From Rebecca billardiae RCC1528 (Eukaryota; Protista; Haptophyta), in the NCBI GenBank assembly GCA_965240325.2, contig OZ251222.1, positions 3,968,001 to 4,032,000 on the forward strand: a DNA stretch of 64,000 nt, given 5' to 3'. The notes under the pieces are model-generated. The model saw nothing but the letters and a program-made list of their open reading frames with translations. It was not told where the DNA came from and did no database searches. The position numbers and the translations under genes were made by a program. This document shows, piece by piece, positions 1 through 64,000 of this stretch (position 1 is its first letter; each line of letters starts with the position of its first letter).

Positions 1-1082
1 CGCAGTCGATTCAGCGGACAGGACACTCTGGACGTAGTCGTGATTCGTGATCAATCACCACATGTGGCGTGATGTGGCCATGCCGCATGCGGGCGTCCAC
101 AGCGGAGCTGCTTCCGCCGCGAGCATACTTATATTAGCTAGCTAGGGCTCATTCAGAGTTATGGCCTGTTTTATTTCTACCAGATTCCATTTACTATGTC
201 ACGGCGACAAACCCGTGCCCGCCAGTGGGAATCGGTGTCACGCCCCGTTCAGTGTACCTCTCACGGCCGATGGCGGCCCCCACGTGCGTGAGGAATGCGA
301 TTCGTGCACTCCTCGGTGACCGGTGAGTGCACGAATCCAGTTGCGGCGCTCGTCCGCCTCGTTGTCGTCGCACACGAGGTACACTGAAGAGCACGGGTCA
401 GAAGCCAGATCTCTCTGCGCGCTCGCGCCCGCGTGGTGAGGCACTGGCAGGCTTGTTCTCATCATCTTGGCCAAGACTGCAGCCTGCCAGATGCGCGATG
501 ACGCGTGTGCACGCCTTTCCGCGCGCCATGGGTGCGCGCGGCACGCACCTTGTCGTCATCTACGCCGAGGAGGCCTGAACAACCGGCCCACCAACCTGCC
601 GTGACCACGTTCAAATGCAGGCGGCAAGCTGCATGCGAGCGCACGCAACGGAAACATCTCACGCTCGACAAGGAAGTGGTGGCGGAGCGAGTAGAGCTGG
701 TATCGTTTGCAGTCCATCTGTCGTTCAACAATCCTGGTTCACCAACTGACACGGGCGCGACGCAGCCAAGGCAGAGTGCTTGCAGCTTGCAGCGCGCCCG
801 CAACCGCGGTTTGCCGCCGCGGCGCGGCGATCGTCACACTGCCGTGCGCTGCGAGTGACCTCTGTGTCATGGCGAAGCACCATGGCAAGGCTTAGCAGCA
901 AGCCTTGGCATGATCTTTCGCTACAGCTCAGCGCCCTAGTACAAACATGCGCCAACGACGTGCCATCACTACTCCGCAATCACGCCGGTACCCACCACAA
1001 GCGGGCAAGCCGCCATTGTACCGCGTTTTGGCGAATGTCGCCGTTGGGCTCTCGTAGAAATAAAACAGGCCTTATGAGAGTA

Positions 1083-1687
1083 TGGAGCGCTCGTTGGAAC
1101 TTGGCGGGGCTTGGAACTTGACACCGCATTTCCCAGCGAAGTGCCCCATCTCGGCGGGGCTGGCACGGTCGGCACACGCTCCTGAGCGCTCGCTTTGCGG
1201 TGCGGCAGGCCTTGGGCAGCCCAGACAGACATGCCGCGACCGAATTACCGGGCCATGCGCGCACCACACCCGCGCTACATGGCCTACGCGCTGGACGACT
1301 GAGAGGCAACGCCGAACCACTGCATTCCACTGCCCGGCATGCACCCCGACTCACCTTCAGAGGGCGTCGACGAGCGCAGAGCGGGTGCGTGGGAGTTCGA
1401 CCAACTCGTGTACCTTCTTGCAAGCACCAGCGGCGAGGTCGCAAGCCGAACCTTGACCAGCCGTGGAACTTGAGCTGGTCGGCAGCAAAACCACCGTTCA
1501 ACCCGGATCAAGTTAGCAGCGTGCGAGGAGGAGGCGCGGTGCGCGTCCGCGGCTGGCGAGAGGCGTCCGGACCGTGCCGTTCTCGGCCGCGCCCGCGCGC
1601 TTCCCGCCGCCGCGGGCCCCGTGTACGCCCGTCGTCGCCCTCGCCGCGCGGGCGCCAAACCGGCGTCAAGTTCCAACGAGCGCTCCA
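1083..1687. mobile_element. MITE-1, 605 bp, 21-bp perfect TIRs, TA target duplication (Tc1/mariner-like, non-autonomous)
   Basis: TGGAGCGCTCGTTGGAACTTG at 1083-1103 has its exact reverse complement at 1667-1687. TA flanks both ends (1081-82, 1688-89). Extra internal TGGAACTTG copies occur at ~1112 and ~1464. No transposase ORF. Confidence 0.75.
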
Positions 1688-1696
1688 TACAGCCTA

Positions 1697-2207
1697 CAGG
1701 CAATCGCGGGCAATAAGAAGTCAGAGATCTCACGGCTAGCCTCGGTTTCTTAGCCGTTCGGTAGCCCGAGCGCCTACGGAGTCTCAGTTTCTTAGCTAGG
1801 TCCGCCCGCCGCGCAGGCGCGGGGGGCGCAGGGGGGCAGAGCCCCCCGCTGAGTCTTTAGGCCCGGCCGGCGAGGCCGACGAAAATGTTGGGCCTTTTTG
1901 GAGCAAATCTGGCATGATGTTGCATGGATGCTGCGGTGCACTGGCCAGGAGTCAGTCATCAGGAGAAGTCGGGACTTGGCCTGTACTCGTAGTCGGGCCG
2001 CGCGCCGCGTCCCCGACGGGCCGACTGCGCCTCGGCCTCGCCCCTCGGCGGACCACTCGTCAGCCGGGACGACGTAGTCCCTGTTTCTTAGTGTGACTAT
2101 GCGTATAGCGAACCAGCCAATCGCTAGCCTCAGTTTCTAGGCCAGATCCGCAGATAGCAAGCCCCAGTTTCTTAACGTGACAGCTCCTTATTGCCCGCGA
2201 TTGCCTG
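1697..2207. mobile_element. MITE-2, 511 bp, 21-bp perfect TIRs, TA target duplication
   Basis: CAGGCAATCGCGGGCAATAAG at 1697-1717 has its reverse complement at 2187-2207. TA lies at 1695-96 and 2208-09. A subterminal GTTTCT(T)A motif repeats at ~1745, 1787, 2083, 2134 and 2167. Confidence 0.8.
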
Positions 2208-2699
2208 TAGTCCCGCGGCCGCGCCGGATGATGAATGATGATGCATCAGAATCTGCCGAGCTGCTGACTGCTTCACTGCTTATAATAATGGCCCGCGGTG
2301 CAGGGCGGAGCGCGTAGCGTGGAGCCCCACCGGGGGCCCTCACTACGTTGTCAAAAAGATCTTTTGATCAAAGAAAAGGGGACGGGGGACGATTTTTAGG
2401 GTTGTTGGAGGGTGAGTTTTCGATTTTTTGAGGGGTACGGTACAATGCTGTCCATCCCAAGCTTAAAAGGCCGCGCCCGGGTCATTTCGCGTATGTCGTT
2501 GGACGGCCGTCACATTGTCAGTAAACGAATCTGCGCCATTGTGGTAATGCCCGGGGCCGGACTCCGCCCAGCACCAGACAACAGTGATCCACTCCGGACT
2601 GGGCGGTCCGGCGATCGCTCCCGCGATGAGTCGATGACCAGTGCGGACCTCTCGACCCAGTCAAACGCCGGCGACGCGGCGCGGGCGCGCAAGACAGAT

Positions 2700-3570
2700 C
2701 AGAAATCCTGATTCCTGGACGCGCACGCGAACCGGCTCGGCATGCGGAACGCGTTGATGCGCTTGGGGACGCACGACATCGGGCCGTTCTGAAACGACAC
2801 CGGGCGAAACTCCGTACCGCGTGCACGCGCGGACCGGCGGACCGCAGGCCGCGGCGTGACGACTGCGACACTGCGCGACGCGAAGGAGCAGGTGCTGGCG
2901 CCGCAGATGGCGGTGCGGGCGTTCTGCCCGAGCTGCAACAACCCGCTGCTCTCGGGCCAGGTGCATCAGCGCATCCAGGACCGCCGCTGCCACGTGCTAA
3001 CCAAGGTGGTGGGCAAGTTGCGTGCGCAAGACACTACGCGACCGTGTGCGAGCAAGGCGTGCCAAGATGATAATCGACACGGCGAAGCAGGTGGTGATCG
3101 AGGCGCTGAGCCTGATCATGGTGAGGCGCATCTTCTCGACCTGCCCGACGCGCAGACCACGCAGGCGTCGCTTCCGGGCGCGTGGGACTCGCGCACCAAG
3201 ACGGTGTGGCGCGTGGACCCTGTCGCCAAGGCGGTCAACTCCGCCTGGCCGCTGGAGGTGGTCGCTCGCCGCGCCTGGCCAAGCTGGTGCACGAGGGGCC
3301 AGCTGGCGGTCGATGCGCGGCGCGCTCGCGGTCGATGCGCGGCAACTCCAACCGCCTCGGCAAGCGCAAGCAGCGGGACGATGGCGGCGCCGCGGCGGCG
3401 GGTGCGATGAACAAATCGGACGAGCGCGCCAAGTCCCGACGCATCGCCAACGCCGCCAAGCTGTTCGAGGACATGGACGGCGACGAGATCGCGGCCGCGG
3501 CGCACGCGGCGGGCAAGCTGGACTGCCAACTTGCGACGCGTCTCGCAGACTGCCACTGCCACTGGGCCTG
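2700..3570 (+). pseudogene. Degenerate coding-like sequence (frameshifted fragments), possibly a decayed TE or gene relic
   Basis: Codon-biased fragments occur in different frames (FCPSCNNPLLSG..., MIIDTAKQVVIEALSLIMVRRIF, MNKSDERAKSRRIANAAKLFEDMDGDE), with stops and no clean splice path. A 13-bp inverted repeat brackets the region (2290-2302 / 3642-3654). Confidence 0.3.
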
Positions 3571-3835
3571 GCCCATTATAAATCTTCGTCATACGACATT
3601 GAGCAGCTACGACATTGAGCAGCCGAGCAGCCGACGGAGGGTGCACCGCGGGCCCCTAACTGCGTTGGTTCTACGGAAGGACCGCGGAACGCGGTCATAT
3701 ATAATATATATATGCTACTGCCGCGCGACGACGAGATTCGACGAGAGAGACTCTCACCATAGTCACTCGCAGAGACGCCAGGCGGGAGCAGAGATGATCG
3801 TCGTCGCATGCGAAGGCTTCGTCGTGTGTCTTCAT

Positions 3836-5303
3836 TCAGTGCTGGCCCGAGCCCGAGCCGTCCCCGCGCAGCCAGTGGGGCAGGATGCCAGCGCCGGCGT
3901 TGTGCGCGCCGCCCATCGGCCCGCCGAAGGGCGCGTGCTGCGGCTGCGCGCCGCGCGTGCGCGGCTCTGGCGAGTCGGTCTCAAAGCCAACGCCCGCGAG
4001 CATCGCCTGCACGGTCGCCTGCGAGCCCGCGTCGTAGCTGAAGTCGTCGGCGCTCACGTGCGCGCTCGAGGCGCCGACGCTGTGTGCGCGGTCGCGGCCG
4101 TGGCCCGCGCCGCCGCCCATGCCTGTGAAGCCGCGGCCGCCGAGGCCGGCGCCGAGGCCGCCATGGCCCCAGCCGCCCGGGCCGTGCTGCGCGCCGCCGG
4201 CCGCCGCGCCGCCGCCGCCGCCCGACCAGCAGGCCGCTCCGTTGGGCGGCGCCCATGCGGCGCCCGCGCCCCACAGCGACGTGGGCGGCGCGGCGCGCCC
4301 GCCGTCCGCTCCGCCGCCGTCGCCGCCGGAGCCAGGCGGCGGGACCTGCTGCTGCTGCTGCTGCGGCGGCGGCGGCGGCTGCGGCTGCGGCTGCGGCGGC
4401 TGCGAGGACGCCAGGAAGGGCTTGGCCGACGGGTTGCACCCGACCGCCTGCCGCAGCGCGGCGCACGCGCGAAGGTCGTCCGCGCCGCTGCCGCAGCTCG
4501 CGCTGCGCGCGCCCACGCGCGGCGGCGCCGCGCCCGGCGGCTCGGTGTCGCCGCGCGGGAGCAGCGACGGCGCGCCGCCCGGCTGCGCGGCCGGCTGCGC
4601 GGGCGCGGGCGTCGGCCGCGCGGGCGCGGCGTCAGTGTGCATCGAGCCGAGCGGCCCCCACACGCTGAAGGGCGCGTGCACGCCCACGCCCCAGGTGCTG
4701 CCGCCGCCCAGCGCGCTCAGGCCGCCCAGCGAGCCGTTGCCGCCCGCCGCGGCGGAGGAGGCAGAGCCGAGGGCCGGCGCTGCGCGCAGCCCGCCAAGCC
4801 CGCCGTTGCCAAACCCGGCTGCGCGGCGCGCGGAGGCGTGCGGAGAGGGCGCGGAGGAGACGGACGGCAGGAGGCGCGGGCGGCGGGCCGTGAGACGCAG
4901 CGCGCGCGCGCGCGCGCGGGAGCGCGTGGCGCGGCGCGTGCTGCGCGAGGGGGCGGCGCGCGCGCGCGCGCGCGCACCTGGCTGCGAGCCGTGCAGCGGG
5001 GCGCCCGGCTGCTGCGGCTGCTGCGGCTGCTGCGCGTAGTGCGCCGCGGGCCGCGCCGCGCCCACGGCCGGCGCGGGTGGCGCGTGGCGCGACGGCTGCC
5101 AGAGAGACTCGGCCGCACACGCGCCGCCGCCGCCGCCGCCGTCGTGCGAGCCGGCGGCCGCGGAGCACACCGGGGCGAGCGGCGCGGGCGGCAGCGTGGG
5201 CTGCGCGCCGGCGTGCGAGGGCGCGGCGTGGTGGTGGGCCAGGCCCGAGGGCGTTAGGCCGGAGGGCATGGCGCTTGAGGCGCCGGCGGCGGCCAGTGCG
5301 GCC

Positions 5304-5335
<32 letters not shown>

Positions 5336-5428
5336 CTGCTGCGTCTGCTGCTGCGTCTGCTGCTGCTGCTGCTGCTGCTGCGCCTGCTGCTGACGAGGCG
5401 GCGGGCTGCGCGCGGCAGCCAAGGCCGC

Positions 5429-5459
<31 letters not shown>

Positions 5460-5633
5460 GCTTGCGAGGGCGGCGGCGCGTTGGTGGAGCGCGCCCCGCC
5501 CGCAGCGCCGGCATTCGCCTGAGCCGCCTGCTGCGCCTGCTCGGCGCGCGAGGGCTGCCGGCCCACGCGCGACTCAGGCTGCGATGTCGGCGCGCCGCCG
5601 GTGCCGGGGCTGGGGCCTCCGCCGCGCGCGCCG

Positions 5634-5677
<44 letters not shown>

Positions 5678-5757
5678 GCCGCTTCCGGGCGCGGGGCTGG
5701 GCGTGGACGAGGCGCCGGGCGAGCGCGGCACGGCCAGCGGCGGCGGCATCGGCGCCG

Positions 5758-5788
<31 letters not shown>

Positions 5789-6878
5789 CCCCGCCGCGCC
5801 CGCGCCAGGCGAGCGTGTGGGCGTGTTGGGCTCGGAGCGAGCAGCAGCGCCCGCTGCGGCGCCGCACGCGCCGCCTCCGCCGCGCGCGCCCGCCGCGGGC
5901 TGCGTGGGCGTGGGCGGCTGCTGCCCCGGCTGCTGCCCCGGCTGCTGCCCCGCGGGCGGCTGCTGCTGCCCCGCGTCGCCGCCGCGCCCCTTCCGCCCGC
6001 CGCCGCCGCCAGCCGCGGGCTGCAGCTGCGGCTGCGGCTGCGGCTGCGAGCCACGCCGCCCCGCGGCCGGAGCCGCGCCGCCGCCGCTCGGCGCGACGGC
6101 GCCGCCCTGTGCGCCCTGCGCACCGACCTTGGCGCCGCCCGCCCGCCCGCCGCCCGCCGCGCCCTGCGGCTGCGGCGGCTGCGGCTGCTGCTGCGGCTGC
6201 TGCGCCGCCGCGGCCGCGCCGCCGGCGCGCCCGCCGCGCGTCAGCTGCGGGCCGGCGCTGCCCGCGCCCGCGCCGCCTCCCTTGCGCAGGCCGGGCGCGC
6301 CCACTGCGGGCGCGCCCGGCGCGGGCGGCGCGGCGCGGCTGTAGACGAGCTGCTGCTGCTGCGCAGGCGCACTGCCGCCCGCGCCGCGCGCGCCGCCCGG
6401 CCCGCCGCCCTTGCCCGCCGCGCCGCCAGCGGGCGGCGCGGGCGCAGCGGCCGCGGCCGCGCCGTCCGCGCCGCCCTCCCAGCCCACGGCCGCGCCGTTC
6501 TTGTTGCGGCGCGAGCGGCGCGTGCGCGAGCTCGTGCTGCCACCCGCCGCCGCGCCCGGGTCGGCGGGCGGCGCGGGTGGCGGCGGCGGCGGCGGCGGCG
6601 CGGGCGAGGGCACGGGCGGCGGCGGCGGCGGTGCGCGCGCCGCGGTGCCGCCCTGTGTCCCGCCGTCGCCGCCGCCGCCGCCGCCCGCGCGGCCGCCGCC
6701 GCTCGCGCCGCCGCCCGCCGCGCTGGCGGGGTGGGCGGTGGCGCCGTGCGCCGCGGCGGCGCGCGCGCTGCCGCCCGCGGGCATGCTCGGCGCCACTGTC
6801 GGCCCGGACGTCGGCCTGCGCGCCTGCTGCTGCCGGCACAGCCTCAGGATCAGCGTCTCCTCGTCGTCGTCGTCGTCA

Positions 6879-6929
<51 letters not shown>

Positions 6930-8862
6930 GCGTCGGAGTCGGCGCCGTCGGCTTCGGAGTCGGCGTCGTCGCTGTCCATGCGGACGGGCTCAGCGGCGGC
7001 GGCGGGCGGGGCGGGGCGCGCCGCCTCCGCGCCGCCCGCGCCCGCGCCCTTTGCGCCCGGCTTGGTCGCCGCTCCGCCCTTGGCGGGCGGCGCCGCCGCA
7101 GCCGGCTGCGGCCGCCTGTCTGCGGCGGCGGCCGCGCTGGCAGCGGGCGCGGCGGACGCCCCCCGCTCCGCACCGACGCCGCCTGCGCTGGCGGGCGCGA
7201 CGGCCGCGTCCGCGTTGTGCCCCGCGGCGGCGGCCGCCGCCGCGGCGGCGGGCGGCGCAGCGGGCTCGGCCTCCGCCGCGGCGGGCGCGCCCGTCTTGCT
7301 CTCCTGCTTGCGCGCGCGCTGCCGCGCCTTCTTGGCTGCGCGCTTGGCGGAGCGCTCCGCGGCCGAGCTCGCCTCCTGCGCCTCCTCGAGCAGCAGCGCG
7401 TCCGCCACCGCCTGCGCGCCCGGCGCAGCGCGCGCGGAGGGGGCGCGCGCGCTCGTTAGGGCCCCGCCGCGCGCGCGCGCCCTCGCGCGGCGCCGCGCGC
7501 GCCGCGCGCTGCCCCGGTGGCGCTCAGGTCGTCGTGTGCGCTGCTGCACACCTGCGCGGCCGCCTCCTGCTGCTGCGCCTGCACGCGCCGCCACCCCTTG
7601 CGCAGCCGGCCGAGGAGGCAGTGCGCGACCAGCCCGCTGAAGAGCGCGTTGCCCACGCACAGCAGTCTGCGCAGTGCGCGCGCACACGCGCGCACGCACG
7701 CACGCACGCACGCACAGGGAGAGAGAGAGGGCGCGGGAGGCGTCAGCGGTGCCGCGCGGCGGCGGCGGCGGTGCCGACGGCGCGCGTGCGCGCGTGCGCG
7801 CGTGCGTGTGTCGCTCCGCGCTCACCTCGCGACGCGTCGCAGCGGCTCGGCGTTGCAGACTTCGGAGAGCGCGTCGCGCAGCAGCGCGGCGCTGCTCGGC
7901 CGGGCGGGCTCCACCCCGTCCTCGAGCGGGGGCGGCGGCTCGCCCCTCAGCAGCGGCTCGAGGTAGCGCAGCAGCGCGCACGCGCCCGCCAGCTGCGCTG
8001 CCGAGCACGGCGCGCTGCCGTGCTGCTGCTGCTGCTGGCAGCGCACGCTGCCCGAGAGCAGCTGCGCCTCCGCGCCCACGAGCGCGTGCACCGCGTCGAC
8101 GAGCGCGGACGCGCGCGCCGCGCCCGCGCCGCCGCGCGCGCCGCGCGGCAGCTCGAGCCTGAAGCCGCCGCCGCTTCCCTCGTTGGGTGCGAGCGAGCGG
8201 AGCAGCGCACCGGCCACGCGCACGGGCTCGGCGTGGCGCGTGTCGGAGAGCAGCGCGTGCGCGCCAGGTGCCGAGAGCAGCCGCCGCAGCAGCCGCGCGA
8301 GCCCGAGCGAGGGCGAGTTGAGGCTCACCGCCGCCGAGAGCGCGACGAGAACGCCCGCGTCGTAGCTCGGCCACGCGCCGCCGTCGCGCGTCTCGCGCGC
8401 GCCCCCGGCGAGCCGGGCCTGCGCCTCGGCCAGGTCGGCGTCCGTGGCGACCAGGCAGCGCGCCTGCGCGCGCACACACGCGCGCACGCGCACGCACGCA
8501 CACGCGCAGCGGCGGGCGGAGCGGGAGGGCGCAGCCGCGTGAGCGCGGGGGCGGCGGCGTGCGTGCGGCCTCGGCACCTCGGCCGCGCGCACGCACGCAC
8601 GCGCGCGCGCGCGGGCACGCGCACGGCCTCACCTGCTCATCGGCCGTGCAGCCGCCCAGCCACGCGGCGAGCTCGCCCACGCTCGGGGGGGCGGGGCTGC
8701 GAGGGTCGCCGTTGGCGGGGAGCTCGGCGCGCGACTCGGCGGCCGCGGCGGCGGCGCGCGCGCCCGCCGCGCCGCCCGCCGCGCCCACCGCCCCGCCCAG
8801 CCTCGCGGCCGCCGCGCCCACGCCCTTCGCGCCGAGCGCGGCGCGCGGCGCGTCGGCGTGCT

Positions 8863-8893
<31 letters not shown>

Positions 8894-9593
8894 CGAGGCG
8901 GCGCCGGCGGCCGGGCGCCACTCGGCGTCGAGCAGGACCTGCAGCGTGGACGCGGCGAAGAGGTCGGTGCCCACGCCGCTGCCGCCGAGCGCGCGGCCGC
9001 ACTCGGCCGCCGCCGCTGCGAGCGCGTCCGCGGGCGCGCCGCCGTCGTCGCCGCCGCCGCCCGCCGCGTCCGCGCCGCCCGCGCCCGCCGCGCGCGAGCC
9101 CGCCGACGGCGGCGGCGCGCCCGCGGCGGGCAGGTCGATCAGCGTCGCGAGCAGCGCCCACGGGCGCAGGCTGGGCGCGCCGGCGGCGAGCGGGCCGTCC
9201 GCGCCGCCGCCGTCCGCGCCGCCCGCCGCCGGCTGCGCGCACAGCGCGTCCGCGAGCATCTGCGCGCCGTGCGCGCCGTCGTCCGCGGCCGCGCAGATGC
9301 ACACGAGGTCCAGCAGCGCGCCCGCGGACACGCGCGCCGGCAGCGAGCCGCCGAGCAGGAACGAGACCGACTCGACGTCGCGCAGCGCGCGCTCGTGCGC
9401 GCGCGCGCACGCGTGCGCGCGCGCGCGCGCCACGAACAGTCGGTGGTCGTCCGCGATGTGCACGATGGCCTCGTCGAGCAGCGTGCGCGCGCGCAGCCGG
9501 CAGTCGGCCGCGGTCGCGCGCCCCTCAAGCCAGCACGCGGCGCGCGCGCCCTCGGCGAGCGCGTGCGCGTGCGCCGCGGCGCCGTCGGCCTCT

Positions 9594-9636
<43 letters not shown>

Positions 9637-10888
9637 GCTGGGCGGGCGGCGGCGCGTCGTCACCGCCGTCGGCGCCGCCCTCCGCGCGCGCCTCCGCCTC
9701 GTCCGCCGCGCCGAGCTCGGCGCCGGCCGCGCGCAGCACCGCCGCGGTCAGCTGCTCGCGACCGCGCGCCGTCTGCAGCGGCGACGCGGCCGCGCTCGGG
9801 CCATGCCGCCCGAGCAGGCCCGCCTCCTGCAGCGCGCGCGCGTCGGCGCCGCCGCCCGCCGCGTCCGCCCACGCCCACGCGGCCGCGCGCACGAGCGAGG
9901 GCGCCTGGTGGCTCGCCGCGCCGCGCGAGCGCGCGCCGAGCGCGCCGCCGCCCGCGCCGCGCGCGCCGGCGCGCGCGCCGCCGCCGCGCGCGCCGCCGCC
10001 GCCGCCCGCGCCGCCGCCGCCGCCGCCGCCGTGGCGCGCCCGCGCCTCTTCGATGGCAGCGTTGACTGTATTGGCCGTCACGCCCGCGGGCGCGTCGGCG
10101 AAGCATGAGGCGCCGCCTGCCGGCAGCGACGGGCGCATCGCGAGGCCGACAGGCAGCGCGCGAGAGCCCGAGCCCGCCGAGCCGGGCGGCGCCGCCCCGC
10201 CGCCCGCGCCGCCCACGCCGCCCAGCCCCGCCGCGGCCGCTGCCCCGCTGTGCGCGTGCTCGCCCAGCTCAGCGCCCGCGCGCCCGTCTGACAGCAGCGA
10301 ATCAAACAGCCAGTCGAGCGCGGCGCAGACCTCGCGCAGCGCGGGCGGCTCCGAGCCGAGCTCGGAGCCGAGCCCGTCGCGCGAGGCCACCTCGGCGGAG
10401 GCGGCGGCGGCGAGCGCGCCCGCGGCCGCGCGCACCGCCTCGCCGCCCGAGCGCGCCCTGCCGCCGCCGCAGCCGCGTGCCGAGCTGGCCGCGGCCGCGC
10501 CGTGCCGCGTGACCGCGACGCTCAGGTCGGCGTCGTCGATGAGCTCGTCGACGAGGGCGAGGCCGTCGACGATGGCGCGGCACGTGGAGACGGAGGCGAG
10601 CGGCGCGCGCGCCGACGCGGCGAACGCGGCGCGCGCGGCGCACGCCGCGCGGCCGCCGCCGCCCACCGCCTCAGCCCACGAGCCCCACTGCGGCGGGCCG
10701 ATGCGGCCGGCGGCGCGCTCGGCTCCATCCGCGGCGGCGAGCGCGGCGGCGAGCGCGGCGCTGACGGCGAGCACGTTGTGCTCGATCCGCGCGGCGGCGA
10801 GCAGCCTCGGCAGCTGCTCGTGCGACATGGGCGCCAGCGCGGTGAGCGCCAGCCGCCGGCTGACCGCCGCGCCAATGCCCTCGTCCTC

Positions 10889-10924
<36 letters not shown>

Positions 10925-13048
10925 GCCGCCGTGCTGCTGCGGCTGCTGCGCCAACGGCGGCGGCGGCGCGCCCTCCCAGTCGGCGTGCGTGCACAGCGAG
11001 GTGGGCACGCCCACCACCTCGCCCAGCGCGTGCGCGATCTCCCGCCTCGCCGCGTTCCGCACCGCCTCCGCCACCACGCAGTCCAGCACCTCGCCCGGCA
11101 CGTGCGCCACGCCGCGCGCGTGGAAGGCGCGCAGCGCACTCTTCTCCAGCAGCTCGGCGGAGCCGCCGTCGGGCGGCAGGGCGCACAGCGCGCTGCGGCG
11201 CTCGACTGCGGGGGCGGGGGCGCGGGGCGCGGGGCGCGGGGCAGCACGGCGCGCGTGAGCGCGCGGGGCGGCGAGGCCGACGCCGCGCGCGCGCGCAGCG
11301 CGGCGCACGGCCGCAGTCCGCCGCGGGCGCGCGGTGGTGCGCTGCGCTGTGCGCGCCGTGTGCGCTGTGTTGGTGTGCGCTGCGGCGGTGCGCGCGCGCT
11401 CACCCTCGAACGCATCGAAGCGGCGGATCGCGTCGTGCAGCAGCTGCGGCGCGCACGGCGAGTGCACGGCCGAGTACGCGTCACACGCGCGGCTGCCGCC
11501 GCCCGCGCTCAGCGCCGCCGAGCCCGGCCGGATGCCCGGGATGCCCACGGCGTCTGCGCCGTCCGCGCCGCCGCCGCCGCCGCCGCCGCCCGCGCTCGGC
11601 GGCGGCGCCGCGTCGGCGTCGGCGGCGGCGCCGTCGAGGCACAGCAGCAGCAGGCGCACGCAGTCGCGCAGCGTGAGCGCGCGCGCGGTGAGCCGCAGCC
11701 ACCACGTGCACCGCGCCACGCGGCGCTGCACGAAGCGCAGCCGCGCGTCCGACAGCGCGAGGACGAGGGCGTCGTTGAGAATCGCGCCGTTGGCACACAG
11801 GGTCACGCCCGCGCGCGCCTCGACGGCGGGGAGCGCGGCGGGCGCGGAGAGCAGCGAGCGGCCGATCCAGCGGTGCGCGTACAGCGTGCCGAGCACCGCG
11901 CGCACGCACGCCGTGTTGTGCTCGATCAGCGCGCCCGTCCACAGCTCGTCCACCTGCGCGCACGCGCGTGTGCGCGCACGCGCGTGTGCGCGCACGCGAC
12001 GGCGTGTGCGCGCGGGGGAGGGCGCGCGCGTGAGGCGGCGGCGCGGCGGCTGGCGCGGCGCGAGCGCCGACGGCGCGGACGGCGCGCGGCGCGGCCGTCG
12101 CGCGCGCGCGCGTGCGCCCCACCTGCGCGTGCTCGTGCAGCAGCAGCACGTCGATCACCTGCTTCCACGACAGCAGCGTCAGCTCGTCACAGCCGGCCGA
12201 GGGCGCCGCGTGCCCCTGCGTGATGTTGGTGAGGCACGCGCGCACGAGACGCGTCGCCTCGCCGTACCAGGCGTGCCAGCGCACGGCGGTGCGCACGAGG
12301 GGGGCGCGCACGCGCGGCGGCGGCGGGCCACGCATGCGGCGCGAGAGCGCGGCGTCCGAGCCCGACGCGGCGGCGGCGGCGGCGGCGGCGAGCGCGGACG
12401 TCGAGGCGGCCGCGCCGCCGCCCGCCGCGCCCGCCACCGCCGCCGCCGCCGCCGCGAGCGCGTCCGCGCCCGCCTGCCCAACCTCGCTGAGCTCCTGCCG
12501 CGCGGTCGCGCGGCGCAGCGCCTCGGAGCACAGCTGCTCGCGCAGCACGACGCGCATCATGCGGCACAGGCACCACTGGTTGTGCCGCGCGGTGGCGAGC
12601 GCGATCGCGCCGGCGAGCTCGCGCAGGCACGCGCGGCGCAACGTCACGGCGTCGGCCGGAGCGGCCTCGGCGGCGGGCGCGGGCGGCGGCGCGGGCGGCG
12701 CGGGCACGAGCGCGCCCACGCACGCGCCGGCGAGCAGGGCCTCGAGCGCGGTGGCGCGCTCGCGCGCGACCGCGTCCGCCCACACCGCCTGCACCTCCGC
12801 CGCGCCGAGCGGCACGCCGAGCGCCGCCTCGATCGCCGCGTCGCCGCCCCACGCGCGCATCGCGGCCTCGTGCGTAAGAGGCTCGCCAGCGTGAAGACTC
12901 AGCTTGCCCGCGGCGGCGGCGGCGGCGGCGGCCGAGCGCGCGGAGCCGGCGGCGCCGCCCGCGCCGCTCGCGGCGTCGGCGGCGGTGAGCGCGGCGGCGA
13001 GCGTGCTGAAGCTCGCCTCCGCCGCGTCGGCCGAGCTGCCGCCCTCGC

Positions 13049-13085
<37 letters not shown>

Positions 13086-14093
13086 GCTCAGCAGCTCGGC
13101 GGCGGAGCGCGGCGCGACCTCGAACCGCCCAGTCGCGCGCAGGTGCGTGAGCGTGGCCTGCACGCACTCGGCGTTGTACGCGCCGAGCGTGGCGGAGAGC
13201 GGCCCGTCGAGCAGCGAGGGCTCGTCGAAGCCCGCCGACTCGAAGAGCGCAAGCAGCCGGTGCCGCAGCTGCCCCTCCCACAGCGCCACCGACACCACGC
13301 GCCCTCCCAGCACCACCTGCGCGAGCCGCGCGCGCGCAGGCGCAGCGCACAGCGCACAGCGCACAGCGGGCGCGGCGCGTGTGAGCGATCGCGGCCCCGG
13401 CGAGGGCCGGCGGCGGCGCGCGCGCGCGCGTCCGCGCGCCCCTTCGCCGCACTCGTGCGATCGGCTTGGGCGCGCGCGCGCTTCCGCGCGCCCCCGTGGC
13501 GCGCGCGCACCTGCAGCGCGGAGCGAATGCACGCGGCGTAGCGCGCCACCTCCACCTCCTCCGACGAGAGCGGCAGCGTGCCGGACGCGGAGAAGGCGGC
13601 TGTGAACGCGTGCGCGGGGGAGAGCGGCTCCGGCCCGGCGGGCGAGCAGTCCGGGAACTCGCCGACCACGTCGATCACGTCTTCGACTGCGCACGCGCCG
13701 GGCAGGGCGCGCAGGGCGGCGCGGCGGCCGTGGCGGCAGGGCGCCGGAGCAGCGCGGAGAGAGGGGGGCGGGCTGAGCTGCGCGCACGCGCGCGTGCCGC
13801 GCGTGCCGCGCGTGCCGCGCGTGCCGCGCGTGCCGCGTGCCGCGTGCCGCGTGCCGCGCGTGCCGCGCGTGCCGCGCGTGCCGCGCGTGCCGCGTGCCGC
13901 GCGCCGCGTGCCGCGCGTGCCGCGTGCGCACACCGGCCTGCCAGAGCTCGTCGACCTCGCGGCAGACGGAGGTGACGGTGGAGGACCAGCCGCCGTCCGA
14001 GCCGCCGCCGCCACCGCCGCCGCCGCCACCGCCGCCGCCACCGCCGCCGCCGCCGCCACCGCCGCCGCCACCGCCCGAGGCCGATGCCATCAG

Positions 14094-14176
<83 letters not shown>

Positions 14177-15282
14177 GCGAGTCGGTGCGGCGAGTGCCAG
14201 CGCCGCCGCCGCCGCCGCCGCCGCCGACGGCCTGGCGTGGCGACGCGCCCTCGCCCGACACGCCGCCGTGCGCGTCCGAGCCCGACCAGCCCCGCGAGTG
14301 CGCGCCCCCCTTGCCGCCCTCGGCGCCGCCGCCGTCCGCGGGCGCGCCGAGCGCCGCCGCCACCGAGCGCGCCGCCTGCAGCACGGCCTGGATCTCGGCG
14401 CCGGAGGCGCAGAGCTCGCCGAGCTGCGCGTCGAGGTCGGCATCGCGCGCGATCTCGAGCGTGACCCCGCCGCTCGACAGCGTCGTCACCGAGGCCGACG
14501 GCCGCGCGGACGAGCCGGCGGCGCCGCCGCCCGCGCCGCCGCCGCCGCGGCCACTGCCGCCACCGGCGCCGCGGCCGCCCGCGGCGGCGGCGGAGCCGTC
14601 CGCGGAGGCGGAGGAGAGCGCGGCGGCGCCGACGGTGGCGCGCAGCGACGAGAGCAGCGCGCTCGTCGCCTCGCCCACCAGCACGCGGCACTCGGCCGAG
14701 CCGATGCCGCCAGCGCCGACGCGGGCGCCCGCCGCGCCGCCCGCCGCGGGCGCCGACGGGTCGGCGGCGCACGAGGCAACGGAGGCGCCGGCTTGGCCGG
14801 CGGCGGAGGCGCTGTCGGGGAGCTGGCCAAGCAGCGTCAGGTCGATCGCGCCCATCCCGCCGCCGCCGCCGCTGCCACCGCCGCCGCCGCCGCGCGCCGC
14901 GCCGCCGCCCTTGCCGGAGCCGGCCGGTGCAGCCGGCCCGGCGCCGTCGCGGCAGCCGGCGGAGGAGAGCTGCACGTTGTGTACGTTCTGTGCGACGCGC
15001 ATCAGCGCCGTCTGGAGCAGGTCTTGTAACTCCGACACACTGCGGTCGGGCAGCTGGGTGCCGCCTGCTCGCGCGCACGCGCGCGGCGTGCCGGGGCGCG
15101 CGCGGCGCGTGAGTGAGGGCCAAGAGCGCGCGCGCGCCGCGCGTGGCACGCTCGGGCGAGCGGCCGCGGCGCACGCGCGCGCGGGGAGGCGAGGCGCGGC
15201 GAGACGGGCCGCCCGGCCCGCCCAGCCGCGCGCGCGCGCGGCGCGGCACGCCGCCGGCGCGCGCACCCTCCCTGCGCGACAT
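3836..15282 (-). CDS. Giant (~3300 aa) 9-exon protein of unknown function: helical central region, basic coiled coil, poly-Asp tract, Gln/Pro/Gly-rich disordered C-terminus
   Basis: Phase-consistent GT-AG model: exons 15282-15267, 15064-13934, 13686-13511, 13316-12123, 11953-11404, 11205-8633, 8463-7826, 7666-7552, then 7411-3836 with a further in-frame intron at 4977-4819 (10 segments if that intron is spliced). The model joins track ORFs 11481..15266, 13088..14071, 3836..11995, 7822..8592 and 7456..7707. Confidence 0.75.
13789..13927. repeat. Intronic 9-bp minisatellite (GCGTGCCGC)n with 7-bp variants
   Basis: About 15 tandem units inside the 13687-13933 intron of the giant gene. Confidence 0.9.
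14001..14175. repeat. (GCC)n trinucleotide tracts encoding poly-Gly
   Basis: Two long CCG/CCA runs within exon 2 of the minus-strand gene. Confidence 0.9.
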
Positions 15283-15499
15283 GGTCTGCACCTCGCGCGC
15301 GATCAGGCCAGCATGCCGGGGGCCCCGCCTCCGCTGGCTCCGCCGCACCGAGCTCCTCCGAGGTGCGCCGATCCGGGCGGCGGCACACTCTTTCTTTTGG
15401 CCCGCCAAGCCGGGCAAGGCGGAGTCCGGCGCGGCCGCACGCGCGACGGCCGGAGTACGCCACGGGACGGGCCCCAGCCCAGGGCACGCGACGGCCAGC
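15283..15499. promoter_or_regulatory. Putative bidirectional promoter (giant gene / WDR75)
   Basis: 217 bp between divergent ATGs, with a central T-rich patch TCTTTCTTTT at ~15388-15398. Confidence 0.55.
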
Positions 15500-18400
15500 A
15501 TGTCGGTCGTGTCGGTGCGACGCCGCCGTGCGGCCGCAGCGCGCGCGCATGCAACGCGCGCGCGCACCACGCGCACGCCCATCCGCGCGCACCGCCCCGC
15601 GCGTGCGGCCGCGCCTCTCCCGCGCGCGCGGCTGACGGCCGCGCGCCGCGCGCTCGCTGCGCCCGCATCCGTGCGCTCTCGCGCGCGCGCGCGCAGGTGG
15701 CGGGCGGCGACCTGAGCTCGCGCGCCGCGACCTTCTCGGCGGACGGCTCGCTCTTCCTCTGCTGCTCCTCCGCGCACGTCAAGGTCTTCTCCTCGCGCAC
15801 CGGCGAGGAGCTCACGACCCTCTCGGGGCACCGCGCGGACGTGACGGCCGTGCTGCCGTCGCCCGCGTCGTCGCAGCAGGCGCTGACCGCGTCGATGGAC
15901 GGCTCGATCGGCGTGTGGGACCTGTCCGACGGCGCGATGCTCCAGCGCTTCGAGCTGCGCGCCCCCGTCCTCGGCCTCGCCCTCCACCCCTCGCGCCCGG
16001 AGACGCCGATCGCCCTCCTCGAGGACTCGGCGGCGGAGGGCGAGGAGGGGTGCACCAAGGGCAGGCTGCGCAGGCTCGAGCTGGGCGTGAAGGGCGGGCG
16101 GCTGGTCAGCGCGTGCGTGGCGCGCTCGCACGCGGAGGGCAAGGCCGCCAAGCGCAAGCCCGGAAAGGCGCCCGGCCTCGTCAAGAAGATCGCGCTCGGC
16201 GCGCCGTTCGCGGCGGCGGCGGTCGGCGGCGGCGCCGAGCGCGCGGGCGGCGGCGCGCAGCTGTGCGTGGCGGTGCGCGCGGGCGGCGCGCGGGAGAACG
16301 AGCTGCGCATCTCCAACCTGGACACGCCCGAGGCGACCGCGCTCACCCTCGCCGAGCGCATCACCTGCGTCGCCGCCCACCCCACTCAGCTCGTGCTCGC
16401 GGCCGGCGACAGCGCGGGCCGAGTGACTGTCATCTACGCGGCCGCGGCCGCGGAGGGTGGCGGCGGCGGCGGCGGCGCGCGCACGCTGAGCGCCGAGCCG
16501 GCGACGACGGTGCTGCACTGGCACTCGAGCGCGGTGTGCGCCCTCTGCTTCACCCCCGACGGCCACTGCCTCCTCTCGGGCGGCGGCGAGGGCGCGCTGG
16601 TCGTGTGGCGACTGCACGCGGGCAAGGCGGAGCGCCAGGTCGTGCCGCGCACGGGCGCGCCGATCTGCGCGCTGAGCTGCTCGGCGGACGGGCAGCTGTG
16701 GGCGCTGTCCGGCGCGGACAACGCCGTGCGCATCTTCTCCGCCACCTCGCTCGCGCCGCTCGCCGTCTCGCGCGGGCTCTCGCGCGCGCCGCCGAGCGTC
16801 GCGGGCGCGCCCGGCGCCGCGCTCGCGCTGAGCGCCGCCAACGGTCTTCTCGCGCTGCCGGTGCACGCGGCGCCGGGCACGGTGCAGCTGTGGAGCACGG
16901 CGCAGGGCAGGCACGCCGCGACGCTGCGCGTCGCGCAGCACAACGTCGGCTCCGCCGCGCCGCCGCACAGCACCACCGCCGCCGAGCGCGCGCGCGCGCC
17001 CGGCGCGCCACCCTCCGCTGCGGTCACGCGCGTGCGCTGCCTCGCGTTCAGCGCAGACGGCCGCCACCTGCTCACGCTGGAGAGCCGGCCGGACGCGGAG
17101 CTCGCGCTGGCGCTCACGCTCAAGTTCTGGGTGCACGCGCCGGGCGGTGGCGGCGCGGACGAGCCGCACGCCGCCGAGCCCCCCGCCGACGGCGGCGGCG
17201 GCTGGGCGCTGCACACGCGCGTCGACGCGCCGCACGAGCGCGAGGTGAGTGCGCTGGTGTGCACGCCTGCGCCCGGCCGGCCGCTCGCGGCGACGGCCTC
17301 GCTCGACGGCACGTTCAGGCTGTGGGCGTACGACGAGGGCGCGCCGGCCGAGCGCGCCGCCGGCCGCCGCGCGCGAGCGCGCAGCACGCCGGCCGACGCG
17401 GCCGACGGCGGCGACGCGGCGGCGGCGGCCGAGGCCGGCGACGGCGCGGCGGCCGCCGCGGCGGCCGCGGCGGCCGGCGGCGGCGGCCGCGGCGGCCAGT
17501 GGGCGTGCCTCGCGGTCGGCGGGTACCGCGGGCTGGGCGTGCACGCCGCCGCGTTCTCCGCCGACGGCACGGTGCTCGCCACGCTCTGCGCCGCCGCCGC
17601 GTGCCTGTGGGACCCGTCCTCGTGCGCGCTGCTGCGCGTGCTCTCGTGCGGCCCGCCTCCTGCTGCCGCGGCGCCGGGCGCGCCGGCCGCGGGCGCGCAG
17701 CAGCGGGGCGCCAGGCTGCACTCGCTGGTGTTCGGGGGCGCGGCGGCGGTGGCGGAGCCGGCGGGCGCGGGCGCGGCGCGCGCGGGCGCGCCGTGGCTCC
17801 TCGCGTACGGCGCCTCCGTCGCCGTCGCGTGGGACCTCGGCAGCAGCCTCCCCTTGCGCCGCTGGGCGGTCAAGGTGCTCGCCGCGTGCGCGCAGCCGGG
17901 CACCGGCGCCGTGCTGCTATGCGCCTCGCTGCCCTCGACGGACGGCGGCGGGGGCGGCGGGGCGCGCGCGGCCGGGGGCCGCGCGCCGCCGCACTGCCCC
18001 GTGCTGCTCTGGCTCTCGCAGCCGGGCGCACACGACGCCGCGCCCTCGCCCGCCGCCGCCGCCACCGCCGCCGTCGACGCGGCGTGCTCGGACGCGGGCG
18101 CGGACGGCGGCACTGACGCGGACGCGGACGGCGGTGCCGCCGCGCCGGACGTGGCGGCACCGGCCGCCCAGCCTCTGCCCTCGCCGCTCGGGCCGCTGCT
18201 GGCGCGCGCGCCCGTGCCCGTGCGCGCGTGGTCGCTGCCCCCGTCGATGCAGCCGCGCGCGCTCGCCTTCGGCGCCTCCGCCGACGCCCCGGTCCTCCTC
18301 CTCAGCCTCGCGGGCGAGCTGTGGTCAGTGGCCGTGCCCGGCCCTGCCCTGCCCGGCGCCCAGCCGCGGCCGCGCGCCCAGGGCGAGGCGGACGGGCACG

Positions 18401-20314
18401 CGGGGGCCGAGGCGGGCGCGGCGGCGGGCGCGCTCGGCGGCGCGCGCGCGCGCGCGCGCTCGAGCACCGCCGCGGCCCTTGCCGCAGCCGGCGCGGGCGG
18501 CGGCGCGCTCGAAGCCACGTTCGGCGCACCGCGCGCGCGCGGCGCGGGCTCGGCGGCGCGCGCGGCCGACGGCGGCGCCGTCCCAGCAGCGCCCTCCGCC
18601 GACACGCCCGCGGGGCTGGGCGCGTGGGTGCGGGCCCACCTGAGCAGCACGCCCACTGCGGCACTGCCATCGCTCACACGGGTGCGCCGCCGCGCGCGAC
18701 CCTCGCACGCGCGCATGCCCGCTCCCTGCCCACCGCCGCCCGGCACACGCGCGCACGCCGCGCCTCAGCCTCACCGCCGCCCGCCCGCGCGCGCGCGCGC
18801 CCGCCCGCGCGCGTCCCGCGCCGCGCCGCGCGATCGCTCCGCGCGCTGCACGCCGCGCGCAGCTCTTCGACTCGTTCGCCAGCACCGCGCTGCTGCCGCT
18901 GGACGGCGGTGGCGACGGCGTGCTCGGCGGCGGTGGCGCCGACGCTGGCGGCGCGGCGCGTGGCAGCGCGGCGCGTGGCGCGGGCGCGGGCGGGGGCGTC
19001 GCGGCGCGCGGCGCGACCGCCGCCGCCGCCGCCGCCGCCGCAGGTGGCGCGCCGCCCGCCGAGGGGCGAGGCGGTGGCGCGGAGGCCACGCCGCCGATGT
19101 GGCCCGAGCGGGAGCCGTCGGGCGGCGGCTGGCGCGCACTGCTGTCATCGCACGGCGCCGCCGCGCCGGGCGCGCCGCCGCCGGCCGCGAGCGTCGCGCT
19201 CGCGAGCGCACACCCGTTCAGCGGCGCGGCCGAGCCTGCTGCGGCCGCGGCGGCGCCGGCCGGCGGCGACGAGCCGCTGCTGCGCGCTCTGGCGGGCTGG
19301 CAGTGGCTGGCGGCGCCGCTGCCGCCCGGCCTGACCGAGCTGCTGCGCGCTGACGCGGAGGCGGACGGCGCGGCGCAGGGGGCCGCGCAGGAGGGCGGCG
19401 CGGCGCAGGACGATGTTCGAATGGCGGAGGCGGCCGAGGCGGGCGCGGAGGCGGCGGAGGCGGCGGAGGCGGCGGAGGCGGGCGCGGAGCGCGCGGCGCG
19501 CGAGGGCGGGCGCGGCAGCGCCGGCCAGCCAGCAGGCTCTGGGCCGCGAGCGCGCGCCGGCCGCGCGCCCGGCGCGCGCGCGCAGGCGGGCGCGGACGCC
19601 GCCGCGCCGCGCGCGCAGGCTGCGGCGGCGCCCGCGCCCAACGGGCGTCACGTCGAGTCGCCCGCACGCAGCGCGGCGGCGGCGGCGGCCGCGCAGCGGC
19701 CCAAGCGCGCGCGGAGCGGCGGCGCGCAGCCCGCCGCGCCCGCGGCTGGCGCCGAGCACGGCGGCGGCGGCGGCGGCTCAGCGGGCGCGAGCGGGGCGGA
19801 GGGAGGCCCGGCGGAGGGAGGCCCGGACGCGCCGCCGCACGAGTCTGAGAGCGCGGAGGAGGGCGAGGGCGCGCTCCCAGCCGCGCGCGTCACGCGCCGG
19901 CGCCGCGCCGCTCCGGCGGCCTCCGCGGGCGCCGACGATGCCGCGAGCGTGACCGACTCGGAGGCGGAGGGCTCGGCGCGACGCAGCGGGCGCCGCGCGC
20001 CGAAGCCGCCTGCCGACGTGGCCGCGAGCGCCGAGCCGGCCGCGGCGCAGCCCGCGGCCGGCTCTCGAAGCGGGAGGCGCACGGCACGGCAGCCGCGCGG
20101 CGCCGGCGCCGGAGCCGCGGCCGCAAAGCAGCTGGCGGCCGCGGCCGAGGCGGAGGGCGAGGCCTCGGCCGGTGCGACGGGCGGGCAGAGTGCCCCCGGG
20201 CAGACGAGCGACGCGCCCGCACCCGCCGCCCCGCGCAGCGCCCGCACGGCGGGAGGGTCGTCGGGACCGTCGCCCCCTCGCACCCGCCGTGCTGGCGCGC
20301 GCCGAGGCGCTTGA
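15500..20314 (+). CDS. WDR75: WD40-repeat protein WDR75 / U3 snoRNA-associated protein 17 (t-UTP complex)
   Basis: Exons 15500-15514, 15697-18681 and 18863-20314 (GT-AG, phase 0). The N-terminus GGDLSSRAATFSADGSLFLCCSSAHVKVFSSRTGE...GHRADVT...ASMDGSIGVWD and the LHWHSSAVCALCFTPDGHCLLSGGGEGALVVW motif match UTP17/WDR75. C-terminal LPSLTRLFDSF is followed by a long disordered tail. Confidence 0.88.
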
Positions 20315-20409
20315 TCCACCCGCTGCCCTCTGCCCCTCTGGCCCCTGGCCTGTGGGCCTGCGGCCTGCGGCCTGCGGGCGGCCTGCGGCTTGGCCGCCTG
20401 GGCGTTCCA

Positions 20410-20575
20410 GAGACCAGACACATTCGATGATTGAACGACAGAGGTAGGACGGCGCAGGTCTCCTCGGATTCGTCGTCGGCAGTGCCCGATCGTCGACACG
20501 AAGTCGGCGTTGGTGGCAGAGCATAGCCTGAACCGCGATCGAATGGCTTGAGCGCGCGCGGCCTTGAGCTGCTGG
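20410..20575 (-). repeat. Dispersed diverged repeat, copy 1 (copy 2 at ~52046-52220, opposite orientation)
   Basis: Shared blocks in the same order: CAGCAGCTCAAG, TGCTCTGCC(A/G)CCAACGCCGACT(T/A)CGTG, TCGACGA(T/G)CGGGCACTGCCG(A/C)CGACGAA, GTCTGGTCT. Confidence 0.65.
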
Positions 20576-21633
20576 CAGCTGGTACCCTGACAGTCCCTGT
20601 GCTGCGCTGCAGTGACGACAGATCTGCTGGACAGCATGCATTTTCAGTCGTCGTTCGCACTATTTGACTCTTGAGCGATCTTGTTGATGATGAGGTGGTT
20701 ACGAGCGGGTACTGCCGAAAATTCGGCATCGTGCTCGTGTTGGCTGCACTGTCTTGGCCTGGATTCTCTCGTCATCAAAGCCGCGGCCCAAACGTGGACG
20801 CACGGCCCTTGGCAGGGCTGCCGACGCCTTGCGTGAGCACGCCCGAGGCGAAGGGTTTGCGAGGTCGGGATTCGACCGAGCGGTGCGCGCGCGGCGCCGC
20901 GCTCTGCGTTCAGCTCGATGCTGCGATGATGAGATGCGTCAAGCGTCCTGCCGAAGCGTGCAGCTCGTGAAGGCAAACAACATGAACATCTAAGGGACTG
21001 AGCAGCCGCGCCACACGGCGACGCGCGGTTCCCATGCGCCGCGCAATGACCCATCCCGCGCCGGCCCCGCGCACGCGCGTGTGTCGTGGACGCAGGCGGC
21101 GGTATGGGTGGAGGCGTCGGGCGCGCGATCATGTGGCATCGCTTGACACGTACATGTCCCCGCGTTTACCTGGCGGGTGGCCCGCCTTGCGCCCCTGGAG
21201 CTCTGAGATCGGCGCCGCAGTCGGAGGGGTGTTGCCAGTGGCAGTGGGCAGCAGATGACGCGTCCGACCGTGCCGCCGTGCAAGCTGCTAGTCAAGCCGT
21301 CCGCATGGGCAGCCTTCTTGCCGGCTTTGGGCTTCGGAGGGTAGCGGCACTAAACACGCGTTTCATAACACACTCTATCATCCTAGTAGCCGTCCAGTTG
21401 CCCGAGGCGCACAAACATGAACGAGCTGCGGCAGCGGCCCCGTGAAGCGGGCCGCCGCGGTTTGTGCCCGCGGGTCGGCTGTCGTCGCCGCGGTGCTGGG
21501 TGCGCGGTGGCGTCGTAGCCGCGCTGGTCGGACGCCCGCGTGCCCGAGCGTCGTGCAACGACCACCACCCGCATGTCTCGTCCGTGTCCGGGTGCGCCAT
21601 CGTCGGAGGGACGCGCAGCAAACCTCGGCGCGC

Positions 21634-22593
21634 TCATCCTACCCGTGCGCGCTTGGTGGCGCCTTCTGCGCCATCGTCGTCGTCCTCCTCCTCCCCTTCC
21701 TCGTCGTCGTCCTCGTCGAGGCCGTCGTCGTCCCCCTCCTCGCCCTCATCGTCGTCATCGTCGTCACCACCCTCGCCCTCCTCCTCACCACCCTCGTCCT
21801 CCTCCCCGAAGTCGTCCTCCTCCCCGTCGCCCTCGGCGTCGTCGTCGCCGCCGTCGTCGTCGCCGCCATCGTCGTCGCCATCCTCCTCGTCCTGCGGCGC
21901 GCCGCGGGGTGGTGGGCCGGCGGAGGGACGCGGGGGCGTGAGGCACGGCGCGGGACGCGGGAGGGCGCGCCGTCGCGCTCGCTGGCGCACCTCCTCGTCG
22001 TCCTCGTCCTCGTCGTCCTCCTCCCCTTCGTCGTCATCGATCTCCTCCTCCTCCACGTCGTCCTCATCCTCGCCCTCCTCGTCATCCTCACCCTCGCCCT
22101 CGTCGTCGAGCTCGTCCTCGAGGTCGACCTCGTGGCCGTCGCGGTTGGCGCCGTCGAGCAGCTTGAGCGCAGGGATCATCTCGAACACCGAATCCCGGTA
22201 GTTGTCCGCCTCAGTCACCGCACAGTTGAACAGGTCGAGCTGCTTCAGGTTTGGCAGCGAGCCGAGTGGCTCGAGATCGTCGAGCGACTGGATGCGGTTC
22301 CCCGAGAGGTTGAGCACGCGGAGGCTGAAGAGACCAGCGTCCTGCAGCGCGTCGAGCCCGCCCGAGATCTTGTTGTCGCTCAGCTCGAGCCGCTTGAGCT
22401 TCGGCAGCGATGGGAAGTTCTCGAGCGACGAGAGCCCGACGTTGTTCAGGCTGAGCGTCTCCAGGTTGGTGAAGTCGCTCAGCTCGTCGCCGGCGAGCTT
22501 CGAGGCGGAGCACTTGTCCAGAATGAGCTCCGTCACCTCCGCGGGCTTCTTTGGCCCTTTTACGCGGGTGATCTCGGCCGCGAGCGACGTCAT
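21634..22593 (-). CDS. ANP32: Acidic leucine-rich nuclear phosphoprotein 32 family protein
   Basis: MTSLAAEI...VTELILDKC start, LRRs (LETLSLNNVGLSSLENFPSLPKLKRLELSDNKI), LRR cap YRDSVFEMIPALKLLDG, D/E-rich tail and C-terminal KRAR NLS. In-frame intron at 21892-21990. Confidence 0.93.
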   Translation of the reverse strand: MTSLAAEITRVKGPKKPAEVTELILDKCSASKLAGDELSDFTNLETLSLNNVGLSSLENFPSLPKLKRLELSDNKISGGLDALQDAGLFSLRVLNLSGNRIQSLDDLEPLGSLPNLKQLDLFNCAVTEADNYRDSVFEMIPALKLLDGANRDGHEVDLEDELDDEGEGEDDEEGEDEDDVEEEEIDDDEGEEDDEDEDDEEVRQRARRRALPRPAPCLTPPRPSAGPPPRGAPQDEEDGDDDGGDDDGGDDDAEGDGEEDDFGEEDEGGEEEGEGGDDDDDDEGEEGDDDGLDEDDDEEGEEEDDDDGAEGATKRARVG

Positions 22594-23086
22594 GTCGCCT
22601 GGGGCCGAGCCGCCGACCGGCCTCGCACGGGTCGCGTGTGGCAGGCAGGTTTGCAGGGTCACAGCAGGTCGTGCAAGCTGCAAGGCCTGGGCGATGCGCT
22701 CCTGGGCGGAGGGCAGGCTCCCCCAGCGCCGGTGCGTGCTCGGGCAGCTCCCTCCCCAAGTCGGCAACGGCCAGAATTCGCGTCGCTGGCGCCGCTCTGA
22801 TTGGTCGATTCGCAATATTGAACGTTCCCAAACCCCAACAAATCCGGGGGCTCCTTGGAGCCCGGACTACCTGAGTACCCAACGCAAATCCGGGACTGCA
22901 GGACCCAGGACTCTCCCGGCTCGGGCAGTCGTTCGGGCACAAGCTCGCTCGTTCCCGGTGCCAGGAGCCCAGGACTGGTGAGCGACAATTTCGAAATTGA
23001 CAAACGGTCATCAAGGCGCGCGCACGGTACGGCGTTTTCATTTTTCAAGCTCACTCTCCGAGCGTGCGTGGTCGTCCCCACGCGCG

Positions 23087-24457
23087 ATGCGCTTTCGGGC
23101 ATCGGCGTACGACGACTGGTTCGGGGTCGAGAAGCGGAAGAAGAAGGCCAAGAAGCCGCCGAAGGAGAACTTCTTCGAGCGCCTCACCGTCGCGCAGCTC
23201 AAGGAGCTGCTGCGCACGGTGAGACGGCCTCTCACGGGCGCGCGCGCCGATCTCATCGCGCGGCTGCTCGCCGACGAGCGCGCCGGTGAGTACGCGGACG
23301 AGGCGCGTGCGAGCACCGCCTACTGCACGCGTGACGGCTGCGTCGGGCTCACCGCGTCGCGCAACGGCTGGTCGATCGAGTCGCTCAAGGATGCGTGCCG
23401 CGCGCGAGCGCTCTCGCCAACCGGGACCAAGTTCGAGCTCATCCTGCGGCTGCTGCGCCACGAGAGCGGCGACGATGCGGGCGGTGCGCCCGGCCGTGGC
23501 GCGAGCCATCAGCCGCGCCGCCGCGCGCCGACGCCGCCGCCGACCGGCCCCGCCAACCTCGACCAGGTCCACGAGCGCGCCACGCGGGCAATCGAGACAC
23601 TGACGCACACGCGCTTCCTCAAGTGGGTGTGCGCCCTCATCGACAAGGAGGCCGTGGAGAACCCGTACGCGCGCGCGCACCCGGTCTTCGCCGCAGAGGT
23701 CGCCGAGGTCGCGTGCGCGCCGATCTTCGAGAGGTCCTGGGACTCCTGGTGGATGAGGGGCTGGGAGGAGTACGAGCCATTCGTCCGTGGGCTGTGCGCG
23801 CGGCTGGTCCAGATCTTCAGAGCGGCGCGCGGCGCGCTCGGCGCCGACGCGCGGGCGCGGCACCACGCGTGGGTGGGCGAGCTGCACGCCCTCGCATACG
23901 GCGTCGATCCGGGGTGGTTCGAGCGAACCCACCTCGCGCTTCGTCCGACGGCCGAGCACGACCCGCCCGAGTGGCATTACGAGCCTGGCGAGCGCGCGCA
24001 CGGCGACGGCGGCAGCGGCAACGATGGCGGCGCCGGCAGCAGTAGCAGAACGGCGGACTGGGGTGCGAGCACGGAGTACGACCATTCAGACGACGGCGTA
24101 GGCTTTGTCGAGCCGCCCAGCTTCTCCCCGCAGCCAAGTGCCCCTGCGCCGGCGGCCGTGCCGTCGAGCAGCGATGCGCAGCCACGATGCCGAGCTGAGC
24201 TCGCACAACTGCCGGTACGCGAGCTGCGCCGCCAGCTGGAGGCGCGCGGCCTGGGGCATGCCGATTGCGTCGAGAAGGGGGAGCTGGTCGAGCGGCTCGA
24301 CAGAGCCGAGCTTGTGCAGCTGCGGGTCAAAGAGTTGCGCTGCCGCCTCGAGGCGTTCGGCGTTGAGCATGCCGACTGCATCGAGAAGTGGGAGCTGGTC
24401 GAGCGGCTCCTTGCCACGCGGCAGGCGGCGCCACTGGGACCAGCAGCGTCAGGATGA
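23087..24457 (+). CDS. Multi-SAP/HeH domain protein
   Basis: Two SAP motifs (LTVAQLKELLRTVRRPLTGARADLIARL; WSIESLKDACRARALSPTGTKFELILRL), two C-terminal SAP-like repeats (LxVxELRxxLEAxGxxHADCxEKxELVERL) and an N-terminal KRKKKAKK NLS. Intronless ORF. Confidence 0.8.
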   Translation: MRFRASAYDDWFGVEKRKKKAKKPPKENFFERLTVAQLKELLRTVRRPLTGARADLIARLLADERAGEYADEARASTAYCTRDGCVGLTASRNGWSIESLKDACRARALSPTGTKFELILRLLRHESGDDAGGAPGRGASHQPRRRAPTPPPTGPANLDQVHERATRAIETLTHTRFLKWVCALIDKEAVENPYARAHPVFAAEVAEVACAPIFERSWDSWWMRGWEEYEPFVRGLCARLVQIFRAARGALGADARARHHAWVGELHALAYGVDPGWFERTHLALRPTAEHDPPEWHYEPGERAHGDGGSGNDGGAGSSSRTADWGASTEYDHSDDGVGFVEPPSFSPQPSAPAPAAVPSSSDAQPRCRAELAQLPVRELRRQLEARGLGHADCVEKGELVERLDRAELVQLRVKELRCRLEAFGVEHADCIEKWELVERLLATRQAAPLGPAASG

Positions 24458-24470
24458 ACGACATGACATG

Positions 24471-24476
<6 letters not shown>

Positions 24477-24547
<71 letters not shown>
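24477..24547. repeat. (TA)n microsatellite
   Basis: About 35 TA units. Confidence 0.97.
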
Positions 24548-24550
<3 letters not shown>

Positions 24551-24622
24551 CGTCGTATATATTGATAATTACGCGCGACGGCGCTGATTAATTGCTGGCG
24601 GACGATTATATATATATATATA

Positions 24623-26562
24623 CCAGGTCGTTCCCCCTGCACTGGGAATCCGCGGTTTGGACATACGAGAAAAACAGCCGCAGGACGCACCCGTCGCTAC
24701 CCGCGAATAAGATTTTCACGTCTCGCGGGTGCGGATGTGCGTCAATCGATGAGCTGGTCTCGCAATCCCAAAATTGAGCCGCAACGAGATAGAGGGTGCA
24801 GGGAGCCCCCGGGGGCGGCTCGGCAGGCGAGGGCCGACCAAATCTTGACATTTGCCCTCGGCGGCAGGGGCAGCGGCGAAGGCCGGCCGAGCGCCGTTGG
24901 CGGGGCGCGCCCGGGGCACGGCGCTGCGGGCGCGGATGTGCTCGCGGAGCCGGCTTGCGTGGACAGGCTGTTGCGGGAGAGTATATGGCGCCCTCCTGCG
25001 CCGCGCGTCTCGCGCCACGCCTCTTTTCGCCGCGGCTCAGGGCAGCGCGCACGCGCGCGCCGCCTCGGAGGCCAGGCCACCGTGCCGCGCCGCAGCCGCA
25101 ACCGCGCGCGCGCCGTGCGCGGCGTGGTCTGGAAGGAACGGGGGGTGCTGCCGGGCGATATGACGACATCATGTGCGCACGCCATGCCGCCCCGCGGCGC
25201 CGCGAACGGGCACGATAACGGATCCGCACAGCTGTTGACGAGTGCTGATTTCTTGTCGTGCCTGAAGCCAGACCTCGGACGGCTCGAAGAAGATGATGAA
25301 AGTGCATCCGCGCGAGGAAAGCGTCGCACCCAGCACTTCTACACGACCACGCGGTGATGAACATTCATGTAAGAGTATCCCGCGTGCCCGCTTGGCACTG
25401 TTCTGTGTCTCAATGATCGTCCCGACAAGGGCCACGACCGCGAGGCCGTGCACACCATTCATAGTGTGACAACTCGAAGAGGCGTGCAAACGGACCAGCG
25501 ACACGCTCGGCAAGGTGTGGTGGGGCGGCATGGCGTGCGCACATGATATCGCCATCTCGCCCGGCAGCCGCGCCCGTTCCTTCCCGACCACGCCGCGCAC
25601 GGCGCGCGCGCGGTCGGCTGGCGGCGCGGGCAAGGCTGGCCTCGGAGGCGGCGCGCGCGTGCGCGCTGCCCTGAGCCGAGGCGAAAGAGGCGTGGCGCAA
25701 GTCGCGCGGTGCAGGAGGGCGGCAGATACTCTCCCGCAACAGCCCGTCCACGCACGCCGGCTCCGCAAGCACATCCGCGCCCGCAGCGCCCTGGCCCGGG
25801 CGCGCCGGCCCCAGCGGTCACGACCGCGACGGGCCGTGCACACCATTTGTGACAACTCGAAGAGGCGTGCAAACGGACAAGCGACACGCTCGGCAAGGCG
25901 TGGCGGGGCGGCATGGCGTGCGCACATGATATCGCCATCTCGCCCGGCAGCCGCGCCCGTTCCTTCCCGACCACGCCGCGCACGGCGCGCGCGCGGTCGG
26001 CTGCGGCGCAGGCAAGGCTGGCCTCGGAGGCGGCGCGCGCGTGCGCGCTGCCCTGAGCCGAGGCGAAAGAGGCGTGGCGCAAGTCGCGCGGCGCAGGAGG
26101 GCGGCAGATACTCTCCCGCAACAGCCCGTCCACGCACGCCGGCTCCGCAAGCACATCCGCGCCCGCAGCGCCATGGCCCGGGCGCGCCCCCCAGCGCCGG
26201 GCCAGCTGCATCGCACTCGCCGCCCAGCCGCAGGGGGCGGGTCAGAATCGGTGCTCCGCACCCGCGGGAGGGCTGGCCCGCCGCTCCGGTTGCACGCGAA
26301 GAACTCATTTCCAGCGCATCGATTTCGTGAGCGGACTATCGCTGACGAGGCTGATTACTGCGTTCCACGGCTTTGCCGCGCTCGGGATTTGGCTTCTCCA
26401 ATGGATGGATGTAGTTTCGTCATTTTCAATTGGAAAGCTCGATTAGATCGTTCAAGTGGTCTGATAGAGCAAGCGGAAGACTAAATCTGCGTTGCTATGC
26501 CGCGGCCTCGCGCTCTGAATAGTGCGAAACCGCGGATTCCCAGTGCAGGGGGAACGACCTGG
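24623..26562. mobile_element. Non-autonomous foldback-type DNA transposon, 1940 bp, 36-bp perfect TIRs, inserted in (TA)n
   Basis: CCAGGTCGTTCCCCCTGCACTGGGAATCCGCGGTTT at 24623-24658 has its exact reverse complement at 26527-26562, with (TA)n directly outside both ends. An internal ~300-bp arm (~24895-25195) is inverted relative to two tandem ~385-bp copies (~25432-25815, ~25818-26200). No transposase motif. Confidence 0.88.
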
Positions 26563-26725
26563 TATATATATATATATATTCATAAATAATAATAGTCATG
26601 CTCATGCATCATATATGCATGCCCATATGGCAGGCGCCGGTGGCGCTCGTCTATGATGGACCCGGCGGCGGCTGAGACTGCCGCACGAGCCACGAGTCGC
26701 ACGTCCACGACTCTCGCCCTCGGAC

Positions 26726-28297
26726 TCACACGAGCATCTGGCTCTGCGCACGCAGCAGATTTTCGGCATCGCTCAGCACGACGTCGACCCTGTCCACCGT
26801 GCCGCTGGCCACTGGGCTTCCCGCATCGGCGCGCGACCCACCGCCGACCGTCTCCGCCTCGGAGGCTCCCGCAGCGGCCGGTGCGCTTGCAGCAGCGTGG
26901 GCCTGCGCAAGCGGCGCGTCCTCCTCGCCGTCCGACTCGATCTCAGGGTCCTCGCCACCGAGCGAGGCGGAGACGACTGTCTCCAGGAGCGCCTCGTTGA
27001 GGCGCTGGCAAAGCCGCAGGCTCTCGAACTCCTCGATGCGCCGCACCAGATCCGCCGGTGGCATCAGCCCGGCCGCCCCTCGCGGCTCGGCGCGCGCGGC
27101 GCTCGCGTGCGCCGGTGCCCCTGGGTCGTCCGCTGCGGGCAGTGCAGCCGCCGTCGCCGCCGCGGGGCTGCCTGCCGCGGCCGGTGGCGGGCCGAGGATC
27201 TCAATGGGCGCCGGGAGCAGCGGATCCACCCGCATGCAGCTGATCATGTACTCGTACGACAGCTCGAGCGCCTGCTCCTCCGTCGTGCCGAGCGGAGCGA
27301 CCTCCCCGGAGCGGCGCGCGTACACGCGCTGACCGACGGGCACGCTGGCAAGAGGCACGGGCGGCAGCCGGCACGGCGCCTGCAGGCCGCGCAGCAGCTG
27401 CGTGACGAGCACGAGGCGCGAGTCGGCGGCGGACGCGCCCTCCGCCGCCGCGATCGGGCGCAGCGCCACGCCGGGCCTGTACACGAAGCGCACCCACGCC
27501 GGCCAGACGGGTGGCGGGCTGAAGTCGATGTACTGCAGCGAGTCGAGCAGGAGGCAGCCGTCCGCACACGTGCCCTCCGGCCGCGCGAGCAGCGTCGGGA
27601 AGGCGGCGGCGGGGTGCACGAGCGCGCGGGAGCGCGCGTTCGCCGCGCGCAGCCAGCGCACGTACCCCGCCGACTGCGTGCTCCGCTGGAAGACGAAGGA
27701 GCCGTCGGCCCAGTACGTGTGCGCCTCGCCCCACGGCGTCTCAAAGTGGCCCTGCAGCCAGCTCGGCAGCCGCACCACGACGATCTGGCCGCCAGGGAAT
27801 GCGCGGCGCACGCCGATCGCGGCGCTGTACGTCGTGTTGTTGCAGAACGTGATGTCGAGCACGCCCAGCTGCCGCACGAACGCCCCGTCCACAGCTGCGG
27901 CCGCGGCGAGCGCCGCGAGCGCCGTGTCAGTCAGCCGGTCGGACGCCGACACGTCCAGGATGCGCAGCGCCGGTGGCGCGCGCTGAAGCTCGGCAAGCTG
28001 GGTGAGGATGGTGTTCGTGGCGGCGCCAGCGAGGGAGAGGGACGTCAGCGAGGCGAAGCGCGGCAGCCAATGCGTCACGGCTTCACCGGGCAGGGCGAGA
28101 GATTGCGGCGACGCCCGTCGGACGTTCCGTCCGTCCACGCGGCGAGCCGAGCGCTGCAGGACGGGGCTCGCGCAACCGACTCGTATCCGCGCCATGCCCG
28201 CCGGTACGTGCTCCATGATCGCGTCACGCAGCTCTGGCGGCAGCGTCTCGAGGCACGGCGGCGGCTCGGCCGCGGCGTTGCCGGTGGGCGTCGCCAT
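26726..28297 (-). CDS. F-box/LRR-like protein
   Basis: F-box-like N-terminus LETLPPELRDAIMEHV and LRR-like units LTSLSLAG, LRILDVSASDRLTDTAL and LGVLDITFCNN. Intronless 523-aa ORF with good codon bias. Confidence 0.65.
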   Translation of the reverse strand: MATPTGNAAAEPPPCLETLPPELRDAIMEHVPAGMARIRVGCASPVLQRSARRVDGRNVRRASPQSLALPGEAVTHWLPRFASLTSLSLAGAATNTILTQLAELQRAPPALRILDVSASDRLTDTALAALAAAAAVDGAFVRQLGVLDITFCNNTTYSAAIGVRRAFPGGQIVVVRLPSWLQGHFETPWGEAHTYWADGSFVFQRSTQSAGYVRWLRAANARSRALVHPAAAFPTLLARPEGTCADGCLLLDSLQYIDFSPPPVWPAWVRFVYRPGVALRPIAAAEGASAADSRLVLVTQLLRGLQAPCRLPPVPLASVPVGQRVYARRSGEVAPLGTTEEQALELSYEYMISCMRVDPLLPAPIEILGPPPAAAGSPAAATAAALPAADDPGAPAHASAARAEPRGAAGLMPPADLVRRIEEFESLRLCQRLNEALLETVVSASLGGEDPEIESDGEEDAPLAQAHAAASAPAAAGASEAETVGGGSRADAGSPVASGTVDRVDVVLSDAENLLRAQSQMLV

Positions 28298-28458
28298 GAT
28301 GGATGATTCAGTATCCGGGTACTGCCAATGTCTACTAGACGATGATCATCATCAAGTACCTCATGACACTGACACTAGTGACAGTAACTGCCTGCCACTC
28401 TCAATCTCGTCATCTAGCGCAGCATCAACTCAGCAGTGAGAGACGAGTAAGAAGATCT

Positions 28459-28553
28459 AGCAGCAGGGACAAACACCAGGCGGATCAGCGCTCCTCGCCG
28501 TCGTCCCCCCCGCCCCCTCGTAGTCGCCCATCACTCCATCGCCGAGCGGAAGC
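28459..28553 (+). repeat. Dispersed ~95-bp repeat, copy 1 (inverted copy at 60806-60903)
   Basis: GATCAGCGCTCCTCGCCGTCGTC-Cn-TCGTAGTCGCCCATCACTCCATCGCCGAGCGGAAGC is nearly identical to the reverse complement of 60806-60903. Confidence 0.85.
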
Positions 28554-28772
28554 CCGATGCACCGTCTCAGGCGTCGACGCGCGCGCGCCACCGCGGTGGT
28601 CGCGGTGCCACGCGTCGTCAGCCGTCGTCTCGAAGTAGTCGTCGTGCGCAGCGCCCCCGCGGGCGCGTGCCCCCGGGCGCACGTGCGCCATGCGCGCGCG
28701 CGCGATGAGCATCTTGGCCTGGCCACGCAGGCAGCACGGTGTATACAAGCGGACCGTCGTCGTGGTACGCCA

Positions 28773-31700
28773 CTACAGTACGCGCTGCAGCCGACGCCGC
28801 CGCCGCCGCCGCCGCCGATCCCAGTGCTCCCCCTTGCGGACGGCGTCACCAAACACGCAGTGGTCCCTCCTCCCGTGCCCGATCTTGTTGCAGATGCCAA
28901 ACTTGGGCGCGATCGCTGACTCGCCCTCGTTGCCGAGCGGCGCGTCCTCGCAGCCGCACAGGTCCGGCGGGATGCGCGCATCCGCGCACGTCCGATTGGG
29001 CGGCACGGCGTGCTCGGCGAGGTCGAAGGCCCAGGGGACTGGCGGCGCGGCGCGCGTGCGCGGCGCCAGCCAGCCGAGCAGCGTGCGGTGCAGGTCCAGC
29101 CCCGTGATCAGGCGTTGCTCGTTGGCGCGCAGCGCCGCGGCCTGGCGCCCGTCGAGCAGCTGCTCGGGCACGAGCAGCGTCGTCCACGGCGAGCGGTGCT
29201 CCATCTGCACCGACCAATCCGCGTCATGGACGCCCTTCTGCTGCAAGCCGTGGTCGCCGCGCAGCACGGCGATCGTGTCGCCCCGGCTGACGAGCCGCTC
29301 GAGCGCGGCGCGCAGCATGCCGTCCAGCTGCTCCGCACGGCGCGCCTGCCAGCGCGCGATCATGGCGCTGTGCGCGGCCACCAGGTTGCCAAACGCAAAG
29401 CGCGGCACGTCCGGCGCGTACGCGTCCCACAGCTGCTCGAGCTGACGCAGCGGCCAGCGGCCCACGCTCTCGCCGTCCGTGCTCGGGAAGCAGCTCGGCG
29501 GCGTGTCGTGGAAGCGGACACTCACGCCGTTGATGACGTGCTCTTGACGATGGCTGAGCCGGCGCAGGTTGGCGGGCACAGGCACGGTCGGCGGCTTCGT
29601 CGCCAGCGTGCAGAACAGCTTGTCGAACCGGTGGTCGAACGCAGCCGCCGCGTCGAAGAAGGTGTCCGGCAGGACCCACGGCGAGCCCGCGGGGCAGATC
29701 TCCTCGATCATCATCGACACATAGCCGGCCGAGCGCGCGACGTCGTGCAGCCACACGGGCGCCGCGCGCTCGGCCTCGGCGGTGGCGCCGCCGCCGCCGG
29801 CGCGCGCGCGGTTGCCGCGGTCGCACCGCTGCTCGACAGGGTCCGGCCAGCCCGCCACCTTCACCGCCTCGAAGCCGGGCGCCATCGTCGCGTGCGGCGA
29901 GGTGCCCATGCAGCCGGCGAGGAGCGCCATCTGGTTGGCAATCGACGCGGTGCCGAGCACGTTGGCCTTCTCAAAGTCGAACGCTCGCACGCGCGCGCTC
30001 GGGTGCGCGCTCGGGCCGCGCGCAGCCGCCGACGGTGCCTCCGCCGAGGCGGCGCGCTCGGCCGCGTCCCCGCGCAGCGACCGCACCCACGCGAACGTCA
30101 GGGGGAGGTGGCGCTGCGCGTACTTGCGCGAGACGGAGTCGAGCTCGAGGACGAGCAGGGAGGGCGGCGCACGCTCCGTCCGCGCGCCGCGCCGCTGCTC
30201 GCGCGCGGCTGTGGAGCGGCGCACGAGCCGCTGCTGCCGCGCGATGCGCAGGTGCACGTCCATCGACGAGGAGGGCTGGGGCGGACGGCCGTCGTGGCGC
30301 GGCACGCTCGTCACGTTGCACGCGACGATGACGAAGTCCTCATCCGGCCGGAGCGGGCCGAGCTCCGGGCAGCCGCGCCAGCCGCGTGGCGCGGTGGCGC
30401 ACTCGCACGCGCTCAGCGCCTGCGCGCTGCCAGCCCGGGGCTGCACGCGCGATCCGTCAGCGCGCGTGGCCAGCGCGGTGCGAGAGACGTTGGCGTCCTC
30501 GTGGCAGACGCCGATCGTGTCCGGCCGCTTGCCCGTGGCCTGGGCCTGCGCGTAGAAGCTCCACAGCGAGGGCAGCACGTGCGGCCGCGGGCACGCCCCC
30601 TCCGCGCTGCCGGGCGGCGCGGGCGGCGCGCGGCCGCACCACTCGGGCGGAATGCCCATCTGCGCGCACGGCCGATCGGCTGGTACGGGCCGCGGCCCGA
30701 GGAGCGACCTCCCCAGCGCGCGCGCCGGCGGCGGCCGCTCATCCCCGAGGCCGAGCAGCTCGAGCAGCGTCGCGTGCACGTCGAAGTGCGTCAGCCGCGC
30801 GCTCGTCGCGCCCGGCGCGAGCGCGCGGCCGCGCGGCAGCTTGGCAAACAGGATGGGCTCGGCGCGCTCGCGCTCGCCGGGCGCGGTGAGGAAGTAGGGG
30901 CCGTAGTGCAGCCCGTGGTCAGAGAGCACGAGCGTCGCCGTGTCGGTTCGCGCCTCCCACCGGCGGAGGAAGTGGGCGAGCGGCTTGTCCACCACGCCCG
31001 CCAGCGCCATCGAGTCCTCGTGCGAGTCCACCAGCGAGAGGAACGCGCCAAACGGGCGGCGCGCGCGCTCGTGTGCGCCCGCGAACGCCATGGCGTAGCT
31101 GAGGAGCGCGTGGGCGGCGAGCTGCGAGCCCGCGCAGTTGGGCCGCCCCCACGCCGCGCAGAAGAGCTGCCCGAACTCCTCGCCGTGGCTCACGTTCGGC
31201 CGGAGCGACTGCACCATGTTCGAGTTGGCCACGCAGCCGTCCTCCGACTTGAGCGTCGCGTACCCGCGCGCGCGCAGCCGGTCCCACAGCCACGGCGTGG
31301 CCGCGTGCTCGCCCACGCCCTCGCGGCTGCGCAGCGGCATGCCCGCGTACAGCGCCGCCTGGTTCGGGCCCGAGTTCGGCCCGACCACCGTCAGGTTGCG
31401 CAGCTCGGCGTACCCGAGCTCGGCGAGCGCCGCCGCGGTGAGCGGCAGCGAGCGGCGGAAGTGCGCGCGCGAGATCGGGTCGAGCAGCACGACGAGCAAG
31501 TTGGGCGGCCGCTCGGCGGCCGAGCTGCCGCGGCCGGCACCGGACGCGCCGCCGCGTTCGGCGCGCCACGGCCGCCCGCCCAGACCGCGCATGCGCTGCG
31601 CGCACACGGGCTGCCGCGGCTCGTTGCTCAGCACGTGCCCCTCAGCCGGCGTGCGCCGTGCGCAGCGCACCCACACGCACGCCACCTCGGACGCCAGCGG

Positions 31701-33755
31701 GTGTGCCGCTGAGAACCAGACGCGCTCCACCCGAGGGGACGTGGGACCGATGGTGCGCTCGCCGCACGTGAGCTGCAGCGGCCAGCCAGCCGCGTCGGGC
31801 CCGCTCGTCCAGCGCAGCGCCGCGCCCTTCTCCACGGCGCACCCGGGGTAGTGTGGCGCTGCTCGCCGGTCGCCCACGTGCACGTACGCGCTGCGCGCCG
31901 GGACGGCCAAGTCGAGGCCCTGCGTCGCAAACAGCAGCGCGCTGCCGCGCACGTGGGCGATGGCGTCGAGCTGGGCGCCGCCGCGGGTCAGGAGCGTGTT
32001 CGGAGGCAGCACGTCGTGCGTGCAGGCGAGCAGCTGCACCTTGTACGCGCGGCGGCGCAGCATGCTCACCGCGCGCTCCGCCGCGCTCGGCGCGGACGGC
32101 GGCATGCGCGGCAGGCCGTCCAGCGCCGGCCGGCCGCGGTCGCAGCCGGGCTGCGCGCCGAGCACGAGGTACGTGATCGTGCTGTGCGCGAGCAGCCTGC
32201 GCGCGGAGAGCAGCGCGCGCTCCTCGCTACCCTCCGCGTCGAGCACCATCAGCAGCACCCAGCCGGGCAGCGCCACCCGCCGCTCGTCAAACCAGCGGTC
32301 GACGCCAAACACGTCCCGGCCGCTGATCACGTGCACGCGGTGCCCGTTCTCGCGCGCCACGCGCACCACCGCGCTGGAGGCGGCCCACGCGCCCACGACG
32401 ACCACGTCGCTGTGCGCGATGCGGCGCGAGAGCGTGCGCTCGAGGAACTCCGACATCACGAGGCCCGGCGCGAGCACGCGCGCGCCGTCGCACCGCTTGC
32501 GCCTCCTGGCGAGGGGCGACCTGCGCACCGCCACCTCGCGCGCACGCGTCGAGCCGCTGCTCCGGGCGAGGCGCAGCGCCCCAGCAGGCCGCGAGGTGCT
32601 GCCGCTCCGGCGCGGCGCTGCGGCCCGCTGCGCGGACGAGCTGCCGCCCGCGCGCTGGACGGTCGGGGGCGCGGCCTGGCGGACGAGTATCTCGAGCCTT
32701 CTCCCCGCATGGCGTGCACGGGAAGGGCAGTAGCGCGCGGCGCAGAAGACGTGCGACACGTGCGCGCCCGCGCGCGCAAACACGAGGTCGTTGCTCAGCG
32801 TCAGGTGTGCGCCCGCGTGCGCGGCGTGGCACGTCGAGTTGCACACGACGCCGCGCTCGAGCGCGCCGGCCCAGACGGAGTCGCGGCCGTACAGGACGCT
32901 CTGCGCGTCGAGCGCGGTGGGCATCACCAGCGCGCGCTCCGCCGAGGCGGCGCGCAGGCTGTGCAGGTCCGTGCCCTCACGCGCAGGCACCGCGGGGTGC
33001 GCCAGGTCACACCGGCTGTGTGTGCGCTCCGCACCTGCCAGGCCGATGTGCCGCGTGTACGCGGGCACCGTGCGGCTCGAATCGCCGGGGTACACGTGGA
33101 GTCGCGCCGCTCCGAAGATCTCTCGCAGCTTGCGCTCCGCCAGCTCCTGGTACGGCCGGTCCATCAGGTCGAAGGACTTGACCTGCGTGTGCGGACTCGC
33201 CGTCAGGAAGAGCGCCGCCGAATGGCCCGCGTTGAAGCCGGTCTCGCAGATGGTGAGGGGCTTGGGCCCACGCGCTTCGGCGAGGGAGTCCAGATGCAGC
33301 AGCACGAACGCCACTTGCTCCGGGTACAGGTAGATGCCCCCGGAGATCTTAGTCTGCCGCCGGACCCGCTTCGACGCCGCGTGCATGCCGCTCCGCGACG
33401 GCGATATCGTGCGCTCGATCTCGGCCCACGCGGCGCACACGGCACACAGCCGCTCACGCAGGCGTCGAGGGCCATTCTGCAGCGCCTCCATCAACGGACC
33501 GTGCGACTCGAACGCCTGGCGCATGCCGTGCGCCGTCGAGAAGGCGTCGTCCACGACGAGGTCGGCGACGCCCTCACACATCGCGTGGCTGTGCGTCCAG
33601 CCCGAGCCGCACGAGGGCCGCACCTTGTGCGACCAGCTGGTGTTGGCGTGGTCTGGCCCCGCACCGAGCGCACCGAAGCGACTGCAGGCGAGAAGCAGCA
33701 GCGCGCACGCCACGAGCTCGAGTAGCGACGATGGGTGGCGCCGGCCCATCGGCAT
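28773..33755 (-). CDS. Secreted/Golgi multidomain protein: class I SAM methyltransferase + FkbM-like domain + two DUF229 (alkaline phosphatase/sulfatase fold) domains
   Basis: Signal peptide LLELVACALLLLACSRFGALG. MTase motif ICETGFNAGHSAALFL...VKSFDL...PGDS. FkbM-like LMVLDAEGSEERAL. DUF229 motifs PNLLVVLLDPISRAHFRRSLPLT / VGPNSGPN / LSDHG and PSLLVLELDSVSRKYAQRHLPLT / RGDHG, each domain ending R(P/T)C...IPPxxC. 1660-aa uninterrupted ORF. Confidence 0.8.
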   Translation of the reverse strand: MPMGRRHPSSLLELVACALLLLACSRFGALGAGPDHANTSWSHKVRPSCGSGWTHSHAMCEGVADLVVDDAFSTAHGMRQAFESHGPLMEALQNGPRRLRERLCAVCAAWAEIERTISPSRSGMHAASKRVRRQTKISGGIYLYPEQVAFVLLHLDSLAEARGPKPLTICETGFNAGHSAALFLTASPHTQVKSFDLMDRPYQELAERKLREIFGAARLHVYPGDSSRTVPAYTRHIGLAGAERTHSRCDLAHPAVPAREGTDLHSLRAASAERALVMPTALDAQSVLYGRDSVWAGALERGVVCNSTCHAAHAGAHLTLSNDLVFARAGAHVSHVFCAARYCPSRARHAGRRLEILVRQAAPPTVQRAGGSSSAQRAAAPRRSGSTSRPAGALRLARSSGSTRAREVAVRRSPLARRRKRCDGARVLAPGLVMSEFLERTLSRRIAHSDVVVVGAWAASSAVVRVARENGHRVHVISGRDVFGVDRWFDERRVALPGWVLLMVLDAEGSEERALLSARRLLAHSTITYLVLGAQPGCDRGRPALDGLPRMPPSAPSAAERAVSMLRRRAYKVQLLACTHDVLPPNTLLTRGGAQLDAIAHVRGSALLFATQGLDLAVPARSAYVHVGDRRAAPHYPGCAVEKGAALRWTSGPDAAGWPLQLTCGERTIGPTSPRVERVWFSAAHPLASEVACVWVRCARRTPAEGHVLSNEPRQPVCAQRMRGLGGRPWRAERGGASGAGRGSSAAERPPNLLVVLLDPISRAHFRRSLPLTAAALAELGYAELRNLTVVGPNSGPNQAALYAGMPLRSREGVGEHAATPWLWDRLRARGYATLKSEDGCVANSNMVQSLRPNVSHGEEFGQLFCAAWGRPNCAGSQLAAHALLSYAMAFAGAHERARRPFGAFLSLVDSHEDSMALAGVVDKPLAHFLRRWEARTDTATLVLSDHGLHYGPYFLTAPGERERAEPILFAKLPRGRALAPGATSARLTHFDVHATLLELLGLGDERPPPARALGRSLLGPRPVPADRPCAQMGIPPEWCGRAPPAPPGSAEGACPRPHVLPSLWSFYAQAQATGKRPDTIGVCHEDANVSRTALATRADGSRVQPRAGSAQALSACECATAPRGWRGCPELGPLRPDEDFVIVACNVTSVPRHDGRPPQPSSSMDVHLRIARQQRLVRRSTAAREQRRGARTERAPPSLLVLELDSVSRKYAQRHLPLTFAWVRSLRGDAAERAASAEAPSAAARGPSAHPSARVRAFDFEKANVLGTASIANQMALLAGCMGTSPHATMAPGFEAVKVAGWPDPVEQRCDRGNRARAGGGGATAEAERAAPVWLHDVARSAGYVSMMIEEICPAGSPWVLPDTFFDAAAAFDHRFDKLFCTLATKPPTVPVPANLRRLSHRQEHVINGVSVRFHDTPPSCFPSTDGESVGRWPLRQLEQLWDAYAPDVPRFAFGNLVAAHSAMIARWQARRAEQLDGMLRAALERLVSRGDTIAVLRGDHGLQQKGVHDADWSVQMEHRSPWTTLLVPEQLLDGRQAAALRANEQRLITGLDLHRTLLGWLAPRTRAAPPVPWAFDLAEHAVPPNRTCADARIPPDLCGCEDAPLGNEGESAIAPKFGICNKIGHGRRDHCVFGDAVRKGEHWDRRRRRRRRRLQRVL

Positions 33756-34234
33756 GGTGCAGGCAAGGTTGTCCTTGCTCGTGCGCCCCGCCCCGCAAGT
33801 GCGAAATCGAGCAGCAGTCGTCGTAAGTGAAGTTTATCGCTACAATTGATGCGACTGTGATGTTGTGAATCATCATACGTTATGTTACATAAAGTATTGT
33901 AGCCAGCTCCAGGCGTTTTCGCCCGGGCGGGGGCCCCCGGGCCGTACCAGGGCACAGCCACCTAAAAAATCGTCTAGCCAACGCCCAACTCAACGGGAAG
34001 CACTGGCCTACCGCCATTTCAGATCACTGACAGACAGATCACTCATCCCGAGGTCGAGGCAGCGCCCGACCCGCACGCGACATGACTCTCTAGAGCGGAC
34101 AAGCCGATCGCGGAAGACAGACATATGCCACGGGGTGTGCGATTCACGGCAGCATGCTGACAACGTCATCGCCCGACTGGCGCACTCGTCATTCATAAGT
34201 CATAACGGCAACGGCAGGCAGCAGCGGATTAATA

Positions 34235-35197
34235 TTAATAATGCCGATGCGCCGCCCGCGGCGCCCGGCATCCGTCCTCGGAGCTGCATACTTTGCGCGG
34301 CGGGAGCCTGGGAACGTGTTCCCTGCGCTTCTCATCAGCTCCCAATACATCGATCAGCCTGGGATGGAATGGAGGCTGCGCCTCTGAGCCCGCTTGCGCG
34401 TCGCACCACGCCGCCCACATGCCCTCGGCGTCGAGCACGCCTCCCAGCTCACGCGGCACCGCCTCTGCTGGCACGTACTTGCTCAGCTCTGCAGGTGTGG
34501 AGAGGACACTGACGCGCGCACGCACGCGCTCGTGCACGAGGTGCAGCGACAGCAAGAGCACTTGCCGCAGGAAAAATGACGCATTCACGACGAGCACGCT
34601 GCTCACCTTGCATGGGAACGCGTCGCGCCACATCGCGATGCCTCGCCGCACGTCTGCGAGCGCAAAGTGGCGTGCCATCGGTACGTCGGCGCCGGCGAGG
34701 TTGATGAGGAGGGTCACGCCCATGTGCTGCGCGCGGGGCGTTGCCATCATCGCCTCCACCACGTAGCTCGCCATGCGGTGGAACGCCTCGATCGGGCACA
34801 CGCGCGGGTCGACGCGAGCGGCGTTGAAGACCAGCACCTGCCTGCCCGCGCGGTCCGGCAGCGGCAGGATCTGGTGCGCGCCCGTGCGCAGCGGCACCTC
34901 CGAATCGCGCGCGTGCAGCCTCATCGGCCAGCCCTCACGAGCGCGGAACGCGGCGAAGTTGCGAAGCACCTTCTCCGCGCGCTCCGAGCTCAATCGCGCG
35001 ACGCGCAGCGCTTGCGTCACGAGCGCCTCGGGCAGGCGGAGGTTGTCGGCTTCAAGCACGGCCTTGAGCGCCTTGAGCGCAGCGGGCAGGCCCCGCTCAA
35101 TCTGGTCGATCTCCTCCTGGGCGATTCCCACCTCCTCGAAGTCACTTGCGTCGTGGAAGCGGCCGACAGCGCCGGAGAGCAGGTCGGAGTACCCCAT
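34235..35197 (-). CDS. CRAL-TRIO (Sec14-like) lipid-binding protein, tandem copy A
   Basis: ALRVARLSSERAEKVLRNF N-domain, DRAGRQVLVF, GVTLLINLAG, DAFPCKVSSVLVVN and VPRELGGVL. Confidence 0.88.
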   Translation of the reverse strand: MGYSDLLSGAVGRFHDASDFEEVGIAQEEIDQIERGLPAALKALKAVLEADNLRLPEALVTQALRVARLSSERAEKVLRNFAAFRAREGWPMRLHARDSEVPLRTGAHQILPLPDRAGRQVLVFNAARVDPRVCPIEAFHRMASYVVEAMMATPRAQHMGVTLLINLAGADVPMARHFALADVRRGIAMWRDAFPCKVSSVLVVNASFFLRQVLLLSLHLVHERVRARVSVLSTPAELSKYVPAEAVPRELGGVLDAEGMWAAWCDAQAGSEAQPPFHPRLIDVLGADEKRREHVPRLPPRKVCSSEDGCRAPRAAHRHY

Positions 35198-35563
35198 TGA
35201 CTTTGCGGCCGCCCGCCCGCCGGCCGGCGGCCCGGCGGCGGGGGACGCACGGGACGCACGGGGAGGGGAGCCAGTGTTTACAGTATTTCTTGGGCCAAGC
35301 AGTGGCAAGTGCTTCCGACCGGGGAGGCGGGGAGGGCCGGCGGAAAGCGGCAGAAACTTGGAAACTTCGTCAATAATTTGTGGCTGTGCGGTGTGCCTAC
35401 TTTCGACTTCGGGCGACGAATCGTCACAACGAACGGACTCGATCGACGACGCCCTGAGTGCAGGCTGATCGGCAAAGTCGCTACGATTATGCCATCGTGC
35501 TTGCTCATCGCGCCGCGCGTATACACGGTACCTACCTAATGTACATCAGCTCGGCTTTCAGAC

Positions 35564-36523
35564 TCAGTGACTCAGCACCGACTGCAGCCACTGTCGTGCG
35601 AGCGGCATTGCGGCAGCCGACTCCGACTGCGGCGTGGGACGGTGTGATGGTGCACGTTTGGCACCAGCCCGCACGACGGCAGCAAGCTTTGGGTGCCCGT
35701 CAGACCGTCCAGCGACATGCGCGTCGCACCACGCCGCCCACATGCCCTCGGCGTCGAGTGCACCTCCCAGCTCACGCGGCACGGCCTCTGCTGGCACGTA
35801 CTTGCTCAGCTCGGAGAGTGTGGGCAAGAGCTTGACGCGTGCGCGCACGCGCTCGTGCACGAGGTTCAGAGAGATATTCATGAGTTGCTGCTGCAGGGTG
35901 GAGTAGTTCACTACGAGCACGCTGCTCACCTTGCATGGGAACGCGTCGCGCCACATCGCAATGCCTCGCCGCACGTCTGCGAGCGAGAAGAAGCGCGCCA
36001 TCGCCATGTCGGCGCCGGCGAGGTTGAACACGATGGTGACGCCCATGTGCTGCGCGTGGGGCGTGCTTGAAAGTTCCTCCACCACGTAGCTTGCCATGCG
36101 GTGGAACGCCTCGATCGGGCACACGCGCGGGTCGACGCGAGCGGCGTTGAAGACCATCACCTGCCTGCCCGCGCGGTCCGGCAGCGGCAGGATCTGGTGC
36201 GCGCCCGTGCGCAGCGGCAGCTCCGAATCGCGCGCGTGCAGCCTCATCGGCCAGCCCTCACGAGCGCGGAACGCGGCGAAGTTGCGAAGCACCTTCTCCG
36301 CGCGCTCCGAGCTCAATCGCGCGACGCGCAGCGCTTGCGTCACGAGCGCCTCGGGCAGGCGGAGGTTGTCGGCCTCAAGCACGGCCTTGAGCGCCTTGGT
36401 CGCGGTGGGCAGGCCCCTCTCAATCTGGTCGATCTCCTCCTGGGCGATTCCCACCTCCTCGAAGTCACTTGCGTCGTGGAAGCGGCCGACCGCGTCGTTT
36501 ATGAGCGCGGCGCCCGGGACCAT
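35564..36523 (-). CDS. CRAL-TRIO (Sec14-like) lipid-binding protein, tandem copy B
   Basis: Same motifs as copy A. Near-identical nucleotide sequence over the N-terminal half. Confidence 0.88.
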   Translation of the reverse strand: MVPGAALINDAVGRFHDASDFEEVGIAQEEIDQIERGLPTATKALKAVLEADNLRLPEALVTQALRVARLSSERAEKVLRNFAAFRAREGWPMRLHARDSELPLRTGAHQILPLPDRAGRQVMVFNAARVDPRVCPIEAFHRMASYVVEELSSTPHAQHMGVTIVFNLAGADMAMARFFSLADVRRGIAMWRDAFPCKVSSVLVVNYSTLQQQLMNISLNLVHERVRARVKLLPTLSELSKYVPAEAVPRELGGALDAEGMWAAWCDAHVAGRSDGHPKLAAVVRAGAKRAPSHRPTPQSESAAAMPLARQWLQSVLSH

Positions 36524-37537
36524 GGCTGGGTCGCTCGGCGGCTGGGTCGCTTGGCGCGTTGAAGATTCGCGATCTGAGATCTGTGCAACGGCATGCCTCA
36601 TTTTGCATCACACGCGGGCGACTTCGATCCCGCAGCGAATCACGAGATATCGGCGGGTCGCCGTGCGTCCCCCGAAGCTGCTCGTTATTTGCTGACTGTC
36701 TTGTGTTCATAACAGGGGAACTTTGACCAACTTTGATCCGCCCGCTCCGGACCCGCGGTGCAGGGATCGCCGGACTTCGGCAGGGACGAGGGCTTTGGGC
36801 AACGGGCGCGCGTCAGCCCATCGGCGCGCGGATCCGAATGAATGCTGCATTGCGAATCGGGTTCACAATGCACCAATCCAATCCGCGTATCGATTGACTT
36901 AGCCGTTATCGAGAACACGACAAGCCTCAGAGCAGGTGGCGGTGCCCAAGAAGAGCAGCCACGCGCGCGCGCGCGCGCTGACTCGGAGTGCGTGCTCGCT
37001 AGCGGCAGGCCGATCCCCAACCACCACTTCTGCTGCCTTCGGCACATGTGTCGCTGCCCGCGCCTGGGTCGGCATCGGACGACTGCAATGACGTGAATGA
37101 AGTAGGTGCAGGCTTGCGTATGCACCCTCGCCGCCACGAGCGCGCTGCGCCCGGCACGTGCTGCGCGTGCGTGATTACGGAGCGCGGCCACCGACCGGCC
37201 CGGCGTGGTCGTTGACAGCGCAGAGCACACATCAGGAGCGAGGAGGTCGAGCAGGCAAAGGCTGCGCGGCCGGCAAGATGGGAGCGACGCCTCACTTCAC
37301 CAGGTAGCCGCAGTGGACGCACCGCCGGCCGTAGCGGCCGCGGGGACTTGACGCTTCACTCACTGGCCGTGGCTGAGACATCGCTCACGCTGCGGGTCGA
37401 CTGGCTGACAGGCTACTGTGAATGAGAATCGACCATGACACTGGCGGCTTATTATATAACGATAATGCGATGCGCGCTACAATGATGCTGACGACGGCCG
37501 CCCAGACTACTACGGCCGCCCAGAGGCGAGCCGCGCG

Positions 37538-40182
37538 TCACGCTCCCGACGGCCGCCACGGCCGCTTCGCCTGGGGCGGCGAGGGGGTGAGCGAGGGCGA
37601 GCGCTGCCGCTCGCTCGGCTGGCTGCTGCCGCTCGCCGACGAGCGACGGCGCGCAGGCGCTGGCGGACTGCCGTCGGCCGAGGTGCGCTGCGCGCGGCGT
37701 GACGGCGACGAGTCGGCACCCGCGCGCGCCGGGCGTGGCGCCGCGCATGCGGCCCGCCCCGGCGCGGGCGGGGGCGTCGGCCCGCGCCTGCTCGGGCTGC
37801 GGGCGGGCGCGCGCTTGGAGGGGCGCTCGGGCGAGGGGGTGCGGCTCCCCGCCGCGGGCGGTACTGCCGCGGCCGCGCGAGGGCGCGCTGCGGCGCCGTC
37901 CGCACCGTCGGCTCTGGCGGGCGGGCCCGAAGGCAACGGCGCTGCCGCCCCGCCGCGGGCCGCATCCGCCGCCGCCGCCGGATGCGAGGCCGGCTGGGCC
38001 GCCCAGGCCGTGCAGGCCGGTGGCGGCGGCGCCGCGCCGCGCGCCGACGGCTCCTCCTCGTCGAACGCCAGCACCGGGTCCTCGCGCGGCGCCGAGAGCG
38101 CGCGGCGCAGCACGCGCGCGCCCGCAGCCGGCTGCGCGCCGCGCGGTGCGCGCAGCGCGGGCGGCGGCGGCAGCGGGCGCACCGCCGGCGGCTTCACGCC
38201 GGCGACGGCGTACCGCTGGGCGACTGAGAGCTCCGAGTGTGCCGCGGGCGGCGAGGCGGGCGGCGCGGCCGCGCCCACGGTGGCGCGTGCGCCCTCGCCC
38301 TGCTTGGGCGGGCCGTGCGCGCCGGCGCACGGGCGGCACAGGAGCCGGCGCGCGCGGCGCGCGGCCGCGCCCAGCCACGCGCACGGCGGCGGCGGCGGCG
38401 GCTCCGGGTGTGGAAAGTCCGGGAGCTCGTCGAGGCCGTCCTCCGCGGCGGCGGCGGCGTACGTGTCGCCGCGCGCCGCCGCGCGCACCGCCTCCGCCCC
38501 GCGCGCGCGCGGCCGGTGCTCCGGTGGGTACAGCCGCTCAAGCGCGGCGCGCAGCTGCCGCCGAGCGACAGGCGCAAGGGCCGCGTGCGCGAGAGGCGCG
38601 GCGGCCGCGCCGAGCGCGCCGCGCTCGAGCTCGCCGAGCTGCCGGCCCTCGGGCGTGAGGGCGAGGGCGAGCTCGACCGCCTCGGCCACCGCCTCGTCCA
38701 GCCGCGCGTGCAGCACCGTCAGGGCGAGCTGCGGCGCGACGCGCGGCGTGACGCGCGCGCGGCGGGGGCGCGGGGAGCGCGTCGGCTGTCGGTGTGCGCG
38801 CGGCTGGACGAGGCGGTGGCCGAGGCGGTCGGTGTGCGCGCGGCGCGCGCGCGGCGCGCTCGCAATGTGAGCGCCCGTCGCGCTGGTGGCGGGGCGCTGC
38901 GCTGCAGTGCCGCGCACCTCGAGCAGCTCGGCGGCGCTCTGGCCACGCTCCGGCGCGAGCTCGGGCGCGGCGAGCTCGGGCGCAGCCTCCGCGCCGCGCG
39001 CACCCGCGCACCCGCGCCCGCCCCCGGCGGCGCGCTCGGGCGCGCGCCGCGCGCGCACCCGCGCCGGCGGCCGCGTCGGCGCGGGCGGCAGCTGCAGGGC
39101 CCACGCGTCGGCCGCGAGCTCGTGCAGGCAGTGCTGCGCGTGCGCGCAGCCGCCGGCGTGCGCGCGCGCGCGCGTGGCGGGGTCGGCGTCCCAGCCGCGC
39201 GCGCGGCGCGCCGCCTCCTCGCGCGCCGCCTCCGCCGCCGCCTCCGCCGCCGCCGCCTCCGCCTCCGCCTCCGCCTGCAACCTGCGCGCCCGCGAGCGCC
39301 GCGCCGCGTGCACGAGCCGATCGCACCAGCGGCGCGCGCGGCCCGGGTGCGCGCCGCCCGCGCGCGCGTAGCCGCGGACGTAGCCCTCGGACGCCTCGGC
39401 GAGCACGGCGCGCTTCGCCGGCTCGTACGCGGTGGGCAGCCACCGCAGCGCCGCCAGCAGCACCGCGAGCAAGGCCTCGGCGAGCGCGGGCGCGGGCGCG
39501 TCCAGCGCGGACGCCGGCAGCACTGAGAGAGCGCGGCACGCGAGCGAGCGCGCGCGCGCCTCGGGCAGCGCGCGGCTGAGCGCGCGCCAGCTCGTGCCCA
39601 GCGCGTGCGCGCTCAGCGCGAAGATCGAGACCGCCTGCGCGAACGCCGCGACCGCGGCGACCGCGCGCGGCGGCGCGCGCACCGCCGCGCCCGCCAGCAG
39701 CGCGAGCACGTGCGCACAGCGGCCGAGCGCGGCGCCCGCCTGCGCCCAGTTGGCAGCACGCTCGGCGTGCGGCGCGCACGCGGCGAGGTGGACGGCCGAG
39801 CCGAGCTCGAGGGCGAGCACGGCGCCGAGCGCGCCGAGCGCGCGCTCGGCGGGCGCGCAGAGCAGCAGCCCGCAGCGCGCGGTCGTGCGCAGCAGCTCCA
39901 CGCCCTGCCAGCCCGCCGTGTGCGCGGCCGCGCCCGTCTGCGCCGAGAACAGGAGGCCGTACCTCCCCAGCAGGGCGCGGCCCGCCGCCGCGGCCGCGCC
40001 CTCGGCGGCGAGCGCGGCCGCGCCGGGCTCGGCCGCCGCGGCCGCGCGCCGCGCGCGCAGCTCGGCCGAGGCCGCGCCCCGCGGCACCCACTCGCCCTGC
40101 GCCGCCAGGCTCTCCGCATCAATCATCGCGCGCTGCGCCGCGCGCACGAGGCGGGCGAGGCCGCGCCGCGCGCGCTCGGCGA

Positions 40183-40246
<64 letters not shown>

Positions 40247-43200
40247 GAGCGCGGCGGCGGGCGCGGCGGCGGGCGCGGCGGCGGGCGCGGCCTCGGCGCG
40301 CGCACGCGTGCGCGGCAGCGCGCGCGCGTGCCGCCGGTACCGCGCCACCAGCCGGCCGATCGAGCCGGCATCCAGTGCCTCCCAGCGGACAAGCGCGCGG
40401 CGCGCGTGCCGGCGCGGCGGGCGCGCGCGCAGCAGCACGGTGGCTGCGCACGCGCACGCCGCGCCGACGGGCCAGGCGTAGAGCAGCGCGACCGCGCCGC
40501 CCGCGTACCCCACCGAGCACGGCCGCGCGACGAGCACCACGAAGCACGCCGTCGCCACCGCGGGCGCCAGCGCCAGCCAGACCGCCAGCTGGAGCGAGGG
40601 CGCGACGGGCGCGCGCGGCGCGCGCGCGCCCGCGCGCCGCAGCGCGTCGGCCGCGGCGCCGAGGCCGGCGGAGAGCGCGGCGGAGGCGAGGAGCGCGAGG
40701 AGCGCGAGGCGCAGCGCGGAGGAGAAGTACTCCTCCGCGCTCAGCCGCGCCGCCGCGAGCGCCGCGTACACGCCGGGGTGCCGCTCCGCTCGGCGCGCGG
40801 GCACGTGGCGCGGCGCGCACGCGAGCGCGCCGCCGAGGGGCGGCGGCAGCGGCGGCGCGGCGCTGGGCGGGAAGGCGAGGTTGGCCCAGCCGCCCACGGC
40901 CGTGGCGAGCGCGACGTACGCGGCCGGGAGCGGCTCGGGCAGCGCCACGTGCGCGCTCGTGTGCGTGAACTGCAGCTGCGCCAGCAGCAGCGCCGCCGCG
41001 CCGCCGCCGCCGCCCGCGCCGCCGCCGATGCCGCCGCCGCCCGCGCCGCCGACCGCGAGCGCCGTGCCCGCCGCCGCCGCGCCCACCGCGCCCACGAGCG
41101 CGCCCAGCGCGAGCCCGGCGCCGCGCGCCGCCTCCGCGCCGTCCTCGCGCCCCGCCTCCACGCCGAAGACCACCGCCACGTCCGCCGCCGCCGCCGGCGC
41201 GCGCGCAAGGACGGCGGCGCCGCTGCGAGTCTCGTTGGCGCGCCGGGCGACGTCCGGCGCTTCGAGCGCGCCCAGCCCGCCGCCGTCGGCGCGGCCGTCG
41301 CGCACGAGGGCGACGAGCGCGAGCATCTCGCCGGTGATGCCCTCGATGCCCGCGCCCGCGCCGCCGCCGCCGCCGCCGCCCTCGTCGCTCTCCTCGTCCG
41401 TCGCGGCGCCATCGGCGGTGGCGTTGCCGCCAAGCGCGGCGCTGTCGAGCAGCACTGAGCCCGGCTCGTCGAGCCCGCCGGCCTCGGGCCCGCGCCACCA
41501 CAGCCCACGCTGGCCGTCGGCGTGCAAGCGCTCGAGCGCGCGCGCCACGGCGAGCGCGGGCGCGCGCGCGAGCAGCGCGCCGCCGTCGCCGCCGCCGCCG
41601 CCGTCGCCGTCGCCGCCGCCGCCGCCGCCGCTGCGCGTGTCATCGTCGTCTTCGCCCTCGCTGGAAATGGCTGGGCGCAGCGCGCGCACCAGCGCGCGCA
41701 TGGCGCGCGGCGTCAGCACGGCCCACGCGTACACGCCGACGTGCTCGTGCGCGCCGAGCCCCGCGCTGGGCGCGGCGTCGGGCCCGCGCTCGACAGCGCG
41801 CACGCCGGCGCTCGGCCGCACCGACGCGGCCGAGCCCGCGCCCAGCCGCGCGTGCAGCGACACGGCCGCGACCGAGCTCGGCGCGAGCGGCGCGGCGCGC
41901 GTCCACGCGACGCGGTGCTCGGCGGCGCGCGCGCGCTCGAGCAGCGCGCCGAGCTGCTCCACGCGCGGCCCGTCCGCCTCGGGCCACATCCACCCGAGCC
42001 CATCCGCCGCGCCCTGCGGCGGCGGCGGCGGTGCGGGCGCGAGCGATGCATCGTGCCCCGCCCAGCGCGCGGGCGGAGCGGGCGGTGTCGGCGAGTGCTG
42101 CGCTGCGCCGCCGTCTCCAGCCCCGCCACCGGCGCTGGCGTCGCTCTCGGCGGGCGCCGAGCCCGGCGCCGAGGGCGGCGGCGAGCACAGCCCGCCGTCG
42201 CCCGGGCCGAAGCGCAGCAGCCGCAGCTTGTGGTTGGACGAGTCAGCGAGCACGCCCAGGGGCGGCGCGTGCGCGGAGAGGGCGAGGGCGGAGGGGAAGC
42301 GGAAGCGGGCGAGCGCGCCCGCGCCGTCGAGGTCGCCCGGCGCCCCGCCGCCCGCCGCGGTGCTCACGCCGCCCGTCGCGAGCTGCACGCGGCGCACGAG
42401 GTGCCGCCCCGAGTCCACCACCAGCGCGAACGCGCCGCCTGCGCCGCCGCCGCCGCCGCCGCCGAGCGCAACGCCGCGCAGGCTGAACCCGAACACGTCG
42501 GCAGCGGCGCCGCCGGCGAGGGTCGAGACGAGGCCGGTGTCGAGGGCGAGCGTGCGGAGCAGCCGGTTCCCCGCGTCCGTGAGCACGGCAAGCGAGCCGT
42601 CCGCCGAGAGCGCGACCCCCGTCGGCGTGTCCAGCCGCGCGCCGCCGCCGATGCCGTCGTCTGCGCCGCGCGCGCCAAAGGCGCCCGCGACCGTGCTGAC
42701 GGCCTGCACGCTGCCGTCCGCGGCGCTGAGCTCGAGCCGGCGCACGGTGTGGCCGGATGCGTCGGTGACGAGCGCGAACGACGCGTCGGCGGCGATGGCG
42801 ATGCCGCTGGGCAGCGCGAACGACGCGTCGGCCGGCGGTCCGTCCAGACCGCCCTCCGCGCCCGTGCCCGCCGCCGTGCTGACCGCGCGCGTGCCGAGCT
42901 CGAGGCGCCGCACCTTGTGGTTGCCCGCGTCGGCGACGTACGCGGTGGTGCCACCCAGGGCAATCACGATGCCCGCCGGCAGGAAGAACTCCGCCGCGGC
43001 GCCGGTGCCGTCCGCCGCGCCCTCGAAGCCGGCGCCGGCCACGGTCGAGACCGCGCCGTCCGCCGTCTCCACGCGCCGCACGAGCGAGTGGCCGCGGTCG
43101 GTGACGAGCACGAAGGAGTCGTCGGGGGCGAGAGCGACGCCATACGGCGAGAAGAAGGTGGCTACCGACGCCGCGCCGTCCGCGCGCCCCGCCTGCCCGG

Positions 43201-43422
43201 TGCCTGCCAGCGTGCTCACGTCGGGCACGCCGTCGTCGCACGCGCACGCCTGCGCACGCGCCGCGCCGCGCATGGCGTCAGCCGCGGCCGGGACGGGGGT
43301 GCGCCTGGCCCCGCACGTGTACGCCACGCGCGCCGGCGCGAGCGCGCGCGCACCGCGCTTTCAAGCCGCGCGAGCCACGCAAGGCCGACGGCCGCGCAGA
43401 CCAGGCGGCCGCCCGCCATCAT
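37538..43422 (-). CDS. Signal peptide + NHL-repeat beta-propeller + multi-pass TRP/FLC-like membrane domain
   Basis: Exons 43422-43354, 43249-38918 and 38728-37538. About six NHL repeats (VSTxAG...G..DG....A.F..P.G.A......V.D..N...R). Membrane-region motifs LAQLQFTHTS...LPAAY...WANLAF, RYGLLFS and APHAERAAN, with several hydrophobic helices. Confidence 0.75.
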
Positions 43423-43565
43423 GAGCACATCGATCGCCTCGCGGCGGCTATTTTTAGACGATGAGCCGCGCCTTCGACCGTCGTAGTCTATTATTATTCC
43501 GGAAGCGTTTTGTGCAAAATGCTCGTCGCGCTTTCGAGTACTTGAGCGTCCGATTCTTGATCAGC
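43423..43565. promoter_or_regulatory. Putative bidirectional promoter (NHL-TM gene / sulfotransferase)
   Basis: 143 bp between divergent ATGs, with AT-rich patches CTATTTTTAG and CTATTATTATT in otherwise very GC-rich DNA. Confidence 0.55.
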
Positions 43566-45297
43566 ATGGCGAGGCACCCGGCGTTGTGCGCGCTGGCCGT
43601 GCTGCACCTCATGCTAGGGGCTGGCGTGTACGGGGACACGAGCCGCCCGGACAAGGCGAGCGAAGCATCGCGCCAGCGCCACCTGCACGAGCTGAAGCGC
43701 GCGCTCAAGTGTCCGGCGCCATGTGCGCCAGCAAATGTGCGAGCCAAGCGCGCTCCACGCCGCGCTTGTGCCCCAGCGACGAGCAGCTCGGCGCGGCGCG
43801 AGGCGCTGCCGCGCTGCCTGCTCGTCGTCGACCGGCACGTGCAGAAGACCGCCGGGACGACGGTGCGCCGCGCCTTCCAGCTGGCCGAGGCGCAGGGCTG
43901 GTGCCGCTACTGGGGCTACCAGCTGTCCGTGGCCGGCTTTGGCCGGCTCCTCAAGCAGCTCGCCGCCAGGCGCGCGCAGGAGCGCTTCCGCGTGTGCGTC
44001 GAGGCGCACGTCGCGTTTGAGCGGATGCAGCTGGTGCGCTCCAAGTCGACGGGCCGGCGGTACAAGCGCGGCCCGCAGATGCTCACGCGTCTGCTCGGCC
44101 CGCTGCACGCGCTGCGCGACAGCGGCCGCGCCAACTGCACGCTCGTCTCCTCGCTGCGGCTGCGGGAGCCCGTCGAGTTCTACCGCTCGTACTACGAGTG
44201 GGCGGTCGCGGGGCTGGTCTTCGAGACCGAGCGGCCATGCGCGGAGGAGGGCCCACAGGCCGCGAGCGGCCTGCGCGCCGCCGCGCCGGCCGAGCCCGCG
44301 CTCGGCGGCGGCGACGACGACAACGCCGCGCCCGGCTGCACCGCCACGGACTTCTTCGTGCGGTGGGTGCGGCTGGCGCCCAACCTGCAGGCGCTGTCGC
44401 TGGCGCACGGCTTCGGCGCGCGCGCGTGGATGGACTGCAACGCGCTCGACCGCGACTGCATCTGGTCCTCCAAGCCCAACGCGGAGGGGTACGCGCCGCC
44501 GCGCGGGCTGAGCCTTGCGGGGCTTGACGCCGTCATGGCCACCGTGCGAGGTGCGCGCGCACAGCGCGCGCGCCGCGAGGGGCGCTGCGGCGTGGCGCGC
44601 GGGCGCGCCCGCGCGCGCGCGCGCGCCCGCGCCGCGTGCGCCCACGCGCGTGCGTGCGCCGCGCGGCGCGCGCCCCGCAGCCGCCGACGTGGCGCTCCCC
44701 CTCGAGGAGCTGCCGCTCTTCCTGGCGGCGCTGCGGCGCGCGAGCGCTCTGCCCGCGCTGCCGAGCGCACACGTGGTGCCGACGCCGCTGGCGGAGGAGA
44801 GCGAGTACGGATGCCGGGTGGCCCCGACGCGGAACTCGATGGACGGCGGCGTGCGCAGGCAGTGCCGCGAGGACGCGCAGCGCGCGCCCGCACGCCCGTG
44901 CCGCACGCCCGCCGAGCGCGCGCGCTGCGCGAGCGTGGTGCGCGCGCACGCGCCGCACGACCGCGCGCTGTATGAGCTGGTCACGCGCCGCGCGCAGGCG
45001 CTCCGAGCGGCGGATGTGAGCGGCACGCTGCGGGCGAGCGCGGCACGGCTCGCGCGGCCGGCGGGGAACGGGAGCGTGTGGATGGGGAGCGAGCCAAGCC
45101 CGGCGCGCTGCTCCGTCCGGGTCGTCAAGCGCGCCAAGGGGCAGGGCGTCGTGCTGCCGCCCCTGCCGCTGCCGGGCGCCGAGCGCACCGACGAGTGCGC
45201 GGTCGTGCCAGCGGAGGTCGAACGGCTGATCTACATGGACCAGCCGGTTCCGCGCGAGCGGACGCTGCGCCCCTGCGGTGGTGCGACCAGCCGGTGA
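43566..45297 (+). CDS. Golgi-type sulfotransferase family protein
   Basis: N-terminal signal/anchor, 5'-PSB motif RHVQKTAGTT and 3'-PB motif LREPVEFYRSYYEW. Intron 44551-44680 (phase 1) joins the HDRALYE C-terminal helix. Confidence 0.8.
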
Positions 45298-45492
45298 CCG
45301 ATCTGACGAGTAGATCAGGCACGTTCAACACCACTGTCACGGACTGACGGACTGTGACTGTCTCCGCGGCGCCGTTATCACTACTGTATCAGTCATCACT
45401 CAGCACTCTGTGTCACTCCCCGTCCCAGTCCGGGCACGGTGGCCAACCGTGGCCAACCAGGCGGAAGGGATCGACCAGTGCGCGCCAACGGC

Positions 45493-48400
45493 ATGGCTGG
45501 CATGGCTGCGCCGCGCCTTTCAGCCGACGAGGCGGAATGGCTCGCGGACGTGCTGGGGCAGATGGAGAGCTCAGTCACCGCCGGGGACTCGACGCTCCTA
45601 CGCCGCCAACACCGTCAGCTCACGCGGCTGCGGCCGAAGCTCGAGGGCGAGCGCGACGAGGCCTCGCCCGATGACGTGACACACGGCACAGCCACGGCAA
45701 CGCTTGCTGTGCTCGAGCGCATGGACGCTGTCGTGCGCGCAGCGGACGAGCAGGCGCGCGCCAGCGCACACGCCGACGATGTTTCAGCCGCCCGGCGTGA
45801 GTCGAGCTCGCTCGCAGCGCGCGAGCCGCCCGAAGCTGCGCAGGCGGGCGGGGCGGCGCATGCGGAGCACGCATCCGAGGCGCTGGACGAGTCCGAGGCC
45901 GCGCCAGCCGCGCCCTCGACGCCCGAGGTGCTGGCACCGCAGACGCAGGATGGGTCCGAGCCCCTGCTCGACCTCGCATGCGCGCTCGCGCCGCCGCCGC
46001 TCGCCGCGCAGGACAGCGCGCGCGCAGGCGCGACCTGCCCCGTCCTCGCGCCGGGCACGCCGCCGTCGCCGGCAGAATGGCCGAGGAGGTCCACGGCGGC
46101 CAGGTCGCCCGGCTCCGACGATGCGGGTGAGCAGGCGCGTCTCGACGCCGCGCGCTCGGCCGCGCACACGCACCCGTCCGCTCTCGGCCTGCCGCGCGAC
46201 AGGCATCGCCGGCTGAGTGTGCACGAGCACAGGTGCGCGCTGCTGCCGGCCCGGCTCGCGCGGGCGGACGAGGAGGTGGGCTCGCAGGAGGACCTGCTGC
46301 CGCCGCCGCCGCTCTCGCCGGAGTCGGCGGCCCTGCCATTTCGCGGCGCGGGCTCGGCGCAGCCGCGTCAGGCCAGCCCACGCGCCAGCCCTCGCCGCCA
46401 AGGGGCGACGCCGCCAAGCGCAGCGCGGCCTGCGCCGCGCGCTGCCGAGCAGTCGCTGCCTGCTGCGCGCCCCGCGCCTCTGTCGCCCGTGGCGCCGTTC
46501 CCGTCGCTGGAATGGGCGGCAGCGAGGAGGCCACCGGATCTGGTGACCGGTACGGGGGCACCACAGCCGACGAGTGCGCGGCCGAGCGCATGGCGAGGCG
46601 GCGAGGAGCCGGCCGCGTGGCGCGGCGCGGACGCCTTGCCAGCGCCGGCCGAGGCCGACGGCGCAGCTGCGTCCGCACGCGCCGCACCGTCGGCTCACAC
46701 GCCCATCGCCGCGGGCGACGTGCCGGGCGAGCGGGGCGCACGGTCGACCGCGGATCGCGCAGAGAGGCCCTCTGCGCGGCGCTCCAAGCTGTCGCTCAAG
46801 CACCGCCGCCGAACGGAGACGCCGCCGCAGCCCGCGGCGGCCCCACCCCTTGCGGGTGGGGCGGGCCCTCTCCTCGTGCGGGGGCTGCCAGGGACGGCGC
46901 GTGGGCCCGAGCCCGCTGGGCTGCTGGGTGAGAGCCCTCCGGCACGAGCGACGGGCGTCCCGGGCGCAGCGGCGCGCTTGGCGGCGGCGTCGCCCACGGC
47001 CGCCGGCTCATCGTCGCCGCTGCCCGCAGACAGCCCGCAGGCCGACCGTCCTGACCGCCCGCTCTTTGCGCCCACGCCGCCCTCTGCGCAGCCAAGGAGC
47101 CGGCAGCCGTGGGGCGCCGCAGCGGCAGCAGCGCACGCGCGCTTCTCGGCCAACGACGCCGCGATGCGCGCCGCCGCGTGCCCGGCCGCCGTCGAGCCCG
47201 CGCCGGCGCCGCCGACGCTGCTCGCCGCTGCCAGCTTCGAGGCCCCTCCGCTGCAGGCCTCGCCCCTCGCCGCGCGCCCCGTCGCGGCTGAGCGGCCGCG
47301 CGAGGCGAGAGCCGAGCCTCCCCGCGGCCCTCTCGATCCGGCCGTGCCGCCCCGCGGGCCAATCACATTCCTCAAGGCCGATCTTGGTGGCTCGTCGTCG
47401 GACTCGTCGAGCGAGGATCCGCTTCCCGGCAAGCGCGCGCCGCCTCCGACGCTCCCGCTCGAGCGCGCGCACGTGGCGGGCAGCACGCAGCGGCCGCGGG
47501 CTGCGGCGCGCGTGAGCAGCTCACCCGACGCGCACGCCGCGCGCGCTGCCGACGGCGGCACGGCAGGCCCGGCGGAGGCAGGGGCGGACGGCTCACCCGG
47601 CCCGGCGTGGAGGCAGGTGCACGAGGCGCAGCGAGGCGCACGCTCGCCCCGCGCCGACCCCTGGCCCGCTGCCGGCGCGGGCGGTGGCGGTGCACCGCGA
47701 GCGGGGTACACGTTTGGCGCGTGCTGCGGCGCGCGCACGTTTGCGCCGTGCGCGAGCGGTGGCGGCAGCGGGTGCCGCGCGGCCGCCGACGAGTCGCCTG
47801 CCGGCCGATTCACGCGCAGCCCCTCGGAGCCGCCACGGAGCACGCCCCGCCCGGCGAGTGCGCACGCACGCCCGCTGCTCGAGCCGAGCGCGCAGCATGC
47901 GAAGAGGCGGCGGCTGGCGGGCACGAGCGAGCGCGCGGCGGGCTGGGCGGGCTTGGGCGAGGCGGAGGCGGAGGCAGAGGAGCAGGCAGGTACGGGCCAC
48001 GGGCACGGTCGCGGCGCGAGCATGCCAACTGCAGCGCCATGGCCGAGCCTTGAGCCGCGCGCCGGCGAGGCCACAGCGCGCACGGCTCGCGCGGGAGCCG
48101 CGTACCCTGCGGAGCCCGCCATCAGCCTGCTGCCGGACTCGGGGCCGGGGCGACCGAGCCCACGCGGCGGCGCTGCGCACGCGCCGCTGCAGCGCGGCAG
48201 CCGCGCAAACAGCGTCGACATTGACCTGTGCACGAGCGAGGACGAGCAGCGGGAGCACACCGCACCCGACGCCTCGCCGCCGCGCCACCTCGACGCAGGC
48301 GGCACGGCTGCGGGCTCCCAGGGGCGGCGGCGCAGCCGCTTCATCGGGCTCGTCCTCGACGACGACGACGACGACAGCGCGGGCGGAGGCGCGGCGCGCG

Positions 48401-49200
48401 AGGATGGCGCGGGCGAGGGCGCGCCGCGCCGCCTGCCCCAGAGCCGCTTTGTCGGCCGCGGCCGCGTGCTCGACGACGACAGTGACGGGGATAGTGACGG
48501 CGAGCCCGCCGCCCCCCGCTCGCACGTGCCGGCCTCGCCTCCCACGCACGCTGCCCCGCCCTGGAGCGACGAGCGCAGCGGCGGCTCGCGCGACGACGGC
48601 CTCGGCCCCAGCCTGGGCTCCATCGACGTGGACGCGCCCCTCCCGTGCACGCGCTGCGGTGAGATGGTGCCGCCGGACCCGATGGCACAGGCGGCGCACG
48701 AGGCGGCGTGCGACCGGCGCGCTGCCGTGCGCGCGTCGATCGGCGGCGGCAGCACGCGCTCCCCGTTCGCACGGCGCACCTCGGCGGCGGGCCTCGGAGC
48801 GCGCGCGCGCGCGCCGCCCGTCTGCGTGGACGACGAGATCGAGGAGCAGTCGTCCCACTCGGACGACGTGGAGGAGTCGGGCTCGCCGCTGCCGCCGCCG
48901 CCCAAGCTGGTCGGGGACTACCCGTTCAAGCCGGTGGCGGAGCTGCAGGCGATGAACGTGCGCGGCGGGCTCGACTGGCTCGCGCAGTTCGGCGGTATCG
49001 CCGCTGCCGGTGGCGCGGGTGGAGCGACTGGCGGCGCGCATGGCGCGGCCGCGCCGACTGGCGCGGCCAGACGAAAGCAGGCGACGCCGCGCGGACTGCC
49101 CAAGCCCAAGCCCAAGGCGCAGCGCGCCAAGCGCGGTGGCGGCGGCAAGCGTGGTGGCGGCGGCAAGCGCGCCCGCTTCTTCCGCAACAGGCGTCGCTGA
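45493..49200 (+). CDS. Large disordered nuclear protein with SIM-like motifs and a UBZ-type zinc finger
   Basis: 1235-aa ORF containing VDIDLCTSEDE, IGLVLDDDDDD, VLDDDSDGDSD and VCVDDEIEE, plus CTRC-x12-HEAAC at ~48646-48712 and a K/R-rich C-terminus. Confidence 0.7.
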   Translation: MAGMAAPRLSADEAEWLADVLGQMESSVTAGDSTLLRRQHRQLTRLRPKLEGERDEASPDDVTHGTATATLAVLERMDAVVRAADEQARASAHADDVSAARRESSSLAAREPPEAAQAGGAAHAEHASEALDESEAAPAAPSTPEVLAPQTQDGSEPLLDLACALAPPPLAAQDSARAGATCPVLAPGTPPSPAEWPRRSTAARSPGSDDAGEQARLDAARSAAHTHPSALGLPRDRHRRLSVHEHRCALLPARLARADEEVGSQEDLLPPPPLSPESAALPFRGAGSAQPRQASPRASPRRQGATPPSAARPAPRAAEQSLPAARPAPLSPVAPFPSLEWAAARRPPDLVTGTGAPQPTSARPSAWRGGEEPAAWRGADALPAPAEADGAAASARAAPSAHTPIAAGDVPGERGARSTADRAERPSARRSKLSLKHRRRTETPPQPAAAPPLAGGAGPLLVRGLPGTARGPEPAGLLGESPPARATGVPGAAARLAAASPTAAGSSSPLPADSPQADRPDRPLFAPTPPSAQPRSRQPWGAAAAAAHARFSANDAAMRAAACPAAVEPAPAPPTLLAAASFEAPPLQASPLAARPVAAERPREARAEPPRGPLDPAVPPRGPITFLKADLGGSSSDSSSEDPLPGKRAPPPTLPLERAHVAGSTQRPRAAARVSSSPDAHAARAADGGTAGPAEAGADGSPGPAWRQVHEAQRGARSPRADPWPAAGAGGGGAPRAGYTFGACCGARTFAPCASGGGSGCRAAADESPAGRFTRSPSEPPRSTPRPASAHARPLLEPSAQHAKRRRLAGTSERAAGWAGLGEAEAEAEEQAGTGHGHGRGASMPTAAPWPSLEPRAGEATARTARAGAAYPAEPAISLLPDSGPGRPSPRGGAAHAPLQRGSRANSVDIDLCTSEDEQREHTAPDASPPRHLDAGGTAAGSQGRRRSRFIGLVLDDDDDDSAGGGAAREDGAGEGAPRRLPQSRFVGRGRVLDDDSDGDSDGEPAAPRSHVPASPPTHAAPPWSDERSGGSRDDGLGPSLGSIDVDAPLPCTRCGEMVPPDPMAQAAHEAACDRRAAVRASIGGGSTRSPFARRTSAAGLGARARAPPVCVDDEIEEQSSHSDDVEESGSPLPPPPKLVGDYPFKPVAELQAMNVRGGLDWLAQFGGIAAAGGAGGATGGAHGAAAPTGAARRKQATPRGLPKPKPKAQRAKRGGGGKRGGGGKRARFFRNRRR

Positions 49201-50552
49201 GCGGATCGCGCTGTGCACAACTCGCGCTGGCTTCTTCCCGCAGACCGTCACGCAACGCTGCCAACAGGCGGCGTGTCGCGCGCTGAGCCGTGAGCCGATA
49301 CTACTCACCCCGACACTACTTTGAACGACTCTGTTGCGCTCCACGCAACAATATTGCTGCAGGCGTGTTGGTGCTGACTGACGATCCCCGGATGACTCCG
49401 GAGGTGCGACGGAAAGAAATGGAACGTACTGGTGAGTGGTGGAATCAGAAGCGTCGTCGACTCGTCGACGACGACGACTCGCGAGCGTCGCGGGCGCGGA
49501 CCGTCGATGACGACGACTACTAAGTACTAGCTAAGAATACGACTATATATAGCTAGTTCGAGTGTACTCACTAGCTACTCACTAGCAGTACTCACTAGTA
49601 GGCGGGACAGTACTCGTAGACATCAGTCCGAGTGACAGACCGAGTCGTATACAGCGCGCTAGCAGCTACACGAGACTCGTCTCAGTGACGCGCCGACTCT
49701 CGCTCAACTGACGCTGATGTGATGAGATCGAGGACGAGGTTACGCGATCGCGCGCGCGCGCGAATTATCATGTCCCGTGTGGCGTGCGTGATGTGGCCCG
49801 GGCGTGTAGCGCGTCCAGACGGGCGGCTGTCGCCGTCGGCGTCGCCTGCGGAGTCGTCGTCTAGTCGCGCGCTTATTCGGATGCTCATGATTAGCAATAA
49901 TTATAAGTGCCCAGCGAGCAGTGACGTCAGACGAGTGCATCGTCATCACTCATCAGCATAGCACTTATTCGCTAGGTCGTTCATTATTAGCAGCATCGGC
50001 ACTCATAGCCAGTCGCAGTTATTAGATCATATTCGCGTAGCTCAAGCTGCCTCAGGCAGCAATCGCCATTCGCGATCGCTGGAGAGCCGGCCAGTCGGAG
50101 TGACCTGGTGGCTGGTCTGCTGTACTGCACCTGGCCACACTTCACTACCGGTACGCGATGATTGTACCCGTCATAATTCGAACATATATCAGTTTATTAG
50201 GTGTCTCGGTCAGCAGCAGGTGGTTTGAGGTTGGGTGGCCGGTGGGGTGGTGGTTGGTTGGGGGCTGGCCAGGGTAGGCTGGAGGCTTCGGCCGCCAGTC
50301 TGATCACTCGGAGCCCCTTATAAAGGGGAATTTACACTGATCTACAGTTTGTTGGAAGCGTCGCCATCATTCCCCATACACGGGCTCCCCCCGGACGCGC
50401 GAGGCTCCGGACTCACGCACAGGCTGTAGGCGGAGGCTTTTTGCTCCCACCGAAACACGGCGCGCGAAAAAAGTTGGCGGACCACGTCCACGGCCGTCGT
50501 CGTCGTCTTCCGGTCGTCGCAGTTCATCGCCAACCACATGTGCATTGACGGC

Positions 50553-51423
50553 ATGCAAGCCACATCCCGACGCGCTGCTCAATGGGGCCTGAAGACAAGC
50601 ACGCTCTTGGCTCTCGTGGGCCTCTCCTCCGCTGGCGAGTCGCCAGCTACGAGCGCGGCCACCATCTCGTTCGCTTCGCTCGCAGAAGGGCTCGGCGCGT
50701 GCGGCACATGGCTCGAGGGCACCAAAGTGACCATTCCTGGCGTCGAGGCGGCTCACTTTGTGTGCGAAGGTGGCAGCTCAGTGCGCACTTTCCCGGCCTC
50801 TGAGATCGACTTCGTCACTCGCAACGCATGCAAGCAATGGTGCTCTAGCAACCAGCCGGCCGATGAGATGGGCAGCAGTTGCTGCCAGCTGCGCATCTCG
50901 CCAAATGGGGATGAGTGCACGTGGACCAATGGGCGGCCCACGCTGGCGCAGGTTGCCAACTTCAATGAGCACTCCGTCGCCATGGAGAGCTGTGCCGATG
51001 GCACCGCACCCCCTGCACAGTCCGCGGACACACCTGCTGCCGCGCGCTCGGTGGTGTCCGAGCTGCTGCGTGTGCAGATGCCGCAGGCCATGCAGGCGAG
51101 TGGACCGTACGAGTGCGCGCTTTGCGACTATGAACGCATTCAGACATCGCACTGCGCCGTTCTCTGCTCACAGGCTGCGTCCCGACCGCGGCTGACGCGT
51201 GCTGATGCTGCGCAGGTGCCCCGGCAACAAGAAACAGGATGCGATGAAGCTGGATGGCGATGGCCCCGGCCTGTGCTCGCAGATCTGCCTCCCCCATGCC
51301 TTCTGGGGTCCAGCAAAGAACAGTGGCGTCATCGAAGGCCATTGCTGGGAGCACGGCTTCACGCAGTTCAAGTACACCGCGTCGAACACAGGCGTGCACT
51401 ACAACGTGTACGCCGCTGCTTAG
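50553..51423 (+). CDS. Secreted cysteine-rich protein, function unknown
   Basis: Hydrophobic LLALVGLSSAG leader. Exons 50553-51112 and 51216-51423 (GT-AG, phase 2, giving SGPYE-CPGNKK). Cys pattern CKQWC...CCQL...CTW. Confidence 0.65.
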
Positions 51424-52045
51424 TCAGTGTGACGAATAGTCAGTGTGACGACGGCAGAAGGCATGGCGTGACACTATGACTACCTAGTACCTGTCGTTCA
51501 CGCTACCTCCTGCGCCACGCACTGGTGATACCTGATCCGAGTGAGAAAGAGCAGTGTATACCAGCAGCATTCCTATTTGGCTGTTGCAGATTAACAGTAA
51601 TAATTAATTTAGCAGCATAGTAGAGTACTAGAGTATAGCAGGCATTTTAGCTTCAGCAGCAGGCTTATTCGTAGGTGGCGCAGTCTCATCATCCAGAGCA
51701 GCTGGCAGCTAATCTCGCCACCTTAGTATGGCGTCGTCATTTCCGACAAATCGACAACGGTCCCGCAGACGGTCAGCTATAACTAGCAGCTACTGTCTGT
51801 AGTCTGCTGCTGATCATCATCATCATCGTATGATGCTAATTATGCTGATGATGTCGTCATCATCAAGTGGCATGATGACCGCTGTCCGGTCGCGATCCGA
51901 TCGGACATCACTGCCTTCGCATCAGTATGATGACGACTACGAATACGATGGCCCGGACGGAGCTGCGCAGCGAGGGTGGATCGCGCTATAGTTTACAAAG
52001 AACAAGAGGCGCACACAGCTCAGGCAGGCGAGATTGACGCAGGAC

Positions 52046-52220
52046 AGCAGCTCAAGCCGCACGTTCATGCGCTATTCATCGATTGCAGAGCCGGGTGGTG
52101 CTCTCACTGCTCTGCCGCCAACGCCGACTACGTGCTGTCGACGAGCGGGCACTGCCGCCGACGAACCATCAGGGGAACTGTGCCGATGACATCGTCATCG
52201 TCGAGTCATCGTCTGGTCTG
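52046..52220 (+). repeat. Dispersed diverged repeat, copy 2 (see 20410-20575)
   Basis: Collinear shared blocks with the reverse complement of 20410-20575. Confidence 0.65.
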
Positions 52221-52433
52221 ATCTGCAGAGTCAGCAGTCGCGCGGGGCCTCGGAGCAGCAGGAATCCGGCCGTGCGCGTGGCGCACGTTCTGCCGCGGCC
52301 TGACGCCACGCCGTATGCTCATATCGTGATCTGCTGCTGATGCTCATCTGATGAGTGTGATCACTACCAGCAGCTATTGTGCGCCGCATAGCTAATACTG
52401 CGTACGGTTTACGTACTTCAGTACGTAGCTAGT

Positions 52434-52642
<209 letters not shown>

Positions 52643-52762
52643 CGACGTGGTATGCAACGGGCAGGCGTCAGAGTCAGCATATATATATATATATATATAT
52701 ATATACGCGTCGTCAAGTGACAATATATGTCACGCGCGCGGTGCGTGCGCACATATATATAT

Positions 52763-54493
52763 GTGGGGTTATTGGTACAATAACTGATTGTCTAAGAGGA
52801 CGACAAGAACGCCGGGCGCCAGCGCCGCTCATCAGCCACATCGCCCTCTACCAGACCATCGCCTCAAAGCGCTGCTCCCGGACAAACAGTCTGTCCGGGT
52901 TTGTCGCCGCGGAGATCTGCTGTTTCCGGCGCCCCCTGGCTGCTTCGCCAGGCGCGGGCGCGCGAGATGGCTGCAGCCGGGCTCGTGGCCCTGCGTCGCC
53001 GGCGGCGGCGGCTCGCACGCGGGTGGCGCGTCGCGTGCACCGACCAACATCTTTCGGCAACTCAGCGGTAAGCAACGCTCCGCATCGCGCCCCCTCGCGC
53101 TTCGGGCCACCGCCTCTTCTCTCTCTGCGTGCGTGCGCACTTTGTCTCTTCCGCACCCCCGATCGCCACCGTTCCCTCTTCGCCACATGCCTCCTCCTCC
53201 GTGGGTGCGCCCCCACGCGGATCGCTGCTCCATCTCTCCCGCCCTGCCTCGGGATCGCCCCGGTGCCAACGCCAGCCGGCTCCTACACAAGGACCGCTGG
53301 CGGCACACCGCGCGCCGGGCCCCGTGCGCACCCGCGGGCCATTCACAGCATCCGCAAAGGCCGTCTAGCCTTCTCCTGCTTCCGCAGCGCCGTGCCCGCG
53401 GGGCGGGCTGCCTGCTATCTCTCCTCTTCGGGTTCCATCTCACTCGCACTGCCCCACCTGCCCAGCCCCCGCTGGCCGGCCCTCGTGCGTGCGCGACTCA
53501 CACGTGCCTTGCCCCTTTCCTTCCCATCACTCAATGGGATTTCTCCTCCACGCGGTGCTCCCCAACACACCATGAAACGGGATCACTCACGCACCGCGTC
53601 TCGTCGACGGCGAGCGGCATGCCCACCGCATCTGCTGCCGCTCGCCAAGGCATGAGGACACGTAAATCCCACTGAGTAGGAACACACGCAGCCGCCTCGG
53701 CATCGACATGCCAGGCGGCGTGCCCACCTTCGGCCAGCAGTTGGCGTCGGCGTTCACGAGGACGGCTAGACGTGGGGTTATTGGTACAATAACTGATTGT
53801 CTAAGAGGACGACAAGAACGCCGGGCGCCAGCGCCGCTCATCAGCCACATCGCCCTCTACCAGACCATCGCCTCAAAGCGCTGCTCCCGGACAAACAGTC
53901 TGTCCGGGTTTGTCGCCGCGGAGATCTGCTGTTTCCGGCGCCCCCTGGCTGCTTCGCCAGGCGCGGGCGCGCGAGATGGCTGCAGCCGGGCTCGTGGCCC
54001 TGCGTCGCCGGCGGCGGCGGCTCGCACGCGGGTGGCGCGTCGCGTGCACCGACCAACATCTTTCGGCAACCCGCCCACCCAGGGCCCGTTGGTCTGGTGC
54101 TCGGGCGGCGGGACCACAACACCCGCCGTCCGACCGCCCGGTCCTGCGGCGCTGCACTTAGGGCTCATGTGACCCCCTGCCTCCCAACACGATTGGGTTT
54201 TTCAGGTTAGGTCCCCAGCAGTGCTGCTCCCGGGCGGTCAGGTGGAGGTTCAGTCGACGAGTCCGCAGGCGCTCAGCCTTCCGTCAGCGGACGTCCGCGC
54301 GGGATCACTCACGCACCGCGTCTCGTCGACGGCGAGCGGCATGCCCACCGCATCTGCTGCCGCTCGCCAAGGCATGAGGACACGTAAATCCCACTGAGTA
54401 GGAACACACGCAGCCGCCTCGGCATCGACATGCCAGGCGGCGTGCCCACCTTCGGCCAGCAGTTGGCGTCGGCGTTCACGAGGACGGCTAGAC
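52763..54493 (+). mobile_element. Non-autonomous split-direct-repeat element (A-X-B-A-Y-B), TOC1/PAT/Ngaro-like tyrosine-recombinase retroelement architecture
   Basis: A1 52763-53061 = A2 53772-54070 (299 bp). B1 53578-53771 = B2 54300-54493 (194 bp). B1 abuts A2 with no spacer. (AT)n flanks both outer ends. No RT, RNase H or YR motifs. Confidence 0.75.
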
Positions 54494-54528
54494 ATATATA
54501 TATCTTATAGTTATGTAACTCTGTTCAC

Positions 54529-54897
54529 GGCTCCGGCTTCGGTTGACCCCCCTAAGTCCGGTCACTGGTGACTGGAGCGTCATATCTTTACTGTTTACAT
54601 GATGGAGATCGGCGGGATCGCCGCCTCTGATGATCTATACTCGCTCCTAGACCATCCCGGGCGGTCCCTTCACCTTGGACGATATGACGATTGACGGCCA
54701 GGTTGATCATCATCAGCCAATAAACCTCCAAATACCAATATATATGTTATTCAGACTGAGCTATTTTCTAACTATACCTAACTACCCAGTCTGGGTGCCA
54801 TTTGCGCATATATGCACATTGGTGTCCGGATGGCGGATCACTCCCGGAACTGTAGTGTCACTGTGCTGACGAAACCTGACGGTGAGGGACGGGTACT

Positions 54898-54933
<36 letters not shown>

Positions 54934-55222
54934 CATTAATAAATAGAGTCTGAACCTGTATTGGGAGGTACGACTACGTGGTCTATAGCTGACGTCGTCT
55001 CTCACTAGCTCTGACTAATGCCGCCGATTTCTCGTATAGTTGAAGTAGTATAGTCATATCATCGATCGTCATCATCAATTGCTGGTCGGAACTCGGAAGG
55101 GACTCGGCTGCATCGCATATGCTCGATATGGTCCGCGCTTGGTTGACTTCAGCTCAGGGCCAAGACGAGTATTAACCTCGTCCCTTCAGTATACTTACGG
55201 GGGTCAACCGGGAGCTGGAGCC
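54529..55222. mobile_element. Possible old TIR element (~690 bp, imperfect ~30-bp inverted repeats) containing a (TA)n tract
   Basis: GGCTCCGGCTTCGGTTGACCCCCCTAAGT (54529-54557) versus the reverse complement of 55193-55222, GGCTCCAGCTCCCGGTTGACCCCCGTAAGT. No clear TSD. Confidence 0.45.
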
Positions 55223-55253
55223 TCACGCGTCAGGGCTTTCGGGCGCGACGGTC

Positions 55254-56984
55254 TCATCGCTGCCTCGGTGAGCGCGGCCCGGTGCCTGCCGTCGGTGCAG
55301 CATCCCATCCGCGAGGCTGCCGCGGGCCCTGCCGTGGACCCTGGCCCTGCCGCGTGCTTCGGGCCGCACTTGCGCTTGGCTCCCGCTTTGCGGGGCGCGG
55401 CTGCGCGGCCTGACCTCCTGTGGCTCCCCACGCTGACGAGGATGGGGGGCGTCGGGTCTGCCGGCGAAGCGGTGGCTCCTTCGCGGGGTCGACCACATGC
55501 ACCGCCCTTCGCTGCTTCTTGATCTTGCCCGCGCGGAGCGCCTCGCACGCCGCGCGCGCCGCCTCGCGCGGCACGCCCACGTACGCGTCGCGCGCGAAGA
55601 TCTCGATGCGGCCCACGTCCTCGCCACGCAGCGGGGTGAGCGCGGTGAGGGCGCCGAGCACGTCGCCACGGCTGAGCTTGTCGCGCTTGCCTCCGCTCAC
55701 ATGCAGCACGCTCCACTCCGGCGGAGGCAGCGCCACGGGCCGATCCGCCAGCGCCGGCGGCTCCTGCCATTGAATGTCGCGGCCTGCAGCAGCCGCCCAC
55801 GTCTGCAGCGCGCGCTCCTCGTCTGCTGCGCCGCACAGCGAGAGGCACAGGCCGGGAGAGCCGGCGCGGCCCGCGCGGCCCGCGCGATGAACAAAGGCCA
55901 CGCCGTCCCACACGGGCGGCAGCTCGGCGTTGAGCACAAAGTCGAGCCCGTCCACGTCGAGGCCGCGCGCGCCCAGGTCAGTCGCGACGAGTGCGTGCAC
56001 CGCGCGCTGCCGCAGCAGCAGCAGCGCCTGCTCGCGGCTGCGCTGCTCGAGCTCGCCGCTGAGCAGCGCGACGACGAGCCCCGCAGGGTGCGCGCGGAGG
56101 TGGGACCATGTCTGCTGCGCCGAGGCGCGCGTGTTGCAGAACACAAGCCCGCTCGCGCCGTCGGCCGCCGAGCAGAGCCGCGTGAGCAGCGCTCCCACCG
56201 CCTCCAGCCGCTGCGGCCCAGGGCCCTCGCGTGCGTCCGGGCCTCGCGGCGTCCCGAGGGCGGCGCGCACGCCCACGAGCTCGAGCGACTCCGGGAGCGT
56301 CCCCGCGTCTTGGTCCGCGCCCAGCTGCACGCGCTCCGGCGAGTCCATCTCCTCCTCCACCAGCTGCAGCACCGCGGACGGCATCGTCGCGCTGAAGAGC
56401 ACCCGCTGCTCAGGCGCGCACCGGTCGAGCACCTCTGCCACCTCCTCGTAGAAGCCGAGCTCGAGCAGACGGTCAGCCTCGTCGAGGACGGCGATGGGGA
56501 GCGCCGAGGCATCGAGGTGCCCGGCGGCCAGGTGGTCCAGCAGGCGCCCGGGGGTCGCCACCAGCACGTGCGGTGGCTCGCGCAGCGACGCCGCCTCTGC
56601 GGTGCGGCTCGTGCCGCCGTACACGCAGCCCACGCGCACGCCCGGAGCGCCCTCGGCCGCGAGCTCCTTGATGACGCCCGTCACCTGCACGCAGAGCTCC
56701 CGCGTGGGCGTGATCACAATCGCGACCACGCCAGGCTCCACGGCCGCCGTGGCGCGCTGCAGCAACGGCAGCGCGTAAGCGCCCGACTTGCCGCTGCCCG
56801 TCTCAGCCTGACCGACCACATCGCGCCCGCGCAGAATGACCGGCACGCACGCACGCTGGATGGCCGTCGGCGCGACCCAGCCAAGCCTCGCAGGCGCACG
56901 CGCCATGCCCTCGCACAGCCCCAGCTCCGCCCAGGGGGAGCTGCCAAGACCCATGAGCGACGTGGCGACGACGACGACCGCCAT
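55254..56984 (-). CDS. dbpA: DEAD-box RNA helicase with C-terminal DbpA RNA-binding domain (bacterial DbpA-like)
   Basis: Q motif PTAIQ, motif I AETGSGKS, Ia PTRELCVQ, Ib TPGRLLDH, DEAD, SAT, V ATDLGARGLDV and VI HRAGRAGRAG. C-terminal SGGKRDKLSRGDVLGAL...DVGRIEIF...YVGV...LRAGKIK. Intronless. Confidence 0.85.
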   Translation of the reverse strand: MAVVVVATSLMGLGSSPWAELGLCEGMARAPARLGWVAPTAIQRACVPVILRGRDVVGQAETGSGKSGAYALPLLQRATAAVEPGVVAIVITPTRELCVQVTGVIKELAAEGAPGVRVGCVYGGTSRTAEAASLREPPHVLVATPGRLLDHLAAGHLDASALPIAVLDEADRLLELGFYEEVAEVLDRCAPEQRVLFSATMPSAVLQLVEEEMDSPERVQLGADQDAGTLPESLELVGVRAALGTPRGPDAREGPGPQRLEAVGALLTRLCSAADGASGLVFCNTRASAQQTWSHLRAHPAGLVVALLSGELEQRSREQALLLLRQRAVHALVATDLGARGLDVDGLDFVLNAELPPVWDGVAFVHRAGRAGRAGSPGLCLSLCGAADEERALQTWAAAAGRDIQWQEPPALADRPVALPPPEWSVLHVSGGKRDKLSRGDVLGALTALTPLRGEDVGRIEIFARDAYVGVPREAARAACEALRAGKIKKQRRAVHVVDPAKEPPLRRQTRRPPSSSAWGATGGQAAQPRPAKREPSASAARSTRQGQGPRQGPRQPRGWDAAPTAGTGPRSPRQR

Positions 56985-57165
56985 CGTTTCGCTGTATTTT
57001 GATCGGAGTGACGGAGTCTGGACACGCTCCACATCACGCATTACTCAGTACAGCTCAGGCAGCAGGCGAGATTACGACTGCCGTTTCGTCATCACTGTCG
57101 TACGGCGGCAGTACGTACAGTATGTCACACTCAGAGTTGGCGTCACCTGGTATTAGCTCATAAGC

Positions 57166-58326
57166 TCATTGCTGGCGGCGCCGGCCGATAGTCGTTCGCT
57201 GCTGAAGCTCGTTGCTCCACGGGTCAAACACGGGCTCGTCGGCGCATGCGACGCGCAGCATCTTCCGCAGCATCATGTGCCGCACGGTCAGGTCGAAGCC
57301 GCCAATCGGCATCTGCTCCATCATGCCTGCGATCGCCCCCGCGCGCGAGCTGTGCAGCAGCAACGACGCACACCCCCACGAGAAGGGCACGCGCAGCGGC
57401 TCGCCGTGCTTGCGCCACAACGCTTGCGTCGCCGCGACGCGCAGGTGCTCGTCGCGAGCATACAGAGCGAAGGGTGGCCGGTCGTGTGCCGCCAGAGCTG
57501 CGCTCCCAAACCCCGCATGACCGCGTGTCGGCATCGGCCCGTTCGCGCGGGCATGCGCAGCACCGCCCGCCGTGGCGTTGAGCATCTGGCCGAAGCGCTT
57601 CGCAGCCTGCGTTGCATCCCGCACGTTGCGCTCGCTGGACGAGTCGAGTTTTGCCACGTCCCAGCTGAGCGCCGGGTGCCGCTCGTGGAACGCGCAGTAG
57701 CGCGTGCGCCACTCGCCGACCGGCGCGGTGTCGTCCTCGAGCAGCAGCACAAACCCCCCGCCCACGCCAAACATGCCGAGGTTGTGCGCGACCGCGATGC
57801 GCGTGAGCGCGCGGTGGTGGCTGAGGAAGTTGGCAACGAAGCCGTCACACGGCTTACTGCCGTTTGACCACCCTCTCGCCTCGCCGTCCACGACGATCGG
57901 CCCGTACTGCGACTTGTGCGTGCAGTTGCCCATGGCGACGTCATACATGAAGCAGCAGAGCGCGTGCTTGCAGGATGGCTTCTTGGCCAGGCCTCGGCAG
58001 CGCGACTGCCGGAGCACCATTGCAAGCTGGTGGCTGTGTCGATCGCCCGCGATCAAGCGCGCGCGGAACCCGCCCGGCGGCGGCCTGATGGCCGGCACGC
58101 GCACGGCTCGGATGCCTGCAGCCTTCAGCCGCTCGCTCATGAACACGTGCCGCTCGGGATCGGCGCTGATGTAGTACGCCGCGGCTGGATATGGCACGCC
58201 GACGGCACAGCCGTTCGCCTTACCGCTCGGCGGCAGCGCATGAGCCAGCCGGGGCCCCACGGCCAGACATTGCCAGAGCAAGCAGATGTGTACACCCGCC
58301 CGTCCCGGTCGGCGAGCGGCAGCCAT
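57166..58326 (-). CDS. Glycosyltransferase family 25-like protein with signal anchor
   Basis: YYISADPERHVFMSERL...RVPAI, FLSHHRALTRI and VLLLEDD motifs, with an N-terminal hydrophobic segment. Confidence 0.7.
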   Translation of the reverse strand: MAAARRPGRAGVHICLLWQCLAVGPRLAHALPPSGKANGCAVGVPYPAAAYYISADPERHVFMSERLKAAGIRAVRVPAIRPPPGGFRARLIAGDRHSHQLAMVLRQSRCRGLAKKPSCKHALCCFMYDVAMGNCTHKSQYGPIVVDGEARGWSNGSKPCDGFVANFLSHHRALTRIAVAHNLGMFGVGGGFVLLLEDDTAPVGEWRTRYCAFHERHPALSWDVAKLDSSSERNVRDATQAAKRFGQMLNATAGGAAHARANGPMPTRGHAGFGSAALAAHDRPPFALYARDEHLRVAATQALWRKHGEPLRVPFSWGCASLLLHSSRAGAIAGMMEQMPIGGFDLTVRHMMLRKMLRVACADEPVFDPWSNELQQRTTIGRRRQQ

Positions 58327-59225
58327 TGTCGTAGTGTGCTTGCTGCAATGGGGCAGCAATGGCCGCCTCGAAAAACATAGTCGTTTTTTTTATAAAAACT
58401 TGTATTGCGGCGACCTGTTTGGCCCTCCCCGTCCGGTCCCCCGGCGCACGCTGTCGGCATCCGTAGTCCGTACTCCCCCATACCGGTAGCTACAGTTTCC
58501 GTGCCTGCCGCGTTCGTCATCGTCACGCACTGCCCAGGGTGACTGTCTTCACGCTGCCGTCACCGCGTCAGGTCCGCCTCTCCCGTGCCTACGACTGCCC
58601 CGCTGCCGTTGGCCACTCGCGGTTCTCAGCATTGATGACGACATGTCACATGATGACGACGAAGCCATAGTATGATGTGCGCCCTAGCTACTTGCGCACG
58701 CCCGAACAGAGTCTCTGCGTCAAGGGCTCCTGAAGGCTCTGTTCCGTTTCGCAGCGCGGCTGGCCGGCAGGGCGGCGCCGCACGGCCGCAGTCCGGCGTC
58801 GGCGACGATATGCATCACTCGAACTTCGAAGCCTGTTAACTGGCACCTACCGTGCTAACGTGGCCCGCCTTGCCAATTGCAATAATCGTCGCGTAGCTGT
58901 TATTAGCGCAGTCGGAAACGCGAATAATCGAATAATGCGAGCAATGGGCGTGAAGCGCAAATATATATCCGATAGTATATCGTAAGCTATTATAGTGATC
59001 TGATATGACGGCATCAGCATTGATCGTCTCGTCCGACACTGTCCATTCGTCTGCGCCGCCGGGCAGCTTGCTGGAGTCATCATCCGCGCATGCAGCTTTG
59101 TTCGCCTTTGTTGGATATGGTCGTCAGAGTAGAATATCGCCATCACGCGTCGTCCGCGCCGCCGAAGAAACACTAGCTCAGGCAACGCCGCGCACTGCAC
59201 TCTGACACGCGGCGGATCTCGTGCT

Positions 59226-59733
59226 TCATGAGTTGGCGGACCTGCCGCCCTTCCCATCCTGCGACATCTTCCACTTCTGCTTTGGCTTGCCCACGCCCGG
59301 CTGCCTGCCCGCACGCTTTGCCGCGCGGTCGCGCTTTTTCCTCGATGACTCCTTGAGAAGATCAGGGTGATAGCGCGCGACGTACATGTGCAGCAGGAAA
59401 AGGACGCCAAACACGAGGACAACTGGCAGCAGGATGGTCATCGCCAGTGTCGCCGCCTTTGGTTCCGGCCTCGCCACGCCAGCTGCCGCGGCCTTCAGCT
59501 CGTTGATGTTGCTGAGGTACTTCACGTTGACAGCGCCTGGTGGGAGTTCCCACACCGAGTCTTTAGCGACCGGATCGTAGTAATACGCACGCTCGTGCTC
59601 AGTACTCCACTGCTGCTGCCACCTGTGTTGCATCGCACATGCACGGGACACACGTGTGCAACGTAAGTTGCAACCCTCCCTTCCGCGGTGGCGCGCTCGC
59701 CTTCGCGCGAACGCCTCACTCTTGCTCCGACAT
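59226..59733 (-). CDS. Small WW-domain, single-TM protein with basic C-terminus
   Basis: Exons 59733-59720 and 59622-59226 give MSEQEWQQQWSTEHERAYYYDPVAKDSVWELP (WW signature), followed by the TM segment ILLPVVLVFGVLFLLHMYV. Confidence 0.8.
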
Positions 59734-59946
59734 TCTCGGTGCACGTGCTGGTCCGTTGGCGTGATGCAGGACGGATGAAATGCGTCGGGTCCACGCGGCG
59801 CAACCGCGTCAGCACGAGCAGTGTGGTGAGCAAGAGAATCGCGTGATGGCGTCGCGACGAGAAGACCACGCACGACCTGCCCGGACCAAATGGAATGCGT
59901 CTCGACTCTCGACGGCCGCTGCTGCTTTTCATCAGCAGCAATCAGC

Positions 59947-60315
59947 ATGTCCGACGACGGCGTGGGTGTCGGCTCCTTCGTCGCCTTCGCTGACAATGCG
60001 GCTTGCACTGGAGTGGTTTTCGAGGTGACGGACGGCGTCGCCGGCCTGCGACAGCTCTCACAGAAGCTGAAGGACATGGGCTGTGGAGAGGAGACGCACG
60101 AGCCGCTGGACAACTTGAAGGCTGTGCACTCGCTCAAGGTCGGCCAGCGTGTGCACTTCAAGAGTGACGGCCCGGCTTGCCAGGGTGTGATCTTTGAGTT
60201 CCAAGACGAGGGTCGCGTGGCCGGACTGCGCGAGCTTTCGCAGAAACTCAAGGACATGGGCTGCGGAGAGGAGACGCACGAGCCCGTCGACAACCTCTCA
60301 TCGATGGAACCATGA
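59947..60315 (+). CDS. 122-aa protein made of two tandem ~59-aa repeats (SH3/Tudor-like barrel?)
   Basis: VG..V.F.....AC.GV.FE...G.VAGLR.LSQKLKDMGCGEETHEP.DNL occurs twice. Nucleotide differences between the repeats are largely synonymous. Confidence 0.7.
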   Translation: MSDDGVGVGSFVAFADNAACTGVVFEVTDGVAGLRQLSQKLKDMGCGEETHEPLDNLKAVHSLKVGQRVHFKSDGPACQGVIFEFQDEGRVAGLRELSQKLKDMGCGEETHEPVDNLSSMEP

Positions 60316-60805
60316 TCTCTCCCCGCTCGTTCTATCGAATCGTCCTTACCGCTGAAGGCAAAGAGATCTTCGCACAATCCCACAACTTCAGAAGTATTGC
60401 TTCACGCAAATCCTGATGGGTCGTGACGGTGCCTCGCACCAAGATGAGGCTTCACGCTGCCCCGTGCGGCTGCGACGCGGCTGCGACGCCGGCTGCACGT
60501 CCACCGTGCCCACCGTCCGCCCCGGGTCCGAGAACCCCCGCAGAGAACCGAAGGCGAACGCCTGTTACTAACGGTGCCGCCGGCCGCGGCTCGACGGACT
60601 CGTCACTCGATCCGAAGGGGCCCAGGCTCTAACAGCTGCTGACCGTCATTGCCGCAGTGGGGAAAGGGCCCCGGGCCGCCCCGGAGAATCCGTCATTAGC
60701 GCGGTACCATTTTAGTCGTATTATTTGATTTTTTACTGCAAGCGACACGCGACTCCGTAAATAATAACAGTAGTATTATTTTACAAGTAATAATACATAT
60801 ATAGA

Positions 60806-60965
60806 GCTTCCGCTCGGCGATGGAGTGATGGGCGACTACGAGGGGGGGGGGGGGGGGGACGACGGCGAGGAGCGCTGATCCTGGTGTTTGAGTCTCTGCT
60901 GCTCGATCTGATGCTGCTACAGCTTGCTGACTTTGACGCCTGCCCGTTGCATACCACGTCGTTAA
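60806..60965 (-). repeat. ~160-bp TA-flanked composite repeat; parts also at 28459-28553 and 52639-52679
   Basis: 60806-60903 matches 28459-28553 (inverted). 60925-60965 matches 52639-52679 (inverted, 1 mismatch in 41). TATATA lies on both sides. Confidence 0.75.
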
Positions 60966-61684
60966 TATATATACTATAAATTGATGTATTATATCATATA
61001 TATATAACAGTTATAAATAATAATAATCGGCTATGACGATGACTCGCAGTTAGCTACTAGACTGCTTATAACAATAATACTGCACATTAAAACATATATA
61101 GTTTCAAACTGTATTATTGAGATGAAGGGTGGCGCGGCAACCTGCCACCGTGAGCCTTACGCACGTTAAATAAACGACAAATAAATTGTAGCTCAGGGCC
61201 GGTGGCCTGGCGCCGCCCTGGCAGTGGGCGTGGTGCCAGCGCCGGGACTGAATGCCGCAAATCGCAATGGCGCCAGGGGCCGAGTACGGTAGGGCCGTGC
61301 GAGACCTGGCCCTGGGGCGCCCGAGGCCAAGCGACGCCAGCAGCAGCATCGCGCCCACTGCCTCGAAGACACCGCAGGCTGCACGCAGCCACGCACACAA
61401 TCCATCTTCACCCCGGTGGCAGCATGGGTTGATGAGCCGCGGTCCAAAGCGGTCGCAGCCACATCGACCACGGAACAGGTCCTCGGGCGTAGCTGGCATC
61501 ACCAGGGCGTCGCACGTGCGCTGCTCCGAGCAGGCACACTCCAGCCCGAGGGGCGATGCAGATGTAGCACGGCACACTCTCAGAACCTACCCACGGACCC
61601 AACCGGCGCGCCCATGCCTCGGGCTGAGTGGCTGTCCGGCAGCGGCACCACCGGCCGCGGGAGGAAGTCGACGCGCTGCACCAC

Positions 61685-62214
61685 TCAGACGTTTTGCAAC
61701 GCCTCCATCATCACGACTGAGTTACCCCTGATCATCTGTGAGGTGAGGCGCGCGCGCGGCGGGGCGTGTGAGCGCAGGCACGGCATCGCACGCGGGAGCA
61801 GCGCGAGCCCTAGCACGTACCACCATCCCAATGTTGATGTCCTCATTCGCGGACACGTGTTCCACCGTGTCGTCAAGAACAAGGTTCATGAACTGGTCGT
61901 ACCCACGTAGCGTGCCTGTCAGGCTGCGATTTGCGTTCAGCTTCACTGCAGCAGTTCGTGTTCGCGCGCGGGGGGCGAAGGGGAAGGCAGTCAACATCAC
62001 GAGGCCCACGCGGCACTGGCTCGCGCGACGGATGGCACTCACCCGCCAATCGCTTGTCCATGTACCTGCGAGAGCCGGGCAGTGCGTTGGGGGCGCGGAG
62101 GGGGGCGAGCGCAAATGAGATGTGTGCACGACGCGAGGAGACCAGCTGCGCACGCCACCTCGCGAGCGGCGTGCGCGTGACGTACTTCTTCAGATCGGGG
62201 CCCTTTCCACTCAT
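61685..62214 (-). CDS. SNRPG: Small nuclear ribonucleoprotein G (SmG)
   Basis: Exons 62214-62186, 62065-62043, 61945-61821 and 61735-61685 splice to MSGKGPDLKKYMDKRLAVKLNANRSLTGTLRGYDQFMNLVLDDTVEHVSANEDINIGMVMIRGNSVVMMEALQNV (Sm1 and Sm2 motifs). Confidence 0.95.
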
Positions 62215-62404
62215 GGCGGCGGCGAGACACGATGCCGACCGCGCGGAGGGGCGGAGGGCGAAAAGCAACCCACGCGAAAAATCGTCCGGACTCGCGGAGA
62301 AAATGAGAAAATCAATGCCGGCTGGCGGCTGGATCTCGCGTCGTCGTCCGCGGTCCTGATCTCGCGAGTGCGGGCGCCGCATGCCCGACCGCGCGCGACG
62401 CCGC

Positions 62405-64000
62405 ATGCCCGTCGCCCGGCGCGCTCTCCTCGCGCTCCTCGCGCTCGCTGCCCTCGCGAGTGCGGGCGCGGGCGCGGCCCCCTCCATCGAGCTTCGCCGC
62501 TCGCGCCCACCTGTCGAGCGATCCCCTGACGATGCCACGCTCGTCACGCTGCACGAGTCGCGCATCGCGCTGAAGAAGTCCAAGATGTCTAGGCAGGCGT
62601 TCGCGGCGACGCGCGGCGAGTACCGGCTCGCGTGCGCGGCGACTGGCCTGGCGGCGGCGCTCATCGCGTGGCTTGTGGACGTCCTGCTCACGACGGACTC
62701 GCCGCTCGAGATGCCGCACACGGGCCTGAGCAAGATCACGGGAATCTCGCGCCCGACCGTGCAGCTCGGCCTGGTGGCGGCCGTAACCATCGCCGAGCTG
62801 GTCGTCCTGTACCGGCTCACGCTGGCGTATGCCGTGCGCATGTCTACGGCGCTCGGCCTGGAGGACCGACCCGAGGTGCGGGCGGCGATCCGCTCCCTCG
62901 TCCAGTCGACGGCGCTTGGTGCGCCGCCGCTGGCCACTTCGCCCGAGGCTGCGGTCAAGTCGCGGGAGCTCGCCACGCGGCTCGGCCTGCGGATGGTGGT
63001 GTCGTCGAAGCGCTCGACATCCGCCCTGCGCACGCTGTTGCAGACGATCGTCTCGCTCTTCACGCAGGTGCAGGCCGTGCTCACCCGCGCCTCCCGCCAG
63101 GTCTTCCGCGGCTGGTCCGGGCCGGGCAACCCGATGGGCTCGAAGGTGTTCATGCGGCTGCTCACGCGCTTCCTCGGGCGCGAGCTCACGCGCGTGGCCG
63201 TGCCGCTGGTGGCGATCCCGTTCTGGATGCTGTGGAACGTGGGCAAGGCGAAGGCGGTCATGACCGAGTGCGCCGCGCTCACCACCGGCCCCGCCCTCGG
63301 CGTCGAGGTCCTGGGCGAGCTGCTGCCGCACCGCAGGCGCATGCCGCTCGCGCACCGCGTCGCTGTTGTGCGCGCGGTCGCGGCGAGCATCCATCACAAC
63401 GTGAGGCGCGTCGAGCTGCCCTTCCCCGGCTTCGGCTACTCCGCCGCGGCGGGCAGCGTCCACCCCAACTCGGCCATCCTGCTCGAGGCCGTGGAGAGCG
63501 CCATGGGCGTGCGCCAGCCCACGCTGCTGCCGGACGAGGCGCTCGACTCAGTGCCCGCCTTCCAGTACAGGGTGCGTGGCCGCGCCGCGCGCCGCGGGCG
63601 GAGCTGAGCGCTGCGCATCGCGCGCATCTGGGGGCCTGGGCCGCCCGCGCGCTCACTCGCCCGCCGCCATCCCCGTGTGGCCGCCCACCAGGTGCTGCCC
63701 AACCTCGACCTGCCCGGCCGGGTGCTCACGATGCGCGTGCTCGCGCTCGCGCTCTGCCTGGACGGCCATGTCAACCTGCCGGACCGCTTCTTCTTTGTGC
63801 GCTGCGCGAGCTCCGCGGGGCTGAAGGTCGACCGGGCAACGATGCGCCAGTTCCACGCGCTCGAGCAGCTCTTCAGTGCGAGCATCCTCGACGCGAGTGC
63901 CATCAACCAGCTTTTCGAGGCCGACTTGCTCGCTTACGCCGGGGGAGCGCGCGGACGCACGCTTACGCCGTCGTGGTGGCGAGACCTGCTGACCGCGCTC
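62405..64000 (+). CDS. Membrane protein of unknown function (signal peptide, 3+ TM helices); runs off the window end
   Basis: MPVARRALLALLALAALASAGAG leader and hydrophobic helices. Phase-0 intron at 63572-63691; the frame stays open to 64000. Confidence 0.7.

Follow-up and report, generated by a model that had tools for sequence, protein, structure and literature searches.

The window analysed here, a stretch of 64,000 nucleotides from the haptophyte Rebecca billardiae RCC1528, carries a composite repeat of 1731 bp with the order A-X-B|A-Y-B, in which two A blocks and two B blocks alternate with two unique segments. The features of this copy and of its flanks are as follows (positions are those of the window).

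52750..52762, no strand: left flank, what remains of the (TA)n target, with ...TAT at its end; TAT precedes GTGGGG in 19/19 intact copies
52763..53061, + strand: A1, outer 5' repeat, 299 bp, equal to A2 (sequence reading, repeat finder, block BLAST)
52768..52784, + strand: 5' terminal hairpin of A1, a 7-bp stem with a GTA triloop (GNA-type)
53062..53577, + strand: X, unique internal segment, 516 bp, non-coding (block BLAST, ORF composition)
53578..53771, + strand: B1, inner 3'-type repeat, 194 bp, terminating in ...GGCTAGAC; intact in 30/30 copies
53767..53803, + strand: structured B1|A2 joint, with outer stem TAGAC...GTCTA, internal loop, inner hairpin and triloop (predicted fold)
53772..54070, + strand: A2, inner 5'-type repeat, 299 bp; aberrant in ~1/30 copies
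54071..54299, + strand: Y, second unique segment, 229 bp, non-coding
54300..54493, + strand: B2, outer 3' repeat, 194 bp; intact in the window copy, rearranged in 16/30 copies
54494..54503, no strand: right flank, what remains of the (TA)n target, with A(T) at its start; after CTAGAC, A in 19/19 and AT in 17/19 copies

Sequence reading and a repeat finder agree that A1 and A2 lie at an offset of 1009 without a mismatch over 299 bp, and that B1 and B2 lie at an offset of 722 with 100% identity over 194 bp; the finder's own A pair measures 300 nt at 99%, beginning 5 nt early, inside the flank. A1 opens with GTGGGG followed by the terminal hairpin. The internal joint reads ...GGCTAGAC|GTGGGG..., and the outer joints read ...ATATAT|GTGGGG and CTAGAC|ATATAT. 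The original prediction, made from the letters of the window, had proposed the layout A1-516 bp-B1|A2-229 bp-B2 with an internal joint equivalent to that of a circle formed from the two outer ends; the layout holds to the base and the junctions are as it gave them. The immediate target of this copy is a short (AT) run, five units of which remain on each side. A long compound array, (AC)53(AT)50, sits 120 bp upstream of the copy.

The window copy is a young copy of a dispersed family. The 1731-bp unit was compared by BLAST with the source genome (72 Mb, 41 contigs), and among the best 70 of 280 candidates there are 21 full-length matches (1-1731) at 93-100% identity. Block-by-block BLAST found the order A-X-B|A-Y-B kept in all 30 best loci, which are spread over 19 contigs. 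A copy on contig C16 matches that of the window throughout except for one mismatch in X (where identity is 99.8% over 516 bp), which supports the earlier suggestion of recent activity. When 5' motifs were paired with 3' ends along C1-C8, about 11 composites and about nine short A-B forms were counted, and neither A-X-B (1009 bp) nor A-Y-B (722 bp) stood alone as a monomer in the contigs surveyed for them (C1, C3, C5, C7 and part of C8). Independent monomers had been named at the outset as the finding that would turn the element into a tandem of two related units; the composite itself is the repeated unit and monomers are absent from the surveyed contigs, hence that finding did not arise.

Insertion is strict with respect to its target. 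All 19 intact copies are inserted at TAT^A within (TA)n, with flanks ...TAT|GTGGGG...CTAGAC|A, and the targeting of (TA)n that had been proposed for one copy therefore extends to the family, as does the combination of block order (30/30 loci) and (TA)n flanks (19/19 intact copies). The right flank is AT in 17/19 intact copies, and long (TA)n surrounds most of them. The two informative copies among the 19 (L002 and L017) exclude a target-site duplication of any length; the other 17/19 lie in AT repeats, where a 2-bp AT duplication would be invisible.

Comparison among the copies reveals how their repeats have changed. A1 equals A2 exactly in 14/19 copies, while the family comprises two subfamilies about 10% apart in A, including shared indels, and the mean A identity between copies is 94-95%. 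A1 and A2 thus evolve in concert across the family. Two copies, L008 and L027, are chimeric, with A1 from one subfamily and A2 from the other. Rearrangements (small duplications, deletions and partial duplications) are confined almost entirely to the outer repeats: they affect B2 in 16/30 copies and B1 in 0/30, A1 in 9/30 and A2 in about 1/30, which amounts to 25/60 outer against 1/60 inner repeats (Fisher p = 4e-8). This restriction to the outer repeats, together with the equality of A1 and A2, matches what the SDR (split direct repeat) model would predict if the inner B1|A2 served as a master from which template switching restores the outer repeats. Within the outer repeats the changes sit on the inward-facing side, away from the microsatellite. 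Three independent A1 duplications connect A290-297 with A179-187 and four independent A-B junctions begin at A289-298, and at least seven independent breakpoints fall in this 10-nt interval at the 3' border of A (A289-298). One locus, L021, is a head-to-tail tandem with an exact B|A joint, and such tandems are consistent with a circle having entered a copy already in place.

The element itself has no coding capacity, and with its relatives it has in common nothing beyond the termini that act in cis. Its longest ORF has a flat codon-position GC content (0.66/0.68/0.66), in contrast to the real ORF of the large relatives (0.77/0.61/0.82); BLASTN against a coding copy gave no match and tblastx gave compositional noise alone, which bears out the earlier statement that the element is non-coding. 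A TGTAA-type poly(A) signal was sought in B and did not occur consistently. The genome contains 441 instances of the 5' motif GTGGNG-GTTAT(4-14 nt)ATAAC-CTGA, against none for a reversed-pattern control, and 203 of the 19-nt end of B. For at least four non-coding families the common sequence is limited to about 45 nt at the 5' terminus and at most 30 nt at the 3' terminus, and alignment shows that the terminal motif is common to the window family and the coding copies. The window family (A 299 bp, B 194 bp, total 1731 bp) is the first of these; the second (A 468 bp, B 225 bp, total 1653 bp) and the fourth (A 408 bp, B 79 bp, total 4644 bp, with a 46-bp minisatellite as X) have the same split layout, and the third, fam3, consists of dispersed single units of about 640-730 bp. 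One locus of large size, L031, with its A copies 4 kb apart, was considered as a coding element and set aside, as its 925-aa ORF is an artefact of the 46-bp minisatellite. The Y spacer measures 91-103 bp in the second family and in the coding copies on C3 and C18. The design of a long unit followed by a short unit recurs in unrelated sequences, which argues that it is functional. What the window family retains is the set of cis parts: the first 45 nt or so of A (GTGGNG and the hairpin), the terminal nucleotides of B, and a B1|A2 joint of the circle type.

A search for longer copies encoding RT, RNase H and a tyrosine recombinase (YR) had been recommended, and relatives of 5.7-8.4 kb were found, with the layout of the window family, its 5' terminal motif and (TA)n sites; their termini are similar rather than identical to those of the window element. 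A scan of the genome with the Phage_integrase profile gave five near-identical weak matches (24-26 bits, against a Pfam cut-off of 27.1), and downstream of each lies the joint ...GGACAC|GTGGCG followed by a hairpin. For example, the copy on C18 is a 6.5-kb SDR element in (TA)n with a 981-aa ORF. This copy, with its weak integrase match and no RT, at one time suggested a Crypton, a reading that was dropped in view of the YTDD and RNase H motifs of homologues, the ORF on C33 and the predicted folds. The copy on C33 (5655 bp) has the structure (TA)n|A1-ORF-B1|A2-Y-B2|(AC)n(AT)n, and its single ORF of 1317 aa contains motifs of RT (DVADFF, FTDD), of RNase H (SDAA...ADAASRG) and a C-terminal HSFR...RIYAR, with an Ala/Pro/Arg-rich low-complexity linker of about 280 aa between RNase H and YR.

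The enzyme assignments of these relatives rest on motifs and predicted folds. An AlphaFold model of residues 1-720 of the C33 protein is of moderate quality, with a mean pLDDT of 59, with 70-88 over the palm, thumb and RNase H, and the top 50 Foldseek matches of this model in the PDB are all RTs of retroviruses or LTR elements (MMLV, Ty3, CaMV, HIV), the best E value being 3.6e-8 (MMLV) at TM scores of 0.2-0.3. The last 318 residues (pLDDT 84) resemble Cre, Tre, XerH, XerA and the Tn1549 integrase over about 280 residues at a TM of about 0.5; a profile search of solved structures returned weak matches to Cre only. Pfam RVT_1 did not match the C33 RT even at E 10, nor did a Pfam scan detect it in any of the homologues. 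Hence annotation would overlook a coding family of this kind or place it wrongly among the YR-only transposons. No Pfam methyltransferase domain matched the C33 ORF after RNase H, where the stretch is of low complexity, which suggests a gene set that is Ngaro-like rather than PAT- or DIRS1-like. Homologues in other organisms are single proteins of 1.6-1.7 kaa with consensus RT motifs (D.KD.F.Q, RLGFG...SN..QRF, YTDD), RNase H motifs and a C-terminal YR, and the integrase family is matched at the C-terminus of most of them. Two metagenomic contigs with homologues were inspected; B-type repeats lie 3' of the gene in one, and (TA)n and the GTGGNG motif are absent from both.

The coding copies differ in what they carry. 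The five YR copies in the genome are at least 99% alike and form its sole YR lineage, and there are about 10 RT-RNase H copies. An ORF1 of 852 aa and an ORF for RT-RNase H are present in the copy on C3 (8361 bp), which is without YR; a 1481-aa open frame is found in three YR-less copies, those on C11, on C24 and, the one read over its whole length, on C3. On C5 and C26 there are divergent RT lineages (55-61% identity) with neither YR nor the terminal motif. A single copy uniting ORF1, RT, RNase H and YR was not found in the genome, and the C33 copy is without ORF1, so that the coding set looks like a collection of complementary deletion derivatives. The termini of the YR elements (GACAC|GTGGCG) differ from those of the window family (TAGAC|GTGGGG), and the case for cross-mobilisation is therefore built on common motifs and structure only. 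With this reservation, the window family is probably mobilised in trans by the coding relatives.

The joint between B and A has a structure of its own. In the predicted fold the last 5-6 nt of B pair with positions 28-33 of A across the B|A joint, and the outer stem exists in the versions TAGAC/GTCTA, GACAC/GTGTC and TACAC/GTGTA. It encloses a symmetric internal loop, an inner stem of 7-8 bp and a GNA triloop. Between families, the changes at the top of the inner stem compensate each other (TTATTG/CAATAA, TTATAGG/CCTATAA, TTATAAC/GTTATAA, TTATAGC/GCTATAA). The fold is the minimum-energy structure in five families (z-scores -2.5 to -4.0), and in the alignment of the joints 100% of the cells are paired, against 20-58% in slid controls, with two outer-stem pairs changed on both sides; the covariation comes from only five distinct sequences, and 11/500 shuffles reach the observed score. 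As modelled, the fold requires B and A to be contiguous, as they are at the internal joint and would be in a circle.

The earlier interpretation of the window copy as a DIRS-order split-direct-repeat retroelement is supported by its layout, by the footprints of copying and by the coding relatives with RT, RNase H and YR. We consider it quite likely that this is a copy of a non-autonomous SDR retrotransposon of the DIRS order, with an apparently Ngaro-like gene set in its relatives, non-coding in the manner of TOC1, and moving by a circle and YR route that we infer. Transcription would run from within A1 to within B2, with a start that the three A1 duplications would place near A179-187, and the RT/RNase H of the coding relatives would copy the element RNA. 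Template switching would then use the inner A2 and B1 to restore A1 and B2 on the outside and give a closed circular DNA, which the YR of the relatives would insert via the B|A joint between the T and the A of TAT^A in (TA)n, with no duplication of the target. These steps follow the published SDR/DIRS model, from which the RNA and circular intermediates are presumed.

An alternative is that the family moves as DNA in the way of a Crypton: the YR would excise a circle from the two ends and reinsert it in (TA)n, and the split repeats would be leftovers or the products of circles entering resident copies. We regard this as improbable, and it is retained mainly because of the short A-B forms. These are 362-526 bp long and lack X, Y and the internal joint, and their junctions vary in position within B (B4, B10, B11, B72, B84); nevertheless, one junction type is found at at least four loci and another, slightly variable, at roughly at least nine. 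Such recurrence in forms that have no internal B|A joint is hard to explain through the RNA route alone. The A-B forms may move as DNA via YR alone, or they may be recurrent by-products of copying; one junction uses the microhomology GGCA, and a repeated origin of some of the recurrent junctions is possible. A DNA route would also be compatible with the dispersed monomeric units of fam3, with the precise head-to-tail tandems and with the nature of the B|A joint, an imperfect palindrome or hairpin of the type that recombinases read. Against it, the sole intact ORF and all long homologues combine the YR with RT-RNase H in one fusion. The equality of A1 and A2 across subfamilies that are 10% divergent, and damage restricted to the outer repeats, are predicted by copying and not by cut-and-paste. 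Furthermore, a recombinase should render a composite with an internal site of the circle type unstable, but the surveyed contigs contain neither A-X-B nor A-Y-B as products of such resolution.

Far less probable is a reading of the composite as two related but independent elements in tandem, A-X-B and A-Y-B, for example Helitron-like rolling-circle units that were later copied together. Both halves do have common ends with a hairpin near one terminus, and insertion into AT-rich DNA proceeds without obvious duplication. However, neither half stands alone in the surveyed contigs, the long-unit and short-unit layout recurs in families of unrelated sequence and in the coding elements, and the coding partners that share the terminal motif encode RT-RNase H-YR. 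Helitrons are recognised by TC...CTRR ends, a hairpin near the 3' end, insertion at A^T and a Rep/helicase partner, and the family departs from this description: the termini are GTGGGG...CTAGAC, not 5'-TC...CTRR-3', and the flanks are T|...|A, not A|...|T. A rolling-circle tandem was accordingly ruled out on the termini, the flanks, the lack of monomers in the survey and the concerted change of A1 and A2. A reading as an LTR element or TRIM was likewise rejected, given that half-repeats form the ends and that a 5-bp duplication is absent. An assembly artefact or an immobile local duplication, conceivable a priori in repeat-rich DNA flanked by microsatellites and raised as a caution in the original prediction, is excluded for practical purposes by 30 loci on 19 contigs that have different flanks and one internal structure.

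Returning to the retrotransposon reading, the covarying stem-loop may have a more direct role, which we put forward as a speculation that is rather unlikely to be right as it stands. The real recombination substrate might be a folded, single-stranded circular cDNA, of which the YR would read the structure and not the sequence. Such structure-guided reading may be likened to the use of integron attC and of CTX-phage attP, and (TA)n itself may extrude as a hairpin. If true, this would explain how one YR lineage of five copies could serve families with three joint sequences, and how tiny A-B derivatives could spread as DNA via YR alone. It would also amount to a microsatellite-specific, structure-guided integration and to a retroelement family with a second, DNA-only route.

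The rebuilding of ends and the integration of DIRS-order elements are still a paper model, and dozens of young 1.7-kb copies offer footprints of both. The simple, predictable target and the small compensating joint make the steps of replication and integration testable with a short reporter element. For the source alga, (TA)n tracts appear as landing pads for several transposon families.

With regard to known systems, the family has several of the features by which SDR retroelements are recognised. The window element carries A at the 5' end, B-A internally and B at the 3' end, with an internal joint equal to the joined outer ends; RT/RNase H and YR, not a DDE integrase, are encoded by the C33 copy, which shares the terminal motif and the target; the terminal repeats are concerted (A1 = A2 in 14/19); and the window element, without coding capacity, has only the cis termini in common with such members, as expected of a non-autonomous element. 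The generic definition of SDR-type DIRS elements (PMC8969392) is not contradicted, the Y spacer being one of its 'other configurations'. Cryptons are alike in having a YR, an assumed circular intermediate and no terminal inverted repeats, and unlike in that they are without RT or split direct repeats and have direct repeats of only 4-6 bp (PMC13465315). The description of a Crypton as a YR-only element, devoid of RT and of long terminal repeats, thus does not apply to the present family.

TOC1 of the green alga Chlamydomonas reinhardtii, as described, resembles the window element in being a non-coding split-repeat element that depends on a coding DIRS-order relative. Its layout, A-internal-BA-short spacer-B, is that of the window element. 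TOC1 is larger, at about 5.7 kb compared with 1.7 kb. In the account of PMC9940879, citing Day et al. 1988, it is described as a non-autonomous DIRS retrotransposon. Chlamydomonas DIRS elements of the TOC3 type have a methyltransferase domain (PMC9940879), whereas none was found in the coding relatives here.

Ngaros have the structure A1-[ORFs]-B1A2B2 and encode a putative Gag-like ORF1, RT/RNase H and YR (PMC8547959). The Ngaro of Cafeteria burkhardae (PMC8547959) is similar to the present family in its split direct repeats, in the apparent gene set of the relatives, where no Pfam methyltransferase match lies between RNase H and YR, and in the isolated A-B repeats that are scattered in the genome; in Cafeteria these 'isolated AB repeats' beside Ngaros have been likened to solo LTRs (PMC8547959). 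Unlike a Ngaro, the window element is without ORFs and has a 229-bp Y spacer between A2 and B2, and in its relatives a single ORF unites RT, RNase H and YR, with an RT too divergent for RVT_1. The preference for integration sites differs by type (PMC8547959), and here the target is a dinucleotide microsatellite, with a covarying hairpin over the B|A joint. The strictness of TAT^A insertion into a microsatellite, the covarying joint hairpin, and the very small size with its non-coding excess (hundreds of termini against five YR copies) are features that the cited DIRS-order literature does not describe. The window element belongs to a known class, of which it is an unusually clean example.

The ends of the split-direct-repeat (SDR) elements lie among simple repeats, and two neighbours of the non-coding 1731-bp element (fam1) in the window are as follows.

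Window 52434-52639: compound microsatellite (AC)53(AT)50, a short way upstream of the fam1 element.
Window 52640-52680: ~40-nt sequence starting TTAACGACGTGG... and ending ...GTCAGAGTCAGCA, between TA runs and beside the fam1 element.

In the coding copies and in the non-coding family fam4, the B end closes with ...ACAC and is followed by (AC)n and then by (AT)n, as seen in the right flanks of the coding relatives' loci L053 and L057 and of the fam4 locus L031. The end of the element may have served as a slippage seed for the AC run; alternatively, compound AC/AT arrays may be favoured targets or scars. The same ~40-nt sequence also stands beside other copies on other contigs (both flanks of the locus L020; left flank of L053), and is probably the end of a different transposon family that likewise inserts into (TA)n.

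L031:4263-8906, minus strand: SDR element of a fourth family (fam4), with the 5' end GTGGTG...

Its internal segment of 3.5 kb consists of ~60 copies of a 46-bp minisatellite, and the 925-aa ORF at this locus is a spurious product of that minisatellite.

At L021 (G000:C8:3157298-3162041), two complete 1.74-kb units run head to tail; they meet at a precise B|A joint, with no intervening TA. Overlapping partial units occur at a second locus (C25:1220461-1223804). Both arrangements are consistent with a circle integrating into a resident copy. The tyrosine recombinase (YR)-bearing copy on C18 has lost its reverse transcriptase (RT). At L052:570-1723 it carries a 285-bp internal duplication on both sides of a 584-bp piece with a B|A joint of another non-coding family, fam2, which implies an inter-family recombination or insertion inside an element, outside (TA)n.

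The RT of the coding family (L053:3723-7673 and L057:1997-6439, both minus) gave no match to Pfam RVT_1 even at E 10, and the family's YR falls slightly below the Pfam cut-off. In routine annotation, the coding elements would thus come out as YR-only or without a name. Two further RT-RNase H lineages share 55-61% identity with the C33 protein, the 1317-aa RT-RNase H-YR ORF.

G000:C5:2994500-3004499 (L054): RT-RNase H lineage.
G000:C26:685500-695499 (L055): RT-RNase H lineage.

Neither has a nearby YR or the shared 5' terminal motif GTGGNG. L054 starts with GTGTCC... immediately after (CA)n(TA)n, and this start is similar to the 3' side of the stem at the B|A joint.

A distant homologue of 1578 aa is encoded by a marine metagenome contig (L058, 13641 bp); its RT, RNase H and YR are assigned from the family alignment, Pfam matching the YR only. 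Downstream of the homologue gene lie two direct repeats of 123 bp, one at 11355-11477 and the other at 12162-12284, and the two contig ends repeat one another. These repeats suggest a tandem or circular SDR element from an unrelated marine eukaryote.
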